From a virus (lineage: Duplodnaviria; Heunggongvirae; Uroviricota; Caudoviricetes), in IMG/VR virus record IMGVR_UViG_3300032294_001260: 64,000 bases of DNA. One strand, given 5' to 3'. Within the stretch, counting starts at the first letter, position 1; the number at the start of each line of letters is the position of its first letter. The notes under the pieces are model-generated. The model did not search any database. It saw only the letters and a list, made by a program, of their open reading frames with translations, and was not told the origin of the DNA. Of the stretch, positions 1 to 64,000 are shown piece after piece. The translations under genes were made by a program, and so were the position numbers.

Positions 1-1689
1 TAAGTTGGACTGGCTGCTTCCATTAGCAGTTGCAGTTACGTTTACTGTCGCCGTGTTGTTAAAGTTGATGTTGCTTCTGGTTAGAATCAAATTACCATTA
101 GCAAAAACAGCAACGGTGTTTGCCGCATTATTTGCTTGATTGAACGCACCGCTGACATCTGCAGTAGATGTTACGTTAACGGTGAATGATATGTTTGACT
201 GGGTAGTGCCGTTCGCAGTTACGCTAACGTTTACAGTCGAGGTGTTGTTGAAGTTTAAATTGCTTCTGGTCAGAATTAGCCCACCATTAGCAAAAACGGC
301 AACGGTGTTTGCTGCAGTGTTCGCTTGATCAAACGCAGAGTTTGCTTGGTCTCTTGCAGTATTTGCTTGATCTCTTGCAGTGTTTGCTTGAGCAAAAGCA
401 CTTTGTGCCACACTGGTAGCGGTGTTTGCTTGATTGTATGCCGCACTGATTCCAGTAGAAGTTGTGTTTACTGTGAAATCAACGTTTGATTGCGAAGACC
501 CATTAGCAGAAACGCTGACATTAACTGTCGCGCTATTATTAAAATTTAGATTGCTTCTGGTTAAAATCAAATTACCATTGGCAAAAACGGCAACTGTATT
601 AGCGGAATTATTAGCAGTTGAAAATGCGGAGTTTGCTTGATCTCTTGCAGTGTTTGCTTGAGTAAATGCACTCTGCGCAATAGATGTTCCAGTATTTGCT
701 TGACCATATGCAGCATTTGCTTGACCGTAAGCATTCTGCGCCGTCGTGGTTGCTGTATTCGCTTGTGTATAAGCCAGATTTGCTTGAGCAAACGCTGAGT
801 TTGCTTGATCTCTTGCAGTATTTGCTTGAGTAAATGCACTCTGCGCAATAGATGTTCCAGTATTTGCTTGGGTGTAGGCCGAGTTTGCTTGGGCAAACGC
901 ATTCTGAGCCACGTTAGTAGCGGTGTTTGCTTGGGTGTAGGCCAAGTTTGCTTGGGCAAATGCTGAGTTTGCTTGAGAAAATGCACTCTGCGCAATAGAT
1001 GTTCCAGTATTTGCCTGATCATAAGCCAAATTTGCTTGACCATATGCAGCATTGGCTTGAGAGTACGCATTCTGTGCGGTCAATTGCGCAGTAGTAATTC
1101 CAGATCCCGTGGTGTTCACGGAGAAACTTAGATTAGCATTACCACTGGTTCCCGAAGACAGTGAGACATTTACTGTCGCGGTATTGTTGAAGTTCAGCGA
1201 TACTGAGTTGATTGTTGATACATCATTTGCAGAAACGAGAACTGTATTTGCTGCATTATTTGCGGCGACATAAGCGGCGTTGGCTTGAGAGTAAGCATTA
1301 TTTGCTTGATTGTATGCAGTGTTTGCTTGGTCTCTTGCGGTGTTTGCTTGTGCAAATGCACTCTGTGCAACTGTTGATGCGCTATTGGCAAGTGTTAATG
1401 CGGAGTTTGCTTGATCAAACGCAGCGTTGGCTTGGTTGTATGCTGCGGTGCTATTATTAGCCGTGGTTGTATCTGTTTTGATAACCAAGTCAACATTAGC
1501 AGTGCCGCCATTGAACCAATAATCTAGAACTGAATTGTTTGCCCCTAAAATACCAACGGTCAATCCGATAAATCTTTGTTCTGCTGGAATAGACGTTAGT
1601 GCCAAATTCACATTGGCATAAGGACCAAACCTATTATCACTAGGTTTCGGTGCTTTGATGTCTAAATTGTCGTTAAGTAGAATAGGCAT
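1..1689 (-). CDS. Partial (C-terminus beyond the left window edge) fibre-like structural protein with A/N/Q-rich tandem repeats (QANxAxxQANxA... and 'LILTRSNLNFNN(T/S)ATVNV(S/T)' units)
   Basis: Hand translation of the minus-strand frame with codon tops divisible by 3. ATG at 1689-1687 overlaps the upstream stop (TTAATG). N-terminus is MPILLNDNLDIKAPKPSDNRFGPYANV.... The frame is open to position 1 (last codons ...NFNNTATVNVTATANGSSQSNL). It is not in the ORF table because it is incomplete. Confidence 0.6.
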   Translation of the reverse strand, partial: MPILLNDNLDIKAPKPSDNRFGPYANVNLALTSIPAEQRFIGLTVGILGANNSVLDYWFNGGTANVDLVIKTDTTTANNSTAAYNQANAAFDQANSALTLANSASTVAQSAFAQANTARDQANTAYNQANNAYSQANAAYVAANNAANTVLVSANDVSTINSVSLNFNNTATVNVSLSSGTSGNANLSFSVNTTGSGITTAQLTAQNAYSQANAAYGQANLAYDQANTGTSIAQSAFSQANSAFAQANLAYTQANTATNVAQNAFAQANSAYTQANTGTSIAQSAFTQANTARDQANSAFAQANLAYTQANTATTTAQNAYGQANAAYGQANTGTSIAQSAFTQANTARDQANSAFSTANNSANTVAVFANGNLILTRSNLNFNNSATVNVSVSANGSSQSNVDFTVNTTSTGISAAYNQANTATSVAQSAFAQANTARDQANTARDQANSAFDQANTAANTVAVFANGGLILTRSNLNFNNTSTVNVSVTANGTTQSNISFTVNVTSTADVSGAFNQANNAANTVAVFANGNLILTRSNINFNNTATVNVTATANGSSQSNL

Positions 1690-2936
1690 TAACTGTTTCT
1701 AAACTCTATTGATCCGCTGGTTGTCGTCGCAAATCCGCTTATGTAAATCTTGTATGGAACTCCGTTCCAATATGCATTAGGCGAGTTTGTGTTGTTTGTA
1801 ACTGGTGCAAGAATAAACTGTCCCGCGCCAATATCACCATTATTTAATGCTGTGTTATACCACTTGGTTTTTGTGGCGTTCGCGGCTGGATGTGCCATCC
1901 ATACAAATTGTGCAGAGGCATTGAAAGTGACAGACACGGTTCCACTTGAATCAGCCAATACTTTGTTAGTTGATCCCGCCTGAATCGCAGCAGAGATGCC
2001 CGATGCATTTGGTTGTGTTCCAGACACGCCCCAGAAATAAGGATATATTCCAGTGACACTAGTGGTTGATGCTGCTTGAAATGCGCTGCACGCAGACTGA
2101 GGAGCGTCCACGCTTCTTACCGCAGATGGTCTTGAATCCAAAACGCCTTTATTGTTTAGTTTAGCCAATCCAGCATTATATGCCGAAATAGCGGACCAAG
2201 TAGTTGTACCAGAAGCGACGACGTTTGAATCAACGTGGCTGTGTGTATACGAAAAGTTTGGATTATTTGGATCCGCATAGCCAAACTGAGACCCGATGTT
2301 GCTGGTTGGCACCGCCGTCAGAGAACTACTGGTGCTAATATTAGAACCCTGTCGTCGAATGGCAATCGACGTAAATGGTCCCACATCGTTTTCAACGCCC
2401 GTGACCGAAATGGACTGAGAAATGGTTTCACCAATTTCTCGAATACCCGACACTGTTCCAGAAAAACTTAGTGTAGGAATTACATAAGTTGGATTTATAT
2501 CTGGGAATAGAATAGCATCCAGAACTTCCGTGATTTGTTTTGTCTTCCAGTATGCTGCTGATTGTGGAGTTGCGCCACCGACAGTAATACTGACAACACC
2601 GTCATCAACATTACTGCTGTAAACTTTGGCAGTATTTGCAATCTGGTCTGTGTATTGTTTTGTGCTTGCGTGATTGTTTAATGAAGGCGATGAGATAACT
2701 TCAATCTGATTTAATTGAACTCTACCGTTTGTATCTCGTGCAACTAATGAATTAGCGACGTTTAAAGATGTTCTATTTTCTATGATTTCGACAAAACTTG
2801 AGCCGCCAATATTGATGACAACGTTTGAAGTGTTGCCGATAAAAAGAGTGTCGCTGACAAATGAATAGGCTAACTCACCCTCTTCGAGAGTGATCGGCGC
2901 TGCGTTCGAAGTAGAACGTTTGATCTGAAGGGCCAT
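1689..2936 (-). CDS. Virion structural protein, putative tail fibre/baseplate-associated
   Basis: 415-aa ORF in the structural operon, with ATGA/TAATG coupling to its neighbours. Ser/Thr/Asn/Gly-rich beta-type composition. No specific family recognised. Confidence 0.5.
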   Translation of the reverse strand: MALQIKRSTSNAAPITLEEGELAYSFVSDTLFIGNTSNVVINIGGSSFVEIIENRTSLNVANSLVARDTNGRVQLNQIEVISSPSLNNHASTKQYTDQIANTAKVYSSNVDDGVVSITVGGATPQSAAYWKTKQITEVLDAILFPDINPTYVIPTLSFSGTVSGIREIGETISQSISVTGVENDVGPFTSIAIRRQGSNISTSSSLTAVPTSNIGSQFGYADPNNPNFSYTHSHVDSNVVASGTTTWSAISAYNAGLAKLNNKGVLDSRPSAVRSVDAPQSACSAFQAASTTSVTGIYPYFWGVSGTQPNASGISAAIQAGSTNKVLADSSGTVSVTFNASAQFVWMAHPAANATKTKWYNTALNNGDIGAGQFILAPVTNNTNSPNAYWNGVPYKIYISGFATTTSGSIEFRNS

Positions 2937-3169
2937 TAAAACTCTCCGCCATCTACCTTCGACGCCGTCTTGACAATATATGTATTCGTATTCGAGTCAT
3001 ACACTAAAGTATCACCAGTCTGCTGCACCGAAGAATTAACATCGGGTAACTGACCCAATGATACGGTGTCTAAAACTCTTGCGATTTTACTGAATGAAAC
3101 TCGACCTATAGATGTATTAGATCCAATTATCGTTTTTCGATTTTGTTTTAGACTAACTTTTATCTTCAT
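2936..3169 (-). CDS. Small structural-module protein
   Basis: 77-aa ORF, translationally coupled (overlaps by 1 nt at both ends) within the fibre operon. Confidence 0.35.
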   Translation of the reverse strand: MKIKVSLKQNRKTIIGSNTSIGRVSFSKIARVLDTVSLGQLPDVNSSVQQTGDTLVYDSNTNTYIVKTASKVDGGEF

Positions 3170-3498
3170 TTTGTGACTTGTGGTGTGACTGTTATGATTC
3201 CCTCCACAATACGAGTCACGACATTCGCAGCATCTTTCATTTTAATATCGTAGACATAACGACCCGCTTTTATATTTGCTGTAGTTGCGGCGTTCATGGT
3301 CACCATGACATTTCCATTTGCAGCATCGGTGATGGAGATCGTTAAATTTGCAGTCGGTCTTGTTGAATAATACGACTTACGAATCTGTCCCGTGAAGACA
3401 TAGTTCGTGAGGTTGATAGACATGCCATCATCACCAACTAAGTCTAATTGGGATTCGTAATTTGCGCCTTGATCGATTACTAATTCTGCGTATGGCAT
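3166..3498 (-). CDS. Hypothetical structural protein (Ig/beta-sandwich-like composition)
   Basis: 110-aa ORF. ATGA overlap with the downstream gene. Confidence 0.4.
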   Translation of the reverse strand: MPYAELVIDQGANYESQLDLVGDDGMSINLTNYVFTGQIRKSYYSTRPTANLTISITDAANGNVMVTMNAATTANIKAGRYVYDIKMKDAANVVTRIVEGIITVTPQVTK

Positions 3499-3528
3499 TG
3501 ATTTCTCTAATTATGGTTTCCGCAATTA

Positions 3529-4167
3529 TTAGTTCAAACCGTCTACCGTAGTGGTAAAACTGAAAGATCTTACTAATAAGGTGTTAAAAGATTCGTCTTT
3601 GATTGTAAGGGTTCCCTCGGCACCAGCGGTTGCTGGATCTGGGGTCCAAGCAGATCCATTCCAATCTGCTCTGGCAAGAACCACCCACGATCTGGTTGTC
3701 GAAAGGATCAAATCAGTCCCAGTAGCAGAACTACTGTTGTGTAAAGACCCAGAAGAAATATTTACTTGAGCGTAATATTGACTGTTCGATCCAGATTGCA
3801 GCCAAGTCCAAGAAGCGGCAGTAAAATTTCCAGTTTGTGAATTACCTTTGACGATAGTTGCTGTACCATCTGACTTTAAGTTGTAATATATAGCAACTTC
3901 AGCGTAGTTCTGAGAATTTTGCCAAAAAGCGGGAAAAGTGTGAGATGCTGTATATGATATGTTTCCATTCGTTGAATAATCTGCAACAGCGGATCCATCA
4001 ATACCTTTGTATGCTGGAAATTGAATTCCCCAGCGGCATTGGGCAAATGAGATGGATCCGCTACTTCGACTAGCAAGATTTCTCACATACCCATCATTTA
4101 AATTGTTTCTACTCGAACCAATATGATTGTTGATATCACTCATACTGGTTGACGCTGGTGTCGGCAT
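3529..4167 (-). CDS. Hypothetical structural protein
   Basis: 212-aa ORF, Ser/Thr/Asn-rich, in the fibre operon. Confidence 0.4.
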   Translation of the reverse strand: MPTPASTSMSDINNHIGSSRNNLNDGYVRNLASRSSGSISFAQCRWGIQFPAYKGIDGSAVADYSTNGNISYTASHTFPAFWQNSQNYAEVAIYYNLKSDGTATIVKGNSQTGNFTAASWTWLQSGSNSQYYAQVNISSGSLHNSSSATGTDLILSTTRSWVVLARADWNGSAWTPDPATAGAEGTLTIKDESFNTLLVRSFSFTTTVDGLN

Positions 4168-4170
4168 CTA

Positions 4171-4509
4171 TCAACTCCAAGGAAATTCGGTCACTTCTTC
4201 ATGTGGACTATTTTTGTCCCTGATTTGTTTCTCAATCTGTTCTTTGACATGCCGCCAATAGTGATCCACGACAATCGACTTGACCCAGCCTAATACAGTC
4301 TCTTCAGTAAGAGTCTCATAAGAAACAAACTGCGATTGATCTATCTTTGATGGATTGAATGGTGTTGCGCCAAAGAAAACGCCAGTCGTTCCATTTTCAT
4401 CCGTGCCAGTGCAAGTCCATCTAACACCGATAACTACATCTGACTTATCATCAGTAGTCACCTTTTTCATTTGAATCACTTCCCAAGCGTAACTGACTGC
4501 CATAATCAA
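4171..4509 (-). CDS. Hypothetical protein
   Basis: 112-aa ORF. 4-nt overlap (ATGA) with the fibre gene upstream. Confidence 0.4.
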
Positions 4510-6986
4510 CCTCTCTTTGTTAGTAAAGTTTTCAATTCTTCAATTTGAGTCTGTTGCTCTTTAATTGCTTCAATCAACAATGGTATAAGTTTATCGTAAT
4601 GGACGGTCTTGTAATTCTCACCAGACTTCGAGTACTCAACGCCATCGTCATCTACTGCGATGTCGAATGGAGCGCGTGTAACGACATGAGGTAGAACTGC
4701 TTCCACTTCTTGAGCCGAAACACCAACCTTTTCTTCGGTGCTGTTGTATCCAAACTTCTTAGCAACATCATTCTCGACATAGTAGTAACCATTTAGGCAC
4801 ATCAATTTTTCTAATGCCTTATCAATTCTGCCCCTAACAGTCTTCAATCTAATGTCTGAGTAATAGGCTGTGATGTTGTTTGTTGCTCGAATTTCGCCAG
4901 TTGTACCCGATGCTCCAGTACCTACTCCGAGTGAGTTAATGTAGACTGTGTTTAGAACGGTTTGTCCCGCAGCACTATTACCATCAACATAGAATGATGT
5001 GTCATTGCTATCGTAGAATATTGGAGCGCGGAAAGTTCCACTGGTAATGTAATCTCCAGTACCGCTGCCCTTATTCGTTAGATTCGGGAACGATACAGAA
5101 GACAACACTGTAGAAAGCGAAGATCCACCGACACTGCCCGCATTACCATCAATACTGATTGGCCACGTTGAACCGAAACTGGTGCCATCGACCTGAACGC
5201 CGAGTCTCGCCGTGCTGCCGTGCGCTGGACAATCCATCCAACCAATACGAATTGTATTGCCGCAGAATCCTTGTTCTATAGGCGTATATCCTAGAGAACC
5301 CGCTGGACCAGTTGGACCCGTTGGGCCAGGAGGACCGCTGCCGCCGCTGCCACCAGTTGGACCCGTTGGTCCCTGCAAGCCGATGGTGCCAGGAGGACCG
5401 ACGGGACCAGTTGGACCCGTTGGACCAAAGGGACCAGTGCCGCCGCTGCCACCAGTTGGACCCGTTGGTCCCTGCAAGCCGATGGTGCCAGGAGGACCGA
5501 CGGGACCAGTTGGACCCGCTGGACCAGTTGGGCCTGTGCCGCCGCTGCCACCACTTGGACCCGTTGGTCCCTGCAAGCCGATGGTGCCAGAAGGACCGAC
5601 GGGACCAGTTGGACCCGCTGGACCAGTTGGGCCTGTGCCGCCGCTGCCACCACTTGGACCCGTTGAACCCGTTGGTCCTTGCAATCCGATGGTGCCAGGG
5701 GGGCCAGGGGGGCCAGCGGGGCCAGTGCCGCTAGGGCCTGTAGGGCCTTGTAGACCGATGTTACCAGTTGGTCCAGGGGGGCCATTGGGGCCAGAGGGAC
5801 CAGTGCCGCCAGGGCCTGTGGGGCCTGTTGATCCAGTTGGACCCTGTATGCCGATGGGGCCTATTGGACCAGTTGGACCAGTGCCACCAGGGCCTGTGGG
5901 GCCAGTTGATCCAGTTGGACCCTGTATGCCGATGGGGCCTATTGGACCAGTTGGACCTGTGCCGCTAGGGCCTGTGGGGCCTGTTGCGCCTGTTGGGCCA
6001 GGGGAGCCAGCGCCAGTTGCACCCTGAGCGCCAACTAGACCTTGAGTGCCAGTCGCGCCCTGTGTGCCAATCGTGCCAGGTGAGCCGCTCGGTCCAGTCG
6101 TTCCAACACCAATCGGACCCTGTGTGCCAGTCGCGCCCTGTGTGCCAGTTGCGCCCTGTGTGCCAGGTGTTCCCGTTGGACCCGTGCCACCCGTTGTACC
6201 CGTTGCACCAGCGGGACCAGTTGGACCAGTTGCACCTTGAGGACCAGTGCCGCCACTAGGACCAGTTCCACCAGTCACACCAGTCGCGCCTTGGGTTCCA
6301 CTCGGACCTTGAGATCCCGCTGCACCCTGAGTTCCCGCGCCAACCGCACCTTGTGAGCCAATACCTAATGGACCTTGTGCACCTTGAATTCCCGTGATGC
6401 CTTGAGATCCGATTGTTCCTTGAGATCCGATTGTTCCTTGAGATCCCGACCCAGTTGGACCCTGTGTTCCATTCGCACCTTGCGCATTTCCCGCAATACC
6501 CTGAGTTCCTTGCGGCCCTCCTGGTGGCCCCGCAGCACCAGTTGCACCTTGAGCGCCACCGCCAACTCCAGTCGCAGTAGCCAAAGATTTTAGATTAGCC
6601 CACACTCGACGATTGATAGGTGAAGCAAAATTAACACTAAGCCCCGTCATAACACCGATAAGTGGCTTATCTATGTTAACGGTATTAGTATCCCATGCAA
6701 TAGTTGTGATTTTTGTTCCAAGTTCAACGTTTGTCCCACTAACCACCATCCCTGGAAAAATATACCCCTGCAGTGTACTCGAAGTAAGGGTAAATGAAGA
6801 TGCACCCGATGAACCAGTTGAAACAGTGCCCGTGTAACTTGAGTTCTTATAAACAAGAACATGGTTTTCCTCAGCAGCAACACCGAGATTCGGTTCTGCC
6901 TCGCCGAGTTTCATAAACTGATATCTACCGTCCGTTAAATTATCAAACGGTACAACCTTTTCTTTTCCACTTGCAATCTCAGTCAT
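4506..6986 (-). CDS. Tail fibre protein with a long collagen-like (G-x-x)n triple-helix region and a C-terminal intramolecular chaperone/autoproteolytic (peptidase S74-like) domain
   Basis: 826-aa ORF. More than 450 aa of GxT/GPx repeats, including near-identical 40-aa units ([33 protein letters not shown]). C-terminus is ...[41 protein letters not shown]...[25 protein letters not shown], which is typical of S74 chaperone domains of endosialidase and phage fibres. Confidence 0.75.
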
Positions 6987-6997
6987 GGTTTTACTTC

Positions 6998-7333
6998 TTA
7001 AGCGTTAGCGGTTTCTAGATATGAAAAAATAAACTTAAAGTTGGCGTTATTAGCGCGAACATACAAACGATTTCCTTCTTCGATTACTAGTCTTCCAGTT
7101 AAGAAAGAACCAGCATCATTTGCTGGAACTTCCATTCCTTTAATAATTTCAGTATTACCACCAGCACGATATAGATTAGCACTGACGTTGCCCGTGGTTG
7201 ATCCAGTATTTACAAACTGGGCCAAAAGAACAACGGTCGAGACTCCAATTGGAGCCTGATATGCCAACACATCACTTGTTGTTACTGTGGTGTTGCTTGA
7301 TTTAAATGTATTGAGTGGTACTAATACTGCCAT
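6998..7333 (-). CDS. Hypothetical structural protein
   Basis: 111-aa ORF between the two large fibre genes. Confidence 0.4.
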
Positions 7334-7348
7334 TTTATTTACCTATAT

Positions 7349-10300
7349 TTATGAGTCTAGCGCAAGGACGAATGGGGTAATCTGAGCGAACAAACTACGA
7401 GTAAACGTTCTACCCGACAGAGTTCCCGTGTTGAAGTTGATGGTTAGATCTTCACCAATTCTAAAGTTACCGAACTGGTCTGTTGAAGTGAAGTACACAA
7501 TACCACCATTACTTGAAACGGTTTCGTTGACTTGAATAATGTCTCCACCGTTTCGAGGAAGGGCCACATCAACTGAGGTACCAGATCCGACAAACTCAAA
7601 TGTCTGACCCGATGCAGACAACGCAGACTTCTGATAGAAGAACACGTTTGCATTTGCTGGTAGACCATTTGGATATGAAGTTCCATTCAAAGTCAAAGTT
7701 CCAGTGATACGCTCATCAAGTTCAAGAGTTGTAATGTCACCGTTTGATGATGCCGCAGTGATTGTTCTGTATTTTGGAATCACAAGGCTCGTATCTAAAC
7801 CAGCGACAGTCAATGTGCCAGAAACGGGAAGAGTAATGTCTTGTGTAAATCTTCCAGGGGTTCCGTTTGGAGCAGTCTGTCCATTGATGATTGTATTCCA
7901 GTTCGTATATGTTCCAGAACCAACTGAACTTGTAATGTTTAAAACAGCAGTCTCAGCATCAACGTTCCAACTTGTCACGGTGGCGATGAAGTAGTTACTT
8001 CCATCATAAGAAATTTTCAGTATGTCGCCGACTTGGTAGCCAGGGCCGAGTTGGACATCGAGGGTGGTTTCACCTTCAATGTTCATTACAAGACCCAGAT
8101 ATGGTTTTGTGTTGGATGTAATATTGAAGCGCGGGTCGGTGCATGCAGAAATCGAACTGACCTTAACCTCGAAGCCAGTTTGGTTATTAGCACCATATAC
8201 AGTTTCAAGATATGCTATGACTTCTTTTGCGATGAAGTTTGAGTTCCAATACAACTGCGCTGCTGCATTTTGTGCATTAGTGTTTGTATTTGAAGTCAAT
8301 CCAACTGGAGATGGTGCTGGCGCTACGTTCGGGCCATTTGTAATGATGCTCGTGATCAAGTCAATATTGGTATTAACAGAAGCCACTTCAGTTGTCGTTG
8401 ATGGTATCTGAGAAACGTTGCTCTGAGATACCGCGACTTGATATCGCAATTCTGTAGGAACTGCTACGCCTCTTAAAATGTAAGAAGCCAACGACTTGAT
8501 GTGCTGATATGCTGCTACAGTTTGCGGTGCTTCATCACCCACGGCACTTATTTCAGTGTATCCGTAGTAGTAGACACCAGATTGAATTGCTTGCTTATTA
8601 CCACCCCACTTCAGATCAAAACTAATGCTGTCTGTAATGTACCCAACGTCACGCGAACACTTTTCTGTGTCATAGACGAGGATTGGATACTGATTGGCGA
8701 TAAATGCCAATGCTTCCGCTTGCATGTAAGACTTATTGGCTAGAAGCAGCGTGTATGCATTTTGGTTGTTTGGATTTGAGTTAGCAGTCAATCCACTAAA
8801 CACGATGTTGTTTGTTATGTTTGCTGTGCCAACTTGCAATATGCGAACAATGGTGTTGATGCTATTTGCCACCATGTTTGCTTCAATGAAGGTTGCGGAT
8901 CCAGCGGCGGTGGTGTTTTGTGAAACTGCGCTCTGATAACGAGTTCCGCTAGTGTCGCGCTGAACAACCTTCGTAACCAGCGTTTCTAAGTAATTGAATG
9001 TGGCAATTGTTGGTACAAGTTGCGTCTGTGGAATACTGTCAATGACATCTTGGTTCCAATACTGAATACCAGCAAATGTTGACTGCGAATTTCCAGAGAA
9101 CAACATATCGACTGATAGAGTATTTGCAATCAATCGCGTATCACGTTCACATTTTGTTGTGTTGAATACAAAGCCAGACTTACCAGTCATCAACAGCGGT
9201 CCAACGCCATTTGCGACAAGTCCGCGATTACCAAAGTTGACGTTACAGTTACCCATCGATGCAGTTCCGCCAGATTCGGCTAGGAATGCATCTTCACAGC
9301 AAATACCGTAGATAGAAACCAACTGGGCATATCCCATGTTCCTTATCACAACACCGTCGCCACCAGAATTGAATTGGGTAAATTGAGCAGACACGAAACT
9401 GCGTAATCCAGCAGATTTGTATCCGTCGATTTCCATACCAGCACCACAGACAATTTTCACCGTCCAATTTGAATATGTGCCGCGACCGACGACTTTGGTT
9501 GCGTTTATGATTAATTGGCCAGTGCCAGGGTTGTAGGAGATGACCTTACCAACCATGAAATTTACGGCGTCATAATACAAACGAATGTAGTTCGTTGTCG
9601 TGATATTGGAAATTGCAGTTCCGATAGTGAGCGTTTTTGTTCCAGTTGAAATTGTTAAACTGGTTGTGCTGTTTGATACTGGAATATCTGCAGTAACCGA
9701 CGCTAGATTGTATAGATACGGTGATGCAGTAATATGGCTGCTATATCTTACAGTATTTGCAACTGGTGTTGCTGAAATAGGAATATCAATGTAATATGTT
9801 GAAGTGTTGTCTGGAACAGTTGTCCATGCTGTATTGACTGTCGCGGTTTTAGTTTCTACGTTATAAGAAACAATCCCACGCGATTGGCCAGATCCAGTAC
9901 CACCGTCGATGGTAATTCTCATCTCGCGATAGTAATCATCCATACTGACGCCAGTGACGGCTTCGGTGCTATCTAGCACGATGGCTTGAGAAGTTGCGCT
10001 CTGCGCAGTTCCAATTTCAACGTTCGAAGGAAACGCGACGGCGTGTGATGGCTTCAAGTGACCGCGAACTGCAAGCCCCGTGATATAGCAAGAGTTTGAG
10101 ACCCAGAAAATATCTTTGGTTGGAGTTTCTGGTCTAACTGTTGTAATACGCTGGTCAATACCATGGATAGTAGTGAACTGTGGAAGAATTAAAGGCGTCT
10201 TCTCAACATACACCCCAGCCGAAATCTTAATCGTGGTGAATGGTGTTGCAGCATTCAATGCGGCACGAATCGTTCTCTTCGGCTGCCCTGGCTCCTTCCC

Positions 10301-10510
10301 CGAATTCGAGTCACTGCCAGACACAGAAACATAGATGGTATTATTTGATGTGGGTTCGCCACCGACTTCAGCAATGCTGCCGTCCAACAACTTCATATAA
10401 ATTGCGGCATCGGCGTAGTTTAGTGCCAATTCACCCAATTCTAAGGAATCGGCAAGTGGTTTATCGCCCGAGATCCCAGATCTTTTTAGCAGAATTCTAT
10501 CGTCTGACAT
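7349..10510 (-). CDS. Tail fibre/tail spike with right-handed parallel beta-helix (pectate-lyase-fold) domain; possible polysaccharide depolymerase
   Basis: 1053-aa ORF. The N-terminal conserved fibre motif is ILLKRSGISGDKPLADSLELGELALNYADAAIYMK. This is followed by TIYVSVSGSDSNSGKEPGQPKRTIRAALNAATPFTTIKISAGVYVE, which matches the classic pectate-lyase_3 / beta-helix start. Confidence 0.6.
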   Translation of the reverse strand: MSDDRILLKRSGISGDKPLADSLELGELALNYADAAIYMKLLDGSIAEVGGEPTSNNTIYVSVSGSDSNSGKEPGQPKRTIRAALNAATPFTTIKISAGVYVEKTPLILPQFTTIHGIDQRITTVRPETPTKDIFWVSNSCYITGLAVRGHLKPSHAVAFPSNVEIGTAQSATSQAIVLDSTEAVTGVSMDDYYREMRITIDGGTGSGQSRGIVSYNVETKTATVNTAWTTVPDNTSTYYIDIPISATPVANTVRYSSHITASPYLYNLASVTADIPVSNSTTSLTISTGTKTLTIGTAISNITTTNYIRLYYDAVNFMVGKVISYNPGTGQLIINATKVVGRGTYSNWTVKIVCGAGMEIDGYKSAGLRSFVSAQFTQFNSGGDGVVIRNMGYAQLVSIYGICCEDAFLAESGGTASMGNCNVNFGNRGLVANGVGPLLMTGKSGFVFNTTKCERDTRLIANTLSVDMLFSGNSQSTFAGIQYWNQDVIDSIPQTQLVPTIATFNYLETLVTKVVQRDTSGTRYQSAVSQNTTAAGSATFIEANMVANSINTIVRILQVGTANITNNIVFSGLTANSNPNNQNAYTLLLANKSYMQAEALAFIANQYPILVYDTEKCSRDVGYITDSISFDLKWGGNKQAIQSGVYYYGYTEISAVGDEAPQTVAAYQHIKSLASYILRGVAVPTELRYQVAVSQSNVSQIPSTTTEVASVNTNIDLITSIITNGPNVAPAPSPVGLTSNTNTNAQNAAAQLYWNSNFIAKEVIAYLETVYGANNQTGFEVKVSSISACTDPRFNITSNTKPYLGLVMNIEGETTLDVQLGPGYQVGDILKISYDGSNYFIATVTSWNVDAETAVLNITSSVGSGTYTNWNTIINGQTAPNGTPGRFTQDITLPVSGTLTVAGLDTSLVIPKYRTITAASSNGDITTLELDERITGTLTLNGTSYPNGLPANANVFFYQKSALSASGQTFEFVGSGTSVDVALPRNGGDIIQVNETVSSNGGIVYFTSTDQFGNFRIGEDLTINFNTGTLSGRTFTRSLFAQITPFVLALDS

Positions 10511-10533
10511 TTTATATCCTAATTTGATTAAAA

Positions 10534-10899
10534 CTATTTAGGCTGTAAGTTTTTTACGTTGTCAGCCTTTAATTCTTCTAAATTTACAGTTTCTGCGAGC
10601 CACAATTCCAAGTTTTCTTTAGTAACTTCGGTTCCCGAAACTTTACTATCGACATTCCAAGTCGGCAACTCAGCAACTTTTAATCCAGTAGATGCCCAAC
10701 TGATAATATTGTTCGATTCGTCAAGTTCCACGGTTTCTATTTTATAGATGATGTGGACGAACTGAAAATCATTCAAATCGGGTTGTGGGTCATGTCCAGC
10801 GCCAATAATTGTTAGATGATGTTGAATCATATTATTCTGACTCGCACCTTGAATGTTTGTGGCGAAACAGTTCCAAACCCAAACGTGGTTCCCGTCCAC
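10534..10899 (-). CDS. Hypothetical protein (start uncertain; 5' region overlaps the upstream ORF)
   Basis: 121-aa ORF. Confidence 0.3.
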   Translation of the reverse strand: MDGNHVWVWNCFATNIQGASQNNMIQHHLTIIGAGHDPQPDLNDFQFVHIIYKIETVELDESNNIISWASTGLKVAELPTWNVDSKVSGTEVTKENLELWLAETVNLEELKADNVKNLQPK

Positions 10900-11531
10900 A
10901 GCCAGTAAGTTATATTATTTATATTGTCATAGGTTCCATTCGGGACCAAAGAGGCGCTACGATTCAGTGTCACGGTAGATCCGATGGTTACGGAAATTGA
11001 AATCCAAGGATTACCCCATCCAGTGGCTCTATGATCACCCGCCATCATGAATGTGGCAGTATCTGGAACACTTGTCACCACGCCTTGTGCATAATCAAAA
11101 ACTGAACTAATTGGACCATTCAAATCTAGGTTGTATGTGCTTTTACCCAAATAATCCACGTTGCCCAGTGTCCCGCCGCTCGAATCGGTGTAAACCAAGC
11201 CTAAAGCATTTGATGCCGTCGTTGACCATACACCCGCCTTGGTTTCGTAAAAACCAAACCCACCGTCAACATAAAAACTTTGAGAGGATGTATAGTTATT
11301 GGACTCAAAGTCTTTGTCTACAACATGTGTTGTGTTGCTTCGAAAGTCACTAAATCGCATGGTCCCCGATGATGGGATTTTGATGTTGTTCTCGTGTTGA
11401 GCAACACCGCCGTTCCAACCCAAAAAATTGCCACAAGCAAGGTAGGCGCGAAAATTGTTAGGTATTGTCCCACCAACTCCAAATTCATTGATGATTTCGG
11501 ACAGCCTAATAGTTCCAGTACCTAGAGGCAT
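10827..11531 (-). CDS. Hypothetical structural protein
   Basis: 234-aa ORF. TAATG-type coupling to the collagen-like fibre gene upstream. Confidence 0.4.
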   Translation of the reverse strand: MPLGTGTIRLSEIINEFGVGGTIPNNFRAYLACGNFLGWNGGVAQHENNIKIPSSGTMRFSDFRSNTTHVVDKDFESNNYTSSQSFYVDGGFGFYETKAGVWSTTASNALGLVYTDSSGGTLGNVDYLGKSTYNLDLNGPISSVFDYAQGVVTSVPDTATFMMAGDHRATGWGNPWISISVTIGSTVTLNRSASLVPNGTYDNINNITYWLWTGTTFGFGTVSPQTFKVRVRII

Positions 11532-12919
11532 TATTTTCTCTCAAGTGTTTCGATTCTTTCGTTCAATTCTTTGATACATTGGATTAGAACTGGAACCAAC
11601 TTGTCATAGTTGACTCTCTTGTATCCGTCTTTACCAGTGACCACCATTGATGGATACATCAACTCAACCTCTTGGGCAAGAACACCAATTTGAATTGAGT
11701 CGTCATCACTGACTCCTTCTCGTTTAGCAAGATCGTTCCAATAGTATTCAACCGCAGAAATCTCTTTAATCTTCTGAGTTGCGTTGTAAATTTTACGCAC
11801 CACTGTCTTTAATCTGTAGTCAGAGGTAGCAGCATAGTCTGTTGCAGTTAGGGTTCCCGTGCTAGGTTGGAAAGACAACTTGGTTGAACTGACGTTAACT
11901 GTACTCAAGGATCCACTTGTGCTGACTGTGAATAGTGGATAGTAAGTCGAAGCCGATGCTGTTTCATCTGTGATGCTACCCGCCACACCCGAAGTGCCTT
12001 GTGCACCCGTTGCACCCGTTGCACCCTGTGCGCCCGTAGCGCCCTGAGATCCTACACCCTGACTTCCGCCGCCAGATGGACCTTGGATGCCCTGAACGCC
12101 CTGACTGCCGCTTGCAGAGGCACCCTGCGCACCAATAGCGCCCGTAGAACCTTGCGCACCTTGGGCTGTCCCGCCCACGACGCTGAACGAGACGTTTGCA
12201 TTTCCAGCAGCCGCACCAGTCCCGCTTGTGACGGTAACTGTTACGGTTGACGTATTGACAAAATTGATTTGTCGGCTATTTAAAGAAGACCCGCTGTTTG
12301 CAGATACTCTTGCCGTATTACCCGAAGAACTTGCAGCGGATAGCGCACTCTGACCCAAGTCGTAAGCCGTTTTTACTGCATTGAGTGTTGGCGCATGTAC
12401 GACACTTGAAGATGAAACCGAGTCAATTAGATTTGCTGTGGTCAACAGCGTGGTATAGCCAACCGATGCGTTATTACTCGATTGCCACACATTAGCAGTC
12501 GAGTTGAATCTGACTTCTACGTTTCGAGATGCTTGTCTGACTCTTATTGTTCCGTCGCCATCAGTTATTGCGTTTTTTCTTAGAAGAAGCAGATCTGAAT
12601 CATTGGTGATATCGCCAAAGTTTGTTTGAACGCCCAATACCGTCAAATTACCCACGGTTGCGTTTGAGGTAACTACCAATCCATTTGAAGAGACGTTTCC
12701 GCCAATGGATGCGTTTGCATTACCCTCAACAAGTAAAAGCGTTCCGCCCGTGCTTCTGGCTATTCTTAAAACGCCGTTTGCAAGTCTGAAGTCGCCCTCA
12801 TCTTTGACATAAGACGAGTTGCGAAGCATATTCCTATCTACGATAAGACTATTGGTGACTATACGCCACTCGTCGAACGAGTTTGACATTAAAACTGGTG
12901 ATATATTTGCGTTAGCCAT
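11531..12919 (-). CDS. Tail fibre protein with collagen-like G-x-x repeats and C-terminal S74-like intramolecular chaperone domain
   Basis: 462-aa ORF. Contains [56 protein letters not shown]-terminus is ...YRLKTVVRKIYNATQKIKEISAVEYYWNDLAKREGVSDDDSIQIGVLAQEVELMYPSMV...NYDKLVPVLIQCIKELNERIETLERK. Confidence 0.7.
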   Translation of the reverse strand: MANANISPVLMSNSFDEWRIVTNSLIVDRNMLRNSSYVKDEGDFRLANGVLRIARSTGGTLLLVEGNANASIGGNVSSNGLVVTSNATVGNLTVLGVQTNFGDITNDSDLLLLRKNAITDGDGTIRVRQASRNVEVRFNSTANVWQSSNNASVGYTTLLTTANLIDSVSSSSVVHAPTLNAVKTAYDLGQSALSAASSSGNTARVSANSGSSLNSRQINFVNTSTVTVTVTSGTGAAAGNANVSFSVVGGTAQGAQGSTGAIGAQGASASGSQGVQGIQGPSGGGSQGVGSQGATGAQGATGATGAQGTSGVAGSITDETASASTYYPLFTVSTSGSLSTVNVSSTKLSFQPSTGTLTATDYAATSDYRLKTVVRKIYNATQKIKEISAVEYYWNDLAKREGVSDDDSIQIGVLAQEVELMYPSMVVTGKDGYKRVNYDKLVPVLIQCIKELNERIETLERK

Positions 12920-13127
12920 TTTGTCCTCTGTCTATCAGGAATTGAATCATGGATTTAATTTCTGAAACTTCCTGCTTCAATTTATTTATTTCGGAATCTC
13001 TGCGCTTGTCGGCTTGATTTTTTAGCAACTCAGCATTATATGCTCTGACCACTGACAGGTCATCACATACAACTGCCATGCTGGTCAAGTCGCGACTATA
13101 TTTTGTGCCTTCTATCTTAACTCTCAT
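12912..13127 (-). CDS. Small coiled-coil protein
   Basis: 71-aa ORF. Confidence 0.3.
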   Translation of the reverse strand: MRVKIEGTKYSRDLTSMAVVCDDLSVVRAYNAELLKNQADKRRDSEINKLKQEVSEIKSMIQFLIDRGQNG

Positions 13128-13129
13128 AA

Positions 13130-16081
13130 TTAAGTTGTATAGAATCCAGCGTCAACATCACTGGTCACTGGCACCTCCCCTGGAACCGCCACCACCCTCA
13201 AGTTTTCGATCATAGGAACGACGGTTGGATCCGATGCGGTCATTCGAATTTTTACCGCAAAGTATTTAAACGATCCGCCGAGTGGCTGTGCCTTGCTGCC
13301 ATCAAAGTATTCAATCTGACCCTTGTTTACCGCATAGCGATATTCGAGAGGTACTAAGGTAATTTGATCTGGTGAGATGTTGTTATTCAAGACTGTCATT
13401 CTCTGCCATTTCTTGGTTGACATTGGATCTTTATCCAGACCAGACAATACTTTGAAATAGACCTGAATATCGGTGCCTTGAGGTTTGATTGCATCCAATT
13501 TTACGATGAGGTCGCCCGCATCAAATCCGCTCTTCAGTTCAACAATTCTTGTCTGATACTTGGCCAGAGAATTTCCACCCGAAATGTCAGTTTCACCATT
13601 GATGACAACCTGTGCATTTGACACGGCATTAGGCTCGGTGATGGTTATTGTCGGTGAAGTGAAATAGCCAGAACCAGCATTGATGACATTGATTGCTCGT
13701 ATTCCTCCACTGACCAACATTGATGGCAACACATTTGCAGTAGCCTTGTTTGATCCAATGTCTGGATCCGAGAAAGTCACAACGATATTGGCTGCGTTTG
13801 AGTGCGATCCAGTGCTTGTGATCGAAATCAAATTGTTGGAGATGCCAGCATTGTTGATGATGTTTTGAAGTCCAAAAATACTGAAACGCTCTTTGTTAAT
13901 AACAGGACTTACGGTATCGTCGCTGGTTGTCATGGTCACTTTAACATTTAAAGTTGCCGCATTAGCGCGAGGGATCAGTCTTCTTCTCTTAGAGGTAACG
14001 CTTGAGATATCTGTATCCCCGCCAAATTTGTAGATCTCATTGTTATTCAGTTTAATGTAATCGGTTACTGTGGTTCCATCCATCAACAAACTCTTCATCT
14101 CATAAGTTATGCTGGTTGGAGAGAACTGTTGCTCTGTTGCGGAGATTTTCACCGAATCCATCAAAATATTAGTCGTCAGATCTTCATCTGGATTAATTGT
14201 AAAGTAGACGGTCTTTGATGGACTAAATTTTGCTTTATTGATAACGAACATCAAATCCTGATTTAGAATTGGATTCCAGTTTGAAGCATTCATGGAAGTG
14301 AAAAAGTTTCCGACATATGGCTGCTCAGAAACGGTTCTTGAGTTTCCATTTTCGTCTGTATACACGCCACCCAATGTTGAAGTCCAAACTTCATAGTCTG
14401 GTGATTCGGTTATCAACTTGATAGCATATTCAGTTGAAGGTTCCAAATAAATTGGATCTTTGAATGAGAACTTGGTAAGAGTTGCCGCATTCGAAGTGCT
14501 AGGATTTGAAGACACTGTGATCCATGCGGGTTCAAGAGTTCTTTCTGCAATGATATCGTTTGAAGGCAACCCGCTCACCACTTTGGATATGGCTACGGTA
14601 AACGGCAATTGTTCTTCTGGGTCTGTTGGTTTACTCTTGAAGAATAGGTCAACAGAAGAGACAAACATTCCGTATGAAGACTTAACCTGCCCGTTCACAA
14701 TCTGATTTGAGATTGGAGTTGAGAAGGTCTGTGCCATGTATTTACGATCATTAGTCTTTCGTGTGTTTTCCAATACACTTGAAGGTGCTTGCTGAGTGTT
14801 TGGAGTCTGTTCACGAAGAACTGAGTTTCTAGCGTTGGTCTGAGAGTTAACTTTACCGAGAGCGTTATATTTGGCAATGGCTCTCATCTTGTATGAGTTG
14901 TCATTGTATGTGTCGGTATCAGAGATGGTGAATACTCGTTCACCCGTCAACCAGCGAAGATTGTTGGCTGATGGTATGTGGAAAACTCCGTATAGGGCAC
15001 CCACATCATCAACTTTATGGTCGCCAATTGAATACACTGTATTCGATGTTGGCAGTTCTGGCATGCTCTGGCTCAGAACAAGTTCTGTCCAGCCAAATGC
15101 GGTATTGGTTGATACTCCAACAATCTGAGAACTGAATCCCATGTTGGTTCCAGACACCACATACAAAGTATTACCCACAACATCAGAAATTCCATCGCGA
15201 GTAATGTTATTGGATGATATGACGATAGACTTCAGATTGGTTGTATTTGTAGAGGTAACGGCGGATGAAAATGCCAAATAAGAGTTTGTTGCGCTGACCT
15301 GAGATGTCAGAATGTTTCCAGAAATTGCATTGCCAGTTGAAGCAAAGACAATAGTCTCACCAGAAATAAAACGATTGTTTGCTAGAACATTAGACAGAAC
15401 TTTTTCGTCTGGATAGTATCGAGATAGATTCCAGATTCCGTCAGAGGTTGAACTTGTTGCGGTGACATTAGCGCGACCCAAAATTGGTTCAACGACTAAT
15501 GCTCCAGTTGAAGGTATGGCTGGATTGAAGATCCACTTCTTAACCTTACCCAAGAATGTGAAATTAGGCTGCAATGTTCCCGTATACCAAAAATCAGAAA
15601 TAGCGGAATCATTTGAAGTCTGATAGACCAAGTCACCATCTTTGAAGTCATTTGCAGTAAGATTTATTGCAGTGGGTCCCTTGGTTACTTCGAAAGTGAT
15701 GAAATTCTCATTGAGATAGATTAGGTTCTGGGTTGCGCTTCGGCTGGTTCCCAGAACTTCCGCATACGCATTAGATCTTAGTCCGTAGATACCTTCGTTG
15801 GTCTTAACAGAAGATAAGGCCAATTCAGAATTTACGTTGACTACTGATGCTCTTTGAGAGAAGTTATTGACTTTGATTTCGTCGAAAAAGAAATTTGGTT
15901 TTGCGTCTGGCTTTAAATTTTTAGCCGCAAAATTGATATCGTTTTCACGCACGAATGGAGTCAATCCAACAGAAGCAACTGCCTCAGTACCATAATCTCT
16001 GAGGATTTGGTTGGGCGTGTACGCCTTTTCTATTTGACGACGACGAGCCGCTTTTCTTTGTGCTTCTAAACCTTGTCCCAT
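13130..16081 (-). CDS. Large virion structural protein (baseplate/fibre-associated)
   Basis: 983-aa ORF in the structural operon. No specific family recognised. Confidence 0.5.
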   Translation of the reverse strand: MGQGLEAQRKAARRRQIEKAYTPNQILRDYGTEAVASVGLTPFVRENDINFAAKNLKPDAKPNFFFDEIKVNNFSQRASVVNVNSELALSSVKTNEGIYGLRSNAYAEVLGTSRSATQNLIYLNENFITFEVTKGPTAINLTANDFKDGDLVYQTSNDSAISDFWYTGTLQPNFTFLGKVKKWIFNPAIPSTGALVVEPILGRANVTATSSTSDGIWNLSRYYPDEKVLSNVLANNRFISGETIVFASTGNAISGNILTSQVSATNSYLAFSSAVTSTNTTNLKSIVISSNNITRDGISDVVGNTLYVVSGTNMGFSSQIVGVSTNTAFGWTELVLSQSMPELPTSNTVYSIGDHKVDDVGALYGVFHIPSANNLRWLTGERVFTISDTDTYNDNSYKMRAIAKYNALGKVNSQTNARNSVLREQTPNTQQAPSSVLENTRKTNDRKYMAQTFSTPISNQIVNGQVKSSYGMFVSSVDLFFKSKPTDPEEQLPFTVAISKVVSGLPSNDIIAERTLEPAWITVSSNPSTSNAATLTKFSFKDPIYLEPSTEYAIKLITESPDYEVWTSTLGGVYTDENGNSRTVSEQPYVGNFFTSMNASNWNPILNQDLMFVINKAKFSPSKTVYFTINPDEDLTTNILMDSVKISATEQQFSPTSITYEMKSLLMDGTTVTDYIKLNNNEIYKFGGDTDISSVTSKRRRLIPRANAATLNVKVTMTTSDDTVSPVINKERFSIFGLQNIINNAGISNNLISITSTGSHSNAANIVVTFSDPDIGSNKATANVLPSMLVSGGIRAINVINAGSGYFTSPTITITEPNAVSNAQVVINGETDISGGNSLAKYQTRIVELKSGFDAGDLIVKLDAIKPQGTDIQVYFKVLSGLDKDPMSTKKWQRMTVLNNNISPDQITLVPLEYRYAVNKGQIEYFDGSKAQPLGGSFKYFAVKIRMTASDPTVVPMIENLRVVAVPGEVPVTSDVDAGFYTT

Positions 16082-16096
16082 TATGAGTTATCCTCT

Positions 16097-19000
16097 TTAA
16101 ACTTTATCGTATCTACCAGAATTATATGACTCAGATATCCTTCCAGACCCTGGCGTCAAATACGACGTTTCCTTCCAACCCGAAACATAAGCGTTAGGAT
16201 CATCGACCGACGTTGCAACTGGAGCGTTGCCTGTCCATGTGCTATTTAAGAATGTTTCTGCAGCCGTCCCTAAGAAATTAATGTTTACTGGAACCAGTGA
16301 TGTTGGTTCTGTCACAGAAGTTACATTAGGGTCTGGTATATAGATCGAACTTGAGCCGCCAATAAATTGATAGTCACCCACCAAGAATGGATTGTTGTAG
16401 AATGTGTTTGTGTAGCCATTGCCACCCAAATTGACAACCAAAGAATTGGTTATCGCTGGGTATCCACCAGCCTCAGCCTGTTTCAATTCAAAGTAACGGC
16501 CCAGCGAATCTGTGATAGATGGCTGGTGTTCGGTTGAATAGAAGTAGTCGCTTTCTGGTGTTAGGGTCACAAACCCTTCAAATTTACCTATAATTGAAGT
16601 CTGTACCTTAGATGCTGAGTCTGGTGTATAGGTTTTCTGTGAGACTGCTGGAGTTTCTGTGTAGTTCAGTGTGATGAACTTGTCTAGGACATCGTTTTCT
16701 GTGGTATCCAATGCCTTCAATGTAAACCCAGTGATTTGCTTGTAGCAAGTCAACCTACCATTCTCGATAGAAGCAGAGAAGTCATTATTGGTATCTGCCA
16801 CACTCAGATCATTAAAATCATCAACCAATGTTCCATAAATTGGTTTGTTTATGGTTGGTGTGACTGGAGACTTGGGTGGATTGTCAATAATGTCAGACTC
16901 AGATTCTTTCAGATGTACAAACTTTTCCAAATCGGTCAGTCTTTCATCCAACTCAGAAATATCTCTCATCGTGTAGCGACGGTTGTCGAGATATTCGGCG
17001 TCAATTGAATTGTGCGATGCGGTATACGCTGGAATCTTTAGTTTGTAGATCGCGATAGCATCTTCATTTACTACTGGTTCTTGTGGAGCCAGTGATGGGA
17101 CGCCAGTCAATAACTTGAACTCCTTGTCTTTGGTGATAACGACTTTATCTAGACGAGGTAAGTAATATGAGTAGTCCAATTCGATTGGATCTGTAGGTCT
17201 CTGGATATAAGTCTCAGAGAACTTCTTGTTATCCGAGACAAGATACAGCATTCCATCATTCACCGCACCACCGACAAGAGCAGAAGATAGGGTGAATGTC
17301 TGTGCATTTTGTGCGTCTGCTACTCTTCTGGTCTGACCGTTTATTCTGACCAAACTGCCCACTGTTATTGGCGGACTGATGATGTTGGCTGTCTTGGCAG
17401 TATTTGCCTGAACTGTCAACCCACCAGATGCAACATTTATTCTAGGTGAGAGTAGTGTTGTAGTAAATGGATCTGTGAGCAGACCAGAGTCGCGAACTGG
17501 GCGCAAGTCTATGCTATCTCTTAGATTGTAGGTTATTCCGTTCTGACTCTTGTAGATCGGAATCAATTCATTTGCATAGAGTGTCTGTGCGTAAGATTTT
17601 GCAGACAGATAGCCGATACCAGCGTGGACGAAGTAATCGAACAGAACTGCGGTTTGTCCAGATGGTGGGGATGCGCCAGGTTTTAGTGTGATGGATGCGT
17701 GATCGTAGTAATTATCATTTTGACCGCTATCAAAAGCGTAACGGTCTGTGATATCGATCATGTTTGATGTGTTTGGCGCATGACTGATATTTGCAGAATC
17801 ATAGATCTTCTTGATACGAACAACATCAGACACGAAAAGCGGTTGCCGCTCCCCTGGAATCTTCGAAATAACATCCGATGTGGTGAACCACGCGATGCCA
17901 TTTGATGTGTTGATTTTTACGTTGGCGTAATTGATCACACCAGTCGCAAAGGCTAATGTATCACCCGAAGTCAGTGCCGAATTTGCTTGAACCAGTGTTT
18001 TGGTTCTACGAGTATCTTCGATTGCAGTCAACTTTACGGTGATGTAGACATCGGCGTCGAAAGATGTTCCAGATCCATTTGCAGTATTGATTATGATCTG
18101 ATCGTCGGTCGCTCTATAGACACTACGAGGGCTGACAGTTAGATCAATAATTTTGCCCGTATTTGCTCCAGTAACTGGAATGACAATGATGTTTTCTTGG
18201 ATATCGGCGCTAGAAACCAATTGCCCATTTGTACCAAAATCAAATTTACCTTGGTCTGGTCCAGCAAGACCAAATGAGTATGATCCGTTACCGCCACCAA
18301 AACTTACTCTACGAATATAGCGTCGATATAGATCGACGTTGTCTTCGCTGTCATACTTGACGTAATAGTTTGGCAATTCAAAGAGGTTGCTATTATAGGA
18401 TGTATCTTGAAGTGACGCAGATCCAATAACATCTTTACTGTCAACGGAAACGTTTGCAGTCAGGTTTGCGCTCAAGAATGTCGATGTGTTTGGGCGAACG
18501 AAAGATTCTGCAGCAGAAATTGGTACAGATAGAGAGAACTTATCCCCAGCAAAGACTTGATTTGTAAACTTGGTTGCCAGTGCCGCAAGTTTAGTGTTGC
18601 CGTTGTAGTTCGTGATAATCGCAGATTGCCCCGCAGAATTACCAGTCAACATCGTAACAACACCATCTACATACGCGCTGGTGTTGGATGAGAAATATGA
18701 TGGCAGATAGATTTCATCGTAATACAAAGAATTCTGTCTGGCGGTTCCAACCATCGGAGTGAAATTGACATCAACCAAGTACAAGAAGTATTCGTTGTCG
18801 TCTTTTCTCTCAAAATTTTTGATCTTGGCAGAGCCAATTCGAGTTGCGTAATAAGAATGTGTATTACCGTTTAGTGTGATGAAATCTGAAGTTGCACAGT
18901 GAATATCAACTTCTTTCATATCTTGACTGAAGCAAGCGCCTTCTGATCCGCCGACAATATCGGTTGCTACAATTCTATTGCCGTAGTAGGCAGACAAGTT

Positions 19001-20059
19001 GTAGTTCTTATTGTCTTTGAAGGTTCTTGCTCTAGGAGCAGAGAGTTTTTGAGTTCCGATGGTCTCAAACTCGAACCCCTTCACATACGCTTTACCTGGC
19101 TCAATATTAATCAAAAACGTTTCCGTATTTTCCGCCACACCCGCTGGGGTGTTTGCCGAAAGATTGATTCTGAATGGCTTGACAACATAGTTGCCAGATT
19201 CATCGTAAGTACGGCGGGCCAAAGTCTTTTCCAACTCTGAGTAGATTGGATAAGAAACTTGACGAGTTATGACTCCATTTTCAACTCTTAGGAGTTCAAA
19301 GAATTTGCTATCGTCAACTGATTCTATTGCACGTTTAGATAGGACTAGGTTGAACTTGTATCGAGCCGCCCCTGGAGCCTGATAATTAAACGATTCCTGC
19401 GCTGGATCCAGAAGAGCGGTGTCTTCATTTTCCGTCACAACACTTTCATCTATCTCCAATCCAACTCTATAGGTTGGAGATGCGTTGTATGGGTCAAGTA
19501 CGATGGTTTGTTGAGCAACCTTAACAAAGAATCCACCAACATAAAACACACCATCGTTAATAGTTACGGTGGAGCCAGTGCCCGTGAAGTTTGGGCTTGA
19601 AATATTTGCCGAATACAGTCCGTCTCCAGCGGTGCTAATAGTCTGTCCTGCTTGGAAGTTAGGGCCGCGAAGATATTTGATCAACAGAGTTCTGTCTGTT
19701 GACGAAGAATAGGTCTGCACCACACGTGCGCGAGTTTTTGGTGTCACTGAATTGTATACGGTAACGTTTAAAAAGTTGTCCAGATCAATATCTGAACCAC
19801 CAAATTGCTTATCTAATTTAATATAGGTGGCAGAGGTGTCTAGAGTGAGATGTCCACCAATAACGGGCGAACCGTCTTGGAAAATGTGGTTACCAAATTG
19901 TTTGATTTGATTCTGGATAATAGACTGAATCTGAGTCAGTTCTCTTGCCTGAACCGCGTAACTCGGGCGGAACAGTATACGCATATAGTTATTTTCTAGG
20001 GCACCATTAGTAGCCTCGAAATCGTCCCAATATGGCGCAGCGTTAAAGTCTATTGTCAT
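16097..20059 (-). CDS. Very large virion structural protein (conserved N-terminus DFNAAPYWDDFEATNGALENNYMRILFRPSYAVQARELTQIQSIIQNQI)
   Basis: 1320-aa ORF immediately downstream of the gp8 homologue. The N-terminal motif resembles a conserved block seen in large structural proteins of marine T4-like phages. Confidence 0.5.
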   Translation of the reverse strand: MTIDFNAAPYWDDFEATNGALENNYMRILFRPSYAVQARELTQIQSIIQNQIKQFGNHIFQDGSPVIGGHLTLDTSATYIKLDKQFGGSDIDLDNFLNVTVYNSVTPKTRARVVQTYSSSTDRTLLIKYLRGPNFQAGQTISTAGDGLYSANISSPNFTGTGSTVTINDGVFYVGGFFVKVAQQTIVLDPYNASPTYRVGLEIDESVVTENEDTALLDPAQESFNYQAPGAARYKFNLVLSKRAIESVDDSKFFELLRVENGVITRQVSYPIYSELEKTLARRTYDESGNYVVKPFRINLSANTPAGVAENTETFLINIEPGKAYVKGFEFETIGTQKLSAPRARTFKDNKNYNLSAYYGNRIVATDIVGGSEGACFSQDMKEVDIHCATSDFITLNGNTHSYYATRIGSAKIKNFERKDDNEYFLYLVDVNFTPMVGTARQNSLYYDEIYLPSYFSSNTSAYVDGVVTMLTGNSAGQSAIITNYNGNTKLAALATKFTNQVFAGDKFSLSVPISAAESFVRPNTSTFLSANLTANVSVDSKDVIGSASLQDTSYNSNLFELPNYYVKYDSEDNVDLYRRYIRRVSFGGGNGSYSFGLAGPDQGKFDFGTNGQLVSSADIQENIIVIPVTGANTGKIIDLTVSPRSVYRATDDQIIINTANGSGTSFDADVYITVKLTAIEDTRRTKTLVQANSALTSGDTLAFATGVINYANVKINTSNGIAWFTTSDVISKIPGERQPLFVSDVVRIKKIYDSANISHAPNTSNMIDITDRYAFDSGQNDNYYDHASITLKPGASPPSGQTAVLFDYFVHAGIGYLSAKSYAQTLYANELIPIYKSQNGITYNLRDSIDLRPVRDSGLLTDPFTTTLLSPRINVASGGLTVQANTAKTANIISPPITVGSLVRINGQTRRVADAQNAQTFTLSSALVGGAVNDGMLYLVSDNKKFSETYIQRPTDPIELDYSYYLPRLDKVVITKDKEFKLLTGVPSLAPQEPVVNEDAIAIYKLKIPAYTASHNSIDAEYLDNRRYTMRDISELDERLTDLEKFVHLKESESDIIDNPPKSPVTPTINKPIYGTLVDDFNDLSVADTNNDFSASIENGRLTCYKQITGFTLKALDTTENDVLDKFITLNYTETPAVSQKTYTPDSASKVQTSIIGKFEGFVTLTPESDYFYSTEHQPSITDSLGRYFELKQAEAGGYPAITNSLVVNLGGNGYTNTFYNNPFLVGDYQFIGGSSSIYIPDPNVTSVTEPTSLVPVNINFLGTAAETFLNSTWTGNAPVATSVDDPNAYVSGWKETSYLTPGSGRISESYNSGRYDKV

Positions 20060-20070
20060 TTAGAGTACCC

Positions 20071-21693
20071 TTAAAATTCTATCAAAAGTTTTACTGTTTC
20101 AGTTTGATTCAAAGACCTGACGATCTTTGCTTTGTTTTCGATGTAAAGTATTTCACCAGACAAAATATTTATGTCGGGTTCTATGACCGAAAATACCTGT
20201 GAATACACGCTGGTATTGTCTTTCTCATAGATTGTCTTAGTTGAAATTGCGCTAACGTCACCCTTGATATTGTTAACATACAGGACATTTTCTGTCGTAT
20301 CAAAGTGAACGACCGTAGCAGAGAACGTTGCAGCGGCAAACGAAGTTCCCACATATACGGTTTTGTCTGGTGTAAAGTCAATTGTTGGATTGTCCACAAA
20401 TATTTTGGTGTACATCGAATAGACTGTTGATGTGGCCAAAGAATTGTTGGATACGGTTGGATTATTGATCAAAGCAATCTGTCTGAAGTCGCTTGTTCCG
20501 TTGGTGTAAGTTGGCAAGTAGCCATTCACGGTGCCTTGAAAATCTACGCTGATCATTTGATCCGATGCACCCAATTCTCTGGCTGGATCCGAACCGTGAC
20601 CACCACGTGGACCTATTACTGCAACCAAGTTGGCAGTGGTTCCGCCAGATTTTAGTGCATCATTGATAGCGATATTGGCTGTCGTGTAATCAACTCCACC
20701 GTTTAAAATGTTGACATTGGTTATAACGCCATTGGCTACGTCTACGGTAACGTTTGCACCACTACCATCTCCAGTGACTGTCAAAATATTGTAATTGTTG
20801 ACGGTAGCCCCGTTGTAGTAACCAGAGCCTCCAGATATGATTTTAATGATATCCAGCGCCCCATTTTTAGCGTTTTCATAGACAGTCGTATCTCTGACTA
20901 CTGGCATGTGTGTATTGCTGAAGAACTTTTGCTTCAACCCGCTAGGAATAGTGTACAAATATTTCCATTTGTAGCCGTCGGAGGTTTGAATGTAAGGATT
21001 TTCTGGCAACTGCCCGCCAATAGTAATTTCTGGAGAAACCGTCGATGTTCCGTTGTTATTGTTGAACAAACACTTAAATACTTGGTCGGCAGTGTTGCGG
21101 ACATAGAATTTGTATGAATACTGGGTGTTTGAATCAACACTCTTGTAGAGTACTTGATTGGTGACAGCAGAAGAGAAGTTTGAGTTGACTTGAATGAAGT
21201 CACCCGCTACGTTGATTCGGACAATTTCTTTGGTTTCAGTCCCAATTTTAATGAAACTGCCCACAGAGAGCGACGGAGTGCTGAACGCCAAATTGATGCC
21301 ATTAGCCACCACGGTATTTGCCAAAGAATTGCTGACATTCACCGTCCCGCCAGATATAGCGGTGTCGAGAATTTTAATGTAAAGGTTGGCAGTCTGATCG
21401 TATGCGGTATACACAGTTCCGCTCTGCCAATCAATTCTGGGGACGACTGGCTGAATATCGCTGCCAATCAATTTCTTTAAAATAAGACCCCTCTTCACTA
21501 AATCGTTCTTATAATCGACGGTATCGTATGGGTCGGGCAGTGATGTATCGTCTAATAGGTTAACGTTTGATGAATTGGCCCACGGGATAGAGCGCCCCAA
21601 CATGACGTAGACTTTATTCTGACCCGAGGTTATGCCATATTCGAAGTTTTCGGCATTAATAACCCCAAAGTCTTTAGTGATAATCGATTTCAT
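20071..21693 (-). CDS. gp8: Baseplate wedge subunit, T4 gp8 homologue
   Basis: Blocks of the 540-aa ORF align with T4 gp8. ITSGQNKVYVMLGRSIPWANSSN aligns with IGSGPDKNTIFITFGRSEPWSSNEN. PVVPRIDWQSGTVY aligns with AVIPRRDWGDTRY. The C-terminus GEILYIENKAKIV...LLIEF aligns with GEMIYMENRPPII...ILFTF. Position is downstream of gp7/gp6. Confidence 0.7.
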   Translation of the reverse strand: MKSIITKDFGVINAENFEYGITSGQNKVYVMLGRSIPWANSSNVNLLDDTSLPDPYDTVDYKNDLVKRGLILKKLIGSDIQPVVPRIDWQSGTVYTAYDQTANLYIKILDTAISGGTVNVSNSLANTVVANGINLAFSTPSLSVGSFIKIGTETKEIVRINVAGDFIQVNSNFSSAVTNQVLYKSVDSNTQYSYKFYVRNTADQVFKCLFNNNNGTSTVSPEITIGGQLPENPYIQTSDGYKWKYLYTIPSGLKQKFFSNTHMPVVRDTTVYENAKNGALDIIKIISGGSGYYNGATVNNYNILTVTGDGSGANVTVDVANGVITNVNILNGGVDYTTANIAINDALKSGGTTANLVAVIGPRGGHGSDPARELGASDQMISVDFQGTVNGYLPTYTNGTSDFRQIALINNPTVSNNSLATSTVYSMYTKIFVDNPTIDFTPDKTVYVGTSFAAATFSATVVHFDTTENVLYVNNIKGDVSAISTKTIYEKDNTSVYSQVFSVIEPDINILSGEILYIENKAKIVRSLNQTETVKLLIEF

Positions 21694-21696
21694 TTC

Positions 21697-24600
21697 TTAC
21701 CCGTAAGGTTTGATAATTTTGTAGTTGACCGCTGTATACGATGGTAGTTTTTCATACAAAGTATTAGCCGTCACTGGTGAAGTGTTGGTAAATGTAACCG
21801 TATTGCCCGAAACAGATGCCACCGTCAGATTATATATGACGCTGTTCACATTAATTCTTATGAGATCCGATACTGCAAGGCTATCTGAAACTGGGTCATT
21901 ATTTGCATAAACCTTCGCTGCAGAACTACCAGAAGACAATATCAATCTACCGTCACCCAACCCTCCAATAGGAGTCTCTATTCGAATCAAATCATTTACT
22001 GGATCCACGAATGTTACGACTTTAGAGTAGATTCTGTTTTGAGCATTATTTGAACTATTTATTACGATAACATCGCCCACATTAGTTGTGGTTGAGAAAT
22101 TGGAGTTATTGCCGAACACCAAATTGCTTGTGTAGGATGTAATGACATTTGTAAATGCGGCTGAGTTAGATACGCCAATATCTGTTCTAATCTGTATCTT
22201 ATCATCGAGATTGTCCTTTATTAGGAACTTGGACAGCAATTGCATGCCCGCTGGGTGTGCAATCTTGTAGATGGAATCTTTGTATTCTTCTAATGGCTTT
22301 TCCGATTGAATCTCGTATGAGAAATTGTGGTAATAATCACCGTTCTGCAGTTTCTTATCTGCGCTCAAGAAGCCATCGGTGTTTAAATAGAATCCGCTAT
22401 ATCGGATCAACCCATTCAAGAACTGGGCTTCGGCTTTTGCCAAGCCGTCTCCATAGAATTTAGGATAACTTCTCTCAATTGCTGGATTGATTCCACCAAA
22501 AGAAATGGATGCATTAGAAACAGAGATGTTGACGGTCGCGTTACCCGTAGATGTATTGACTCTCAGACCCTCAGCCACGTTGAGGGAGCCGTTGTAGTTG
22601 AATACGCGAATGACTGCGGTGTTCCCGACCCTATAAATGGAATCGACAATCGCATTAAATGTCGAGTTGGCATTAGTGCTGCTGCCTTGCCAGACACCAG
22701 AGCCAGTTAGAATGACCGCACCAAAGGATAGATTATCAGTTAATATATCGGCAACTTTCAGAGAAACTATAGGGGCAGTCGAGTAATTATATCCTCTATT
22801 GATTATATCGAAACTTTGAATCTGGCCTAGTTCCCCGACTTCGGGTCTCAAGACTTCGCCATCACTCAATTGGTATGCGAACAACTGCGCACCAGTGCCC
22901 GTTGACGGTCCTCCAGAAGCATTGACAATCAAACATTCCGAACCGCCATAATAGCCTTCTCCGCGATTTACCAGCGTTGCTCCCGTGATGACCCCACCAG
23001 ACACAGTAAGGGTTGCTGTAGCGTCATATCCAATTCCAGTAAATACAATTTGATCGGTTGATTGATATCCGCTTCCGCCGTTGATGATTTCTATCGCAGA
23101 CAACTTACCCAAGTTGTGAACATCTGCTCTTAAATCCATCTTCAGGACATAGTTTTGAATGTTCGTGTCGTTGATATTATTTTCAAAGTTTCTATCCAAA
23201 AATAAGGTCTTAGTCTGAGTTGTTCCACCCAAGACGACGTAGTCAATGACGTTCACATAATGGCTGGCATCACCAGTGTCTAAGAATAGTCTAGCGCCAG
23301 TGTAGATCCCATTTGATGAACTGAATGATGGGTTGGTATAACTCAATTGAATTGAGTTGTTGAGACGGTTGTAATTACTAAACTGTCCAGGTGAGATGGT
23401 GATCAGACCAAACTGTTCAGTGAAATCTGTATCATAGACCGAAGTTGCTTCCAACGTTGGTGTCTGATCGAAGAATGATCCCGTATCAACAAGGCTGATG
23501 ACATTGATCCTACCCATTCGAATGGTGTCGGTACTAAACGCCAGAGCCAAGGAAGTGTTAATATTTGCAAAGGTGAAGTTATCAAATCCGTATGACGCAT
23601 TGCTCAATAGAACGTCTCTTTTAAAATAGATCGTATCAGTATTTACCGTAACATCTGCGTATTCACTCGGATCTTCCGAAACTGATCCGATGATTAAATT
23701 GGCACCAATTCCACTGTTAGACACGATTTGAATCAAAGAATTTGGATAATCTCTGAAGAGATAGCCGCGTTTTACTAGAGCGACACTTTCTAATTGGGCT
23801 GTCGATACATTTCCGACTGTTGCAACGGCTTTTACTGAATCTATTGAATTGCTCAAACCGCTGTATAAAATAACTGGATCACCCGAAACGTAACGCTTTC
23901 CGTTTTGAATTACGCCCAAGCGATTTCGAGTGAGATTGATTCCAGAAATGAGGGAGATGATCTCAGAAGAGAACGTTGATGTATTATTTGTATTTGGATC
24001 AACGTATTCGATTAACAGATTTTCATTGGTCTGAAATGGTCGTTTGACATTTGAGACATATAGTTCGACAATTTCTCTGCCCGTGTCTTTGTCTACTGTT
24101 CTGTTGGCAGTTTCTATCACACAAGTAGAACGCGACACCTCGCCAATACCTCGACGCTTCTCCAACAACTCGAAGTTGAAGTTTTTGTATTCGCTGGGTT
24201 GGATTTTGTACAGACTTTGATTTTGGTAGATATAGGTTGTGTTGCTAGATTTAAATGGAACGTCCACTCGAAGAAAATCACCAGCGGCATTAACGCTTAC
24301 CACATTTCTTTTTTCTGAATCTATTTGAATGGATGCATTTGCGGCTATTCCATAGGAGATTAGATTTCCACTAGAAGAGACCACATTTGCTGTAGCATTT
24401 AAGACACTAACGCTTGATCCTTCAACCAAAGTCAGTGTATCAGATATCGATATTCTCAATGCTTGCGGCAGTTTCCATTTGCCATCAGATGCTCTGAGGA
24501 TATCGGCTTTAGGAAAATAGACTTCGGCTTCTTGTCCATAAAGAACTCTGAAAAGAAACTTCAACCCATCTGGGGTTCCTTTCTTGGCATAAAAATCTCT

Positions 24601-24876
24601 GGATGCCTTTACAAGTTTAGCAGTAGACAGTTCAGTTCTGTCTGGGAAACTGGGAATGTATTTTTCTTTGAAGTATTTGAGTAAATCGTCGCGGGTTGAA
24701 TCAACATCAGCATAGTCATAGAGTCTTTTACCCGTGTAGATCGTCTTGTCTTCTTGCTCCATGTACTCGTAGTACTTTTTCAAAAGCAATACGAAATTAG
24801 AATACGACTCATCCCCGCGAATAAAATCGGGTAGTTGTCTTTCTATGAGAGTTGAAACGTAGTTATTGGCAAACAT
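21697..24876 (-). CDS. gp7: Baseplate wedge initiator, T4 gp7 homologue
   Basis: 1059-aa ORF (T4 gp7 is 1032 aa). The block DFYAKKGTPDGLKFLFRVLYGQEAEVYF aligns with T4 gp7 DFYSTKGIEASYKFLFKVLYNEEVEIE. Synteny gp25-gp6-gp7-gp8. Confidence 0.65.
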   Translation of the reverse strand: MFANNYVSTLIERQLPDFIRGDESYSNFVLLLKKYYEYMEQEDKTIYTGKRLYDYADVDSTRDDLLKYFKEKYIPSFPDRTELSTAKLVKASRDFYAKKGTPDGLKFLFRVLYGQEAEVYFPKADILRASDGKWKLPQALRISISDTLTLVEGSSVSVLNATANVVSSSGNLISYGIAANASIQIDSEKRNVVSVNAAGDFLRVDVPFKSSNTTYIYQNQSLYKIQPSEYKNFNFELLEKRRGIGEVSRSTCVIETANRTVDKDTGREIVELYVSNVKRPFQTNENLLIEYVDPNTNNTSTFSSEIISLISGINLTRNRLGVIQNGKRYVSGDPVILYSGLSNSIDSVKAVATVGNVSTAQLESVALVKRGYLFRDYPNSLIQIVSNSGIGANLIIGSVSEDPSEYADVTVNTDTIYFKRDVLLSNASYGFDNFTFANINTSLALAFSTDTIRMGRINVISLVDTGSFFDQTPTLEATSVYDTDFTEQFGLITISPGQFSNYNRLNNSIQLSYTNPSFSSSNGIYTGARLFLDTGDASHYVNVIDYVVLGGTTQTKTLFLDRNFENNINDTNIQNYVLKMDLRADVHNLGKLSAIEIINGGSGYQSTDQIVFTGIGYDATATLTVSGGVITGATLVNRGEGYYGGSECLIVNASGGPSTGTGAQLFAYQLSDGEVLRPEVGELGQIQSFDIINRGYNYSTAPIVSLKVADILTDNLSFGAVILTGSGVWQGSSTNANSTFNAIVDSIYRVGNTAVIRVFNYNGSLNVAEGLRVNTSTGNATVNISVSNASISFGGINPAIERSYPKFYGDGLAKAEAQFLNGLIRYSGFYLNTDGFLSADKKLQNGDYYHNFSYEIQSEKPLEEYKDSIYKIAHPAGMQLLSKFLIKDNLDDKIQIRTDIGVSNSAAFTNVITSYTSNLVFGNNSNFSTTTNVGDVIVINSSNNAQNRIYSKVVTFVDPVNDLIRIETPIGGLGDGRLILSSGSSAAKVYANNDPVSDSLAVSDLIRINVNSVIYNLTVASVSGNTVTFTNTSPVTANTLYEKLPSYTAVNYKIIKPYG

Positions 24877-26945
24877 TATTCAACTGACTTGACTTCAATA
24901 TTAATTGACACAGAATCTTCATCGTCGATGGTTATGATTCGACTTCTTGCAGACTCGAAATTGGTGCTTGATGGCTTGGCAGTGATTTTCAGTATTTTCA
25001 TAGGATCATCAATATCAAGTGGAGCAAACTGATTTAATTTAATAACGCCAAACTGATAATCGATTGTTCCAGCAGAGGCGTTCAAAATGGTTTTGATATT
25101 ATTGTTGTCAAAATAATAACTTCTAACAATACCATATCGACCCTGAACACCCACGCTAAATGATGCGGTATTATCCAGAACTTCCTGATAGTACAGATAT
25201 GCTGTCGCAGTGGTGTAGTTCACCCCAGCATTATCAATCACGATAGAAGTGATCTTGCCGTTGACCACGATTGGGTATGCATTTGCTCCTATACCATCAC
25301 CTAAAATCCTTATCTCTGGAATATCCTCATAGACCTTTGGCGCTGAGATGATAGAAATGTTCTCAACCCCCGACGACGACCCCGTCGTCTCCTCAAAGAA
25401 ACAGGCTCGAACAATTTCCTCTTTATCCCTCTGCAAAAATGCTGGCGCAGAAAACAACTTATATTTGGTGTCTTCTCTCGACAGCGCAGTTCCAAAATCT
25501 ATGGTGTAATTTCTTGATACGTTAAATGCGGGTTCAATTCTCTTTTGAATGGTTGCCGAAGCATCACTAAAACTGATACTTAAATCCGAATCATCGATAT
25601 CTCTGAGCATTCTAGACAACTTGAACTTGCTATTGAAGTTGTCTAGATTGTTGTTTCTATAAGCCACGATGGCATTTCGAACCAAGGTTTTAATGGCGTC
25701 TGTGGATCTACTTGTTTTGGTTGGATCATAATAGACGCTAGCAAACACGTTAATGTAGTTGTAATCAACGTCAATGAACTCTGGCGTAACAGTCATAACC
25801 GAAATTGGTTTGACAATATCATTGATGACCGTCAACTTTTCGCTTTCGGTTACCTGATATCCAGTTGAAGGTTTGGCGGCGATGAAGACTTTGCCATAGA
25901 TTGGCGGATCATTTTCTTCCCCACCCCAGACATTCACAGCATCAAAATAAGGATACTTGGCGTTGATCAACGAGATGATGTCATCTTTGGTGACGCCTCT
26001 GTTATTTGATATGAATGTTTTAGGTGCTGTGAATCGAATTCGATCTATAGATTCTCGGTCAGCACCACCACTGGCTGGTTCAATTGGAAATATGATGTGT
26101 GTGCTAAATCCACCCACAGATTCAATCAAAGAAAATGCGTTAGCCTTATTAGCGGATTCTCCGTTAGTCTTGACATACGTTGCAACAACAATATTGCCAT
26201 TGGTCAAGCCCTTTCCGATTGTATCATCACCGAAATAGATCCTGAACTTGCCGTTTCTGGTCTCATCCAAGTAATACACCGCCGAGTCGGTCAAGACAGT
26301 TGTGGCGTCCGTTGCCAAAATGAATTTTTGTGAACGGAGACTTGTCGCAGACTCCTGAACCAAAACCTCTAAAGTAGAAGTGTCGATATTGTCGTCTGGC
26401 AATTCAAATGATTGCGTTGGATTGTTTGTAGCGTCATATGTAAAGGTATACGATAGAGGTTGACCTTCTTTGATATAAAGGTTGTCAAAGCAAAAACGTC
26501 CGCACGCTGGGTCGTAAACGCCGACCATAGTTTCTGGATTGACGAACACATAAGAAATAGAATTGATCGGCGCTGCTTGGAATCTGGTGAATCTAGGCAG
26601 TGTCAATGTGGTCTGAGTATTTCCCGCTGGGCGAGTGATTTGAAGATTGATTTTTGCCCTCGCCGAAGTCGCAGAAACGGGTGTGTACCCCAACATCTTG
26701 GCGTGAGAGACGACAGAATCTCTTAATAGAGCCGTATCCAAAAACATTTCATTGGCAATCATATTGTTGTAGAAAGCCATGTAATGAGTGTTGTATGCCA
26801 AAATATCCAATAGAGTGCTCATACCAGAGGCTTCAAAGTCAAAATCAGTAAATTCTGACTGATCTCTTAAGAATTCTTTGAGATTTTGTTTAATTTCAAA
26901 GAAATCTAACTCAGAAATGACAAGTTTTTGGTCTATGTTAGCCAT
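24876..26945 (-). CDS. gp6: Baseplate wedge subunit, T4 gp6 homologue
   Basis: 689-aa ORF. N-terminus FFEIKQNLKEFLRDQSEFTDFDFEASGMSTLLDILAYNTHY aligns with T4 gp6 EIKQNLIEWLNGQNEFLDYDFEGSRLNVLCDLLAYNTLY. GGADRESIDRIRF aligns with GGDPEDIERIRE. KVFIAAKPSTGY aligns with YAFIAAKPKSGL. Confidence 0.85.
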   Translation of the reverse strand: MANIDQKLVISELDFFEIKQNLKEFLRDQSEFTDFDFEASGMSTLLDILAYNTHYMAFYNNMIANEMFLDTALLRDSVVSHAKMLGYTPVSATSARAKINLQITRPAGNTQTTLTLPRFTRFQAAPINSISYVFVNPETMVGVYDPACGRFCFDNLYIKEGQPLSYTFTYDATNNPTQSFELPDDNIDTSTLEVLVQESATSLRSQKFILATDATTVLTDSAVYYLDETRNGKFRIYFGDDTIGKGLTNGNIVVATYVKTNGESANKANAFSLIESVGGFSTHIIFPIEPASGGADRESIDRIRFTAPKTFISNNRGVTKDDIISLINAKYPYFDAVNVWGGEENDPPIYGKVFIAAKPSTGYQVTESEKLTVINDIVKPISVMTVTPEFIDVDYNYINVFASVYYDPTKTSRSTDAIKTLVRNAIVAYRNNNLDNFNSKFKLSRMLRDIDDSDLSISFSDASATIQKRIEPAFNVSRNYTIDFGTALSREDTKYKLFSAPAFLQRDKEEIVRACFFEETTGSSSGVENISIISAPKVYEDIPEIRILGDGIGANAYPIVVNGKITSIVIDNAGVNYTTATAYLYYQEVLDNTASFSVGVQGRYGIVRSYYFDNNNIKTILNASAGTIDYQFGVIKLNQFAPLDIDDPMKILKITAKPSSTNFESARSRIITIDDEDSVSINIEVKSVE

Positions 26946-27337
26946 TATCTAACCTTCTCTAGAAACATGCTTATAGTTACGGGATCTTCTAAATTATTGA
27001 TGAAAAAACGAATGGTAACGGCATAACGATTGTCATCGGGTTGAGCCTGAACTCTTATAGCATCTATTCCAACACGAGGCTCAAAATTTCTAATCGAATC
27101 TTCTATTTCGGTTCTTAAAATATTTGCGGTGATAAAGGATACATCTTCAAACAAGATGCTTCTCACTCTAGTCCCATATGAAGGTCGAAAGGGCTTCTCA
27201 TATAGGTTGGTCAAAATGAGATTTTTCAGTGCGCCGACAATCGCAGCATTTCCCGTTCTTCTGACGACATCTTTGGTCACGGGGTGCGCAATAAAACGCA
27301 GATCTAAATCTTTGTACTCTCTGACTTCTAGTGACAT
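26945..27337 (-). CDS. gp25: Baseplate wedge subunit, gp25/GPW lysozyme-like family
   Basis: 130-aa ORF. ILTNLYEKPFRPSYG aligns with T4 gp25 IITTRKGSRPFDPEFG. NFEPRV aligns with NYEPRI. The IRF motif is present. 1-nt overlap with gp6. Confidence 0.85.
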   Translation of the reverse strand: MSLEVREYKDLDLRFIAHPVTKDVVRRTGNAAIVGALKNLILTNLYEKPFRPSYGTRVRSILFEDVSFITANILRTEIEDSIRNFEPRVGIDAIRVQAQPDDNRYAVTIRFFINNLEDPVTISMFLEKVR

Positions 27338-27358
27338 TTAACACACCTTTTAAAGTAT

Positions 27359-29026
27359 TTAGCACGGCTGTGTGCAAGGATCCACTGGTTTGGTTCCGAG
27401 ATCTGGTTCATTGTCAACCCCAACATCCCCATTACCGCCAGCCGCAGTCTGAGGTCTGTATTGATACTGAACGTCATTTAAGTCTGGCAGATCTTTATAG
27501 TCTGATGGGATATTGTCATTAGGATCAACTGGTGGAATTAAAAATTCCTTATATTCTGTATCTGCTTGGTCAAGTATGTCTGGCAAATCATTAATTGTGG
27601 CGTCACACCCCTGACGAAGTGGGTTTGGAGACAGAATTAGGTTTAGGTATTGGTCTGACGAATCATCTGGGTTTTCTGGATCATCGCCTTTCTTTTTCTT
27701 GGAGCAACTTGATTGGAATAGTTTTAACATACCCTTCAACATGCCTTTGACCGCATTGATTGCGCTCAAGTCTTGTTTGACGCTGTCTACAAGTTCTTGT
27801 CTCTTTAGATCCAACTCATCGGTTATTTCTTCGAGATAACTTACGAGTTCAGACTCAGACAACTCTCTGATTGCATCGTTCTGTAGTTCATCTAACAATC
27901 TTTGAAGTGTTCTGTTGACTGCGTTTAGAATATCAGCCCTCTGTAAAGACTGCGTCACGTGTACGGGTTTAGCCGCATCAATTGTTGCGTAAGTGCCATC
28001 AGATTTTCGATATCTAGTCTGGAATCCATCCGACAACGAGGCGTTTAAATTTGTTGAAAGTTGGTCAATTTCATCGAACATTGCCAGAATATCGTCTGGC
28101 GAATTGGATTCGATAACTCTCTGCACGGGAGTTTCATCGGCCACCTTGAAGATTCTTTGCGGCTCATTTAATGCTCTCAGTGGCTGATCAACCACGATTT
28201 CGGTATCGGTGACCTGTAGGACGTAATACTCTTTTTCGTCATAGTAAACTTTGTTATTAGCCACCAAGGAATCGGTAAATGTTGTACCGTTACCCGTAAT
28301 CACGTTACCCAGACAAATACTATTGGCTACAAATTCACTCTTTATGCGAAGAGTCTGGTCTGTAGATACAGTCTCAAATGCGGTATCGACGACAAATCCA
28401 GTCTCAATATTCAATTCTATCTCTGTATTAGAGAATCGTAGTGGCGATAGAACCGTTAAAAAATCACCCAGAGCATTGATGGATTCTACTTGTTTGATTT
28501 CGCTATTGACGTTGATGTACACGCCAGACTTTAATCTGATGCTGGCCAGATTTAATTGCTGAAGATCATTAGAGTAAATGATGGTACTAGCGGTTGAGAC
28601 ATCGTAGTTGACGGTGTTTCCCGTAGGCTCAAAGATTTTACCTACCACTGTTCTTTCTAGATTGTTTATCACAATCGTGTCACCAATTTTAACAATCGGA
28701 TACACTGGCATCGATGTGTTTGCAACGACAGTGAAGGACGACACGTTCACGCTTGCATTCTGTATGACGGTATTCCCATATAAGGACTGTAGCGTCAACA
28801 CTTTGTCTTCAACTTGAGTACCCGAGATTTCTCTAACGTGATTGCCGAATGATTGGGTAGCATCGTAGAGTGTATTCCCCAGAATGCTCCACTGACCCAT
28901 TGGCATTCCTAAGAAATTCTGATTTGATGCGGCTTGCGCTTGACCGAGAACGTTTAAGAGGTTATTTCGGGCGCTAACAATGGCTGGATTGGTGTTAGCA
29001 AATAGATCCGTGAGGGTGTTCTTCAA
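27359..29026 (-). CDS. Hypothetical baseplate-region protein (start uncertain: the ORF table uses TTG; the first ATG is MPMGQW)
   Basis: 555-aa ORF between the gp5 and gp25 homologues. Acidic C-terminus. See the finding on its upstream in-frame extension. Confidence 0.45.
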   Translation of the reverse strand: MKNTLTDLFANTNPAIVSARNNLLNVLGQAQAASNQNFLGMPMGQWSILGNTLYDATQSFGNHVREISGTQVEDKVLTLQSLYGNTVIQNASVNVSSFTVVANTSMPVYPIVKIGDTIVINNLERTVVGKIFEPTGNTVNYDVSTASTIIYSNDLQQLNLASIRLKSGVYINVNSEIKQVESINALGDFLTVLSPLRFSNTEIELNIETGFVVDTAFETVSTDQTLRIKSEFVANSICLGNVITGNGTTFTDSLVANNKVYYDEKEYYVLQVTDTEIVVDQPLRALNEPQRIFKVADETPVQRVIESNSPDDILAMFDEIDQLSTNLNASLSDGFQTRYRKSDGTYATIDAAKPVHVTQSLQRADILNAVNRTLQRLLDELQNDAIRELSESELVSYLEEITDELDLKRQELVDSVKQDLSAINAVKGMLKGMLKLFQSSCSKKKKGDDPENPDDSSDQYLNLILSPNPLRQGCDATINDLPDILDQADTEYKEFLIPPVDPNDNIPSDYKDLPDLNDVQYQYRPQTAAGGNGDVGVDNEPDLGTKPVDPCTQPC

Positions 29027-29304
29027 ACCCTGATAGTTATTTGCCGTGAAGTTTTTCAGCGCAGAGTCAGCCGCCTCCAGTGCCTTTTGAATGTCTGCTG
29101 GTAAAGTGAAATCGTCTTTTAAGCCACTGATGAACGATTTACCATTAGAGATGGCATTTCGAATATTGGCTATTAGAGATTCTAGACTCTTTGGAGGGAA
29201 TCCAATTTTTGCAAATGGAATCGGCGATCCCGTGAAGGTGATCGCAAGCGTCTGCAGAAGAGGTAAACCCCCAATCAGACATAGAATCCACTTGATTACG
29301 CTAC

Positions 29305-29463
29305 TTAATGATAGTGCGACACGTACTCCTTTACTGTAATTTCCTTGAAGGGAAATTTGTGCTTGACCAAAAACTCATGTTCTTTTTTAGTTATAGGCTC
29401 GGATTGGTTTACCTTTTTCATGATAGACCAATATTGTTGAATCTCTTTGGAATGGAAACACAT
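29305..29463 (-). CDS. Small hypothetical protein (52 aa, MCFHSKEIQQYWSIMKKVNQSEPITKKEHEFLVKHKFPFKEITVKEYVSHYH)
   Basis: Hand-found ORF, below the ORF-table size cut-off. ATG at 29463, 3 nt after the gp5 stop. Confidence 0.25.
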   Translation of the reverse strand: MCFHSKEIQQYWSIMKKVNQSEPITKKEHEFLVKHKFPFKEITVKEYVSHYH

Positions 29464-29465
29464 AT

Positions 29466-31058
29466 TTATGATGGTATTTGACCGAATGTTACATTCGCGG
29501 TTGACTGCGTCGTTGAGTCATCGACCACGACTTTAGTATTAGCCAGAAGATCCGCATTCAGAGTCTGCATCACGGAATTTGCACTGTCTAATTGCGCATT
29601 CAACGTTTTAACTCGCTCCTGTTCCAAAAAGCCCATACCATCTGTAGATTCGTATTTGTTTGCAGAACGGGTTTTAACCAATTTAGGAACTCGTCTATTC
29701 CATCTATTAGCCGATAGAGCGGATATTTTGTTCTTTGGTTCACTAGAAACGACGGGCAAGATGTTGGTGAGTGCGCTATTCAAATCAGATTTTAGGGTGG
29801 ATACCCAGAAATTTGATCCCGCAATCTTCACCCCAGTGTTCAGTTCTGTTGGTACTGTATAGTCTCCAGAGTATCCAATTCCAGATAGAGCAGCCTTAAC
29901 TGTCGCGTTGATTGGGTTTGCAGTTGCGGATAGCGTGGTCAATCTACCAGAACTGATGCTGGTTTCAGAACCACCGTAAATCGCGGTGTAGACTTCACTC
30001 TTAATATCGGCTCTGGCCACACCAGTGAGTTTAGCCTCACCACCAGCAAACATGTCTAAAGAATTGCCAGAAGTGATCTTGACGTTCTTTCCTTTGATAT
30101 TGACATCCCCAGATGACACCAGATCAAAGCCATCACACTCGATCACCAATTTGCCATTGATGCGAACAAACATATTTCCTTGAACGGTCTGATGATGATT
30201 GCCAGCGGTATATTCGCGGCTATCGCCCATGGTGATATCTTGTTTATTGTTGAATGACTTCAATTTCACCGAACCAGAAGGGAGGAATTCTAGTGTGGAT
30301 CCAGTTCTGTGGGACAACTGCACCCGTTCAAAGTTAGGCGTATCGTCTACTTCAATGGCATGACCAGATTCCGACTCATAAGCATTGTTGAATGGGTACT
30401 TGGCATTAAACGAAGGGAAAGATTCCTTCCAAGAATATCCCTCTGCACTTTTGATTCCAATAACTCTATTCTTTCTTTGGTAATCAATTGTCGTATTGGC
30501 AATGGATTCGCTTCTAGATCCCAAGGATGCCCCAGTGTTAGCACTTTCAACTCTGTCGGGTCTAGTCAATCTGGAGATAGAAGGTTCGTCCAGATGTTCT
30601 GGATTTCTTTTTGGTACGTCATTGACTATTTGTGGGCCAGCAGCATTGGCGGTAATTTTTGATGATTTTATCTTGGATGGGAAAAAGTTACCCATCGCCG
30701 CTTTCTGTTCGCTGGTGTATGGGTCAGTGAAGCCCATATTAGCCTGTCTGATGTTGTCGGGGATTCCAGGGACGGTGCCGAGGATGATAGGAAAACGGCT
30801 CTCAAGACCATCAGCGAAGAAACCAAAAACCATAGTGCCTTCGGGTGGGGGTTTCACCATAGCCGCACCAATTGGCACAATTGACTGTGCCCACGGCAGA
30901 TCTTCTATTGGAATTTGGGTTGTATCGTGAGTGTGAAACCCGAAACAACGAACTTGACATCGACCCGCATTTAATGGGTCGTTACGATTTTCGACAACAC
31001 CAAACCACCAAATAAAATGGTTTATGCCCATGAAATTTTTGTCGAACGCCTCAGTCAT
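29466..31058 (-). CDS. gp5: Baseplate hub/central spike protein, T4 gp5 homologue (N-terminal OB-fold; no obvious lysozyme domain)
   Basis: 530-aa ORF. INHFIWWFGVVENRNDPLNAGRCQVRCFGFHTHDTTQIPIEDLPWAQ aligns with T4 gp5 N-terminus LNWFVGVVEDVMD...RVRVRIHG.H...IPTEDLPWA. The C-terminal region is rich in beta-helix-like repeats. Confidence 0.75.
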   Translation of the reverse strand: MTEAFDKNFMGINHFIWWFGVVENRNDPLNAGRCQVRCFGFHTHDTTQIPIEDLPWAQSIVPIGAAMVKPPPEGTMVFGFFADGLESRFPIILGTVPGIPDNIRQANMGFTDPYTSEQKAAMGNFFPSKIKSSKITANAAGPQIVNDVPKRNPEHLDEPSISRLTRPDRVESANTGASLGSRSESIANTTIDYQRKNRVIGIKSAEGYSWKESFPSFNAKYPFNNAYESESGHAIEVDDTPNFERVQLSHRTGSTLEFLPSGSVKLKSFNNKQDITMGDSREYTAGNHHQTVQGNMFVRINGKLVIECDGFDLVSSGDVNIKGKNVKITSGNSLDMFAGGEAKLTGVARADIKSEVYTAIYGGSETSISSGRLTTLSATANPINATVKAALSGIGYSGDYTVPTELNTGVKIAGSNFWVSTLKSDLNSALTNILPVVSSEPKNKISALSANRWNRRVPKLVKTRSANKYESTDGMGFLEQERVKTLNAQLDSANSVMQTLNADLLANTKVVVDDSTTQSTANVTFGQIPS

Positions 31059-32425
31059 GAATTTCTCGCTTTTCTATAATGTACAGAAGTTTTATTAGCA
31101 CTATCTAACTTTGATGATAGAGTGTTTTTATTCAAGGTTAATATTGTTTGGTGTTGTCCAGAAGCGGTCAATACGTGTCGAGTTTTGGTTATCATGTATT
31201 TACCCGACAGGAATGGATCGATACTGCGCTCATTTCTTCTGTTTGGAGAGAATGAAGGCATCTCGACTTCCACAATACTTCCAACTGTAAATAGAACATT
31301 GCCGCCCACGGTGCATACCATGGCAGTATTGTTCAACAGATTCAGCATACTTTCTCTCTGCAAAACGGTATTTTCGACATTAGTGTCTGTGACTCTGAAC
31401 GCTCTAGATACCAGATATGGCGAATCTGACTGTGACTTGTTTGTCATCTGGTAAAAATATTTATTGCCATGTTCTGCTAGAAAATCCTTTTCGTTTCGAT
31501 TTTTTGCATCGTTAACGGGTAAGTTTTTGCCGTCGATAAAATTGATATCCGCCATGTCATCCACGCTGTAATCTATGGCTTGATAATCCTGCCTTAAAAT
31601 ATCCAAAGTATATAACCTACCAGAATACGTTAAGTTTTGTGTGTTTTTTAAGATGTCAAAAGACGGCAGAAACTTCAGTTTGGTCATCTGATTGGCGTTC
31701 TTGTATGCCGCTGTGCTCGAATTTTCGGTCAATTTAGCGTTGCTATAATTTAGGGTTACTAGTGGACTTCTCTTAAACAGCGTCTCGAAAGATAAAAAAT
31801 TGTACCCGTAAAAGTTCTCAAAGAAAAAGAATGGAGAATAGTTTTGGCTAAACGCATTCGTGGTCAAAAGATTTATGGCATCGAAAGGATGCATTGACGG
31901 GATAATAAAGTCCTGTATACCCACAGAAGCCTCAAAATTGTTCAATAGATCCATTTTCTTAGAGTTTATTTTCAAATCTTGAGTGCAGATCGAATCAATA
32001 TATTTGCTAATTTGCTGACCCTTGAAGGATCTGGAGACAATAATTTGATTCGAAAAAATCAATTCTTCAGAGCAGAAGTGGATGACATAAGATTGAGCCA
32101 TCGAATCTTCGGGTGATTTTTCGGTTATTTTGTAGATTCTAAATGACTTTTGGAATTTTGATAGCGGGTCGGTTTCGCCAGGTTTGTTGAAGGAGAGGAA
32201 GAGGTATTCATTACCGTGCAACTGCAACTCTGCCTGTATATTGACGCCATCTTTCAATTCAATGCTGCCCATAATGACGTTTAATTTCTGCAGCATATCC
32301 TCGTAAATGTTTATGGTATTCCAAAGCCCCGTCAATTCTTTGGGAATCCCAGTTACGGAATTGATAATAGAAACAGAATTGAATACTACATCACGTGTGG
32401 ATGTATTAGTCGATAAATTAGTCAT
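31055..32425 (-). CDS. Hypothetical baseplate-associated protein
   Basis: 456-aa ORF between the gp53 and gp5 homologues. ATGA overlap with gp5. Confidence 0.4.
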   Translation of the reverse strand: MTNLSTNTSTRDVVFNSVSIINSVTGIPKELTGLWNTINIYEDMLQKLNVIMGSIELKDGVNIQAELQLHGNEYLFLSFNKPGETDPLSKFQKSFRIYKITEKSPEDSMAQSYVIHFCSEELIFSNQIIVSRSFKGQQISKYIDSICTQDLKINSKKMDLLNNFEASVGIQDFIIPSMHPFDAINLLTTNAFSQNYSPFFFFENFYGYNFLSFETLFKRSPLVTLNYSNAKLTENSSTAAYKNANQMTKLKFLPSFDILKNTQNLTYSGRLYTLDILRQDYQAIDYSVDDMADINFIDGKNLPVNDAKNRNEKDFLAEHGNKYFYQMTNKSQSDSPYLVSRAFRVTDTNVENTVLQRESMLNLLNNTAMVCTVGGNVLFTVGSIVEVEMPSFSPNRRNERSIDPFLSGKYMITKTRHVLTASGQHQTILTLNKNTLSSKLDSANKTSVHYRKARNS

Positions 32426-33101
32426 TTAATACTGTTCGCAACTCGTTAGACATAACCTGAACATACTGACTCTTGAGTAGTTTGATTGTTCTCTTTTCTT
32501 CGTTCAATTCAGTTTCATAGTCATAAACATATACGGGTTTATATGTACTTTCCACCGTAAGAGTTGATGTGATTGCAGAATTTGGATCGGAGTTGTTTGC
32601 TCTGAATACCACAGTTTCAGTTACGGGCAGATTCAATGGCTGCAACGTAATTGTGTTTGATGTATATTGATATTGTTCTTGGGTGACGATGTATTTCTCT
32701 GTGGTGGTTGTGGCCAGTCCATTAACCTCAGACAGAGTTTTTTCTACTACCAATTCATAATGATGAATCGTTGAATATGCGCTTGAGATATTCGTATACC
32801 CGTATTGCTTGAGTATTTTATCTTCCAGTTCAGATTGTAATAGTGGGAAATCAAATTGCGGATCTTTTAAATTGTTGACGATACATATAATCCAATGTAG
32901 TGTCGGATCACCGTATTGTTGAAACGCGACAATTTCTGGAGTATCGCCATCTTTTAACTGATATTTGTAGAAGATGACGGCATTATCAAGTATTTCGGGC
33001 TTTGCTCTGAATCTAGCAAATATATTAGTCACAGCCTTCGGGCTGTCGTTCAATAGATTAAATGCGTAAATGGTTTTGGGTAGCGCACTGAAATATTGCA
33101 T
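32418..33101 (-). CDS. gp53: Baseplate wedge subunit, T4 gp53 homologue
   Basis: 227-aa ORF. IVAFQQYGDPTLHWIICIVNNLKDPQFDFP aligns with T4 gp53 LANAIYGNPQLYWVLLMCNDNYDPYYGW. Confidence 0.65.
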   Translation of the reverse strand: MQYFSALPKTIYAFNLLNDSPKAVTNIFARFRAKPEILDNAVIFYKYQLKDGDTPEIVAFQQYGDPTLHWIICIVNNLKDPQFDFPLLQSELEDKILKQYGYTNISSAYSTIHHYELVVEKTLSEVNGLATTTTEKYIVTQEQYQYTSNTITLQPLNLPVTETVVFRANNSDPNSAITSTLTVESTYKPVYVYDYETELNEEKRTIKLLKSQYVQVMSNELRTVLND

Positions 33102-34315
33102 TAGTATGATGCCCCAGAGTAACTGATGTCGTTTCTGCTAATCATAGTGGTTTCGGTGAATGACAGTGTGAGTTTAGTTTCGACTGGGGATCCATCGTAA
33201 TGGGTCGCATATCCATTAGGAGCATAATCCACTTGAATATCATTCAAAACACACTGTTTTGTCTTGAACAAAAATGAATTTTCGTCACCACGGTGGTGGA
33301 ATTCCATGATAAATCTTGCGGGTGGGACGTAAAATCTACCCGAAGTATTGTCATTAATATAGGGTGCAGAATAATATTTGAAGGTGTTTATGATATCTTT
33401 GATCCTCATTGCTTCCGACTGATTTCGAGGAACTAAACGAAAGTCAAAGTTGAAAGTTCTTAGGGTGGGTGAATTGTAAAGCAGTTCCATCTGTGGATTG
33501 ATTGCTTTACCCGTGGTCCCGAATACCAGTAAATTTGTTAATTCTTGGCTGCTCTGTATGCCAGGTAACAGGCCCGCCGCCGTCTGTATAACATATGGAT
33601 CAGTTGCCCCAGCAGATTTACCCTTTACGTCAGCAATAGCCTGAGCAAGAAATCCCGCATTACCCAACACGCTAGTAACACTGATGGCATCATAATCATG
33701 AGAATATCCAGCCCTTAAAGTATCTGGCATGAATAAAACTACGGTATGTTCTGCCCTCAGATCTATGTTTCTTTGAAGCGAGAATCCAGCAAATCGCTGT
33801 TTTAGAACATCTGAAACTGGACCGACACCGACCGCTTTCCCGATTGAATCTGCTATAGATTGACCAGTATTCAAAGCAACATCAGTCAACCCAAAAGAAA
33901 ATTCTGACGCCTGTTGTCTTGTGGCGTCCACGAAATTAAGTATCTCATTGCCGCCCGTCTTTAATGATTTGGTTCTAGGATCATAGGCACCACCTATAGA
34001 TCCAGTGTTAGTATCGTAAATGTAGAAAACCACGTATGGCATTTCCGAGTTTTCCAGTTCCATTGGAAAACTGTAGACCGACGATTTGTTTATTCTGCCT
34101 TGCTCAAGGAACTTGTCTTCGCCGCTGTAGTCTCTTTTTGCGGTAGTGGAGACTTCTTCTGGTGTCTGGGCGTTGGTTGCCGCGCTGGGTAGAGCGACGT
34201 TCCCATTTTTGTCCAAGGTTAGCCACGGTTGAGATGGGTTTATTATACCCGCATTTTGACCGCCGCCCGCAGATGCGGCAAACCAACTCCAAAAAGATTT
34301 TTCTTTTTCTGCCAT
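33101..34315 (-). CDS. Baseplate/tail-tube-associated protein, possibly the gp48-like tail tube cap (tube-protein-like C-terminus)
   Basis: 404-aa ORF. The C-terminal region (MELLYNSPTLRTFNFDFRLVPRNQSEAMRIKDII...RFYVPPARFIMEF) resembles the gp19/48/54 tube fold. The gene assignment is by position only. Confidence 0.4.
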   Translation of the reverse strand: MAEKEKSFWSWFAASAGGGQNAGIINPSQPWLTLDKNGNVALPSAATNAQTPEEVSTTAKRDYSGEDKFLEQGRINKSSVYSFPMELENSEMPYVVFYIYDTNTGSIGGAYDPRTKSLKTGGNEILNFVDATRQQASEFSFGLTDVALNTGQSIADSIGKAVGVGPVSDVLKQRFAGFSLQRNIDLRAEHTVVLFMPDTLRAGYSHDYDAISVTSVLGNAGFLAQAIADVKGKSAGATDPYVIQTAAGLLPGIQSSQELTNLLVFGTTGKAINPQMELLYNSPTLRTFNFDFRLVPRNQSEAMRIKDIINTFKYYSAPYINDNTSGRFYVPPARFIMEFHHRGDENSFLFKTKQCVLNDIQVDYAPNGYATHYDGSPVETKLTLSFTETTMISRNDISYSGASY

Positions 34316-34326
34316 GAAAAGTTCCT

Positions 34327-34334
34327 ATAAATAC
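34327..34334 (+). promoter_or_regulatory. TATAAATA (T4-type late promoter -10 motif) 4 nt upstream of the first plus-strand ATG (34339)
   Basis: Exact TATAAATA on the plus strand in the 23-nt gap between the divergent operons. Confidence 0.35.
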
Positions 34335-34338
34335 GAGT

Positions 34339-34773
34339 ATGGCTTACAGCGGTAAATTTAGTCCAAAAAACACTAATAAATATTTAGGCGATCCTACGAA
34401 CATATGGTTTAGAAGTTTGTGGGAGCGTCGGGTTATGGTTCATCTGGACAGCAATGAAAATGTGATCGGATGGTCTAACGAAGAGATTGTAATCCCCTAT
34501 TTATCGCCAATCGACAACCGTTATCATCGTTATTTTCCAGACTTTTTCATTAAAGTCAGAAACAAAAAGGGTCTAATCGAATCGTTTATTTTGGAAGTCA
34601 AGCCACATAGTCAAGCACAGCCGCCCCAGAAACGCAGTAGAGTCACCAAACAATACATCAAAGAGGTTGCGACTTGGGGCATAAACGAGGCCAAATGGCA
34701 AGCCGCTGTCGAATATTGTAAAGATAGGAACTGGCAGTTTAAAGTCGTCACAGAAAAACACTTAGGAATTTAA
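34339..34773 (+). CDS. PD-(D/E)XK-type nuclease-like protein (TnsA N-terminal-like motif SLWERRVMVHLDSNENVIGWSNEEIVIPY...HRYFPDFFI)
   Basis: 144-aa ORF. The motif pattern resembles TnsA_N / restriction-endonuclease-like fold proteins that are common in phages. Confidence 0.4.
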   Translation: MAYSGKFSPKNTNKYLGDPTNIWFRSLWERRVMVHLDSNENVIGWSNEEIVIPYLSPIDNRYHRYFPDFFIKVRNKKGLIESFILEVKPHSQAQPPQKRSRVTKQYIKEVATWGINEAKWQAAVEYCKDRNWQFKVVTEKHLGI

Positions 34774-35322
34774 ATGGCATCATTACTCGATAAAATGAAG
34801 AAGCAGATGTCTGCCGTCAGTATCAGACCCAGAACGGCTGAGGCTAGATGGTGGTTGGGTGAAAAAATAGCCTCTCTAAGAATTCCCAGCAACAGAAGTA
34901 ATATTCTAAACGACCCCAAAAGAATTTCGTCCAAAACCTTCATTGGGCGAATGTATTTCTATCACTATGACCCAAAATGGAAACACATCCTCCCAGTTTG
35001 GGACAAGTTTCCTCTGGTTATACCCATGGAAATGTATGATGATGGATTTTTGGCCATGAACCTGCACTATCTGGACATTTACAGCAGACTGGCTCTGTTA
35101 GACAAACTGCACGATTTTATTAGCAACACTAAATACAATGACACAACTAGGTTTAATCTATCATATTCTTTGCTTGCCAGTTCGAAGAGGTACAAGTTAT
35201 TCGAACCTTGCATCAAAAGATATCTCTACAGTCACATCATGTCGTCGATAATTTACATTGAACCAGACCAATGGGAAACGGCGATTTTCCTACCAACAGA
35301 AAAGATGATCTATAAACGATAA
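34774..35322 (+). CDS. Hypothetical protein
   Basis: 182-aa ORF, abutting both neighbours (ATGA-type junctions). Confidence 0.4.
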   Translation: MASLLDKMKKQMSAVSIRPRTAEARWWLGEKIASLRIPSNRSNILNDPKRISSKTFIGRMYFYHYDPKWKHILPVWDKFPLVIPMEMYDDGFLAMNLHYLDIYSRLALLDKLHDFISNTKYNDTTRFNLSYSLLASSKRYKLFEPCIKRYLYSHIMSSIIYIEPDQWETAIFLPTEKMIYKR

Positions 35323-36188
35323 TGGCAGAAAATTCAACGACAGTGCCTCTTGTTAGCACCAACCCAGATCAGTCGCTGCAGACATTTATGGGGCAAGACT
35401 TCTTAAAGTCTTCCCAATTTATGTTTATGATGCCAGTTCTGCCCTTTGACTATAGTCTGATCTCAGCAAAAAGCCCTCGCGGGTTTTCTATGTTCTGCGA
35501 GTCCGTAGAGTTCCCTGGAAAAAACTCCGTCGGCGTGGATTATAAGATTCCAGGTAGGAATAAGATAAAGGTTCCCTATTCACGTGAATACCCAGAAGTC
35601 ACCATGACTTTCATTCACAATGTCGAGATCCCAGTCTATGATATTTTCACTTACTGGATAGATTTTATTACACAAGATTTCAATAGCGTAGAGACTCGAT
35701 ACTTTGATGAAGTTGTGTCCGATTTTACTCTATTCCAATATACAGAATTTCCCGCCGCACCATACGGTAAATTTAAAGGATTGAATTCGATATTGAATTC
35801 CATCGACAAAATAAACAGATATTTTTTCGATAGTTCTAAACTATTCAAATTCACTGATATCGGGCAGGAGTTCATAAACAACGTCAACAACGTATCTAAT
35901 CTGAATGTATCAAAACAACCATACTACACGATCACATTCAAGGACGCTTATCCATTAAGCATTGCGCCAATGACCGCCAACTGGGCTGATGATGGATTTC
36001 ATAGATTATCGGTGACGTTTACATACGAGTCGTATTCAGTCAACGACGCAACAACCAAGAGTAACAAGATCAGTGAATTGGAAAACGTGAAACTGAAAAG
36101 CAAAAAAATTGCTAATGCATTGAATTCGTTGGACGGTATTATTTCTTCCACAACCAACCCTGGTGGCGGCTACACTGGTAAATCATGA
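35322..36188 (+). CDS. Tail-tube family protein (gp19/gp48/gp54 superfamily); likely baseplate tail-tube initiator/cap
   Basis: 288-aa ORF. The N-terminal motif SSQFMFMMPVLPFDYS matches the tube-family signature (T4 gp54 NNMFSCVFATTP; gp19 NLFQVEI). Confidence 0.5.
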   Translation: MAENSTTVPLVSTNPDQSLQTFMGQDFLKSSQFMFMMPVLPFDYSLISAKSPRGFSMFCESVEFPGKNSVGVDYKIPGRNKIKVPYSREYPEVTMTFIHNVEIPVYDIFTYWIDFITQDFNSVETRYFDEVVSDFTLFQYTEFPAAPYGKFKGLNSILNSIDKINRYFFDSSKLFKFTDIGQEFINNVNNVSNLNVSKQPYYTITFKDAYPLSIAPMTANWADDGFHRLSVTFTYESYSVNDATTKSNKISELENVKLKSKKIANALNSLDGIISSTTNPGGGYTGKS

Positions 36189-36200
36189 TGAGGTATTATT

Positions 36201-36959
36201 ATGCCATTGCCTAAAATAAGTCTACCCGTATTTGAATTGAAAATTGTCACTAGAGAAGATCCGATAAAGTTCAGACCTTTTCTAGTCAAAGAAGAAAAAC
36301 TGTTGCTGATGGCTCTACAGAGCGAAGACAGCCAGACAATTCTCAAAACAATCAAGCAAGTCATCAACAATTGCTTGATTGACGATATTAATATAGACGA
36401 CATTCCAATTTTTGATATCGAATATTTGTTCTTGAACTTGAGAGCAAGATCGGTCGGAGAAAAACTGGATACCAATTTTTTATGTCAAAACATAGTGCGA
36501 ACAACTCAAGACGATGCGGGTAATGAGATTCCAGTTCAGTGCCAGAACTTGATGGAGGTTTCTATCAATCTCCTTGAAGTTGTGCCACCATTTGTTCCAA
36601 CAAAACCAAACAAAATTCAATTCACTAACACGGTTGGAATTCAGTTAAAGTATCCGACAATTGGTGAATTTGTTGATGTAGAGGGTCTTCTATTTTCGGA
36701 AGACAATGATCAGGTCTATGACTTGATCATGGAATGCTCGGAATATGTCTACGATGAGACCAGCCTTTACTATACCAAAGAAACGACCAAAGAAGAATTC
36801 TATACATTCCTAGAGAGTCTGACTCAAGAACAGTTTGATAAGATCCTAGAGTTTTTGCAGAATTTACCTAAACTGAAACTGGACATAGAACATAAATGCG
36901 GGAAATGTGGGTTCGACCACAAATTGCATTTGGAGGGTCTCAACGATTTTTTTACCTAA
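36201..36959 (+). CDS. gp26: Baseplate hub subunit, T4 gp26 homologue
   Basis: 252-aa ORF. IPIFDIEYLFLNLRARSVGE aligns with T4 gp26 LPLYDFEYLFLQIRKHSVGE. KYPTIGEF aligns with RQPTIKDL. The C-terminal zinc ribbon KCGKCGFDHKLHLEGLNDFF aligns with CPKCGKEHDVYLRGTKHFL. Confidence 0.75.
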   Translation: MPLPKISLPVFELKIVTREDPIKFRPFLVKEEKLLLMALQSEDSQTILKTIKQVINNCLIDDINIDDIPIFDIEYLFLNLRARSVGEKLDTNFLCQNIVRTTQDDAGNEIPVQCQNLMEVSINLLEVVPPFVPTKPNKIQFTNTVGIQLKYPTIGEFVDVEGLLFSEDNDQVYDLIMECSEYVYDETSLYYTKETTKEEFYTFLESLTQEQFDKILEFLQNLPKLKLDIEHKCGKCGFDHKLHLEGLNDFFT

Positions 36960-36997
36960 CCTTTCGTAATGCTTCTCTGAAAAACTACTACAATAAC

Positions 36998-37174
36998 ATG
37001 TTCACATTAACTCACCAGTACAAATATACGCTGACAGAGTTAGAGAACATGTTGCCGTGGGAGCGTGATATGTATATCACAATGGTAAATACTTGGGTTA
37101 AAGAAGAAACCGAGAGAGTCAAACAAACTGAAGAATCGCTGAAGAAATTATTTAAAGGCAACAGACGAAGATAA
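36998..37174 (+). CDS. Small hypothetical protein (MFTLTHQYKYTLTELENMLPWERDMYITMVNTWVKEETERVKQTEESLKKLFKGNRRR)
   Basis: Internal ATG of ORF 36896..37174. The upstream part overlaps gp26 in another frame. ATGTCA overlaps the next gene start. Confidence 0.3.
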   Translation: MFTLTHQYKYTLTELENMLPWERDMYITMVNTWVKEETERVKQTEESLKKLFKGNRRR

Positions 37175-39615
37175 TGTCACTAACATTACTAGCAACAAAA
37201 CTATACACAATCAAGTCGAGAAAAAATTCCACACTCGCTTCAGCATTTTCAACCATGCTGAAGGAAGATTTGGCGATGCGATTGTCTGTATATAATCTCG
37301 TTAGAATTATAACTCGATCAGAATTTTTAGCGACCGTTGCTCAAGCCAAATATGGTAAAAGAACGCCGTTGGAAAAAGAAGAGTTTACTCAAGAAAAAAG
37401 AAGACAAGAGAACGATGCTAAATTTAAGAAATATACCTTAAACTCAATAGCAAATCTGAACAATAAAATAAACACTTTAGTCGCTATTTCTGAAAGGAAT
37501 ACCGCACTCATTACTAATCTATATTCTGAATTGGGTGCGTACAAAAATAAAAAGACTCCGAATTATGCTTCTCTGAATAACATCAAAGATCCGACAGCCG
37601 TTCGCATACTGACTAGGTCAAAGACTGTCAAAGGTCAACTAGATGAGATAAACAGTAAGTTGGCTAGTTTATCTCAAAATAAAATGCCGTTCACCAAAAA
37701 AATGGCATCTAAGAAGCAAGAACCTAAAAAAGAAGAAGATCTCGCCAATAAAATATTCTCGATTCTGAGTAGACGCTCAGTGATAAATGCGCTGGTCAAA
37801 GGATTGGGTCCGTTAGTTGCGGCATCTTTGATTAATGCTGGTATTCACTCAACCAAAAGAGAAATTCAAAGAAGAACGGGAGTACCCGAAGATCAGATTG
37901 AAGGCAGTAATCCTTATAATCAGGTAACCGATAAATGGGTAATGGGTGCTGGTGCGCTCGGTGTTGGATATCTGGCATTGAAACTAAGAAAAATGTACAA
38001 ATATTTTAAGACGCCAGCAGTTAAAATTCCTCCGCCAACTGCACCGTCCGCCCCGATGACTAGAGTGCCGCCACCAGTCGCTCCGAATCCCACCGCACCA
38101 ACTGCACCGCCATCCAGAGCGGTGAGACCGCCAGCGCCATCGACCATGGCACAGCGATTTGTAGATCGAAATGGAAAACCGTTGCGCGGTGCTGCACTAA
38201 GATCTGCTCAAGAAAAAGCCGCCAAATTAGAAGCAAAGGCATTTAGCAGTGTCGCGGAATACAGGCAAACCCTGATTAGATCAAGATTGGGGAATGCGTT
38301 GCGCAGCGCTGGAAGAATCTTTGGAACTGGGCCACAGACAATAGCCCTTGTAATGCAAGGCGCTGCTGAAATGGCTAGCGGTAGAGCGGGTAAAGAAGTT
38401 CACGATCAGATGCAAAATATTGCCAAAAAATTTGGCATTAGATTTATTCGTGCTGAAAATGGAACTCCAATCTACGAAATAAATGGTCAACAATATATCA
38501 GCCAAAATCTACCACCAGAATACCAAGTCATTTTAGATGCGTATATCGGTGATACTCGGTCTGGGTCAGCGCGTTTAGCCAGAGAAAAAATTGCAGCAAA
38601 CCCAGCATTATACAATTCATTAATTGTGCAAGGTCCACCCGTTGTAGAGAAAAGTGGAATCGAATCTTCCGTTATCGCAGCCGCAAAAGCGGCGACTATA
38701 TCAGTGCCAGAACCTTCTATGAGGGATGCTGGGGCGGTTTCCGCGCCTAGACCAGTCGGAACCGCGACTGATCTAGGAACGCTCCCGAGCGCATCATATG
38801 CGCCGAATCAGCCAGTTGGCACAGAAACAGTAAAACAAATCATAGTACAGGCGGCGAACCTAGTTGGAGTCGATCCCGCAATCATGTTGGCTATGGGTGA
38901 AAATGAAAGTTCTTTCGACCCAAATGCCGTGCCAATAGATCCTAAGACTGGAAAAATCATAGGAAGCGCGAAAGGTCTGTTCCAATTTCTGAATGCTACA
39001 TGGAATGATATGATCAAAAATTACGCTAAACAGTATCCAGAACTCCATAGAGGTCCATTCGATCCTATGGCTAATGCTATTGCGGGCGCTTTGTATGCAA
39101 AAGAAAACGTGCGTATATTAAGAAAGAAAAAAATTCCAGTGACAGGCACAACCGTTTATGGTGCACATTTTCTAGGTGCGGGTGGTGCTACTAAATTATT
39201 TTCAGCGCCACCGAATGCATTAGCGGTGCGAGTTTTCCCTAAAGAAGCCGAGAATAATCCTTGGGTATTCAAAAATAAAGATGGATCCAGTAAAACCATT
39301 CAAGAGATCATAGATTATTTGTATAGGAAAGTTGGTTCAAAGGCTGAAAAATATAAAGCAGACCTCGTTCGAATTAGACCGCCGCCGATGGTCGCATCAA
39401 ACCAAAACCAGATGATCTCTACTCCTCCGATGTCATCTCAATCAGCGACTTCAAATGATATGAGAGCAGAAGCAACTTCAATTGCTGCACTGGCTGGTGT
39501 GAATGCACTATCAGAACAAGTTTCGGCTGGATTTAAAGAAGTTATCAGGGATCGAGCATTCAATCAACCAGATGACCCTTCTTGCGAAAATCCTGAATTG
39601 AAGTACTACATGTAA
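37174..39615 (+). CDS. Tape-measure-like / hub protein with N-terminal coiled coil, TM segment, Pro-rich linker and C-terminal lytic transglycosylase (SLT) domain; plausible gp29 analogue
   Basis: 813-aa ORF. A proline-rich run PPPTAPSAPMTRVPPPVAPNPTAPTAPPSRAVRPPAP is present. The SLT signature is GENESSFDPNAVP...SAKGLFQFLNATWND. It follows gp26 and a tube-family gene. Confidence 0.6.
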   Translation: MSLTLLATKLYTIKSRKNSTLASAFSTMLKEDLAMRLSVYNLVRIITRSEFLATVAQAKYGKRTPLEKEEFTQEKRRQENDAKFKKYTLNSIANLNNKINTLVAISERNTALITNLYSELGAYKNKKTPNYASLNNIKDPTAVRILTRSKTVKGQLDEINSKLASLSQNKMPFTKKMASKKQEPKKEEDLANKIFSILSRRSVINALVKGLGPLVAASLINAGIHSTKREIQRRTGVPEDQIEGSNPYNQVTDKWVMGAGALGVGYLALKLRKMYKYFKTPAVKIPPPTAPSAPMTRVPPPVAPNPTAPTAPPSRAVRPPAPSTMAQRFVDRNGKPLRGAALRSAQEKAAKLEAKAFSSVAEYRQTLIRSRLGNALRSAGRIFGTGPQTIALVMQGAAEMASGRAGKEVHDQMQNIAKKFGIRFIRAENGTPIYEINGQQYISQNLPPEYQVILDAYIGDTRSGSARLAREKIAANPALYNSLIVQGPPVVEKSGIESSVIAAAKAATISVPEPSMRDAGAVSAPRPVGTATDLGTLPSASYAPNQPVGTETVKQIIVQAANLVGVDPAIMLAMGENESSFDPNAVPIDPKTGKIIGSAKGLFQFLNATWNDMIKNYAKQYPELHRGPFDPMANAIAGALYAKENVRILRKKKIPVTGTTVYGAHFLGAGGATKLFSAPPNALAVRVFPKEAENNPWVFKNKDGSSKTIQEIIDYLYRKVGSKAEKYKADLVRIRPPPMVASNQNQMISTPPMSSQSATSNDMRAEATSIAALAGVNALSEQVSAGFKEVIRDRAFNQPDDPSCENPELKYYM

Positions 39616-39644
39616 AAAAAAGAGGGGCTGTTTCCAGCCCCTCT
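39613..39644. terminator. Bidirectional rho-independent terminator hairpin (AGAGGGGCUG-UUUC-CAGCCCCUCU) between convergent genes; the U8 tract is on the minus-strand (gp32) side
   Basis: 10-bp GC-rich perfect stem at 39621-39644, flanked by A8 on the plus strand, which reads as U8 for the minus-strand transcript. Confidence 0.75.
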
Positions 39645-39688
39645 GAAACTTCAACTTAAACGCACTCCGTGCTTATTGAAGAAGTTTA

Positions 39689-40585
39689 TTACTCAGCAGC
39701 CAACTTCTCGAAGAAGGACATGTCATCATCATCAACGGTGACTTCTTCAGCAGTGACCCTCTTAGCGGGAGCAGAGCGAACGGCGGGAGCGGGTGCTTCC
39801 TCATCGTCAACTCGCTTGGCTGTTGCACCAGCAACACCACCAGCGCCGAGAACCTTGTCCAACTTCGCCTTGAGTTCATCATAGGTCTTGAAGTTCTCGG
39901 GCTTCAAGAAATCCTTGAGTGAATAGGCAGACTTCCAGACCTTTTCGATCTTGTCATCGTCACCATCAAACAATGCAGACTGAGCGTCAAACTCAGACTT
40001 ATCATAGTTGCGATAGCCTTCGTAGTTGCGGATCTTCAACTTGAAGTTTGCACCTTTCCAGAAATCGAAAGGATTCATTGGCTTCTCATCCTCAAACTCT
40101 GGGGCGATCTTCGCGTTGATCTTTTCGTAGATCTTCTTACCATACTTGAACAAGAAAACCTTACCCTCATTATCTGGGCGCTTCGGATCAGAGACAACAA
40201 GAATATTGCTAATATACGCCAGACGACGCTTCTGCTTACGAGCGATTTCCTTGTTTGCTTCGATGCCGCTGTTCCAGAGCACAGAATTGTACTCAGAAAC
40301 TGGATCGTTCTTGCCGAGGGTAGTCAAAGAATTTTCGATATACCAACCACCTGGACCCTGAAACCCGTGATTCCAAATTTGGACCCACGGAAGCCCATCT
40401 TCACCGTCAACGGCTGGCGTATCGAGGAAACGGATGACTGCATAACCGTTACCAGATGCATCGACTTCGGGTGACCAAAAACGATCATCAACATTCTTAC
40501 CACCACCGTTACCAGAAGCGGCGGCGTCTACAGCCCTCTTCAACTTATCAAGGGATGAACCCTTCTTTAGATTACTTAGTGACAT
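39689..40585 (-). CDS. gp32: Single-stranded DNA-binding protein, T4 gp32 homologue
   Basis: 298-aa ORF. GNGYAVIRFL aligns with T4 GNGQAVIRFL. IWNHGF aligns with LVNHGF. AYISNILVVSDPKRPDNEGKVFLFKYGKKIYEKINAKIA aligns with [39 protein letters not shown]. Acidic C-terminal tail. Confidence 0.9.
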   Translation of the reverse strand: MSLSNLKKGSSLDKLKRAVDAAASGNGGGKNVDDRFWSPEVDASGNGYAVIRFLDTPAVDGEDGLPWVQIWNHGFQGPGGWYIENSLTTLGKNDPVSEYNSVLWNSGIEANKEIARKQKRRLAYISNILVVSDPKRPDNEGKVFLFKYGKKIYEKINAKIAPEFEDEKPMNPFDFWKGANFKLKIRNYEGYRNYDKSEFDAQSALFDGDDDKIEKVWKSAYSLKDFLKPENFKTYDELKAKLDKVLGAGGVAGATAKRVDDEEAPAPAVRSAPAKRVTAEEVTVDDDDMSFFEKLAAE

Positions 40586-40653
40586 ATGTATTACTCCTTA
40601 TTGCGTTGTATGAATTGTATTTCGTCTTATCCACTTTCTTCATTGCCATAACA

Positions 40654-41124
40654 CTATATAGCAGAATTCTTTGAAAGTAAAGTTTTATGTTTATTCTTGG
40701 TTCTAATATTACTTTCACGAATTTTTCTTTTTGTTTCCTCTGAATGTTTGCGCCCAATCCTACTTGCAGCCATATTTTTTCTTGCTTGCTCAGTCCTCAT
40801 AGCAACACTTATTCTTTTTCTTGTTTCTTCTGATTTAGGTATACCTTTAGTTGCTTCGCTCAGTTTTCTTTTGTGTTCTTCAGAAAGAACTGCGCCCTTT
40901 CTTCGTTTGTTTGATTCTATTCTTGCTTGCCTTGCAGCCTCAGCAAAAGTAATTTGACCACTCAATGTTTTCCACGCAAGTTTATCTTGCCAACGACCAT
41001 GTTCTTCGAACAACTTCCGATGTGCTTCGGCGTGTTCTTCGACTGTGAGTTCGATAAGATTAGATGGATCGTCTGTTCCTCCCATGTGGCGAGGGACGAT
41101 ATGATGCTTGTGATAAATAGACAT
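40654..41124 (-). CDS. HNH homing endonuclease with NUMOD-like repeats, inserted between gp32 and gp59
   Basis: 156-aa ORF. The HNH core is HHIVPRHMGGTDDPSNLIELTVEEHAEAH. Three NUMOD-like repeats are present (HKRKLSEATKG, EETRKRISVAM, EETKRKIRESN). Confidence 0.8.
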   Translation of the reverse strand: MSIYHKHHIVPRHMGGTDDPSNLIELTVEEHAEAHRKLFEEHGRWQDKLAWKTLSGQITFAEAARQARIESNKRRKGAVLSEEHKRKLSEATKGIPKSEETRKRISVAMRTEQARKNMAASRIGRKHSEETKRKIRESNIRTKNKHKTLLSKNSAI

Positions 41125-41187
41125 GCTGGAATACTCCTTTACAGTTTCTAGAGCAGGTGGATGTTAGCGCATCGCGACCTGCATCTC

Positions 41188-41195
41188 TATTTATA
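41188..41195 (-). promoter_or_regulatory. TATAAATA late-promoter-like motif (minus strand) 64 nt upstream of the HNH gene start
   Basis: The plus strand reads tatttata. Confidence 0.3.
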
Positions 41196-41787
41196 CATCC
41201 AGAAGAATTTTCTTGGTCAACTCCTTGTACTTTTTAGTGTCTACAGACAAAAACGCACCATACTTACGAATCTTTCTACTAATCTTTGGGTAGATGATGT
41301 CGTCTGAAATCTTCTTATCCCAAATTCTTATAAAGTCAAAAATATTGTTGAGTATCACCATTGTTTCGATGGTAATTTGCTTTTGCATAAAACACATCAA
41401 CAATCTCGGGAACTGTCCATCTTCAACTTTAAACAAACTGTTAAATTCTTTTGGATCTGGGCAGATCGTTTGTAGATCTTCCAGATAGATCTTGCTCATG
41501 GAATCTGTAATTCTTCTCCACTCTTTATATTTTTCCTCAGCACCCTCTTCAAGCAAATCTTTAGTCCAGCCGTGATCACCGTATACAAAATTAGCAACCA
41601 AAAATGGAACCATCTGATCATCGTTATATTTACGTGCAAGACGATGGAACAGAAACTTGTCACGGCGTTTTTCGAATGCGTCCACAGAGACGCGAGTTTT
41701 CCCGTCATATTGAAAGAAGTTGTATTTTTCATTGGTAAAGTGAAGTTTGATTGCTTGATATGTGCAGTACAAGTTATAGCCGTTCAT
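41191..41787 (-). CDS. gp59: Helicase loader, T4 gp59 homologue
   Basis: 198-aa ORF. YNLYCTYQAIKLHFTNEKYNFFQYDGKTRVSVDAFEKRRDKFLFHRLARKY aligns with T4 gp59 YKLYLMIKQHMNGKYDVIKYNWCMRVSDAAYQKRRDKYFFQKLSEKY. Confidence 0.8.
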   Translation of the reverse strand: MNGYNLYCTYQAIKLHFTNEKYNFFQYDGKTRVSVDAFEKRRDKFLFHRLARKYNDDQMVPFLVANFVYGDHGWTKDLLEEGAEEKYKEWRRITDSMSKIYLEDLQTICPDPKEFNSLFKVEDGQFPRLLMCFMQKQITIETMVILNNIFDFIRIWDKKISDDIIYPKISRKIRKYGAFLSVDTKKYKELTKKILLDV

Positions 41788-41788
41788 A

Positions 41789-41956
41789 TCACTCCGACTG
41801 TTTGGATTCTTCTTGCTTATACAACTTCATAGCATTATCAAATGTGGTAAGTAGCAGCGGTAAAAATAGCCAGAACATTGAAGCGTCTTTAACGTAAATC
41901 AAAAATCCCGTGAAAGACCAAACGAAGATGTTCCAAATTAATGCTTGCCAACTCAT
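41789..41956 (-). CDS. Small membrane protein (55 aa, 2 TM: [55 protein letters not shown])
   Basis: Hand-found ORF below the table cut-off. Its stop sits one nt before the gp59 ATG. Confidence 0.3.
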   Translation of the reverse strand: MSWQALIWNIFVWSFTGFLIYVKDASMFWLFLPLLLTTFDNAMKLYKQEESKQSE

Positions 41957-42189
41957 ATAGGGAGTTTATCCCCTCTAGGTAAAAATCTCATTTTCATGGC
42001 TTCACCTTCAATGATACTTTTGAGTGAGTCGTTGATAAGTGTTGCTGCCATCTCAACTTCAAGATTGTTGCGTTCACAATATGTTGTGACTGCATCTATG
42101 TGATCAATTTTTTCCTCGATGGCCATATTCATGATCATCATAGAAAATTGATTCTTTTCTTCGCGAGTTGTCTTCGATTTAGATTTCAT
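41953..42189 (-). CDS. Small hypothetical protein (the position corresponds to gp33 in the T4 33-59-32 cluster, but no sequence support)
   Basis: 78-aa ORF. Confidence 0.3.
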
Positions 42190-43222
42190 ATGCGTTCAAA
42201 CTGGTATTTAATTGTTGAGTGACACGAACAAACGTAGTTCGCTTTGGAAGTTCCTTGAGTTCAGACGCGCCAACATAAGTGCATGCCGAACGCAGCCCTC
42301 CCAGAATTTCTTGCATCGTATTTGCAACTGGACCTTTGTAGCGAAGTTTTACGTGCTTGCCTTCCGATGCACGGTAATTAGCAACTCCGCCATTATGCAA
42401 ATCCATGGCTGACTTAGAACTCATGCCATAGAAATCAACTAGGCTTTGCCCTTCTAGTGTGTCTGTATATCCAGCGGGCAATCCTTCCTTATGCCCAGCA
42501 AGCATTGATCCGAGCATCACAAAATCGGCACCAGCGGCGAATGCCTTCACCACATCCCCAGCCACCGTGCACCCACCATCAGCAATGATATGACCCTTGA
42601 GACCGTGAGCCGCATCAGCACACTCAATCACCGCGCTCAATTGTGGATAGCCGATTCCCGTCATCTTCCTAGTCGTGCACACCGCCCCTGGACCAATCCC
42701 AACCTTCACAATGTCAACACCAGCGAGGATCAGTTCTTCTGTCATTTCCGCCGTGACAACATTACCAGCAATAAGAATAACGCTGGGATATCGATCACGG
42801 AACTTCTTAATGAAGTCAACAAACGATTGCGTATATCCATTGGCGACATCAATGCAAACGCGCATCAATCGATTACCGACTACGCTATACACGTTGTCAA
42901 ACTTCTGCAAATCACATTCGCTGATACCCAAGGAGTAAATGGAACTTTCCAATTTCTTTGAAAAGTGTTCAATCAAATCAGTATCTTTTTGGTGCTTGGT
43001 GAGTGCAACCATACATCGATGCCTGTTCAATTCGGCATCCATATCAAAAGTGCCGACACCGTCCATATTGGCGGCAATGATTGGAACACCAAACCAAGAA
43101 TTGTAAGATCGGAAAGTAAACAACCTTTCAAGTTTCACTTCACTTCTAGATGACAACGAAGATCGCTTCGGTGTGATCAGAACGTCTTTATAGTCTAACT
43201 TCACATCATCTAGTATACGCAT
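42179..43222 (-). CDS. guaC: GMP reductase (NADPH-dependent, IMPDH/GMPR family)
   Basis: 347-aa ORF, collinear with E. coli GuaC along the full length. [103 protein letters not shown]...[41 protein letters not shown]...GPV.NT...[26 protein letters not shown]. Confidence 0.9.
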
Positions 43223-43228
43223 AAAACC

Positions 43229-43855
43229 TCAATGATAAAAAATATGGTTTCCAATTTGATTTACAACTCTCTTCTCAGTAGCCCATGCTGGGTTTACATA
43301 CGTCGCATGGAAATACTTTGCAGATCCAATTATACCGTAACTTTTCTTTGAAATCAAAATATTCTCGGCAATCTTGTACGATTCATTCCACACAGAACTC
43401 GGACGAATTGTATTCTTTCCTTGGCATACCCAAGAAAATTGACAAGTGTTTCGAGTCCGCTGATAGACAACACCACAAACGGTTCGCGGGAACTCTCTGC
43501 TCTTGACTCGATTCATCGTGACTTCAGCGACAGCGATTTTACCAGCACGAGATTCGGATCCCGCTTCAAAGTAAATGTTCTTTGCAAGACACTCAACTTC
43601 AGTGCGAACTTTGCGCTGCTGATCATAAGACAGATTTAAAAATTCAACTCGACGACTCATGTGATCCAATTGAGACGTTAGAACTTGATTAGTTCTAATC
43701 TGGGCTTCATACATTTCCATCGTTCTGCTGTAGATATTGAATGGGACATAAAGTCCAAAGAATATCATAGCGAACAGCCCGCCCCATAGGCAGAAAAAGT
43801 TGTGATTACGATTAAAAAAGTTTTCTACACTACGAAGTATGTCTACTGCATTCAT
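43229..43855 (-). CDS. Membrane-anchored SleB-type cell-wall hydrolase (Hydrolase_2 family)
   Basis: 208-aa ORF with an N-terminal TM helix (FFCLWGGLFAMIFFGLYVPF). The C-terminal domain is IAVAEVTMNRVKSREFPRTVCGVVYQ...CQFSWVCQG...YFHATYVNPAW, the SleB/CwlJ signature. Confidence 0.75.
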   Translation of the reverse strand: MNAVDILRSVENFFNRNHNFFCLWGGLFAMIFFGLYVPFNIYSRTMEMYEAQIRTNQVLTSQLDHMSRRVEFLNLSYDQQRKVRTEVECLAKNIYFEAGSESRAGKIAVAEVTMNRVKSREFPRTVCGVVYQRTRNTCQFSWVCQGKNTIRPSSVWNESYKIAENILISKKSYGIIGSAKYFHATYVNPAWATEKRVVNQIGNHIFYH

Positions 43856-43879
43856 GTTGTTTCTCCATTATTGCAGAGG

Positions 43880-43908
43880 AAAGAAAGGGTGGCGGACCAC
43901 CGCCACCC
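43880..43908 (-). terminator. Rho-independent terminator-like hairpin (GGGUGGCGG-ACCA-CCGCCACCC) followed by a U-rich tract on the minus-strand transcript
   Basis: 9-bp GC stem at 43887-43908. The downstream sequence on the minus strand is UUUCUUUCC, followed by the SD and ATG of the SleB gene. Confidence 0.5.
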
Positions 43909-43914
43909 CCAGGG

Positions 43915-44148
43915 TTACTTACCGTTTGAAATGAACTCGTTTAAGCGTGTTGCTTTTTCGATTACATCATTCTCGGTGAAGTACTCTGGATATTCTGGTA
44001 GTGGTGGCATAGGGCTATTGTGTTCAAGTGCTTGTGAGCATTTCCAATTCCAGATCTCTGAAATTGACGATCTGGCTGTATGATACTCATCATGCAACAT
44101 ATCTTTTGCCAAGGTTACTAACGCTAGTCTAATTTCATATGGTGTCAT
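43915..44148 (-). CDS. Hypothetical protein
   Basis: 77-aa ORF. SD AAAGGAG sits 8 nt upstream. Confidence 0.4.
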   Translation of the reverse strand: MTPYEIRLALVTLAKDMLHDEYHTARSSISEIWNWKCSQALEHNSPMPPLPEYPEYFTENDVIEKATRLNEFISNGK

Positions 44149-44164
44149 AATATTCTCCTTTGTG

Positions 44165-44560
44165 TGTTGTTTGTGTTATGACAAATGGTGCGTTTATTCT
44201 GTTTCCAAGAAAACCCACCGAAAACTCAGGTATTCTAAATCGGCTTAAGCCGCAAGAGCCATGTCGTAAACATCATCGTTTGCGTTTACTTTGTTTGCGC
44301 GAATTACGTTCGTCGCCTTTCGGGTAGCCTTTGGTTTATTACTTGCCCTGTCGAAGCCAAATTCATCCCCGTCGGAAAGCCACCACGTACATTACTGCAG
44401 AGGTGGTGGGCATCTGATAATTTGGTGGAGATGTCGGGGGTCGAACCCGAGTCCAGAACACCTTTAGTCAAAGGTTGACTACCATTATTCCTTTATCCTA
44501 ATAGCGGGCGAGAGAAATCTCTTCGTTTAAGACTGGAGATTACAAGTTTCCAGTCCCCAT
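44165..44560 (-). ncRNA. ssrA: Circularly permuted (two-piece) tmRNA gene. Acceptor piece ~44560-44423, ending ...GGACUCGGGUUCGACCCCCGACAUCUCCACCA. Roughly 50-nt spacer. Coding piece starts at 44370 (GGGGAUGAAUUUGGCUUCGACAGGG...) and contains the tag ORF (resume GCA at 44283 or 44298 through UAA at 44247-44245), encoding (ANKVN)ANDDVYDMALAA. The 3' end of the coding piece is undetermined.
   Basis: Acceptor 3' strand CAUCUCC-A-CCA pairs with 5' GGGGAUG, including G3:U70 and A73 (AlaRS identity). The T-arm UCGGG-UUCGACC-CCCGA matches E. coli tmRNA GGACGCGGGUUCAACUCCCGCCAGCUCCACCA. The coding-piece head matches E. coli GGGGCUGAUUCUGGAUUCGACGGG. The tag ends in ALAA followed by UAA. The CCA-end piece precedes the GGGG 5' end, which is the gene order of permuted ssrA. 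Confidence 0.7.
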
Positions 44561-44568
44561 CACACGCA

Positions 44569-44727
44569 TTATCCCTTTAGCAGTTGTGGCTTGACCTGTT
44601 CGTTCAACTGCTTCTGCTGCACATCAAGATGAGCCTTATACTGCTCATTTGTCATTGAATGCAGTCCGACACAATATCCCGTTGGACTTCTTCCACAACT
44701 ACAACGATTTTTATTTGTCTGAGTCAT
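44569..44727 (-). CDS. Small Cys-rich zinc-ribbon-like protein (52 aa: MTQTNKNRCSCGRSPTGYCVGLHSMTNEQYKAHLDVQQKQLNEQVKPQLLKG)
   Basis: Hand-found ORF with SD GAGGA 8 nt upstream. Lies immediately upstream of the tmRNA acceptor piece. Confidence 0.35.
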   Translation of the reverse strand: MTQTNKNRCSCGRSPTGYCVGLHSMTNEQYKAHLDVQQKQLNEQVKPQLLKG

Positions 44728-44749
44728 GTTTAATCCTCATTTAAGAGTA

Positions 44750-44986
44750 TTATTTAGCCTCGCACCGCGAGAACAAATAGCGTCGTGCCGTGCTCATTTC
44801 TAAGTTCGACAGGAAGCCGTCTCCGTTCTTATCAGCCTGTTTGAACAGGCTCTGAGAGACTGTGCAATACCGATTGATGTCTTCGAAAGATACCTTTCCA
44901 TCCTTATCAAAATCGTATTGTGAGACACGATCTTGAGCAAAGACGGGAGAGGCTGCTAGGGCGAGGGTCAAAATTAGTTTCTTCAT
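44750..44986 (-). CDS. Secreted EF-hand calcium-binding protein (signal peptide + two EF-hand loops)
   Basis: 78-aa ORF. Signal peptide MKKLILTLALAASPVFAQD. Loops DFDKDGKVSFED and DKNGDGFLSNLE match the 12-residue EF-hand consensus. Confidence 0.55.
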   Translation of the reverse strand: MKKLILTLALAASPVFAQDRVSQYDFDKDGKVSFEDINRYCTVSQSLFKQADKNGDGFLSNLEMSTARRYLFSRCEAK

Positions 44987-45108
44987 GTGTTGTTACCTTT
45001 AGTATAAAATTTGCGGAAAAAAATGTAAGATAGCCCAAAATGCCACAAACATCACAACGGGAACTAAAATCAACCCCCAGTCCCTAATAAAATCTAGAAT
45101 GTAGTTCT

Positions 45109-45687
45109 TCAAAGTGCGTTGCTCAGTGTCGCTTCGCCGATCTGGCGGTTGCATGCGCACAGTTCATTCGTCTGAAGTGCATCAAGAACACGCAGTGTCT
45201 CATCAGCATTGCGACCGACATTCAGATTGTTTACGGTCACGTGCTGAATGACATTATCTGGATCGACGATGAACGTTGCACGAAGTGCGGCACCATGCTG
45301 TAGGTCAAATGCTCCAAGTTGATCAACCAGCCCTACAGTCGTTTCTTCGTAGTATTCACTGCCGCGATGTGTATCAGCAAAGAACCAGCAAGTGGTCTTC
45401 TTCAAGCCCTCATGTACATTCTTCCAAGCCAACTTGCAAAACTCGTTGTCGGTCGAACCGATGAGTAGAACTGCATCACGATCAGTGAACTCCTTGTTCA
45501 ACTCGTCGTAGGCAAGAATTTCTGTGGGGCACACAAAAGTGAAGTCCTTCGGATAAAACACGAAGATCTTCCACTGTCCAAAAAATGATGTTTCATCGAT
45601 GGTTTCAAATGCATCGTCGGGTGTGAGGGCACCAGGCTTTACGCCAGTGATGGTAAATTTTGACAACTTATGTCCAACTGTTTTCAT
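45109..45687 (-). CDS. Peroxiredoxin, typical 2-Cys AhpC/TSA family
   Basis: Contains FFYPKDFTFVCPTE (peroxidatic Cys) and a C-terminal resolving Cys region. Collinear with E. coli AhpC. The start is taken at the internal ATG (45687) preceded by AAGGAG, not at the table start 45792. Confidence 0.85.
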   Translation of the reverse strand: MKTVGHKLSKFTITGVKPGALTPDDAFETIDETSFFGQWKIFVFYPKDFTFVCPTEILAYDELNKEFTDRDAVLLIGSTDNEFCKLAWKNVHEGLKKTTCWFFADTHRGSEYYEETTVGLVDQLGAFDLQHGAALRATFIVDPDNVIQHVTVNNLNVGRNADETLRVLDALQTNELCACNRQIGEATLSNAL

Positions 45688-45735
45688 AGTCAACTCCTTT
45701 TCGTTTAAACTCCATAAAAATTCTTCATACGTCAT

Positions 45736-45900
45736 ATCAAGCAACAATATTGTATTGTTCGCGGAGAATCTTCTTGTATGGTTTGCCTTCAACCATCAAC
45801 TGCTCAACCAACTTCAGTCGGTCGGCGATGTCTGCAACGCCAGCCTTCTCCAGAGCAACCACAATGATTCGAAGTTCATCAATAGTAATGGGCAGATCCA
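45736..45900 (-). CDS. Small hypothetical protein (54 aa, MDLPITIDELRIIVVALEKAGVADIADRLKLVEQLMVEGKPYKKILREQYNIVA)
   Basis: Hand-found ORF with SD GAGGTG. It replaces the spurious N-terminal extension of the peroxiredoxin ORF. Confidence 0.3.
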
Positions 45901-45940
45901 TAATTCACCTCACACGACACATTATTACAAACATTATAAA

Positions 45941-46648
45941 TCAATTTGTTTTAAGAATCAACGACTTTCTCTTATACAGATCAATATAATACAGATCAAT
46001 ATATTTGATCAGTTCATTTTTATGGTGTATTAGATCGGCACCTTCCGTGATAAATTTTTGAACGGGGTGATGACCCTCAACACCAATTAATAGAATAGTC
46101 TTCTTAGCGAGCATGCCCGTCATTTCATGGAACATCTCGCGATATGCAACCGTCTGCATGAAATAGTTGCCAATATTTTCTGGATTTTTTATTTTATTTG
46201 AAGACTTCAAATCGAATACTGTTAGAACACCATCATACTCGGCGATGAAGTCTGCTGTACCCGCAATTTGCAGTTCATGGGAAAACAGTGCCCGCTCACT
46301 GCAATAAATGTTATTGACATGTAAATCTAGTTCTTTCTTAATTTTAAAGAACATAGATTTCACATTGGGCATCATTTCTATGTTTGAAATGTCTTCGTTA
46401 TTTAAATACATTTCAACAATCTTGTGAAGAATTGCTCCCCTTTTCGCGGCCATCCTTGATATTTTATTGGCTTCATCCTCACCAACGCGCTTTCTCCACT
46501 CTAGGATTTCTTTCCTATTGTATTCGGCAAGGATTGTGGTGACCGATGGATACTTTTTACCATTCGGTGTCAAGTAAGTTCTATGACCACCCTTTGAGTC
46601 TTCTCGAATCAACTCGGGTAAAACTGTCGGAACATGATTGAATTTCAT
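45941..46648 (-). CDS. PD-(D/E)XK nuclease superfamily protein (RecB/Cas4/YqaJ-like exonuclease motif GTADFIAEYDGVLTVFDLKSS)
   Basis: 235-aa ORF. Motifs II/III (D...E.K) are recognisable. Confidence 0.55.
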   Translation of the reverse strand: MKFNHVPTVLPELIREDSKGGHRTYLTPNGKKYPSVTTILAEYNRKEILEWRKRVGEDEANKISRMAAKRGAILHKIVEMYLNNEDISNIEMMPNVKSMFFKIKKELDLHVNNIYCSERALFSHELQIAGTADFIAEYDGVLTVFDLKSSNKIKNPENIGNYFMQTVAYREMFHEMTGMLAKKTILLIGVEGHHPVQKFITEGADLIHHKNELIKYIDLYYIDLYKRKSLILKTN

Positions 46649-46714
46649 AATAACCAGAAAGTAAATATCACTGACGAAGCCACATACTAATTATACAGAC
46701 GAGTCAAGTAAAAG

Positions 46715-47500
46715 TCAAGTTTTTTCCGATGCGGGTATCAAAACACCATCGCCATCTTTTGATCCATTTTCGTATTTTTCTGTGGCTATCAAAAAATCTT
46801 TGACCAGACTTGATCTCACGATATCCTCAGTTGTGAATTCTATATTTGTGAATGATGGCATCAGTTTAGCGATTTTGTGAAATTTCCAAAGCCCAGACTT
46901 GTCCTTGTTATTGCGGTACAGATCAGTTTGCTTGTAGTCGCCGCAGAAGATGATTTTTGAACGATATCCGACACGAGTCATGATCGTTGATAATTCTTCG
47001 AATGTCATATTTTGACACTCATCGACGATGATCACCGCATCGTCGAAACTCATTCCACGGATAAAACTGGTCGAGATGAATTCGATTCGCCCACACTCTT
47101 TTAATGCTTCGTAAGCATCGCGTCTAGCAAACAATGTATGGTAAATCTGCATGTATGGCTGTTCATACAGGCTCATTTTTTCCTCAACCGACCCTGGCGT
47201 AAACCCCAGATCGCGAGATTGGACTGCTGAACGGACAATCACCACTCTATGAAATGATGATGATTTGTCTAATACTTCTTCGATTGCTTTGTAACAAGCA
47301 ATGAACGACTTACCCGTTCCCGCTGAACCGCAAAGCATAACGAAGTAATCGCCCCTTGTATATGACTCAAAAAACTTTGCTTGGTTTGTCGTTAATGGTT
47401 CAAACTTCTTCAGTTCTGAAGCCTTAATTCTTTGAGGCTTTTTCTCTGAAGTCCCCTCACTAAATTCAATAACAGTGTTAGAATTTTTTTTCTTCGACAA
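46715..47500 (-). CDS. phoH: PhoH-like ATPase (phosphate-starvation-inducible protein family)
   Basis: 261-aa ORF. Walker A is GSAGTGKSF. The conserved PhoH blocks (IIVDECQNMT, IIFCGDYKQTD) are present. Confidence 0.85.
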   Translation of the reverse strand: MSKKKNSNTVIEFSEGTSEKKPQRIKASELKKFEPLTTNQAKFFESYTRGDYFVMLCGSAGTGKSFIACYKAIEEVLDKSSSFHRVVIVRSAVQSRDLGFTPGSVEEKMSLYEQPYMQIYHTLFARRDAYEALKECGRIEFISTSFIRGMSFDDAVIIVDECQNMTFEELSTIMTRVGYRSKIIFCGDYKQTDLYRNNKDKSGLWKFHKIAKLMPSFTNIEFTTEDIVRSSLVKDFLIATEKYENGSKDGDGVLIPASEKT

Positions 47501-47503
47501 AAC

Positions 47504-47821
47504 TTACCCCTTTTGTTGCTTTTTACGATGCTTTTCCAATACTTGGTCGGTCTTGATTCGCTTCCCAGATTTGCGAAGCACATTGTCTGCAAGCGGACTT
47601 CGCGGATTTTGTTCCGCGATCTTATGCATGACTTCCTTCCAAGTATTATCAGTTTTCTTTCCAGACATATCACCCGTTCCAGAATAACTGAACAATGGCG
47701 CTTCGCTGAAATGTCTGTGTAGATGTGGATTGTCTATCTTGAATTGATCATAGGCACTGATTGACATCACATGCTCTTCAATCTGTTTTGTTTTTATATT
47801 AAAAAATTCGTATGTTGGCAT
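47504..47821 (-). CDS. Hypothetical protein
   Basis: 105-aa ORF. Confidence 0.4.
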   Translation of the reverse strand: MPTYEFFNIKTKQIEEHVMSISAYDQFKIDNPHLHRHFSEAPLFSYSGTGDMSGKKTDNTWKEVMHKIAEQNPRSPLADNVLRKSGKRIKTDQVLEKHRKKQQKG

Positions 47822-47832
47822 ACATCACCTAT

Positions 47833-48480
47833 TCAATATGGGTATATTTTACCATTCTTAACAATAAATGCAGATAGAGAAATGTCTTTTGATGACAACG
47901 ACAAAAACGCATCCAGATTTCTTGAATCGTCGTCATACATCGAGGCTTTTTTAAATCTTTTAGCCTCTTTATCTTTAAAACTTGGAATTTTAGTGTTAAG
48001 AACTGCGGCGAGAGTTGCCCTCTTACCTTCAAAGGTACTCATCCCGAGATTCCCAGATCTCACAACGTGGATATTAGGTTTACCCATATCCAATCCATAC
48101 ATCTCGAATTTCTTCAAGAACCGTTCTTTGTCGTTGAAGTCTGATCTTGCTGTCAGAATGAGCACCATGGTATTTTCAGATTCTAGTGCTTGTTTGGCCC
48201 TTCTGAGATTTGAGGACAGGGGCTTTGCCGTCCTGAAAAATAGATTCGAATCTCTGAATTCAAAGAAATCGAATTGCTCTCCCATTTTTAATTTATAGCC
48301 ATTGAATTCTTCTGTGGAGAGTTTCTTTACAATTTTTCCGCCTTTAGTCACATAGACGTTAGTTTTGGGTGAAACAAAAAGGGTGTCGTCAATGTCCCAA
48401 ACAGATAGGTTATTGATCTTTGATGGCAAAGCATCAATTCTATTGAGTACACCTTCGAGTACTTTATTCTTAATATCCAT
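47833..48480 (-). CDS. HAD-superfamily phosphatase (motif I WDIDDTLF)
   Basis: The DxDxT motif lies near the N-terminus. The start is taken at the internal ATG 48480 (MDIKNKV...) to avoid overlap with the upstream gene. Confidence 0.5.
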   Translation of the reverse strand: MDIKNKVLEGVLNRIDALPSKINNLSVWDIDDTLFVSPKTNVYVTKGGKIVKKLSTEEFNGYKLKMGEQFDFFEFRDSNLFFRTAKPLSSNLRRAKQALESENTMVLILTARSDFNDKERFLKKFEMYGLDMGKPNIHVVRSGNLGMSTFEGKRATLAAVLNTKIPSFKDKEAKRFKKASMYDDDSRNLDAFLSLSSKDISLSAFIVKNGKIYPY

Positions 48481-48484
48481 CACT

Positions 48485-48949
48485 CTATTTATACCAACTC
48501 GGAACCTCGCGATTTTTCCAAGTTGCAAAACGAGCCTTGTGTATCCGATAATAGTTTCGATATGCGGCTACCGAATCCCCCAGAACCTTGGAATCTTCGG
48601 GCATAGCCTGTGGCGGATCTTGCCAATCGACAATGGGTATGTTTCTCGGCGAATCCAGCAAAGGCATCATCATAGATTCACACTTGTGGTACTTACCGTC
48701 ATACCGATGCTTGTATTCCACGATAAGAGAATACATCAGGTCATATAGCCAGCGGTAATGATCCATATTCCCGCGAACCCATACGGCGCTGGGATGATTA
48801 ACGTGGGAGGCTTTGTATAGCGTTTGCTCGCGTTGATCATTCAACTCCCAGCGACTGATACGGCGACCATTAGCAGTTTTATCGAGGTAGTGGTTGCCGT
48901 CAAGAATTCGATGCGCAGTGCAAAGCAACTGCGCTGATTCGAGAATCAT
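48485..48949 (-). CDS. Possible pyrimidine-dimer DNA glycosylase (T4 DenV / cv-PDG-like); weak
   Basis: 154-aa ORF. YDLMYSLIVEYKHRYDGK aligns with PBCV-1 PDG YDEIVVELVDRGYK. The C-terminus REVPSWYK aligns with T4 endoV QRPTWYKYY. Confidence 0.3.
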   Translation of the reverse strand: MILESAQLLCTAHRILDGNHYLDKTANGRRISRWELNDQREQTLYKASHVNHPSAVWVRGNMDHYRWLYDLMYSLIVEYKHRYDGKYHKCESMMMPLLDSPRNIPIVDWQDPPQAMPEDSKVLGDSVAAYRNYYRIHKARFATWKNREVPSWYK

Positions 48950-49090
48950 TTTTACAACATGCTTGTCGCAGTGATACTGCGCAGCGGTATTAGGTTGACG
49001 ATCCAGGAAGAAAATGTTAATTTTTATCTCCTATAAAATCTATTTCTACTTTAAAATGGTACTTGAGGGGATTGTAAAAGATGTTCATGA

Positions 49091-49372
49091 TCAATCCTTC
49101 ATCAAAAATTGATTGAGTTTCTCATTAGTCTCGGGTGAGAGTGTTAGATCTATAGTTCTGTCTTTTTCATTCCAGTATTCTTCAATTGCTCGCTTGGCAA
49201 ATTCCAATTCAACGTAATGACCTAGATACAAATCTTCATTGGCGCTGATTGGAATTTTCGCACCCCAAATGATTGTGAATGCGACATTGTACGCATGGCC
49301 GATAACTCTACCATCACTTTCTTTGAAATAGTAGTGGTTGTTTTTATCGGCAAGTCGCCATTGCCTTCGCAT
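49091..49372 (-). CDS. Hypothetical protein
   Basis: 93-aa ORF. Confidence 0.35.
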   Translation of the reverse strand: MRRQWRLADKNNHYYFKESDGRVIGHAYNVAFTIIWGAKIPISANEDLYLGHYVELEFAKRAIEEYWNEKDRTIDLTLSPETNEKLNQFLMKD

Positions 49373-49614
49373 CAGTTCAACCTGCTAACAGTCTTCAATT
49401 CTTCGAATGAACGAATTTTATTGCGATTGTGTGAAAGAGTATCAATCATGAGATTGTAATCTTCGGCGTTCAAAGTAGTCTTGTAGATCATGAAAGAAAT
49501 CTTCGCCATAACTGCGGCAACGGCATACGGCGAGAATTCCTCACCGATAAATCGTTCAGCGAGATTCATGAAAGAAATCTCAAGAGCCATCAACTCATTA
49601 TCGTTTGTATTCAT
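49372..49614 (-). CDS. Hypothetical protein
   Basis: 80-aa ORF, ATGA-coupled. Confidence 0.35.
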   Translation of the reverse strand: MNTNDNELMALEISFMNLAERFIGEEFSPYAVAAVMAKISFMIYKTTLNAEDYNLMIDTLSHNRNKIRSFEELKTVSRLN

Positions 49615-49618
49615 TTTA

Positions 49619-50008
49619 TTAGATCCCCAACTGCATTTTCAGGTCATTAAACTCCGCCTCACTGACGGTATCGAAATCACGATCAATAATCGGTACGGAT
49701 CCGTCTTCAACATCGCGGGTATTTACGGTAACCATCTTCTTGGTTGCCGTGGCCTTCGGAACTCTGCTCTCCATGCGTGATGCAATCTTACTTGCGTTTG
49801 TCAACGTATAAGACTCGGCCTTTCGACCGTTTCGATTGGTCTGAATTTCTGCATTGAAATCCTTACGCAGCGTGCAAATGTAGACCATTGCACTTGCTAC
49901 GGAACAATCCAAAGTAGCAGTAATCTCTTCAGTCTTTACGGGCTTGCCGCTCTTCATGAGATTGTAGAGGGACAGGATAGTCTTCGACGGTTTCTTAGTA
50001 TTAGCCAT
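49619..50008 (-). CDS. Hypothetical protein
   Basis: 129-aa ORF. Confidence 0.4.
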   Translation of the reverse strand: MANTKKPSKTILSLYNLMKSGKPVKTEEITATLDCSVASAMVYICTLRKDFNAEIQTNRNGRKAESYTLTNASKIASRMESRVPKATATKKMVTVNTRDVEDGSVPIIDRDFDTVSEAEFNDLKMQLGI

Positions 50009-50080
50009 GATTCACTCCATTAATGATTGACAGAAAAATTATACACTAGCAAATTTAAAAAGTAAACGCTCAGTGGCGGT

Positions 50081-50716
50081 TTACGCGGCATTCTTCACAG
50101 TCTTATCGGTGAGATACCGAGTTGTGAAAGTTCGAAGATCGTGATCAGCGTTCAGTCGCGCCTCCTTCTCGATCTCATCAATCGGGGCAACCTCGGGGTT
50201 GATTACTTCACAGTTCCGTGCCCAGACCCACACAATGTTCTTGTGTGTCGGATACTGCTTGCCGTTCGGCGCGGTGTAGGTGGTCATTTCATCGTCGAGG
50301 GCGATGCCGAGTTTCGGTTCAATCGAAGCGCGATAACCCATACCATATGCGCGACGGATCACGACGACAACCTTACCTTCGGTGCCCTTGGCAGTCCTGC
50401 CGCGCACAACCTTTACCGTGCGACCATTGATCGCGGGATCCTTCGCGGTCGAATTGAACGCGCTAGTCATTTCCTCGACCCGACGATTGTACATGAAGTT
50501 GTGATACCGCTGCAATGCAGCCTCATCAATATCAATGGTCACTTCCTCGTTGTCCCAGAGCAAATCTCTGGCGATTGCACCGCGCTCGTTGATCGAATAT
50601 GCAACGCGACAATACTCCCAGATATCCGACATAACCTGAACCGACTCCGATTGCACCATGTAGGTGGAGTTGACGTTCTCGATGCGGTTTTCGTTCATTC
50701 TGCTACGCTTGATCAT
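50081..50716 (-). CDS. Hypothetical protein
   Basis: 211-aa ORF. It is the first gene downstream of early-promoter cassette copy 0. Confidence 0.4.
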   Translation of the reverse strand: MIKRSRMNENRIENVNSTYMVQSESVQVMSDIWEYCRVAYSINERGAIARDLLWDNEEVTIDIDEAALQRYHNFMYNRRVEEMTSAFNSTAKDPAINGRTVKVVRGRTAKGTEGKVVVVIRRAYGMGYRASIEPKLGIALDDEMTTYTAPNGKQYPTHKNIVWVWARNCEVINPEVAPIDEIEKEARLNADHDLRTFTTRYLTDKTVKNAA

Positions 50717-50740
50717 TTTAATGAATCTCCAGAGGTATTA

Positions 50741-50828
50741 ACTGTTTATCAACCCTATAAGAATATTCTACTTAAAATTTAAAAAAGAATCAATAGGAAA
50801 AATTTACACGAAATCAACGACTTACGCG
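50741..50828 (-). promoter_or_regulatory. Early-promoter cassette copy 0 (sigma70-like TTGATT-17-TAGAAT + conserved ATTCTTATAGGG leader)
   Basis: Member of a roughly 75-nt repeat family (see findings). Confidence 0.5.
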
Positions 50829-51134
50829 CTAGCGGGACAGCATCGCCTTTCGCGCCACCGTCCACTCTTCTTCTTCGCCGACGCGGCAAATTGCATCAGC
50901 CGATGCGCGATCTTGGACCGCTGAGTCTTTTGCCTCCAGAGCCGCCCAGACTAATGTTGCCGCCGCCGTCGCAAATGTCGCGGCATCCGTGTCATATGCC
51001 GCTTTTGCGGCACTCAATGCGGCGGGTGCTGATCGCAAAGTGCACATCTGTTCCCAAGCGGGACCGTAACCACCAGCATCAGCAAAGGTCTGGTGTTGCT
51101 CAAGACGAGTCCACATTTTGCTCAAGGTAGTCAT
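50829..51134 (-). CDS. Paralogue 1 of the GC/Ala-rich small-protein family (MW.RL.QHQ.FAD..GYG.AW..MC..R)
   Basis: 101-aa ORF with the conserved N-terminal motif MTTLSKMWTRLEQHQTFADAGGYGPAWEQMC. Confidence 0.55.
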   Translation of the reverse strand: MTTLSKMWTRLEQHQTFADAGGYGPAWEQMCTLRSAPAALSAAKAAYDTDAATFATAAATLVWAALEAKDSAVQDRASADAICRVGEEEEWTVARKAMLSR

Positions 51135-51142
51135 TAGATTAT

Positions 51143-51245
51143 CCCCGTGTCGATCACTATAAGAGTATTATGATCTAATATCGGGCAAATGTAAAGGTGA
51201 AAAATCTTAATGGAATCAAAGACTTACGATGTTCCCGAAGTTTGT
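51143..51245 (-). promoter_or_regulatory. Early-promoter cassette copy 1 (TTTACA-17-CATAAT, diverged) plus upstream terminator-like hairpin CCCGAA-ACAAAC-UUCGGG
   Basis: Shares cactataaga(g/a)tatta and gaaatcaa..acttac with the other copies. Confidence 0.4.
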
Positions 51246-51275
51246 TTCGGGAACATCTATTAGGGGTAACAAGAA

Positions 51276-51623
51276 TTAGTCAAGCCTCGAACCAGCATAG
51301 GCTTCGATGCCCGCATTACGGAGAACATCAGCATATGCACGAGCATAGGCTTCCTTGCGAGTAATGCTCTGGCCACCTTCACTAACCCAGACGCAAAGAC
51401 CGCTAGGATAGTTTTTGCTTGCAACGCCAGCCTTCTTTGCCCAGCGACCCCAAGCGGTGTTACCTTGGAATTCGATCCACGCGAAACCACAGGCACCCTC
51501 GGCGACAAACCACTGCTGTCCGCCGCGCTCGCTGACCACCATCGGGGTTGGAACGGCGGCGACGAGTGCACGCATACCAGCGTTGTGAGCAGCATCATGA
51601 AGGGAACAAAAATCAAAACTCAT
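51276..51623 (-). CDS. Hypothetical protein (Trp/Gly-rich)
   Basis: 115-aa ORF. Preferred over the overlapping 51260..51616 frame because it looks more protein-like. Confidence 0.4.
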   Translation of the reverse strand: MSFDFCSLHDAAHNAGMRALVAAVPTPMVVSERGGQQWFVAEGACGFAWIEFQGNTAWGRWAKKAGVASKNYPSGLCVWVSEGGQSITRKEAYARAYADVLRNAGIEAYAGSRLD

Positions 51624-51655
51624 ATAGTTTTCCTCACGAAATAAAATAATGAGAA

Positions 51656-51910
51656 TTAAACGCGAAAGTGATCATAATTCCGAATCTTGCTGTTTCGGTT
51701 TGTGGTGTATTCCACAAACTCGACAGACTTACCAGCATTACGCAACGCAGTGATAAGCAACTGCGCATCGAGATCTTCTTCGAGGAAGACCCGATCTTTT
51801 CGCTGATAAGAATAAGAAGAAATGCTGTTCAGATCCACATATTTCTCAAGAGTCTTGCGGCTCACAGAAAGCCAGCCGTGGCCAGGGTCTGAGTAGAAAT
51901 ACAGTTTCAT
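51656..51910 (-). CDS. Hypothetical small protein (MKLYFYSDPGHGWLSVSRKTLEKYV...)
   Basis: ATG at 51910, preceded by AAGGAACGAACT from the cassette. The table ORF starts at an upstream GTG that lies inside the cassette. Confidence 0.45.
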   Translation of the reverse strand: MKLYFYSDPGHGWLSVSRKTLEKYVDLNSISSYSYQRKDRVFLEEDLDAQLLITALRNAGKSVEFVEYTTNRNSKIRNYDHFRV

Positions 51911-51927
51911 AGTTCGTTCCTTGTTAA

Positions 51928-52005
51928 TCACTATAAGAATATTATGCCTAATTCTTGCTAAAAACGCAACAGGAAAAACTCTAATGAAATCAACTACTTA
52001 CGAGA
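51928..52005 (-). promoter_or_regulatory. Early-promoter cassette copy 2 (TTGCGT-17-CATAAT)
   Basis: taatcactataagaatattatgcctaattcttgctaaaaacgcaacaggaaaaactctaatgaaatcaactacttac. Confidence 0.5.
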
Positions 52006-52201
52006 ATGAAAGACGCTGGCGTTCGCCAATTTTCCAAACAGCAGCAACTTCATCGTAGTCCAAACGCAATGGAAGAGAGTTTTTATCGGCGGCGACCCAT
52101 GTCATTTTATGGGGGCTAACCTCGTATCTCGTCACTTCAAAATCCATAGTATAGCCGCTTTTGAAAACGACTCGCAACTTGAATACAGTTTCGAATGTCA
52201 T
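51998..52201 (-). CDS. Small hypothetical protein (67 aa, MTFETVFKLRVVFKSGYTMDFEVTRYEVSPHKMTWVAADKNSLPLRLDYDEVAAVWKIGERQRLSFS)
   Basis: C-terminal in-frame part of table ORF 51998..52414, starting at the internal ATG. The ATG overlaps the stop of paralogue 2 (TAATG). Confidence 0.45.
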   Translation of the reverse strand: MTFETVFKLRVVFKSGYTMDFEVTRYEVSPHKMTWVAADKNSLPLRLDYDEVAAVWKIGERQRLSFS

Positions 52202-52491
52202 TAGATCCTCTCCGCTTTGTTGATGCGGTTGATCACATACGCTGCCATCTGCTCCGCAACCTCCGCCGCCGACGTCGCCGTCCCCGTCGCCGAAACGACC
52301 TGTACGACCCTCGCAGCCCACTCCGCCCATGCCGCATCCGCCCCCACAACCTCCGCCGAATACGCCGCCGCCTTCGCCGCCTCTGGTGTGCGCTCCTTGC
52401 ACATGGTCTTCCAAGCATCACCATAGCCGCGTTCGTCTGCAAAGGACTGATGCTGCTCAAGACGCGCCCACATCTTTTTAAGGTCACTCAC
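52201..52491 (-). CDS. Paralogue 2 of the GC/Ala-rich family
   Basis: MSDLKKMWARLEQHQSFADERGYGDAWKTMCKERT... with Ala-rich centre and the ...INKAERI C-terminus. Confidence 0.55.
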   Translation of the reverse strand: MSDLKKMWARLEQHQSFADERGYGDAWKTMCKERTPEAAKAAAYSAEVVGADAAWAEWAARVVQVVSATGTATSAAEVAEQMAAYVINRINKAERI

Positions 52492-52763
52492 GGCTTTATC
52501 TCCCTCATCGTGTCGATGGCGAGTTCGCTATATTGGTCAACCCTCGCCGCAGCAGCCGCCACCGCAGCCCTCGCTTCTGCCGCAGCCCTCGCAAACCACG
52601 CCGCTTCCGACGCCTCGAACGCGCCCGCCGCAGCCGCTGCCTGCCATGCCTCCCACGCAGTATCAGCCGTTCGCTTTCGGCACATTTTGCGCCACGCTTT
52701 AGCGTACTTGGACTTCGGCTTGTGCGCTTCCAGCACCGCCCACATTGTGTCAAGATTAGTCAT
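52488..52763 (-). CDS. Paralogue 3 of the GC/Ala-rich family
   Basis: Internal ATG of table ORF 52488..52970: MTNLDTMWAVLEAHKPKSKYAKAWRKMCRKRT.... TAATG overlap with paralogue 4. Confidence 0.5.
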   Translation of the reverse strand: MTNLDTMWAVLEAHKPKSKYAKAWRKMCRKRTADTAWEAWQAAAAAGAFEASEAAWFARAAAEARAAVAAAAARVDQYSELAIDTMREIKP

Positions 52764-53047
52764 TAGATGTTCTCCGCTTTGTTGATGAAACAAATCGCTT
52801 CCGCCGCCGAATACGCCGCCGATGCCGCAGCCCTCGCCGCCCACGCCGCATTCGCCGCATACGCCGCACCCGCCGCCCACGCCTCCCTCGCCTCCTCCCA
52901 CGCCTCCCTCGCCTCCCTCGCCGCCGCCTCCGCTGCCTTTGGTGTGCGCTCTTCGCACATCCGCTTCCATTTCTTTCCATAGCCGCGCTCATCTGCGATC
53001 GGCTGGTGTTCTGCGAGACGAATCCACATTGTGTCAAGATTAGTCAT
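52763..53047 (-). CDS. Paralogue 4 of the GC/Ala-rich family
   Basis: MTNLDTMWIRLAEHQPIADERGYGKKWKRMCEERT...AAEAICFINKAENI. Confidence 0.55.
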   Translation of the reverse strand: MTNLDTMWIRLAEHQPIADERGYGKKWKRMCEERTPKAAEAAAREAREAWEEAREAWAAGAAYAANAAWAARAAASAAYSAAEAICFINKAENI

Positions 53048-53349
53048 TAGATGTTCTCCGCTTTGTTGATGTACCAGATCGCGTCTTCTGCATACTCAAC
53101 CAGAGACCCCGTTGTCGCAGCCCACGCCATCATCGCCGCATCCGCAGCCGAGCGCAACCTAGCCTTCTGCGCTGATGCCCCAGCCCACGCCGCATCCAAC
53201 GCTGCGGCTTTTAACGTCGCTCCCGCAATTGTTGCTACATCTGGTGTGCGCTCTTGGCACATTGTGCGCCAAACATCGCCGTAACCACCAGCATCGGCAA
53301 AGGACTGATGCTGCGCGAGACGAGTCCACATTTCGTTAAGGTTTGTCAT
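53047..53349 (-). CDS. Paralogue 5 of the GC/Ala-rich family
   Basis: MTNLNEMWTRLAQHQSFADAGGYGDVWRTMCQERT...AIWYINKAENI. The start is taken at the ATG behind the cassette SD. TAATG overlap with paralogue 4. Confidence 0.55.
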   Translation of the reverse strand: MTNLNEMWTRLAQHQSFADAGGYGDVWRTMCQERTPDVATIAGATLKAAALDAAWAGASAQKARLRSAADAAMMAWAATTGSLVEYAEDAIWYINKAENI

Positions 53350-53356
53350 TGTTAGT

Positions 53357-53436
53357 TCCTTGTTAATCACTATAAGAATATAGTGCCTAATTCTTACTAA
53401 AAACGCAACAAGAAAAACTCTAATGAAATCAATGAC
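53357..53436 (-). promoter_or_regulatory. Early-promoter cassette copy 3
   Basis: taatcactataagaatatagtgcctaattcttactaaaacgcaacaagaaaaactctaatgaaatcaatgacttag. Confidence 0.5.
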
Positions 53437-53811
53437 TTAGACAATCCCGAGTTTTGCATTCATCTCGTTGATTTCTTCTGGGGTGGCGATCTTCAATGCG
53501 CTAGGTCGCTGCTGCTTGATTCGCAACATCCGCTGAGATCCAGCCTTAAGGCGCTTGGCTTCTGCCTTGGCAGCACGCGCAGCCGCTTTTTCAGCACGCT
53601 TCGCCTCACGCGCTGCCTTCACAGCCGCACGATGATCTTCCTTCACGATGCGATCTATCCGCGTCTCGCGGCGAATCTCGGCGCGGAGAGCACTCTGCAT
53701 CTGTCGCGACACCTTAATCGCCTCGCGAGTCGCCTTTATGGCACCGATCATATCCTTCACAACCTGACGCTCACGAGCCAGATTCGCCTTCATTTCGTTA
53801 AGACTACTCAT
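53437..53811 (-). CDS. Basic coiled-coil protein (Lys/Arg/Ala-rich, histone H1-like composition)
   Basis: 124-aa ORF. RAAVKAAREAKRAEKAAARAAKAEAKRLKAG. Confidence 0.45.
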   Translation of the reverse strand: MSSLNEMKANLARERQVVKDMIGAIKATREAIKVSRQMQSALRAEIRRETRIDRIVKEDHRAAVKAAREAKRAEKAAARAAKAEAKRLKAGSQRMLRIKQQRPSALKIATPEEINEMNAKLGIV

Positions 53812-54116
53812 GGCTTTACCACTGTGATCGCGTCGATGGCGCGTTGAGCGTCGTAGTCAGTCATCGCCGCCTTGACTGTCGCATCCGCCGCAAAAGTCGC
53901 CGCCCGATTCGCCCACGACGCCTCCGCCGCAACCTTCCCAGCCTTCGCCGAATACGCCGCGTTCGCTGCAACCATCGCCGCATCCGCCGCAGCCCTCCCC
54001 GCTTTAACGGTGCGCTCCTTGCACATTGTTTTCCACGCATCTCCATAGCCTCGCCTGTCTGCGATAGGCTGATGTTGCGCAAGATGGTTCCACATTTCGT
54101 TTACAGTAAGACCCAT
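53808..54116 (-). CDS. Paralogue 6 of the GC/Ala-rich family
   Basis: MGLTVNEMWNHLAQHQPIADRRGYGDAWKTMCKERT.... Confidence 0.55.
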   Translation of the reverse strand: MGLTVNEMWNHLAQHQPIADRRGYGDAWKTMCKERTVKAGRAAADAAMVAANAAYSAKAGKVAAEASWANRAATFAADATVKAAMTDYDAQRAIDAITVVKP

Positions 54117-54127
54117 AAAATTCTCCT

Positions 54128-54358
54128 TTAAAAGTTACGAAGATTGAACTGCCCACGAGTGGTCAGTTCCATGATAACATTAGCCATTTTGACAATCATC
54201 TCATCCTTGTTCTCGACACCACGAACCTTGTTGTCGATACCAAGTTCGCCACCAAATACCTCAACAAAATCAAAAGTGCTGTGGGCACTTTGGCGACCGA
54301 TCTTGATGACCTGTTTTGTAGCAGTGTTCATTTTAGAAATCATCCTAGAAATCCTCAT
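54128..54358 (-). CDS. Hypothetical small protein
   Basis: 76-aa ORF downstream of cassette copy 4. Confidence 0.4.
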   Translation of the reverse strand: MRISRMISKMNTATKQVIKIGRQSAHSTFDFVEVFGGELGIDNKVRGVENKDEMIVKMANVIMELTTRGQFNLRNF

Positions 54359-54389
54359 TTACTACAGAGAGAGCATTTCCCCATCCGAT

Positions 54390-54465
54390 AAGACAATTAT
54401 GCTTGAAACGATTGAAAAACGCAATAGTAAAAACTCTAATGAAATCAACTACTTACACGTGCCCG
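54390..54465 (-). promoter_or_regulatory. Early-promoter cassette copy 4 (TTGCGT-17-CATAAT)
   Basis: gataagacaattatgcttgaaacgattgaaaaacgcaatagtaaaaactctaatgaaatcaactacttac. Confidence 0.5.
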
Positions 54466-54699
54466 TTTCGGGCGCGGTCGAATGAGAGACATCGCGTAGC
54501 GGATGTCATTTTCGTTTCCCACCGACTTGCTGCCGCAGTCGTACCCCTCAAACCAATACTCATCGCACAAGTGTAGGAACACGCGACCGTCATCCATGCC
54601 CGCTCCCTCAATCTCATCGATGCGCGGGTCGGCTGCGACTTTTACGAGCGCTCGCATCGGCGAGAAACCATTGGCGTCGGTGATCTTGGCGCGGCTCAT
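54445..54699 (-). CDS. Hypothetical protein
   Basis: 84-aa ORF. Confidence 0.4.
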   Translation of the reverse strand: MSRAKITDANGFSPMRALVKVAADPRIDEIEGAGMDDGRVFLHLCDEYWFEGYDCGSKSVGNENDIRYAMSLIRPRPKRARVSS

Positions 54700-55031
54700 G
54701 CCGCATTCCGCTGCTGTTGTGCGGCACCCGACTCGATCTCGGCGAGGGCTGCGTCAATCAGCCCATCACCGACGCGCTCAAGGTCGCGCTCCAGTGACCA
54801 ACGACGGTACTCAAAGTCTTGAATCCCCGCCCTATTGGCAAGGGCATTCAGCCGCATGACGTTCGGCCTGTCACCGTTATTATAAAAACGGTAATACAAG
54901 TTCATGAACCTACGATAGTTTTCAAGGGCGGGCGTGTTGCAAGAACCCATGAAAGGAATGTACAACTGGACCGAATTGGTCTCCGCTTCGCGCCGTCCGT
55001 TCCAGAGAGTTTCAAGATTGTTGATGTTCAT
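54696..55031 (-). CDS. Hypothetical protein
   Basis: 111-aa ORF downstream of cassette copy 5 (SD AGGAGA). Confidence 0.4.
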   Translation of the reverse strand: MNINNLETLWNGRREAETNSVQLYIPFMGSCNTPALENYRRFMNLYYRFYNNGDRPNVMRLNALANRAGIQDFEYRRWSLERDLERVGDGLIDAALAEIESGAAQQQRNAA

Positions 55032-55057
55032 GTGAATCTCCTAATTCCTGATCCAAT

Positions 55058-55130
55058 AAAACAATTATGCTTGAAATGATCGAAAAACGCAATAGTAAAA
55101 ACTCTAATGAAATCAATAACTTGCGTGTGG
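55058..55130 (-). promoter_or_regulatory. Early-promoter cassette copy 5
   Basis: aataaaacaattatgcttgaaatgatcgaaaaacgcaatagtaaaaactctaatgaaatcaataacttgc. Confidence 0.5.
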
Positions 55131-55225
55131 CCGTAAAACCTCCTGCAATCGGTTTACAGCGGATCTATCTGGGGTGGGGATAAGGTTAGGGGATTGGGGG
55201 CAGAACGCCGCCAATAGGACTGTAT

Positions 55226-55438
55226 TCAGTTTTCGCTTGAATAAGTTATTTTCCACTGTTTCTGAACAGATGTTTGGACGAACGTCCTAGTGGAAGGGTC
55301 AGCACCGAAGTCGCGAACGTATACGGTCTTGCCGCCGTCGGGACTTTCATAAATTTTAGCAGGTCTGTCTACTTCAATGTGCTGACCGTCGCTGGATGCT
55401 TTACAGACTGCTGCTTCTGTGTAAAAAATCGTGTTCAC
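55226..55438 (-). CDS. Hypothetical small protein
   Basis: 70-aa ORF, ATGA-coupled to the glutaredoxin gene. Confidence 0.4.
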   Translation of the reverse strand: MNTIFYTEAAVCKASSDGQHIEVDRPAKIYESPDGGKTVYVRDFGADPSTRTFVQTSVQKQWKITYSSEN

Positions 55439-55665
55439 TGATTCACTCCAAAGTGTTTCACGAGATCATCGTGTCCGCCGATGTATTCACCGTCGAGAAA
55501 AATCTGCGGCACGGTGCGAGCAAGGGGAACGGACTCAAGAAGTTGATCCTTTGTGTACCCGAACCCGATGACTCTTTCTTCGATCTCGTATCCTTTGTTA
55601 CGAAGAAGAACTTTTGCTTTAACACAATACGGACAAGACTCTTTAGACCAAACAATTGCTTTCAT
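55435..55665 (-). CDS. nrdC: Glutaredoxin (CPYC active site), T4 NrdC-like
   Basis: 76-aa ORF MKAIVWSKESCPYCVKAKVLL...TVPQIFLDGEYIGG. The redox motif and the glutaredoxin fold pattern are classic. SD TAGGAGAAATC. Confidence 0.8.
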   Translation of the reverse strand: MKAIVWSKESCPYCVKAKVLLRNKGYEIEERVIGFGYTKDQLLESVPLARTVPQIFLDGEYIGGHDDLVKHFGVNQ

Positions 55666-55687
55666 GATTTCTCCTAAAGATATGAAT

Positions 55688-55761
55688 TGGTAGCGGGGGA
55701 TGGAATTGCACCACCGACCCTCGGATTATGAGTCCGATGTTCTGCTACTGAACTACCCCGC
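55688..55761 (-). tRNA. tRNA with anticodon CAU (Met or Ile2/lysidine type); 6-bp GC acceptor stem, unusual T-loop UGCAAUU
   Basis: Hand-folded. D-arm GUUC/GAAC. Anticodon arm UCGGA-CUCAUAA-UCCGA. T-stem GGUGG/CCAUC. Ends ...CCCCCGCUACCA. Confidence 0.5.
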
Positions 55762-55865
55762 AATTTTATTCTTTTGCTGCTTTTTCTTCCCGAAGATGCG
55801 TTCCCAGTTCTCATCAAACTGTTTTCTGGGAACACTCAGCGGTCTAGGCTTACTACCCTTTCCGC

Positions 55866-56438
55866 TCACGCCGCTTTCCTCCAGACTCGACTGGTCTTTG
55901 GAATGCTTGCCTTCAAGAATTCCATTTGGTCCGCAAGAACCTTTCGATTCTTCAAAAGAATTCTTTCATGCACTGTTGGTGCATACGGAACATAGAGCAG
56001 ATGCATCTTTGCTTCTTCTGGTGTCTTCCAGCCCTTACGATGATTGCACACACGGCATGCAGTCACACAGTTTGACCAGTAATTCTTACCGCCGCGTGAC
56101 TTTGGCAGCACGTGATCGATGGTCAATTGGCTAGTGTTGAATTCATCACCACAATATGCGCAGATGTACTGATCGCGGGCATACAGCGTCATACGATCAG
56201 CGAACACAGTCTGTGTGTTGTAAAACTTGTCGCCAAGAATAGGACCACTCACACCGATGATTGACGAAATGTCAATCCGTGATTGTTCTCCATACTGGTT
56301 GTATCCACCCAGCATGGTCTTCAATTTTTCGCCGAGTTCCCAAACGACCTTTTCCTTTGCGTAATAGCAAGCAGCGATTTCAAAATCGCACCAGTCTTTT
56401 GGAGCACCACCCTTGTCTACAACCAATACCAATGACAC
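55866..56438 (-). CDS. HNH endonuclease (McrA-like; DHVLPKSRGG...NCVTACRVCNHRKG), GTG start
   Basis: 190-aa ORF. SD AAGGAG sits 9 nt upstream of the GTG. It is preceded by TATAAATA (56469-56476, minus strand). Confidence 0.7.
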   Translation of the reverse strand: MSLVLVVDKGGAPKDWCDFEIAACYYAKEKVVWELGEKLKTMLGGYNQYGEQSRIDISSIIGVSGPILGDKFYNTQTVFADRMTLYARDQYICAYCGDEFNTSQLTIDHVLPKSRGGKNYWSNCVTACRVCNHRKGWKTPEEAKMHLLYVPYAPTVHERILLKNRKVLADQMEFLKASIPKTSRVWRKAA

Positions 56439-56468
56439 GACACAATCTCCTTCAATTTAACATCACAA

Positions 56469-56476
56469 TATTTATA
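56469..56476 (-). promoter_or_regulatory. TATAAATA late-promoter-like motif upstream of the HNH gene
   Basis: The plus strand reads tatttata. Confidence 0.35.
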
Positions 56477-56510
56477 TTATAAATCTAAATTTATTAAAAA
56501 TCAAGCAATA

Positions 56511-57641
56511 TTAATTTTCACCCTTTTTGGCTACTGCAATACCATTGTTGTGTTCAACGGCGAAATTACCCGCTCTTTCAATGTTTGGACCGCCGCCCTT
56601 AAATTTAAGGCCAGCAATAACACCCCGATTTTCTGGAATACCGTGGATGGCTTTGTCTAAATGACGGTGATCATGTTCGTCGCCATCAATAACGGGATAT
56701 GATTTACCAGTTTCTTCATCATGAACATGTGTCGGAAGTGGAGTTGATGATTTTTTACCGCGTGATGGAATGTTAAATGCCATCGCCGCAACACCACCTC
56801 TATCTAGATGTCTACGAACTTGATTCCAATTACTTTCGTCGTGATTCAATCCAGTTGATGATAGGGTAAGATGATAATTTGATGGCTTTCTTTTATGATT
56901 AGTTCTACCAGCAATTTTAGTATAATCATAGAATGAAACGTCGCCATGCTTTTCAAATAATTTTGGTGCTAGATGTTCATGAGGAATATCTGACAAAACA
57001 TTTAAACGAACTGCAAGTTTTTTACCCTTTCTAGTCGCAGTTTTCTTTGCATTCTCAATTTCATTGTCGAGTTTAGCGTAAAACAAATGTGGGTGATCGA
57101 AGAATTTGAGTGTTTTGTTGATACGTCCGCGACGTACATTTGACATTGTACCGCGACCCGCAGCAGATCCTAAGCAAGCAGCCTTACATTCTTTTGATGC
57201 TGCTGGGCACACATCAATACCAGACATGGTTGACGGTGCCAGTGACAGAGCCTTAGTAGTATATTCTGGAATCTTTTCACCAGACTTGGCTAACTTTGGA
57301 TTCGATGCTTCGTTCCCCAAAAGATTCCCTTCTCCGAGAACTCTCTTCGCTTCTGTTCTCATTGCTCGCTGTTCTTCTGGAGAAGCATTAAAATATTTTT
57401 CCGCCCCCTCACGAACTTTATGCCAGTGATTCCCGCCCTCTTCACTCGGTGAAGGAATGCCGCTAGATGGGGTGGTTGGATGTTCTGATGCAACATGAAC
57501 ATTAGGATTTTCAACCTTTATGGGAATATCGGTCAATTTCATCTCATCAAGAACGCCCTCAAACAAAGAAATGAAATTATCCATTTCAAAAGAGAATTCT
57601 TTGAGTTCTTTTTCGACAATATATTGCTTAAATCCTAACAT
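56511..57641 (-). CDS. Hypothetical protein with Cys cluster (GIDVCPAASKECKAACLGSAAGRG) and His-rich C-terminal region
   Basis: 376-aa ORF. Confidence 0.45.
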   Translation of the reverse strand: MLGFKQYIVEKELKEFSFEMDNFISLFEGVLDEMKLTDIPIKVENPNVHVASEHPTTPSSGIPSPSEEGGNHWHKVREGAEKYFNASPEEQRAMRTEAKRVLGEGNLLGNEASNPKLAKSGEKIPEYTTKALSLAPSTMSGIDVCPAASKECKAACLGSAAGRGTMSNVRRGRINKTLKFFDHPHLFYAKLDNEIENAKKTATRKGKKLAVRLNVLSDIPHEHLAPKLFEKHGDVSFYDYTKIAGRTNHKRKPSNYHLTLSSTGLNHDESNWNQVRRHLDRGGVAAMAFNIPSRGKKSSTPLPTHVHDEETGKSYPVIDGDEHDHRHLDKAIHGIPENRGVIAGLKFKGGGPNIERAGNFAVEHNNGIAVAKKGEN

Positions 57642-57699
57642 TTGAAGGCACCTTTAGTTAAGGGGATGAGTATTTTATATTTATGTTTTTCCCGTTTTA

Positions 57700-57936
57700 T
57701 CAGAAAGATATGGCCAAAACGGTCAGTTGTTTGGACGCAGTTTGGCCTTCTCCGATATAGAGACTTTCTGGAGAATTCCACTGGGTAGGTGACGCTTGGA
57801 CGTTGTTTTCTTTTAAAAATTTGATCAAATCGTCTACTTTTTCGGATTCCACCGAAATGTAGGCTTCGCTTAGATTGACTGCGCTGATCTGATCAATTAG
57901 ATCTAAAACGTTCTGATATTCCATAATATACTCCAA
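57700..57936 (-). CDS. Hypothetical protein
   Basis: 78-aa ORF. Confidence 0.35.
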   Translation of the reverse strand: MEYIMEYQNVLDLIDQISAVNLSEAYISVESEKVDDLIKFLKENNVQASPTQWNSPESLYIGEGQTASKQLTVLAISF

Positions 57937-57939
57937 GAA

Positions 57940-58263
57940 CTATTGAATATGGTTGTATTTAGCATATTCCTTTGTCATGTATATTTGGAGCGCGTCCAGC
58001 AATTTTACAATTCTATGTCTTTGATTGTTGCCCGTTAGTTCTAGTGTTTCATTCCTTAGAGTACCGAGAATTAATAGAACATCTCGGCCAGAAATTTGCT
58101 GTTTTCTTATTTGTGTGAGCAAATTTCTATATGCTCGGGCTTGAGGATAGACTTTTTCGTTGGGGACTCCAGATGAGGACGCCCCCCTATTCTCTAAGGC
58201 ATCACATAGCATGTCTATGTGAGGTTGTAAGTCTTCGAATTTGAATTTTTTTGTTTCTGTCAT
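57940..58263 (-). CDS. Hypothetical protein (start taken at the internal ATG 58263, because the table start 58302 lies inside tRNA-Arg)
   Basis: MTETKKFKFEDLQPHIDMLCDALENRG.... Confidence 0.4.
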   Translation of the reverse strand: MTETKKFKFEDLQPHIDMLCDALENRGASSSGVPNEKVYPQARAYRNLLTQIRKQQISGRDVLLILGTLRNETLELTGNNQRHRIVKLLDALQIYMTKEYAKYNHIQ

Positions 58264-58268
58264 AAAAG

Positions 58269-58344
58269 TGGCGCGGATGGAGAGATTCGAACTCCCGACC
58301 ATCAGGTTCGAAGCCTGAGTCTCTATCCACTGAGTTACATCCGC
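58269..58344 (-). tRNA. tRNA-Arg (anticodon UCG)
   Basis: GCGGAUG/CAUCCGC acceptor. Anticodon arm UCAGG-CUUCGAA-CCUGA. T-arm GGGAG-UUCGAAU-CUCUC. G73 and CCA are encoded. Confidence 0.75.
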
Positions 58345-58357
58345 GTTATGTTTTAAA

Positions 58358-58433
58358 TGGTGCCCTCGACAGGATTCGAACCTGTGTTTTTCAGTTTAGG
58401 AAACTGATGCCTTATCCACTAGACTACGAAGGC
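58358..58433 (-). tRNA. tRNA-Arg (anticodon CCU)
   Basis: GCCUUCG/CGAGGGC acceptor. Anticodon arm UCAGU-UUCCUAA-ACUGA. T-arm ACAGG-UUCGAAU-CCUGU. CCA encoded. Confidence 0.75.
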
Positions 58434-58600
58434 GATGGTCCCCACTTACCGACGGGGCACATTGTCGTTTTCCATTGAGTTTTTAATTTGAGAATGCATC
58501 CGCATTTAGAGCAAACACCGATTTTATTGTGTTCGCATTTTTGGCAAATTGCCAATCTTTGATTCTTGACTTCTTCAGAAGCGATTCTACTATCAAACAT
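58424..58600 (-). CDS. Small Cys-rich protein (58 aa, MFDSRIASEEVKNQRLAICQKCEHNKIGVCSKCGCILKLKTQWKTTMCPVGKWGPSPS); the 3' end overlaps tRNA-Arg(CCU) by ~10 nt
   Basis: Hand-found ORF between two tRNA genes. SD AGGAT. Confidence 0.3.
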   Translation of the reverse strand: MFDSRIASEEVKNQRLAICQKCEHNKIGVCSKCGCILKLKTQWKTTMCPVGKWGPSPS

Positions 58601-58613
58601 ATACGATCCTAAA

Positions 58614-58688
58614 TGGTGCGGAAAGAGGGATTCGAACCCTCATCATCGGTTTGGAAGACCGACATAATAGCCCTTATACGATTTCCGC
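58614..58688 (-). tRNA. tRNA-Gly (anticodon UCC)
   Basis: GCGGAAA/UUUCCGC acceptor. Anticodon arm UCGGU-CUUCCAA-ACCGA. T-arm GAGGG-UUCGAAU-CCCUC. A73, CCA. Confidence 0.75.
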
Positions 58689-58708
58689 ATCTTTTGCCAA
58701 ACTCTGCG

Positions 58709-59350
58709 TTAATCCCATTTAATTTTTCTACCTAATTCCCAACCATATGGAAGTGGATCGTTTTTGTTGATTCTAATACTATTTTTTAAACTTTTATTGT
58801 GAATCCACATTTTACCGTATTGAGAATTTTTGCTCCCTTTAGAAGATATTGCCAGTTTTTCGCTGATTTTCTTTTTACTTTCTTCCGTATGCTTTTTACC
58901 TTTCCAATTGGGGGCAGATATTTTTCTTTCCTTATGCCATATTTTTAATCTTGTTGATACAGATTCATTTAGTTTTTTTCTGTATGTTGGATCAGTATTC
59001 ACTTTTTGCATGTGGAGTGATTTTTTACCATTCTCAACCTTCCAAGATTGGTCAATTAAAGAATTTACATAATCAAACCCACCGAAGCCACCTTTCTTGA
59101 GATTGTATGTATTGTTTTCACTAATGAATTCTTCAGTAACTATCTCGGCTTCTTTAGCAAACATATCTTCTGGATTATCAAATACAAACAGAATTTCTTT
59201 TTTGAAATTCTCGATACCATATTTTTGTATGGCGTATTTCAAATACTTCCCAGAACCCAAATAATCGTCATTCAGTTCAACGGTCTTATGAGTTCCAATA
59301 TAGAACTTGCCATTGACCTGATTTGTCGTCTTATAAACGATATAGAACAT
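58709..59350 (-). CDS. GIY-YIG homing endonuclease (Seg-like) within the tRNA cluster
   Basis: 213-aa ORF. N-terminus YIVYKTTNQVNGKFYIGTHKT matches the GIY-(10-11)-YIG signature. Lys-rich C-terminal DNA-binding region. Confidence 0.75.
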   Translation of the reverse strand: MFYIVYKTTNQVNGKFYIGTHKTVELNDDYLGSGKYLKYAIQKYGIENFKKEILFVFDNPEDMFAKEAEIVTEEFISENNTYNLKKGGFGGFDYVNSLIDQSWKVENGKKSLHMQKVNTDPTYRKKLNESVSTRLKIWHKERKISAPNWKGKKHTEESKKKISEKLAISSKGSKNSQYGKMWIHNKSLKNSIRINKNDPLPYGWELGRKIKWD

Positions 59351-59372
59351 AGGAATCTCCTGTTACTATATG

Positions 59373-59380
59373 TATTTATA
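59373..59380 (-). promoter_or_regulatory. TATAAATA late-promoter-like motif about 20 nt upstream of the GIY-YIG gene (followed by SD AGGAGA)
   Basis: The minus strand reads TATAAATACATATAGTAACAGGAGATTCCTATG. Confidence 0.4.
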
Positions 59381-59410
59381 AAAGTTCGAGCCTTGACGGA
59401 GGCTCATGTG

Positions 59411-59484
59411 TGCGAGTGGTGGGATTCGAACCCACACTTTTGAGATTTTAAGTCTCATGCCTCTGCCGATTGCGCTACACTCGC
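59411..59484 (-). tRNA. tRNA-like gene with anticodon UAA (Leu-type anticodon) but a 5-nt variable loop and weak D-stem; A73; CCA not encoded
   Basis: GCGAGUG/CACUCGC acceptor. D-loop has A14 and G18G19. Anticodon arm UGAGA-CUUAAAA-UCUCA. T-arm GUGGG-UUCGAAU-CCCAC. Confidence 0.4.
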
Positions 59485-59492
59485 CAAAAATT

Positions 59493-59568
59493 TGGTCAAG
59501 GTGAGAGGACTCGAACCTCCAACTTCGACGCCCCAAACGTCGCACTCTACCAATTGAGTTACACCCTG
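59493..59568 (-). tRNA. tRNA-Pro (anticodon UGG)
   Basis: C1-G72 acceptor CAGGGUG/CACCUUG. Anticodon arm CGACG-UUUGGGG-CGUCG. T-arm GGAGG-UUCGAGU-CCUCU. A73, CCA. Confidence 0.7.
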
Positions 59569-59607
59569 ATTTTTGTATCATACTACATTTATATAGCAAA
59601 GTCAAAC

Positions 59608-59683
59608 TGGTGGGACCACTAGGATTTGAACCTAGAATCAAAGAATTATGAGTTCTCTGCATTGACCGTTATGCTATAGTCCC
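59608..59683 (-). tRNA. tRNA with anticodon CAU (Met or Ile2)
   Basis: GGGACUA/UGGUCCC acceptor. D-stem GCAU/AUGC. Anticodon arm GAGAA-CUCAUAA-UUCUU. T-arm CUAGG-UUCAAAU-CCUAG. A73, CCA. Confidence 0.65.
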
Positions 59684-60084
59684 AAAACTTTTCTTGAAAT
59701 AATACCATGTGCGACATCACGTTCTTTATCATATCTTTCTGGATCTAACATCGGATATAGATGCTTTGTTCCATTCGGTTTTATATCAAATTGAGAACCC
59801 ATCGGGACAAGATGTTTAGTGTGCAATTTTCTGAATTCTGTTTCATCCACAACAACTGGTTCACCTATCGTAACAGCACCTATCGCTTTAGCCTTTCCTT
59901 CTCCAGTTTTTACGATGGAAACTCGTTTACCGATATAAGGCTTAAGAGAATTTGTATCGCGAGTTTCATAATATTTTTCACCGTCTACAATTTTATCTGC
60001 ATACGATATACCAGCCTCGGTGTCGCTTCTTACGTTAATACCTATATCTGAATTTTCTTTAATGAAAGATTTAAAGGAAAGCAT
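59674..60084 (-). CDS. Hypothetical protein, possibly ASCH/PUA-like fold
   Basis: 136-aa ORF. Weak pattern only. The 3' end overlaps the tRNA at 59608-59683 by ~10 nt. Confidence 0.3.
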   Translation of the reverse strand: MLSFKSFIKENSDIGINVRSDTEAGISYADKIVDGEKYYETRDTNSLKPYIGKRVSIVKTGEGKAKAIGAVTIGEPVVVDETEFRKLHTKHLVPMGSQFDIKPNGTKHLYPMLDPERYDKERDVAHGIISRKVLGL

Positions 60085-60116
60085 GGTGATAAATCCTCAA
60101 AAATAACTCCAGATAT

Positions 60117-60710
60117 TTATCTAAGAGTCTTTGAATGAATTGTATACCACTTCTTGTCAATCGGATTCATGTGAAACAGTCCAATATAATTCGAGTCCAC
60201 CGTTTCAACGATCTCGATCTTTTTGATATTGTCGAGAACGTAATACTTCCTTCCGTTTTTGACGACAAGAATCATATGCATCTCATCTGCATACGCATTA
60301 ACTTTCACCAGAGTGATATACATCATCGAGTTCGGGATTCCCAAACTTAAGAGTTCTTTTCTTTTAGACAAAACAAAGTCATCGCAATCACCACTCGCCG
60401 AATAGAAAAAATCAATTTTCCTATCACCGAGGGTTGATGTCCACCTATCCATTTTCCCATACTTGGGTTTGTCGGCGGCGAATCGAAACTGGTTATATTT
60501 AAAATTGACTTTGTGCAAAATCGGTAGAAGTTCCTCTTCTTTAAATTTCACGGGCTTCGATGTGTCAATTTCATCGCTGCAAGATGGATCATTTGATCCT
60601 TCTAGTTGACAATATTCAACCCATTGATAGGGAACTTCGACCGTTTTCGCAGAAATTTCCCCGACGGGAAAAAGGAGCAGTGCTGCAAAAAGTTTGTGAT
60701 ACTTCTTCAT
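60117..60710 (-). CDS. Secreted transglutaminase-like cysteine peptidase (BTLCP family; GDCDDF motif)
   Basis: The start is taken at MKKYHKLFAALLLFPVGEISA (signal peptide) with SD AAGGTAAGG. Motif is DRWTSTLGDRKIDFFYSASGDCDDFVLSKRKELLSLGIP...ADEMHMILVV. Confidence 0.55.
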   Translation of the reverse strand: MKKYHKLFAALLLFPVGEISAKTVEVPYQWVEYCQLEGSNDPSCSDEIDTSKPVKFKEEELLPILHKVNFKYNQFRFAADKPKYGKMDRWTSTLGDRKIDFFYSASGDCDDFVLSKRKELLSLGIPNSMMYITLVKVNAYADEMHMILVVKNGRKYYVLDNIKKIEIVETVDSNYIGLFHMNPIDKKWYTIHSKTLR

Positions 60711-60770
60711 ACCCCTTACCTTATCACATTTGACCAGAAAAGTAAAGGGTGAATTGAAAAATGATAGAAT

Positions 60771-60862
60771 TGGTGCTCCCGCTTGGACTTGAACCAAGAC
60801 TAACCGCTAATCTGGCGAATCGGGATTATAAGTCCCGTCGTGCTACCTTACACTACAGGAGC
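60771..60862 (-). tRNA. Class II (long variable arm, ~17 nt) tRNA with apparent anticodon UAU; A73; CCA encoded
   Basis: GCUCCUG/CGGGAGC acceptor. 3-bp D-stem with G18G19. Anticodon arm CGGGA-CUUAUAA-UCCCG. Extra arm UCGC-CAGAUUA-GCGG. T-arm CUUGG-UUCAAGU-CCAAG. Confidence 0.5.
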
Positions 60863-60959
60863 GAATGGCGGAAGGCAGTGTACTCGAAACACATCCCCGA
60901 AGAAACCATCTGTTTAGCAAACAGCGACAGATCCTCTCTGCTTTACCTTCCAATTAAAT

Positions 60960-61169
60960 TTATTTATCCTCAACACAAGCCTTTGGTTTACCATCAGTGT
61001 CAACAAGAGCAGTTACGGCAACACCCTTTCCGCTGTTGATGATGACATACTTGGTCCCCTCGATACACCGCACAGTGTATCCATTCGCTGTGCTGCTAAT
61101 AGTGTCTTCAAAGCCACCACAACCAGAGAGTAGGGCGAGGATAGAAAAACTGACCAGAATCTTTTTCAT
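60960..61169 (-). CDS. Small lipoprotein (lipobox LLSGC)
   Basis: 69-aa ORF MKKILVSFSILALLSGCGG.... Confidence 0.5.
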   Translation of the reverse strand: MKKILVSFSILALLSGCGGFEDTISSTANGYTVRCIEGTKYVIINSGKGVAVTALVDTDGKPKACVEDK

Positions 61170-61188
61170 ATTATATTCCTTTCAAAAG

Positions 61189-61262
61189 TGGAGCGGGTAG
61201 CGAGAATCGAACTCGCACGATAACCTTGGCAAGGTCACAGGCAACCATTACATCATACCCGC
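61189..61262 (-). tRNA. tRNA-Gly (anticodon GCC)
   Basis: GCGGGUA/UACCCGC acceptor. Anticodon arm UGACC-UUGCCAA-GGUUA. T-arm CGAG-UUCGAUU-CUCG. U73, CCA. Confidence 0.65.
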
Positions 61263-61268
61263 AAAAAC

Positions 61269-61344
61269 TGGTGCATGGTGTAGGACTCGAACCTACATGA
61301 TTCACCGTGTAAAGGTGACGCTTAACCTCTCAGACCAACCATGC
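61269..61344 (-). tRNA. tRNA-Val (anticodon UAC)
   Basis: GCAUGGU/ACCAUGC acceptor. Anticodon arm UCACC-UUUACAC-GGUGA. T-arm GUAGG-UUCGAGU-CCUAC. A73, CCA. Confidence 0.7.
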
Positions 61345-61350
61345 ATAAAC

Positions 61351-61427
61351 TGGTGCCCTCGGACAGATTCGAACTGTCACTGATTAGTTCCTAAGACTAA
61401 CGCCTCTGCCAGTTGGGCTACGGGGGC
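61351..61427 (-). tRNA. tRNA with anticodon UAG (Leu-type anticodon) but class I body (5-nt variable loop); A73
   Basis: GCCCCCG/CGAGGGC acceptor (one C:A mismatch). Anticodon arm UUAGU-CUUAGGA-ACUAA. T-arm GACAG-UUCGAAU-CUGUC. Confidence 0.5.
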
Positions 61428-61434
61428 ATAAAAA

Positions 61435-61522
61435 TGGCGGAGATTGATAGCATCGAACTATTACCGATTTCTCAGTACTACGATTTTCAAGACCGTTCGA
61501 GGAGCCAACCTCAGCAATCTCC
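61435..61522 (-). tRNA. tRNA-Ser (anticodon UGA), class II
   Basis: GGAGAUU/AAUCUCC acceptor. G73. Anticodon arm ACGGU-CUUGAAA-AUCGU. Long extra arm. T-arm UAGUUCGAUGCUA. Confidence 0.7.
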
Positions 61523-61531
61523 GTGTTAAAA

Positions 61532-61607
61532 TGGCGCGCTCGGCAGGATTCGAACCTGCGTCATTCTGCTTAGAAGGCAGATGCCTTATCCACTAGACTA
61601 CGAGCGC
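61532..61607 (-). tRNA. tRNA-Arg (anticodon UCU)
   Basis: GCGCUCG/CGAGCGC acceptor. Anticodon arm UCUGC-CUUCUAA-GCAGA. T-arm GCAGG-UUCGAAU-CCUGC. G73, CCA. Confidence 0.75.
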
Positions 61608-61622
61608 ATTAAACTTTATTTA

Positions 61623-62426
61623 TTACTTCTTACCGCTAAACATCAGAGCATCGAAGTTCGCGGGAACAACAATGGTCTGAACCTTGCCATCGCGAATGCC
61701 TTCGCTGATGTTGATCATCGCCATTGCTTGCATGTACTCAACAGCGCCCTTGTTGGCGTTAAGAGCAGCAATACGTTCTGCTTCCTTCTTTGCAGTTTCG
61801 ACTTCTACTTCCTTCTTCTTCAATTCATTCTGTGCGCGAACCAATTCGTTTGCGCTCGCGACAATATTGTCTGCGGGCAGAATGCTGCGAACAAGAATCT
61901 GCTGAACTACAATCGAACCGTCCAACTTTTCTTCGGCGAGAGAAGAAATCATGCTCTCACGAATTTCCTGCTCAATCTGAGCACGATTGTCATTCATCTT
62001 CAGCGACTCGTACCTGCGAGCACTCTTGTATGCTGCATTGCGAGCAACCTGAAACACATAATTGTACATCAAAAGGATATCGCCTTCCTCAGTTGCAGAG
62101 TGGAAACTGCGATTCTTGTTGACATAGAGTTCAGCAACACTCTGAGGATTGATGCTGTAAACCACAGCCATGTCAAAGTCCTTGACGGTGCTGTTATCAC
62201 TTGCCAGCGGAGTCATGTTGGAAACGTTGACCTGAACATCCTTGACGGGGAAGGTCAAAACATCGCCAATCAAAACCTGATTGAATGAGCCAGGGAGCAA
62301 TTCGCCTTGCTGAACCTGCTTGTCAAACCCAACTCGAACCCCGACTTCACCAGTCTCAATACGAGTACAACCCGTAAGAGCAAGGCTAACGGCGGTGACA
62401 ATCGACACAGTAGCAAAATATTTCAT
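61623..62426 (-). CDS. SPFH/band-7 (prohibitin/HflC-like) domain lipoprotein
   Basis: 267-aa ORF. Lipobox LALTGC. Band-7 core (IETGEVGV...LLPGSFNQV...DMAVVYSINPQSVAELYV) and a C-terminal coiled coil. Confidence 0.6.
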   Translation of the reverse strand: MKYFATVSIVTAVSLALTGCTRIETGEVGVRVGFDKQVQQGELLPGSFNQVLIGDVLTFPVKDVQVNVSNMTPLASDNSTVKDFDMAVVYSINPQSVAELYVNKNRSFHSATEEGDILLMYNYVFQVARNAAYKSARRYESLKMNDNRAQIEQEIRESMISSLAEEKLDGSIVVQQILVRSILPADNIVASANELVRAQNELKKKEVEVETAKKEAERIAALNANKGAVEYMQAMAMINISEGIRDGKVQTIVVPANFDALMFSGKK

Positions 62427-62436
62427 ATTGTTCCTC

Positions 62437-62625
62437 TTAGAAAATTAAAACAAATGTAGTCAAAAATAAAACTGTCAGTACAGAACAAAGTATACTGTAT
62501 CCAACGAGTTTAGTCAACTCCAATTTTTGCTTTTTGGTTGTACTTCGGAATGCTTGAATGCCGAAGAAGAATCCACCAAAAATAAGAAGAAATGCTAACA
62601 AAATTTTAAACATAAAAAACTCCAT
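62437..62625 (-). CDS. Small hydrophobic membrane protein (2 TM)
   Basis: 62-aa ORF MEFFMFKILLAFLLIFGGFFFGIQAF.... Confidence 0.4.
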   Translation of the reverse strand: MEFFMFKILLAFLLIFGGFFFGIQAFRSTTKKQKLELTKLVGYSILCSVLTVLFLTTFVLIF

Positions 62626-62634
62626 GTTAAAAAT

Positions 62635-62711
62635 TGGTGCCCAGAGTGGGAGTCGAACCCACAGAAGTTCGGGTTTGAGCCGAACATGTTTGCCAATTAC
62701 ATCACCTGGGC
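62635..62711 (-). tRNA. tRNA with anticodon CAA (Leu-type anticodon) but class I body (5-nt variable loop); A73
   Basis: GCCCAGG/UCUGGGC acceptor. D-stem AUGU/ACAU. Anticodon arm UUCGG-CUCAAAC-CCGAA. T-arm GUGGG-UUCGACU-CCCAC. CCA encoded. Confidence 0.5.
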
Positions 62712-63105
62712 AAAAATATGGTGCCAGTGTTGCTGGCTCGGGAATCCCAGTCCTCGGCAGTTAGAGACTGCTTACATACCACCCTACTCTAACCATATTG
62801 AAGCACACTGCCGATTATAGCACCGTCTTTTCCGTGCTTTACTCTAGCCATTACACTATCTTAAGACAGTGTCATTGATTGAGGCTGCAATGCATAAGAC
62901 TAAACAATATGCTTCAATATGGTATAAGAGACAGGTTCAGTAATCCCAACTGCTCATTGCGCAGGGCAATTTAGGTCGAAGCCACCCGCCATTTACATAT
63001 ACCATATTGAAACACACTATGCAGAAGTCTCTAATCTCGCCTCAACAGAGGCATAACACACGACCTCAGTGCTTCGGTGTGTCCAAAATATAGTGTGCTT
63101 CAATA

Positions 63106-63181
63106 TGGTGTCCAGTACTGGGATTGAACCAGTGACCTCTACCTTGTCATGGTAGCGTTCGTGCCGCTGAACTAACTGGAC
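63106..63181 (-). tRNA. tRNA-Val (anticodon GAC)
   Basis: GUCCAGU/ACUGGAC acceptor. D-stem GUUC/GAAC. Anticodon arm CUACC-AUGACAA-GGUAG. T-arm ACUGG-UUCAAUC-CCAGU. A73, CCA. Confidence 0.65.
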
Positions 63182-63530
63182 AGTAAGATTGAGAAGGGCT
63201 GAGATTACACCCTTTCTAGAAATGCTTCTGGCATTATAGTTAGTCTTGCGAACCAACCTTCTCCAGACATCCACTGATGTTCTTTTCGATACACCAGTAC
63301 ACTTCCAACATCGCCGTTTTTAAGGTCAGGCATTAGACCTTTCATCGTTGATTACTCTGTACCTTCTAATCCGTTGACCTTGCGAGCCATTCACCGTCGC
63401 TAAACCGTTACGAATATTTTTGTACAAACTCACTACACCTTGCGGGCTTCGCGAGACTCAGTTGACTTGCGTCCTGAGTGTTAGATGTTTTTCATCAACA
63501 ATAGAGACAGACTTTGCGTTTTAATCGTTA

Positions 63531-63600
63531 GATGGATTTGAACCACCAGCCGACTCCTCAAAATGGAGTTGCACTACCATTGTGCTACAACTGTAACCTA
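63531..63600 (-). tRNA. tRNA-Lys(UUU)-like element with good D-arm, anticodon arm and T-arm but no closing acceptor stem (pseudo-tRNA, split or intron-containing tRNA?)
   Basis: UAGCACAAUGGUAGUGCA D-arm. Anticodon arm ACUCC-AUUUUGA-GGAGU. T-arm GGUGG-UUCAAAU-CCAUC. Flanks are not complementary. Confidence 0.25.
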
Positions 63601-64000
63601 CTATGATGTGCTGTCTCTGTTGCTGCGTAATGTTTTGAATTACGCAATACAACACACCACGTACCTTTCGTCTTGCTCGACTACTCAGTCGCATGTCACG
63701 ACCAATGTTTGCCTGAAGCACCCATCAACCGTTAATGCTGCGTCTCAACCCTTGGCTGCAAGACCTCGGATCAAAACACTACTCTTTCCTATGCCTGTTA
63801 ACAAGTTAGTATTGTGTTGAGGTCGGCACTACCCGTTACTCTCTGTCTGCCCGCTTTACCCTTGCGGGAGCATAAGCAGATATTCTTTCCAACACACTTG
63901 CGTCACAGTTACAACCATCGGTCTTATCAATGATCGCATCCTCGCGGATGTAGGCAAGTTTGCATAGATGAACCTATTGCTAGGCGCAGTCCTGTAGGAG

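What the first reader, a model, noticed from the sequence alone, without database searches (positions are those of the whole stretch)
62712..63999. 1.3-kb ORF-poor, RNA-structure-rich region with an inverted 15-19-nt motif and tRNA-like fragments
After tRNA(CAA) the window contains almost no convincing protein ORFs. It contains tRNA-Val(GAC) and a Lys(UUU)-like tRNA body whose acceptor stem does not close (63531-63600). There are multiple GC hairpins (for example GCCAG-CAACA-CUGGC at ~62650-62670 region, and CCCGC-UUUACCCUU-GCGGG at ~63850). A motif (A/G)TGTG(C/T)TTCAATATGG is present 4 times in alternating orientation (62794-62811 rev, 62902-62920 fwd, 63001-63021 rev, 63087-63101 fwd). The forward copies sit immediately 3' of tRNA-type CCA ends. 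This could be a group I intron or split-tRNA region, a cluster of small RNAs, a replication origin, or homing-endonuclease recognition and processing sites (RNase P/RNase E sites between tRNAs).
Basis: seen in the sequence. Interest (0 to 1): 0.55.

Follow-up and report, generated by a model that had tools for sequence, protein, structure and literature searches.

The report
Phage GOLLD RNA, tRNAs, clamp hairpins
This gene-free stretch is the RNA-only end of a large phage's tRNA cluster: most of it is a known giant RNA (GOLLD) carrying a tRNA, and the repeated motif belongs to an apparently undescribed, phage-specific RNA hairpin that base-pairs the CCA end of the preceding tRNA and probably marks where the long transcript is cut.

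Summary

- **GOLLD RNA.** 63196-63660 is the conserved 3' domain (Rfam 218 bits, threshold 150). A tRNA-Lys(UUU)-like gene sits in its linker. 63661-64000 is its 5' domain, cut off by the window end.
- **Downstream elements.** In order: tRNA-Val(GAC), hairpin H1, small RNA X1, hairpin H2, small RNA X2, tRNA-Leu(CAA).
- **The repeated motif.** The four copies are the arms of H1 and H2. Each is a roughly 19-bp helix whose 5' strand starts at the discriminator-CCA of the preceding RNA.
- **Distribution.** This "CCA-clamp" hairpin occurs about 200 times in about 120 uncultured viral contigs, many T4-like, almost always inside tRNA arrays. Compensatory changes, a fixed U.G wobble and fixed polarity show RNA-level selection. 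Its interior is hypervariable.
- **Not catalogued.** It is absent from Rfam 15 and from 50,697 GenBank phage records. It appears once in 185,579 species genomes.
- **X2.** It belongs to a new pseudoknotted family of about 75 nt that ends in ACCA.
- **Mechanism (inferred).** The hairpins most likely act as processing and insulating stems in a polycistronic tRNA/small-RNA precursor.
- **Rejected.** A group I intron, a split tRNA and a replication origin are not supported.

The parts
63661..64000 (-). GOLLD RNA, variable 5' domain. It is incomplete: the window and the source contig both end here, and about 35-70 nt of the 5' end are missing.
   Evidence: It holds no convincing ORF. It aligns at 72-78% identity to the sequence directly upstream of the conserved GOLLD 3' domain in viral loci L236, L235, L226 and L225. 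Those relatives share further conserved sequence, including a covarying GNRA hairpin, 5' of the point where the window stops. The source contig L001 begins at exactly this base. Published GOLLD architecture is a 5' region of about 420 nt followed by a 3' region of about 410 nt (PMC12286853).
63196..63660 (-). GOLLD RNA, conserved 3' domain
   Evidence: Rfam RF02032 scores 218.1 bits against a gathering score of 150, E=2e-60. The full model (positions 1-416) is matched and not truncated.
63523..63594 (-). tRNA-Lys(UUU)-like gene embedded in the GOLLD linker. Its acceptor stem has 5 of 7 pairs and it has no encoded CCA.
   Evidence: ARAGORN calls it and the Rfam tRNA model scores 50.5 bits. It falls in the insert of the GOLLD alignment. 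Related GOLLDs carry tRNA-Asn or tRNA-Lys at the same place.
63106..63181 (-). tRNA-Val(GAC), with encoded CCA
   Evidence: ARAGORN calls it. Rfam scores it 60.4 bits.
63001..63109 (-). CCA-clamp hairpin H1. The 5' arm is 63109-63090 and starts with the ACCA of tRNA-Val. The 3' arm is 63020-63001. The interior of about 69 nt is an orphan sequence.
   Evidence: The inverted repeat is 20 nt at 95% complementarity. The fold is -51.7 kcal/mol, z = -8.9. It matches the family consensus. nhmmer finds no homologue of the interior.
62920..63000 (-). X1, an orphan small RNA of about 80 nt. It has a 6-bp terminal stem (GGUAUA/UAUACC) and ends in ACCA.
   Evidence: Fold (z = -1.5). It has no homologue in 1.9 Mb of related loci. 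It is not a significant member of the X2 family, scoring 4 bits. ARAGORN and Rfam do not call it a tRNA.
62792..62923 (-). CCA-clamp hairpin H2. The 5' arm is 62923-62905 and starts with the ACCA of X1. The 3' arm is 62810-62792. The interior of about 94 nt is an orphan sequence.
   Evidence: The inverted repeat is 19 nt at 89% complementarity, the departures being G.U wobbles on the minus strand. The fold is -49.1 kcal/mol, z = -6.25. nhmmer finds no homologue of the interior.
62719..62796 (-). X2, a member of a pseudoknotted small-RNA family of about 75 nt. Helices P1 and P2 form the pseudoknot. The blocks GGUGGUAUGUAG and CGAGGACYGGGAUUCC are nearly invariant across the family. A 3' minihelix GCCAG-CAACA-CUGGC is followed by ACCA.
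   Evidence: Homologues occur in more than 20 viral contigs. In alignment A1, 84.5% of cells pair against 27-44% in slid controls, and 13 of 16 pairs change on both sides. Model R1 scores 91.6 bits here. Rfam has no match.
62635..62711 (-). tRNA-Leu(CAA). It lies 7 nt (UAUUUUU) downstream of the ACCA of X2 and marks the lower boundary of the finding.
   Evidence: ARAGORN calls it. Rfam scores it 58.5 bits.

Best explanation
**What it is (shown).** The region is the RNA-only end of the tRNA array of an uncultured T4-like myovirus. Every element lies on the minus strand, the strand of all 15 tRNA genes in the window. In 5'->3' order it encodes:
1. a GOLLD RNA, truncated at its 5' end by the window edge, with a tRNA-Lys(UUU)-like gene in its linker;
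2. tRNA-Val(GAC);
3. clamp hairpin H1;
4. small RNA X1;
5. clamp hairpin H2;
6. small RNA X2;
7. tRNA-Leu(CAA).

The four motif copies are the arms of H1 and H2. Each hairpin has a helix of about 19 bp. Its 5' strand begins with the discriminator and CCA of the preceding RNA (ACCAUAUUGAARCACAUU). Its 3' strand ends in UGGU (AGUGUGYUUCAAUAUGGU). The helix encloses a hypervariable insert of 19-157 nt.

**How it works (inferred).** The array is probably transcribed as one precursor. I propose that each clamp:
- isolates neighbouring RNA modules so that they fold independently;
- holds the upstream 3' CCA in a duplex;
- serves as the entry site for an endonuclease.

The most likely enzyme is the host's double-strand-specific RNase III. 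RNase E cutting at the conserved CCAU/AUU is the alternative. Cleavage would free the upstream tRNA or ACCA-ending RNA, the insert as a stem-capped small RNA, and a short leader that RNase P removes from the next tRNA.

My confidence in the identities and in the RNA-level structure is about 0.9. My confidence in the processing/insulator role is about 0.5, and in RNase III specifically about 0.3.
For: **GOLLD**
- Rfam scores 218 bits with the full-length model.
- The 5' domain is homologous to that of other GOLLD loci.
- A tRNA sits in the linker, as published for GOLLD (PMC12286853).

**Phage context**
- PHROGs assigns baseplate and tail proteins. The nearest cultured relatives are pelagimyophages at about 31% amino-acid identity.

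**Clamp hairpin as a family**
- The motif is present four times against 0.48 expected.
- 175-203 inverted pairs were found, nearly all inside tRNA arrays and on the tRNA-sense strand.
- 70 of 175 start exactly at the CCA of an ARAGORN tRNA. Where a tRNA follows within 60 nt of the 3' arm, it most often begins 4-15 nt after it.

**RNA-level pairing**
- On 71 distinct arm pairs, 88% of cells are paired against 31-48% in slid controls.
- 18 of 21 pairs show changes on both sides. The covariation score is 0.336 against 0.06-0.11 in slid controls, and 0 of 500 shuffles reach it.
- A U.G wobble at stem position 16 is present in 128 of 159 hairpins. The C.A expected for the opposite orientation never occurs, although orientation was assigned only from neighbouring tRNAs.
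- A structure-only scan found a stem of at least 16 of 17 pairs starting at the 3' end of 96 of 1141 tRNAs. My own calculation puts the chance expectation at about 2. About 10 of these have entirely different arm sequences that keep CCAU...AUGG.

**Module behaviour**
- The same tRNA-tRNA junction is empty (a 4-9 nt A/U spacer) in some phages and filled in others.

**Window hairpins**
- H1 and H2 fold with z = -8.9 and -6.25.

**Precedents**
- E. coli RNase E removes a whole hairpin immediately after the CCA of proline tRNAs in one step (PMC5291269, abstract).
- RNase III stems flank the mature RNAs in rRNA operons and T7 transcripts (own knowledge).
Against: - No transcript or cleavage data exist. 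Co-transcription and cleavage are inferred from position only.
- A mere processing site should not need an insert of 19-157 nt, and it should not need about 15 positions conserved in sequence across divergent phages. RNase III has little sequence specificity.
- The AU-rich candidate RNase E site lies inside the helix, and RNase E prefers single strands.
- Most tRNA junctions in the same arrays manage with a 4-9 nt spacer. The clamp is therefore not needed for ordinary maturation.
- Its strong preference for tRNA-Lys(UUU), Glu(UUC), Leu(UAG) and Gln(UUG), and its absence after Met, Asn, Ser(GCU), Cys, Asp and Trp, suggest a more specific role.
- No nuclease gene was found consistently linked. 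The most frequent neighbour is a PF04308 RNase H-like protein, present in only 22 of 121 loci and absent from this window.
Confidence: 0.5

Rival explanations
1. Display scaffold. The functional product is the hypervariable insert. It would be a repertoire of phage small RNAs, such as antisense regulators, decoys or tRNA-like mimics. The conserved 19-bp stem would be a common stabilising and expression handle, much as tRNA scaffolds are used to express foreign RNAs.
For: - Inserts are long (median 53 nt, up to 157 nt) and were never reduced to a tetraloop.
- 203 hairpins fall into 137 unrelated insert clusters.
- Several insert families recur across phages with their own predicted helices.
- 12% of inserts contain a T-loop-like GTTCRANYC motif, against about 1% expected by my own estimate.
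- Runs of hairpins alternate with other ACCA-ending small RNAs.
Against: - Inserts are on average hardly more stable than shuffled sequence (mean z = -0.38).
- No position-specific conservation is seen next to the stem.
- The inserts of H1 and H2 have no homologue in 1.9 Mb of related loci and no significant complementarity within the 64-kb window. This is as expected for unconstrained filler.
- This reading is compatible with the main explanation rather than exclusive of it.
Confidence: 0.22
2. tRNA-specific control or protection. By pairing N73-C74-C75-A76 with a cis UGGU, the clamp would delay or regulate 3' maturation, RNase P recognition, CCA repair or aminoacylation of particular phage tRNAs. 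It could also shield them or act as a decoy against host tRNA-targeting nucleases. The UGGU mimics the GGU of the RNase P RNA L15 loop that binds RCCA (own knowledge).
For: - The clamp follows 42% of tRNA-Lys(UUU) (odds ratio 10.8, p=2e-9), 30% of Glu(UUC), 24% of Leu(UAG) and 19% of Gln(UUG).
- It follows 0 of 94 Met, 0 of 50 Asn, 0 of 48 Ser(GCU), 0 of 45 Cys and 0 of 43 Asp.
- Lys, Glu and Gln(UUN) are the xm5s2U34 tRNAs that anticodon nucleases such as PrrC attack (own knowledge).
- The stem always starts at the discriminator base.
Against: - The enrichment is not corrected for shared ancestry of the arrays.
- In this window the clamps follow tRNA-Val(GAC) and a non-tRNA (X1).
- 105 of 175 clamps follow no recognisable tRNA.
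- When the upstream end is not CCA, the first pairs simply covary, for example CUUU/AAAG and UUAU/AUAA. CCA itself is therefore not required.
Confidence: 0.13
3. DNA-level mobile or recombination module. The inverted 19-nt arms would be terminal inverted repeats of a miniature mobile element. Alternatively they would be repeats that drive modular shuffling of tRNA and small-RNA cassettes, like the PeSL cassettes of T4-type phages (own knowledge).
For: - Copies are polymorphic for presence or absence at orthologous tRNA junctions.
- There are many copies per genome, with near-identical arms and unrelated interiors.
- The element is confined to viral contigs. It occurs once in 185,579 species genomes, on a 1.5-kb MAG contig.
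- HNH endonuclease genes lie in the same arrays.
Against: - No direct target-site duplication is present.
- Orientation relative to the tRNAs is invariant: U.G and never C.A at position 16 in 159 of 159.
- G.U is tolerated where A.C is not, and fully compensated arm replacements occur. These are signatures of selection on an RNA helix, not on transposase-binding ends.
- No transposase is associated with the element.
- Mobility and RNA function could coexist.
Confidence: 0.1
4. One reading: a group I intron, a split tRNA, or a replication origin.
For: - The region is ORF-free and rich in inverted repeats.
- A group I intron does occur in one related array, at L098 13185-13378.
Against: - The window has no group I intron match at E<=10.
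- All tRNAs found are complete.
- There is no GC-skew inflection.
- The region is fully accounted for by GOLLD, tRNAs, the clamps and X1/X2.
Confidence: 0.02

Closest known systems
GOLLD RNA (Rfam RF02032; Weinberg et al. 2009; cryo-EM 14-mer nanocage, PMC12286853)
   Same: It has the conserved 3' domain (218 bits), a variable 5' domain of about 400 nt, a tRNA in the linker, and a location in a phage tRNA island.
   Different: Nothing in kind; it is a new member. The copy in the window lacks its first 35-70 nt or so because the sequence ends. The linker tRNA is a Lys(UUU)-like gene with a weakened acceptor stem.
RNase III processing stems (16S/23S rRNA operon stems, phage T7 R1.1-type sites, SP82 early-RNA sites) - own knowledge
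   Same: Both are near-perfect helices of about 20 bp placed between mature RNAs in a polycistronic precursor. Their sequence is conserved among the sites of one phage. Both tolerate G.U pairs.
   Different: - Here the helix encloses the spacer, not the mature RNA.
- It starts exactly at a tRNA CCA.
- It carries a hypervariable insert of 19-157 nt.
- It keeps nearly the same sequence across many divergent phages.
- Cleavage has not been shown.
One-step RNase E removal of the hairpin that follows the CCA of E. coli proline tRNAs (PMC5291269)
   Same: In both cases a tRNA with an encoded CCA is followed at once by a stable stem-loop that blocks exonucleases, so an endonuclease must cut at the CCA. 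The clamp carries a conserved A/U-rich CCAUAUU sequence.
   Different: The E. coli hairpins are Rho-independent terminators with a U tract and do not pair with the CCA. The clamp has no U tract, is internal to the array, and includes the CCA in the helix.
Stable RNAs 'species 1 and 2' (rnaC, rnaD) of the phage T4 tRNA cluster - own knowledge
   Same: These are non-tRNA small RNAs of unknown function. They are encoded among phage tRNA genes and have tRNA-like CCA 3' ends, like X1, X2 and the other X elements.
   Different: No sequence similarity was tested or is known. T4 has no clamp hairpins: no canonical clamp was found in 50,697 GenBank phage records.
Y RNAs / bacterial YrlA
   Same: Both have a conserved basal stem formed by the 5' and 3' ends, enclosing a variable module that is sometimes tRNA-like. 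Some are found in phage tRNA arrays.
   Different: There is no Rfam Y_RNA or YrlA match at E<=10. The stem sequence is different. No Ro/Rsr gene was seen in the loci examined.

Membership tests
GOLLD RNA (RF02032) | Match to the curated covariance model of the conserved 3' domain, above the gathering score | tested here: met
   218.1 bits against a threshold of 150, model positions 1-416 of 416, at 63196-63660 on the minus strand.
GOLLD RNA (RF02032) | A less conserved 5' domain of about 400 nt directly upstream, giving an RNA of about 800 nt | tested here: met
   340 ORF-free nt lie upstream. They are 72-78% identical to the 5' parts of other GOLLD loci. The domain is truncated by the window end, and relatives extend about 35-70 nt further.
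GOLLD RNA (RF02032) | Phage or prophage location next to tRNA genes, often with a tRNA in the linker | tested here: met
   The host is a T4-like myovirus. The window holds 15 tRNAs. A tRNA-Lys-like gene sits in the linker, and related GOLLDs have Asn or Lys tRNAs there. The published description was retrieved.
GOLLD RNA (RF02032) | Assembly into a homo-14-mer nanocage | not testable with these tools
   This needs cryo-EM or biochemistry.
Canonical tRNA (the Lys(UUU) gene at 63523-63594) | Cloverleaf with a closed 7-bp acceptor stem and a 3' CCA, either encoded or added | tested here: inconclusive
   The Rfam tRNA model scores 50.5 bits and ARAGORN calls it. However, acceptor pairs 2:71 and 3:70 are C.A and A.G, and no CCA is encoded.
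RNase III processing stem | About two turns of near-perfect double-stranded RNA in a precursor, between mature RNAs | tested here: met
   The helix is 19-21 bp and 88% paired across 71 distinct copies. It lies between a CCA end and the next tRNA.
RNase III processing stem | Staggered cleavage by RNase III | not testable with these tools
   No RNA-end data are available. An in vitro assay or RNA-seq is needed.
MITE / terminal-inverted-repeat mobile element | Direct target-site duplication flanking the inverted repeats | tested here: not met
   Filled junctions equal CCA, then the element, then the ordinary spacer. The flanks are inverted (CCA/UGG), not direct.
MITE / terminal-inverted-repeat mobile element | Insertion in either orientation, and copies that share their interior sequence | tested here: not met
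   Polarity is fixed in 159 of 159 copies. Interiors fall into 137 unrelated clusters among 203 copies.
Rho-independent terminator | G+C-rich stem followed by a U tract | tested here: not met
   The clamp arms are A/U-rich at the base and are followed by UA and a spacer, not by a U run. The only terminator-like call is the 5-bp minihelix of X2.
Group I intron | Match to the Intron_gpI covariance model | tested here: not met
   No match in 62600-64000 at E<=10.
Replication origin | GC-skew inflection | tested here: not met
   Cumulative skew declines steadily from 40 kb to 64 kb. Iterons and initiator-binding boxes were not tested. The four repeats are explained as RNA helix arms.
Y RNA / YrlA | Match to the Rfam models, and a Ro-binding helix sequence | tested here: not met
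   No such match at E<=10.
tRNA-like structure (X2 family) | An acceptor-like stem followed by NCCA at the 3' end | tested here: met
   The 5-bp minihelix plus ACCA is conserved, with 100% of cells paired and 3 covarying pairs.
tRNA-like structure (X2 family) | Cloverleaf or L-shape mimic recognisable by tRNA models | tested here: not met
   Neither ARAGORN nor the Rfam tRNA model calls it. The supported fold is a P1/P2 pseudoknot.

The most novel reading that the evidence does not exclude
The CCA-clamp hairpins would be a phage-specific modular RNA cassette system. In this reading a portable 19-bp stem fuses a hypervariable small RNA directly to the CCA end of particular phage tRNAs, above all Lys(UUU), Glu(UUC) and Gln(UUG), which are the classic anticodon-nuclease targets. 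Together with GOLLD and the ACCA-ending X RNAs it would form an RNA-based counter-defence or tRNA-supply device. It would not be a mere processing signal.
Probability: 0.12. Interest if true: 0.85.

Novelty: new variant of a known kind. Interest (0 to 1): 0.6.

Why it matters
**Known part.** About two thirds of the region is a further example of GOLLD with a tRNA in its linker. GOLLD has a solved structure but no known function.

**New part.** Two elements appear to be uncatalogued. They are absent from Rfam 15, and my literature searches found no description of them. Both have strong comparative support.
- A widespread, phage-only hairpin that pairs the CCA end of the upstream tRNA.
- A pseudoknotted, ACCA-ending RNA of about 75 nt (the X2 family).

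**Consequences.**
- Phage tRNA arrays would then be mixed operons of tRNAs and many other structured RNAs, with a shared punctuation element. They would not be simple tRNA lists.
- The clamp gives a concrete handle for asking how such arrays are processed.
- It also raises the question of why it tracks the tRNAs that host anticodon nucleases attack.
- It may help explain what travels with GOLLD.
- The clamp could be useful as a natural, portable RNA expression and insulation module.

Tried and rejected
- **Synteny through the neighbouring Band_7 gene.** 52 related viral loci were fetched. None of the 11 scanned carries GOLLD. None of the 45 tRNAs tested in these loci is followed by a clamp. 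Synteny therefore gave no alignment for covariation.
- **Extending the sequence past 64000.** The contig carrying the same gene starts exactly at the window end. An exact 24-mer scan of metagenome contigs found nothing.
- **Cultured phages.** Neither the 346-nt region nor a 44-nt consensus hairpin gave a true match in 50,697 GenBank phage records. The only real similarity was the GOLLD 3' domain in Sinorhizobium phage Phosso.
- **Literature.** A search by sequence string found nothing relevant. Topic searches found only the GOLLD/ROOL papers and a catalogue of viral candidate structured RNAs, whose supplements are not held.
- **A linked nuclease gene.** ORF clustering of 121 loci put a PF04308 RNase H-like protein first, but in only 22 loci and not in this window.
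- **Inserts as antisense guides.** There is no significant complementarity of the H1 or H2 inserts or of X1 to the 64-kb window.
- **X1 as a diverged X2.** The X2 covariance model scores it 4 bits, E=4.
- **X2 as an amber-suppressor tRNA.** Its stem-loop GCAG-UCUCUAA-CUGC resembles an anticodon arm with a CUA anticodon. I rejected this because the loop pairs with the 5' UUAGAG in a covarying pseudoknot.
- **Promoter readings of the arms.** I considered a T7-like GCACACTATA promoter and a T4 MotA box (TGCTTCA). I rejected both because those bases are not the conserved ones across the family.
Full report
**1. What is at the coordinates**

All 15 tRNA genes in the window, and a tmRNA, lie on the minus strand between 44 and 64 kb. 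Within 62712-64000 there are only short ORFs of at most 85 aa, and they overlap RNA genes.

Rfam at curated thresholds places a complete GOLLD 3' domain at 63196-63660 on the minus strand. It scores 218.1 bits against a gathering score of 150 and matches model positions 1-416.

ARAGORN and Rfam both call a tRNA-Lys(UUU) at 63523-63594. This falls in the variable insert of the GOLLD alignment. Its acceptor stem has two adjacent mismatches, and no CCA is encoded. tRNA-Val(GAC) is at 63106-63181 and tRNA-Leu(CAA) at 62635-62711.

The motif TGTGYTTCAATATGG is present four times in alternating orientation against 0.48 expected. These copies form two long inverted repeats.

**2. The GOLLD part**

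Published work describes GOLLD as an RNA of more than 800 nt from phages and prophages, often near tRNA islands. It has a variable 5' region (residues 1-420 in the solved example) and a conserved 3' region. tRNAs are sometimes present in its linker (PMC12286853).

The 340 nt between 63661 and the window end are the 5' region. They align at 72-78% identity with the sequence upstream of the conserved domain in viral loci L236, L235, L226 and L225.

Those relatives share further conserved sequence 5' of the point where the window ends, including a covarying GNRA hairpin. About 35-70 nt are therefore missing here. The source contig begins at exactly that base, and I could not extend it.

The linker tRNA varies among relatives. 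It is Asn(GUU) in L236, L235 and L232, and Lys(UUU) in L233 and in the window.

**3. The repeated motif is an RNA helix that begins at a CCA end**

Read on the minus strand, tRNA-Val ends ...GGACACCA. This ACCA is the start of the 5' arm ACCAUAUUGAAGCACACUAU, which pairs with AUAGUGUGUUUCAAUAUGGU 69 nt downstream. This is hairpin H1, at -51.7 kcal/mol and z = -8.9.

After H1 comes an element of about 80 nt (X1) that also ends in ACCA. That ACCA starts the second hairpin, H2 (z = -6.25).

After H2 comes X2, again ending in ACCA. It is followed by UAUUUUU and then tRNA-Leu(CAA).

**4. The hairpin is a large, phage-specific family**

- In these loci I found 175-203 inverted pairs, 57-157 nt long overall (one paired at 244 nt). 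Nearly all lie in tRNA arrays, and all read R-then-F, the 5'-arm copy (R, CCAUAUUGAA...) first and the 3'-arm copy (F...UUCAAUAUGG) second.
- In 70 of 175 the 5' arm starts exactly at the CCA of an ARAGORN tRNA. The rest mostly follow non-tRNA elements that end in NCCA. Where a tRNA follows within 60 nt of the 3' arm, it most often starts 4-15 nt after it.
- The paired pattern occurs once in 185,579 bacterial and archaeal species genomes, on a 1.5-kb contig of a Planktophila MAG that is itself a tRNA array.
- It is absent from 50,697 GenBank phage records.
- It has no Rfam match at E<=10. A gathering-threshold scan of 15 clamp-rich loci returned essentially only tRNAs among its 150 listed matches, plus one group I intron.
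- Genes near the arrays are of the kind found in T4-type phages: RNase H, lysozyme-like and dCMP-deaminase-like proteins, and HNH endonucleases.
- The window encodes T4-type baseplate proteins, about 31% identical to those of pelagimyophages.

**5. Selection acts on RNA pairing**

On 71 distinct arm pairs:
- 88% of cells are paired, against 31-48% when partners are slid;
- 18 of 21 pairs show changes on both sides;
- the covariation score is 0.336, against 0.06-0.11 in slid controls, and 0 of 500 shuffles reach it.

Pairing holds for the discriminator, the CCA and about 15 further pairs. It decays after pair 18-19.

A U.G wobble at position 16 is present in 128 of 159 copies. The C.A expected for the reverse orientation never occurs, although orientation was set only from neighbouring tRNAs. 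G.U is frequent at position 11 (52 copies), while A.C is rare there (3 copies).

A scan that ignored sequence found a stem of at least 16 of 17 pairs starting at the 3' end of 96 of 1141 tRNAs. My own calculation puts the chance expectation at about 2. About ten of these have wholly different arms that keep CCAU...AUGG, for example CCAUAUGUUUAGUGUUAUC paired with GAUAACACUAAACAUAUGG.

When the upstream end is not CCA, the first pairs covary, for example CUUU/AAAG.

**6. The insert and the placement**

- Inserts are hypervariable. 203 hairpins give 137 BLAST clusters.
- No column next to the stem is conserved.
- Mean folding z is only -0.38.
- 12% of inserts contain a T-loop-like motif, and some insert families recur with their own helices.
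- The H1 and H2 inserts, and X1, are orphans.
- The same tRNA-tRNA junction is empty in some phages and filled in others. There is no direct target-site duplication.
- Placement is non-random. The clamp follows 42% of Lys(UUU), 30% of Glu(UUC), 24% of Leu(UAG) and 19% of Gln(UUG). It follows none of 94 Met, 50 Asn, 48 Ser(GCU), 45 Cys, 43 Asp or 41 Trp tRNAs. These figures are not phylogenetically corrected.

**7. X2 is a new structured family**

A scan with a 16-mer and a context check found more than 20 homologues, usually flanked by clamps.

In alignment A1 (16 sequences), helices P1 and P2 form a pseudoknot and P3 is a 3' minihelix before ACCA.
- 84.5% of cells are paired, against 27-44% in slid controls.
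- 13 of 16 pairs change on both sides.

The covariance model scores 91.6 bits on the window copy. It finds the family in 8 of 100 clamp loci.

**8. Mechanism**

*Shown.* The elements are conserved RNA helices on the tRNA-sense strand. They lie exactly between a CCA end and the next RNA in dense arrays.

*Inferred.*
- The array is one precursor.
- The clamps insulate neighbouring folds and are endonuclease entry sites.
- A G.U-tolerant helix of 19-21 bp fits RNase III.
- The conserved CCAUAUU fits the RNase E preference (RN/WUU, own knowledge).
- E. coli has a precedent for one-step RNase E removal of a hairpin that follows a tRNA CCA (PMC5291269).

*Against a purely processing role.*
- The inserts are long.
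- The stem sequence is conserved across divergent phages.
- Most junctions do without a clamp.
- The clamp prefers particular tRNAs.

I therefore keep three rivals open: display scaffold, tRNA-specific control or protection, and DNA-level cassette.

**9. Verdict**

The intron, split-tRNA and origin options are rejected.

Most of the region is a new member of a known family (GOLLD). The motif that attracted attention belongs to a widespread RNA hairpin of phage tRNA arrays that appears to be undescribed, and it is accompanied by a new pseudoknotted ACCA-ending RNA family.

Noticed in passing
window 44154-44515 (-): The phage encodes a tmRNA. ARAGORN calls it permuted, with tag peptide ANDDVYDMALAA. 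Rfam gives tmRNA_permuted 138.9 bits and beta_tmRNA 108.5 bits. Related GOLLD loci L232 and L233 also carry permuted tmRNAs (tag ANDELFAIAA).
   Followed up: no
window 52001-54000: There is a G+C-rich island (0.574, against about 0.42 for the rest of the window) with strongly negative GC skew (-0.24), just upstream of the tRNA array.
   Followed up: no
window 60771-60862 (-); also L061 4811-4905, L082 1499-1597, L070 5908-5999: tRNA-Ile(UAU) is unusually long (92-99 nt) in this phage and in several related arrays. This suggests a conserved long extra arm or an insertion.
   Followed up: no
L113, L158, L078, L105, L172, L077, L146 (inter-tRNA junctions listed): A second, unrelated recurrent inter-tRNA element occurs in the same arrays: CCA-GUUUUAGGAUnnnUUCAGCAAA...AAAAAnnnAUCCUGUU, about 70-120 nt. 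It is not present in the window.
   Followed up: no
L235 about 3330-3230 and L236 about 5790-5690 (minus strand of the loci; alignment A3 columns 20-135): Just upstream of the GOLLD RNA in relatives there is a clamp-like hairpin with a different, longer stem (UUCUUAACAUUGUUGAAC... pairing with ...GUUCAACAAUGUUAAGAA). Whether the window's GOLLD has one cannot be seen, because the sequence ends.
   Followed up: partly
L057 6495-6643, L105 6002-6190, L106 362-487(-), L158 5140-5271, L162 1414-1592 (X cluster 1): This is a recurrent element of 125-190 nt between clamps. It has a conserved GAGUAAUUAAC...GUCGGAAGUCAUGA block followed by a tRNA-like part that has a D-loop-like and a T-arm-like region but no clear anticodon arm. 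Other recurrent ACCA-ending families (X clusters 2 and 3) also exist.
   Followed up: partly
L098 13185-13378 (-): Rfam finds a group I intron (53.4 bits) inside a related clamp-rich tRNA array. The window has none.
   Followed up: no
window 55884-56429 (-) and many related loci: Free-standing HNH endonuclease genes are interspersed in the tRNA arrays. A PF04308 'RNase H-like' gene is the most frequent neighbour of clamp-bearing arrays (22 of 121 loci), but it is absent from this window.
   Followed up: partly
clamp-bearing loci L055-L175: The clamp preferentially follows tRNA-Lys(UUU), Glu(UUC), Leu(UAG) and Gln(UUG). It never follows Met, Asn, Ser(GCU), Cys, Asp, Trp, Arg(UCU) or Gly(GCC). 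The reason is unexplained, and the test is not corrected for shared ancestry.
   Followed up: partly
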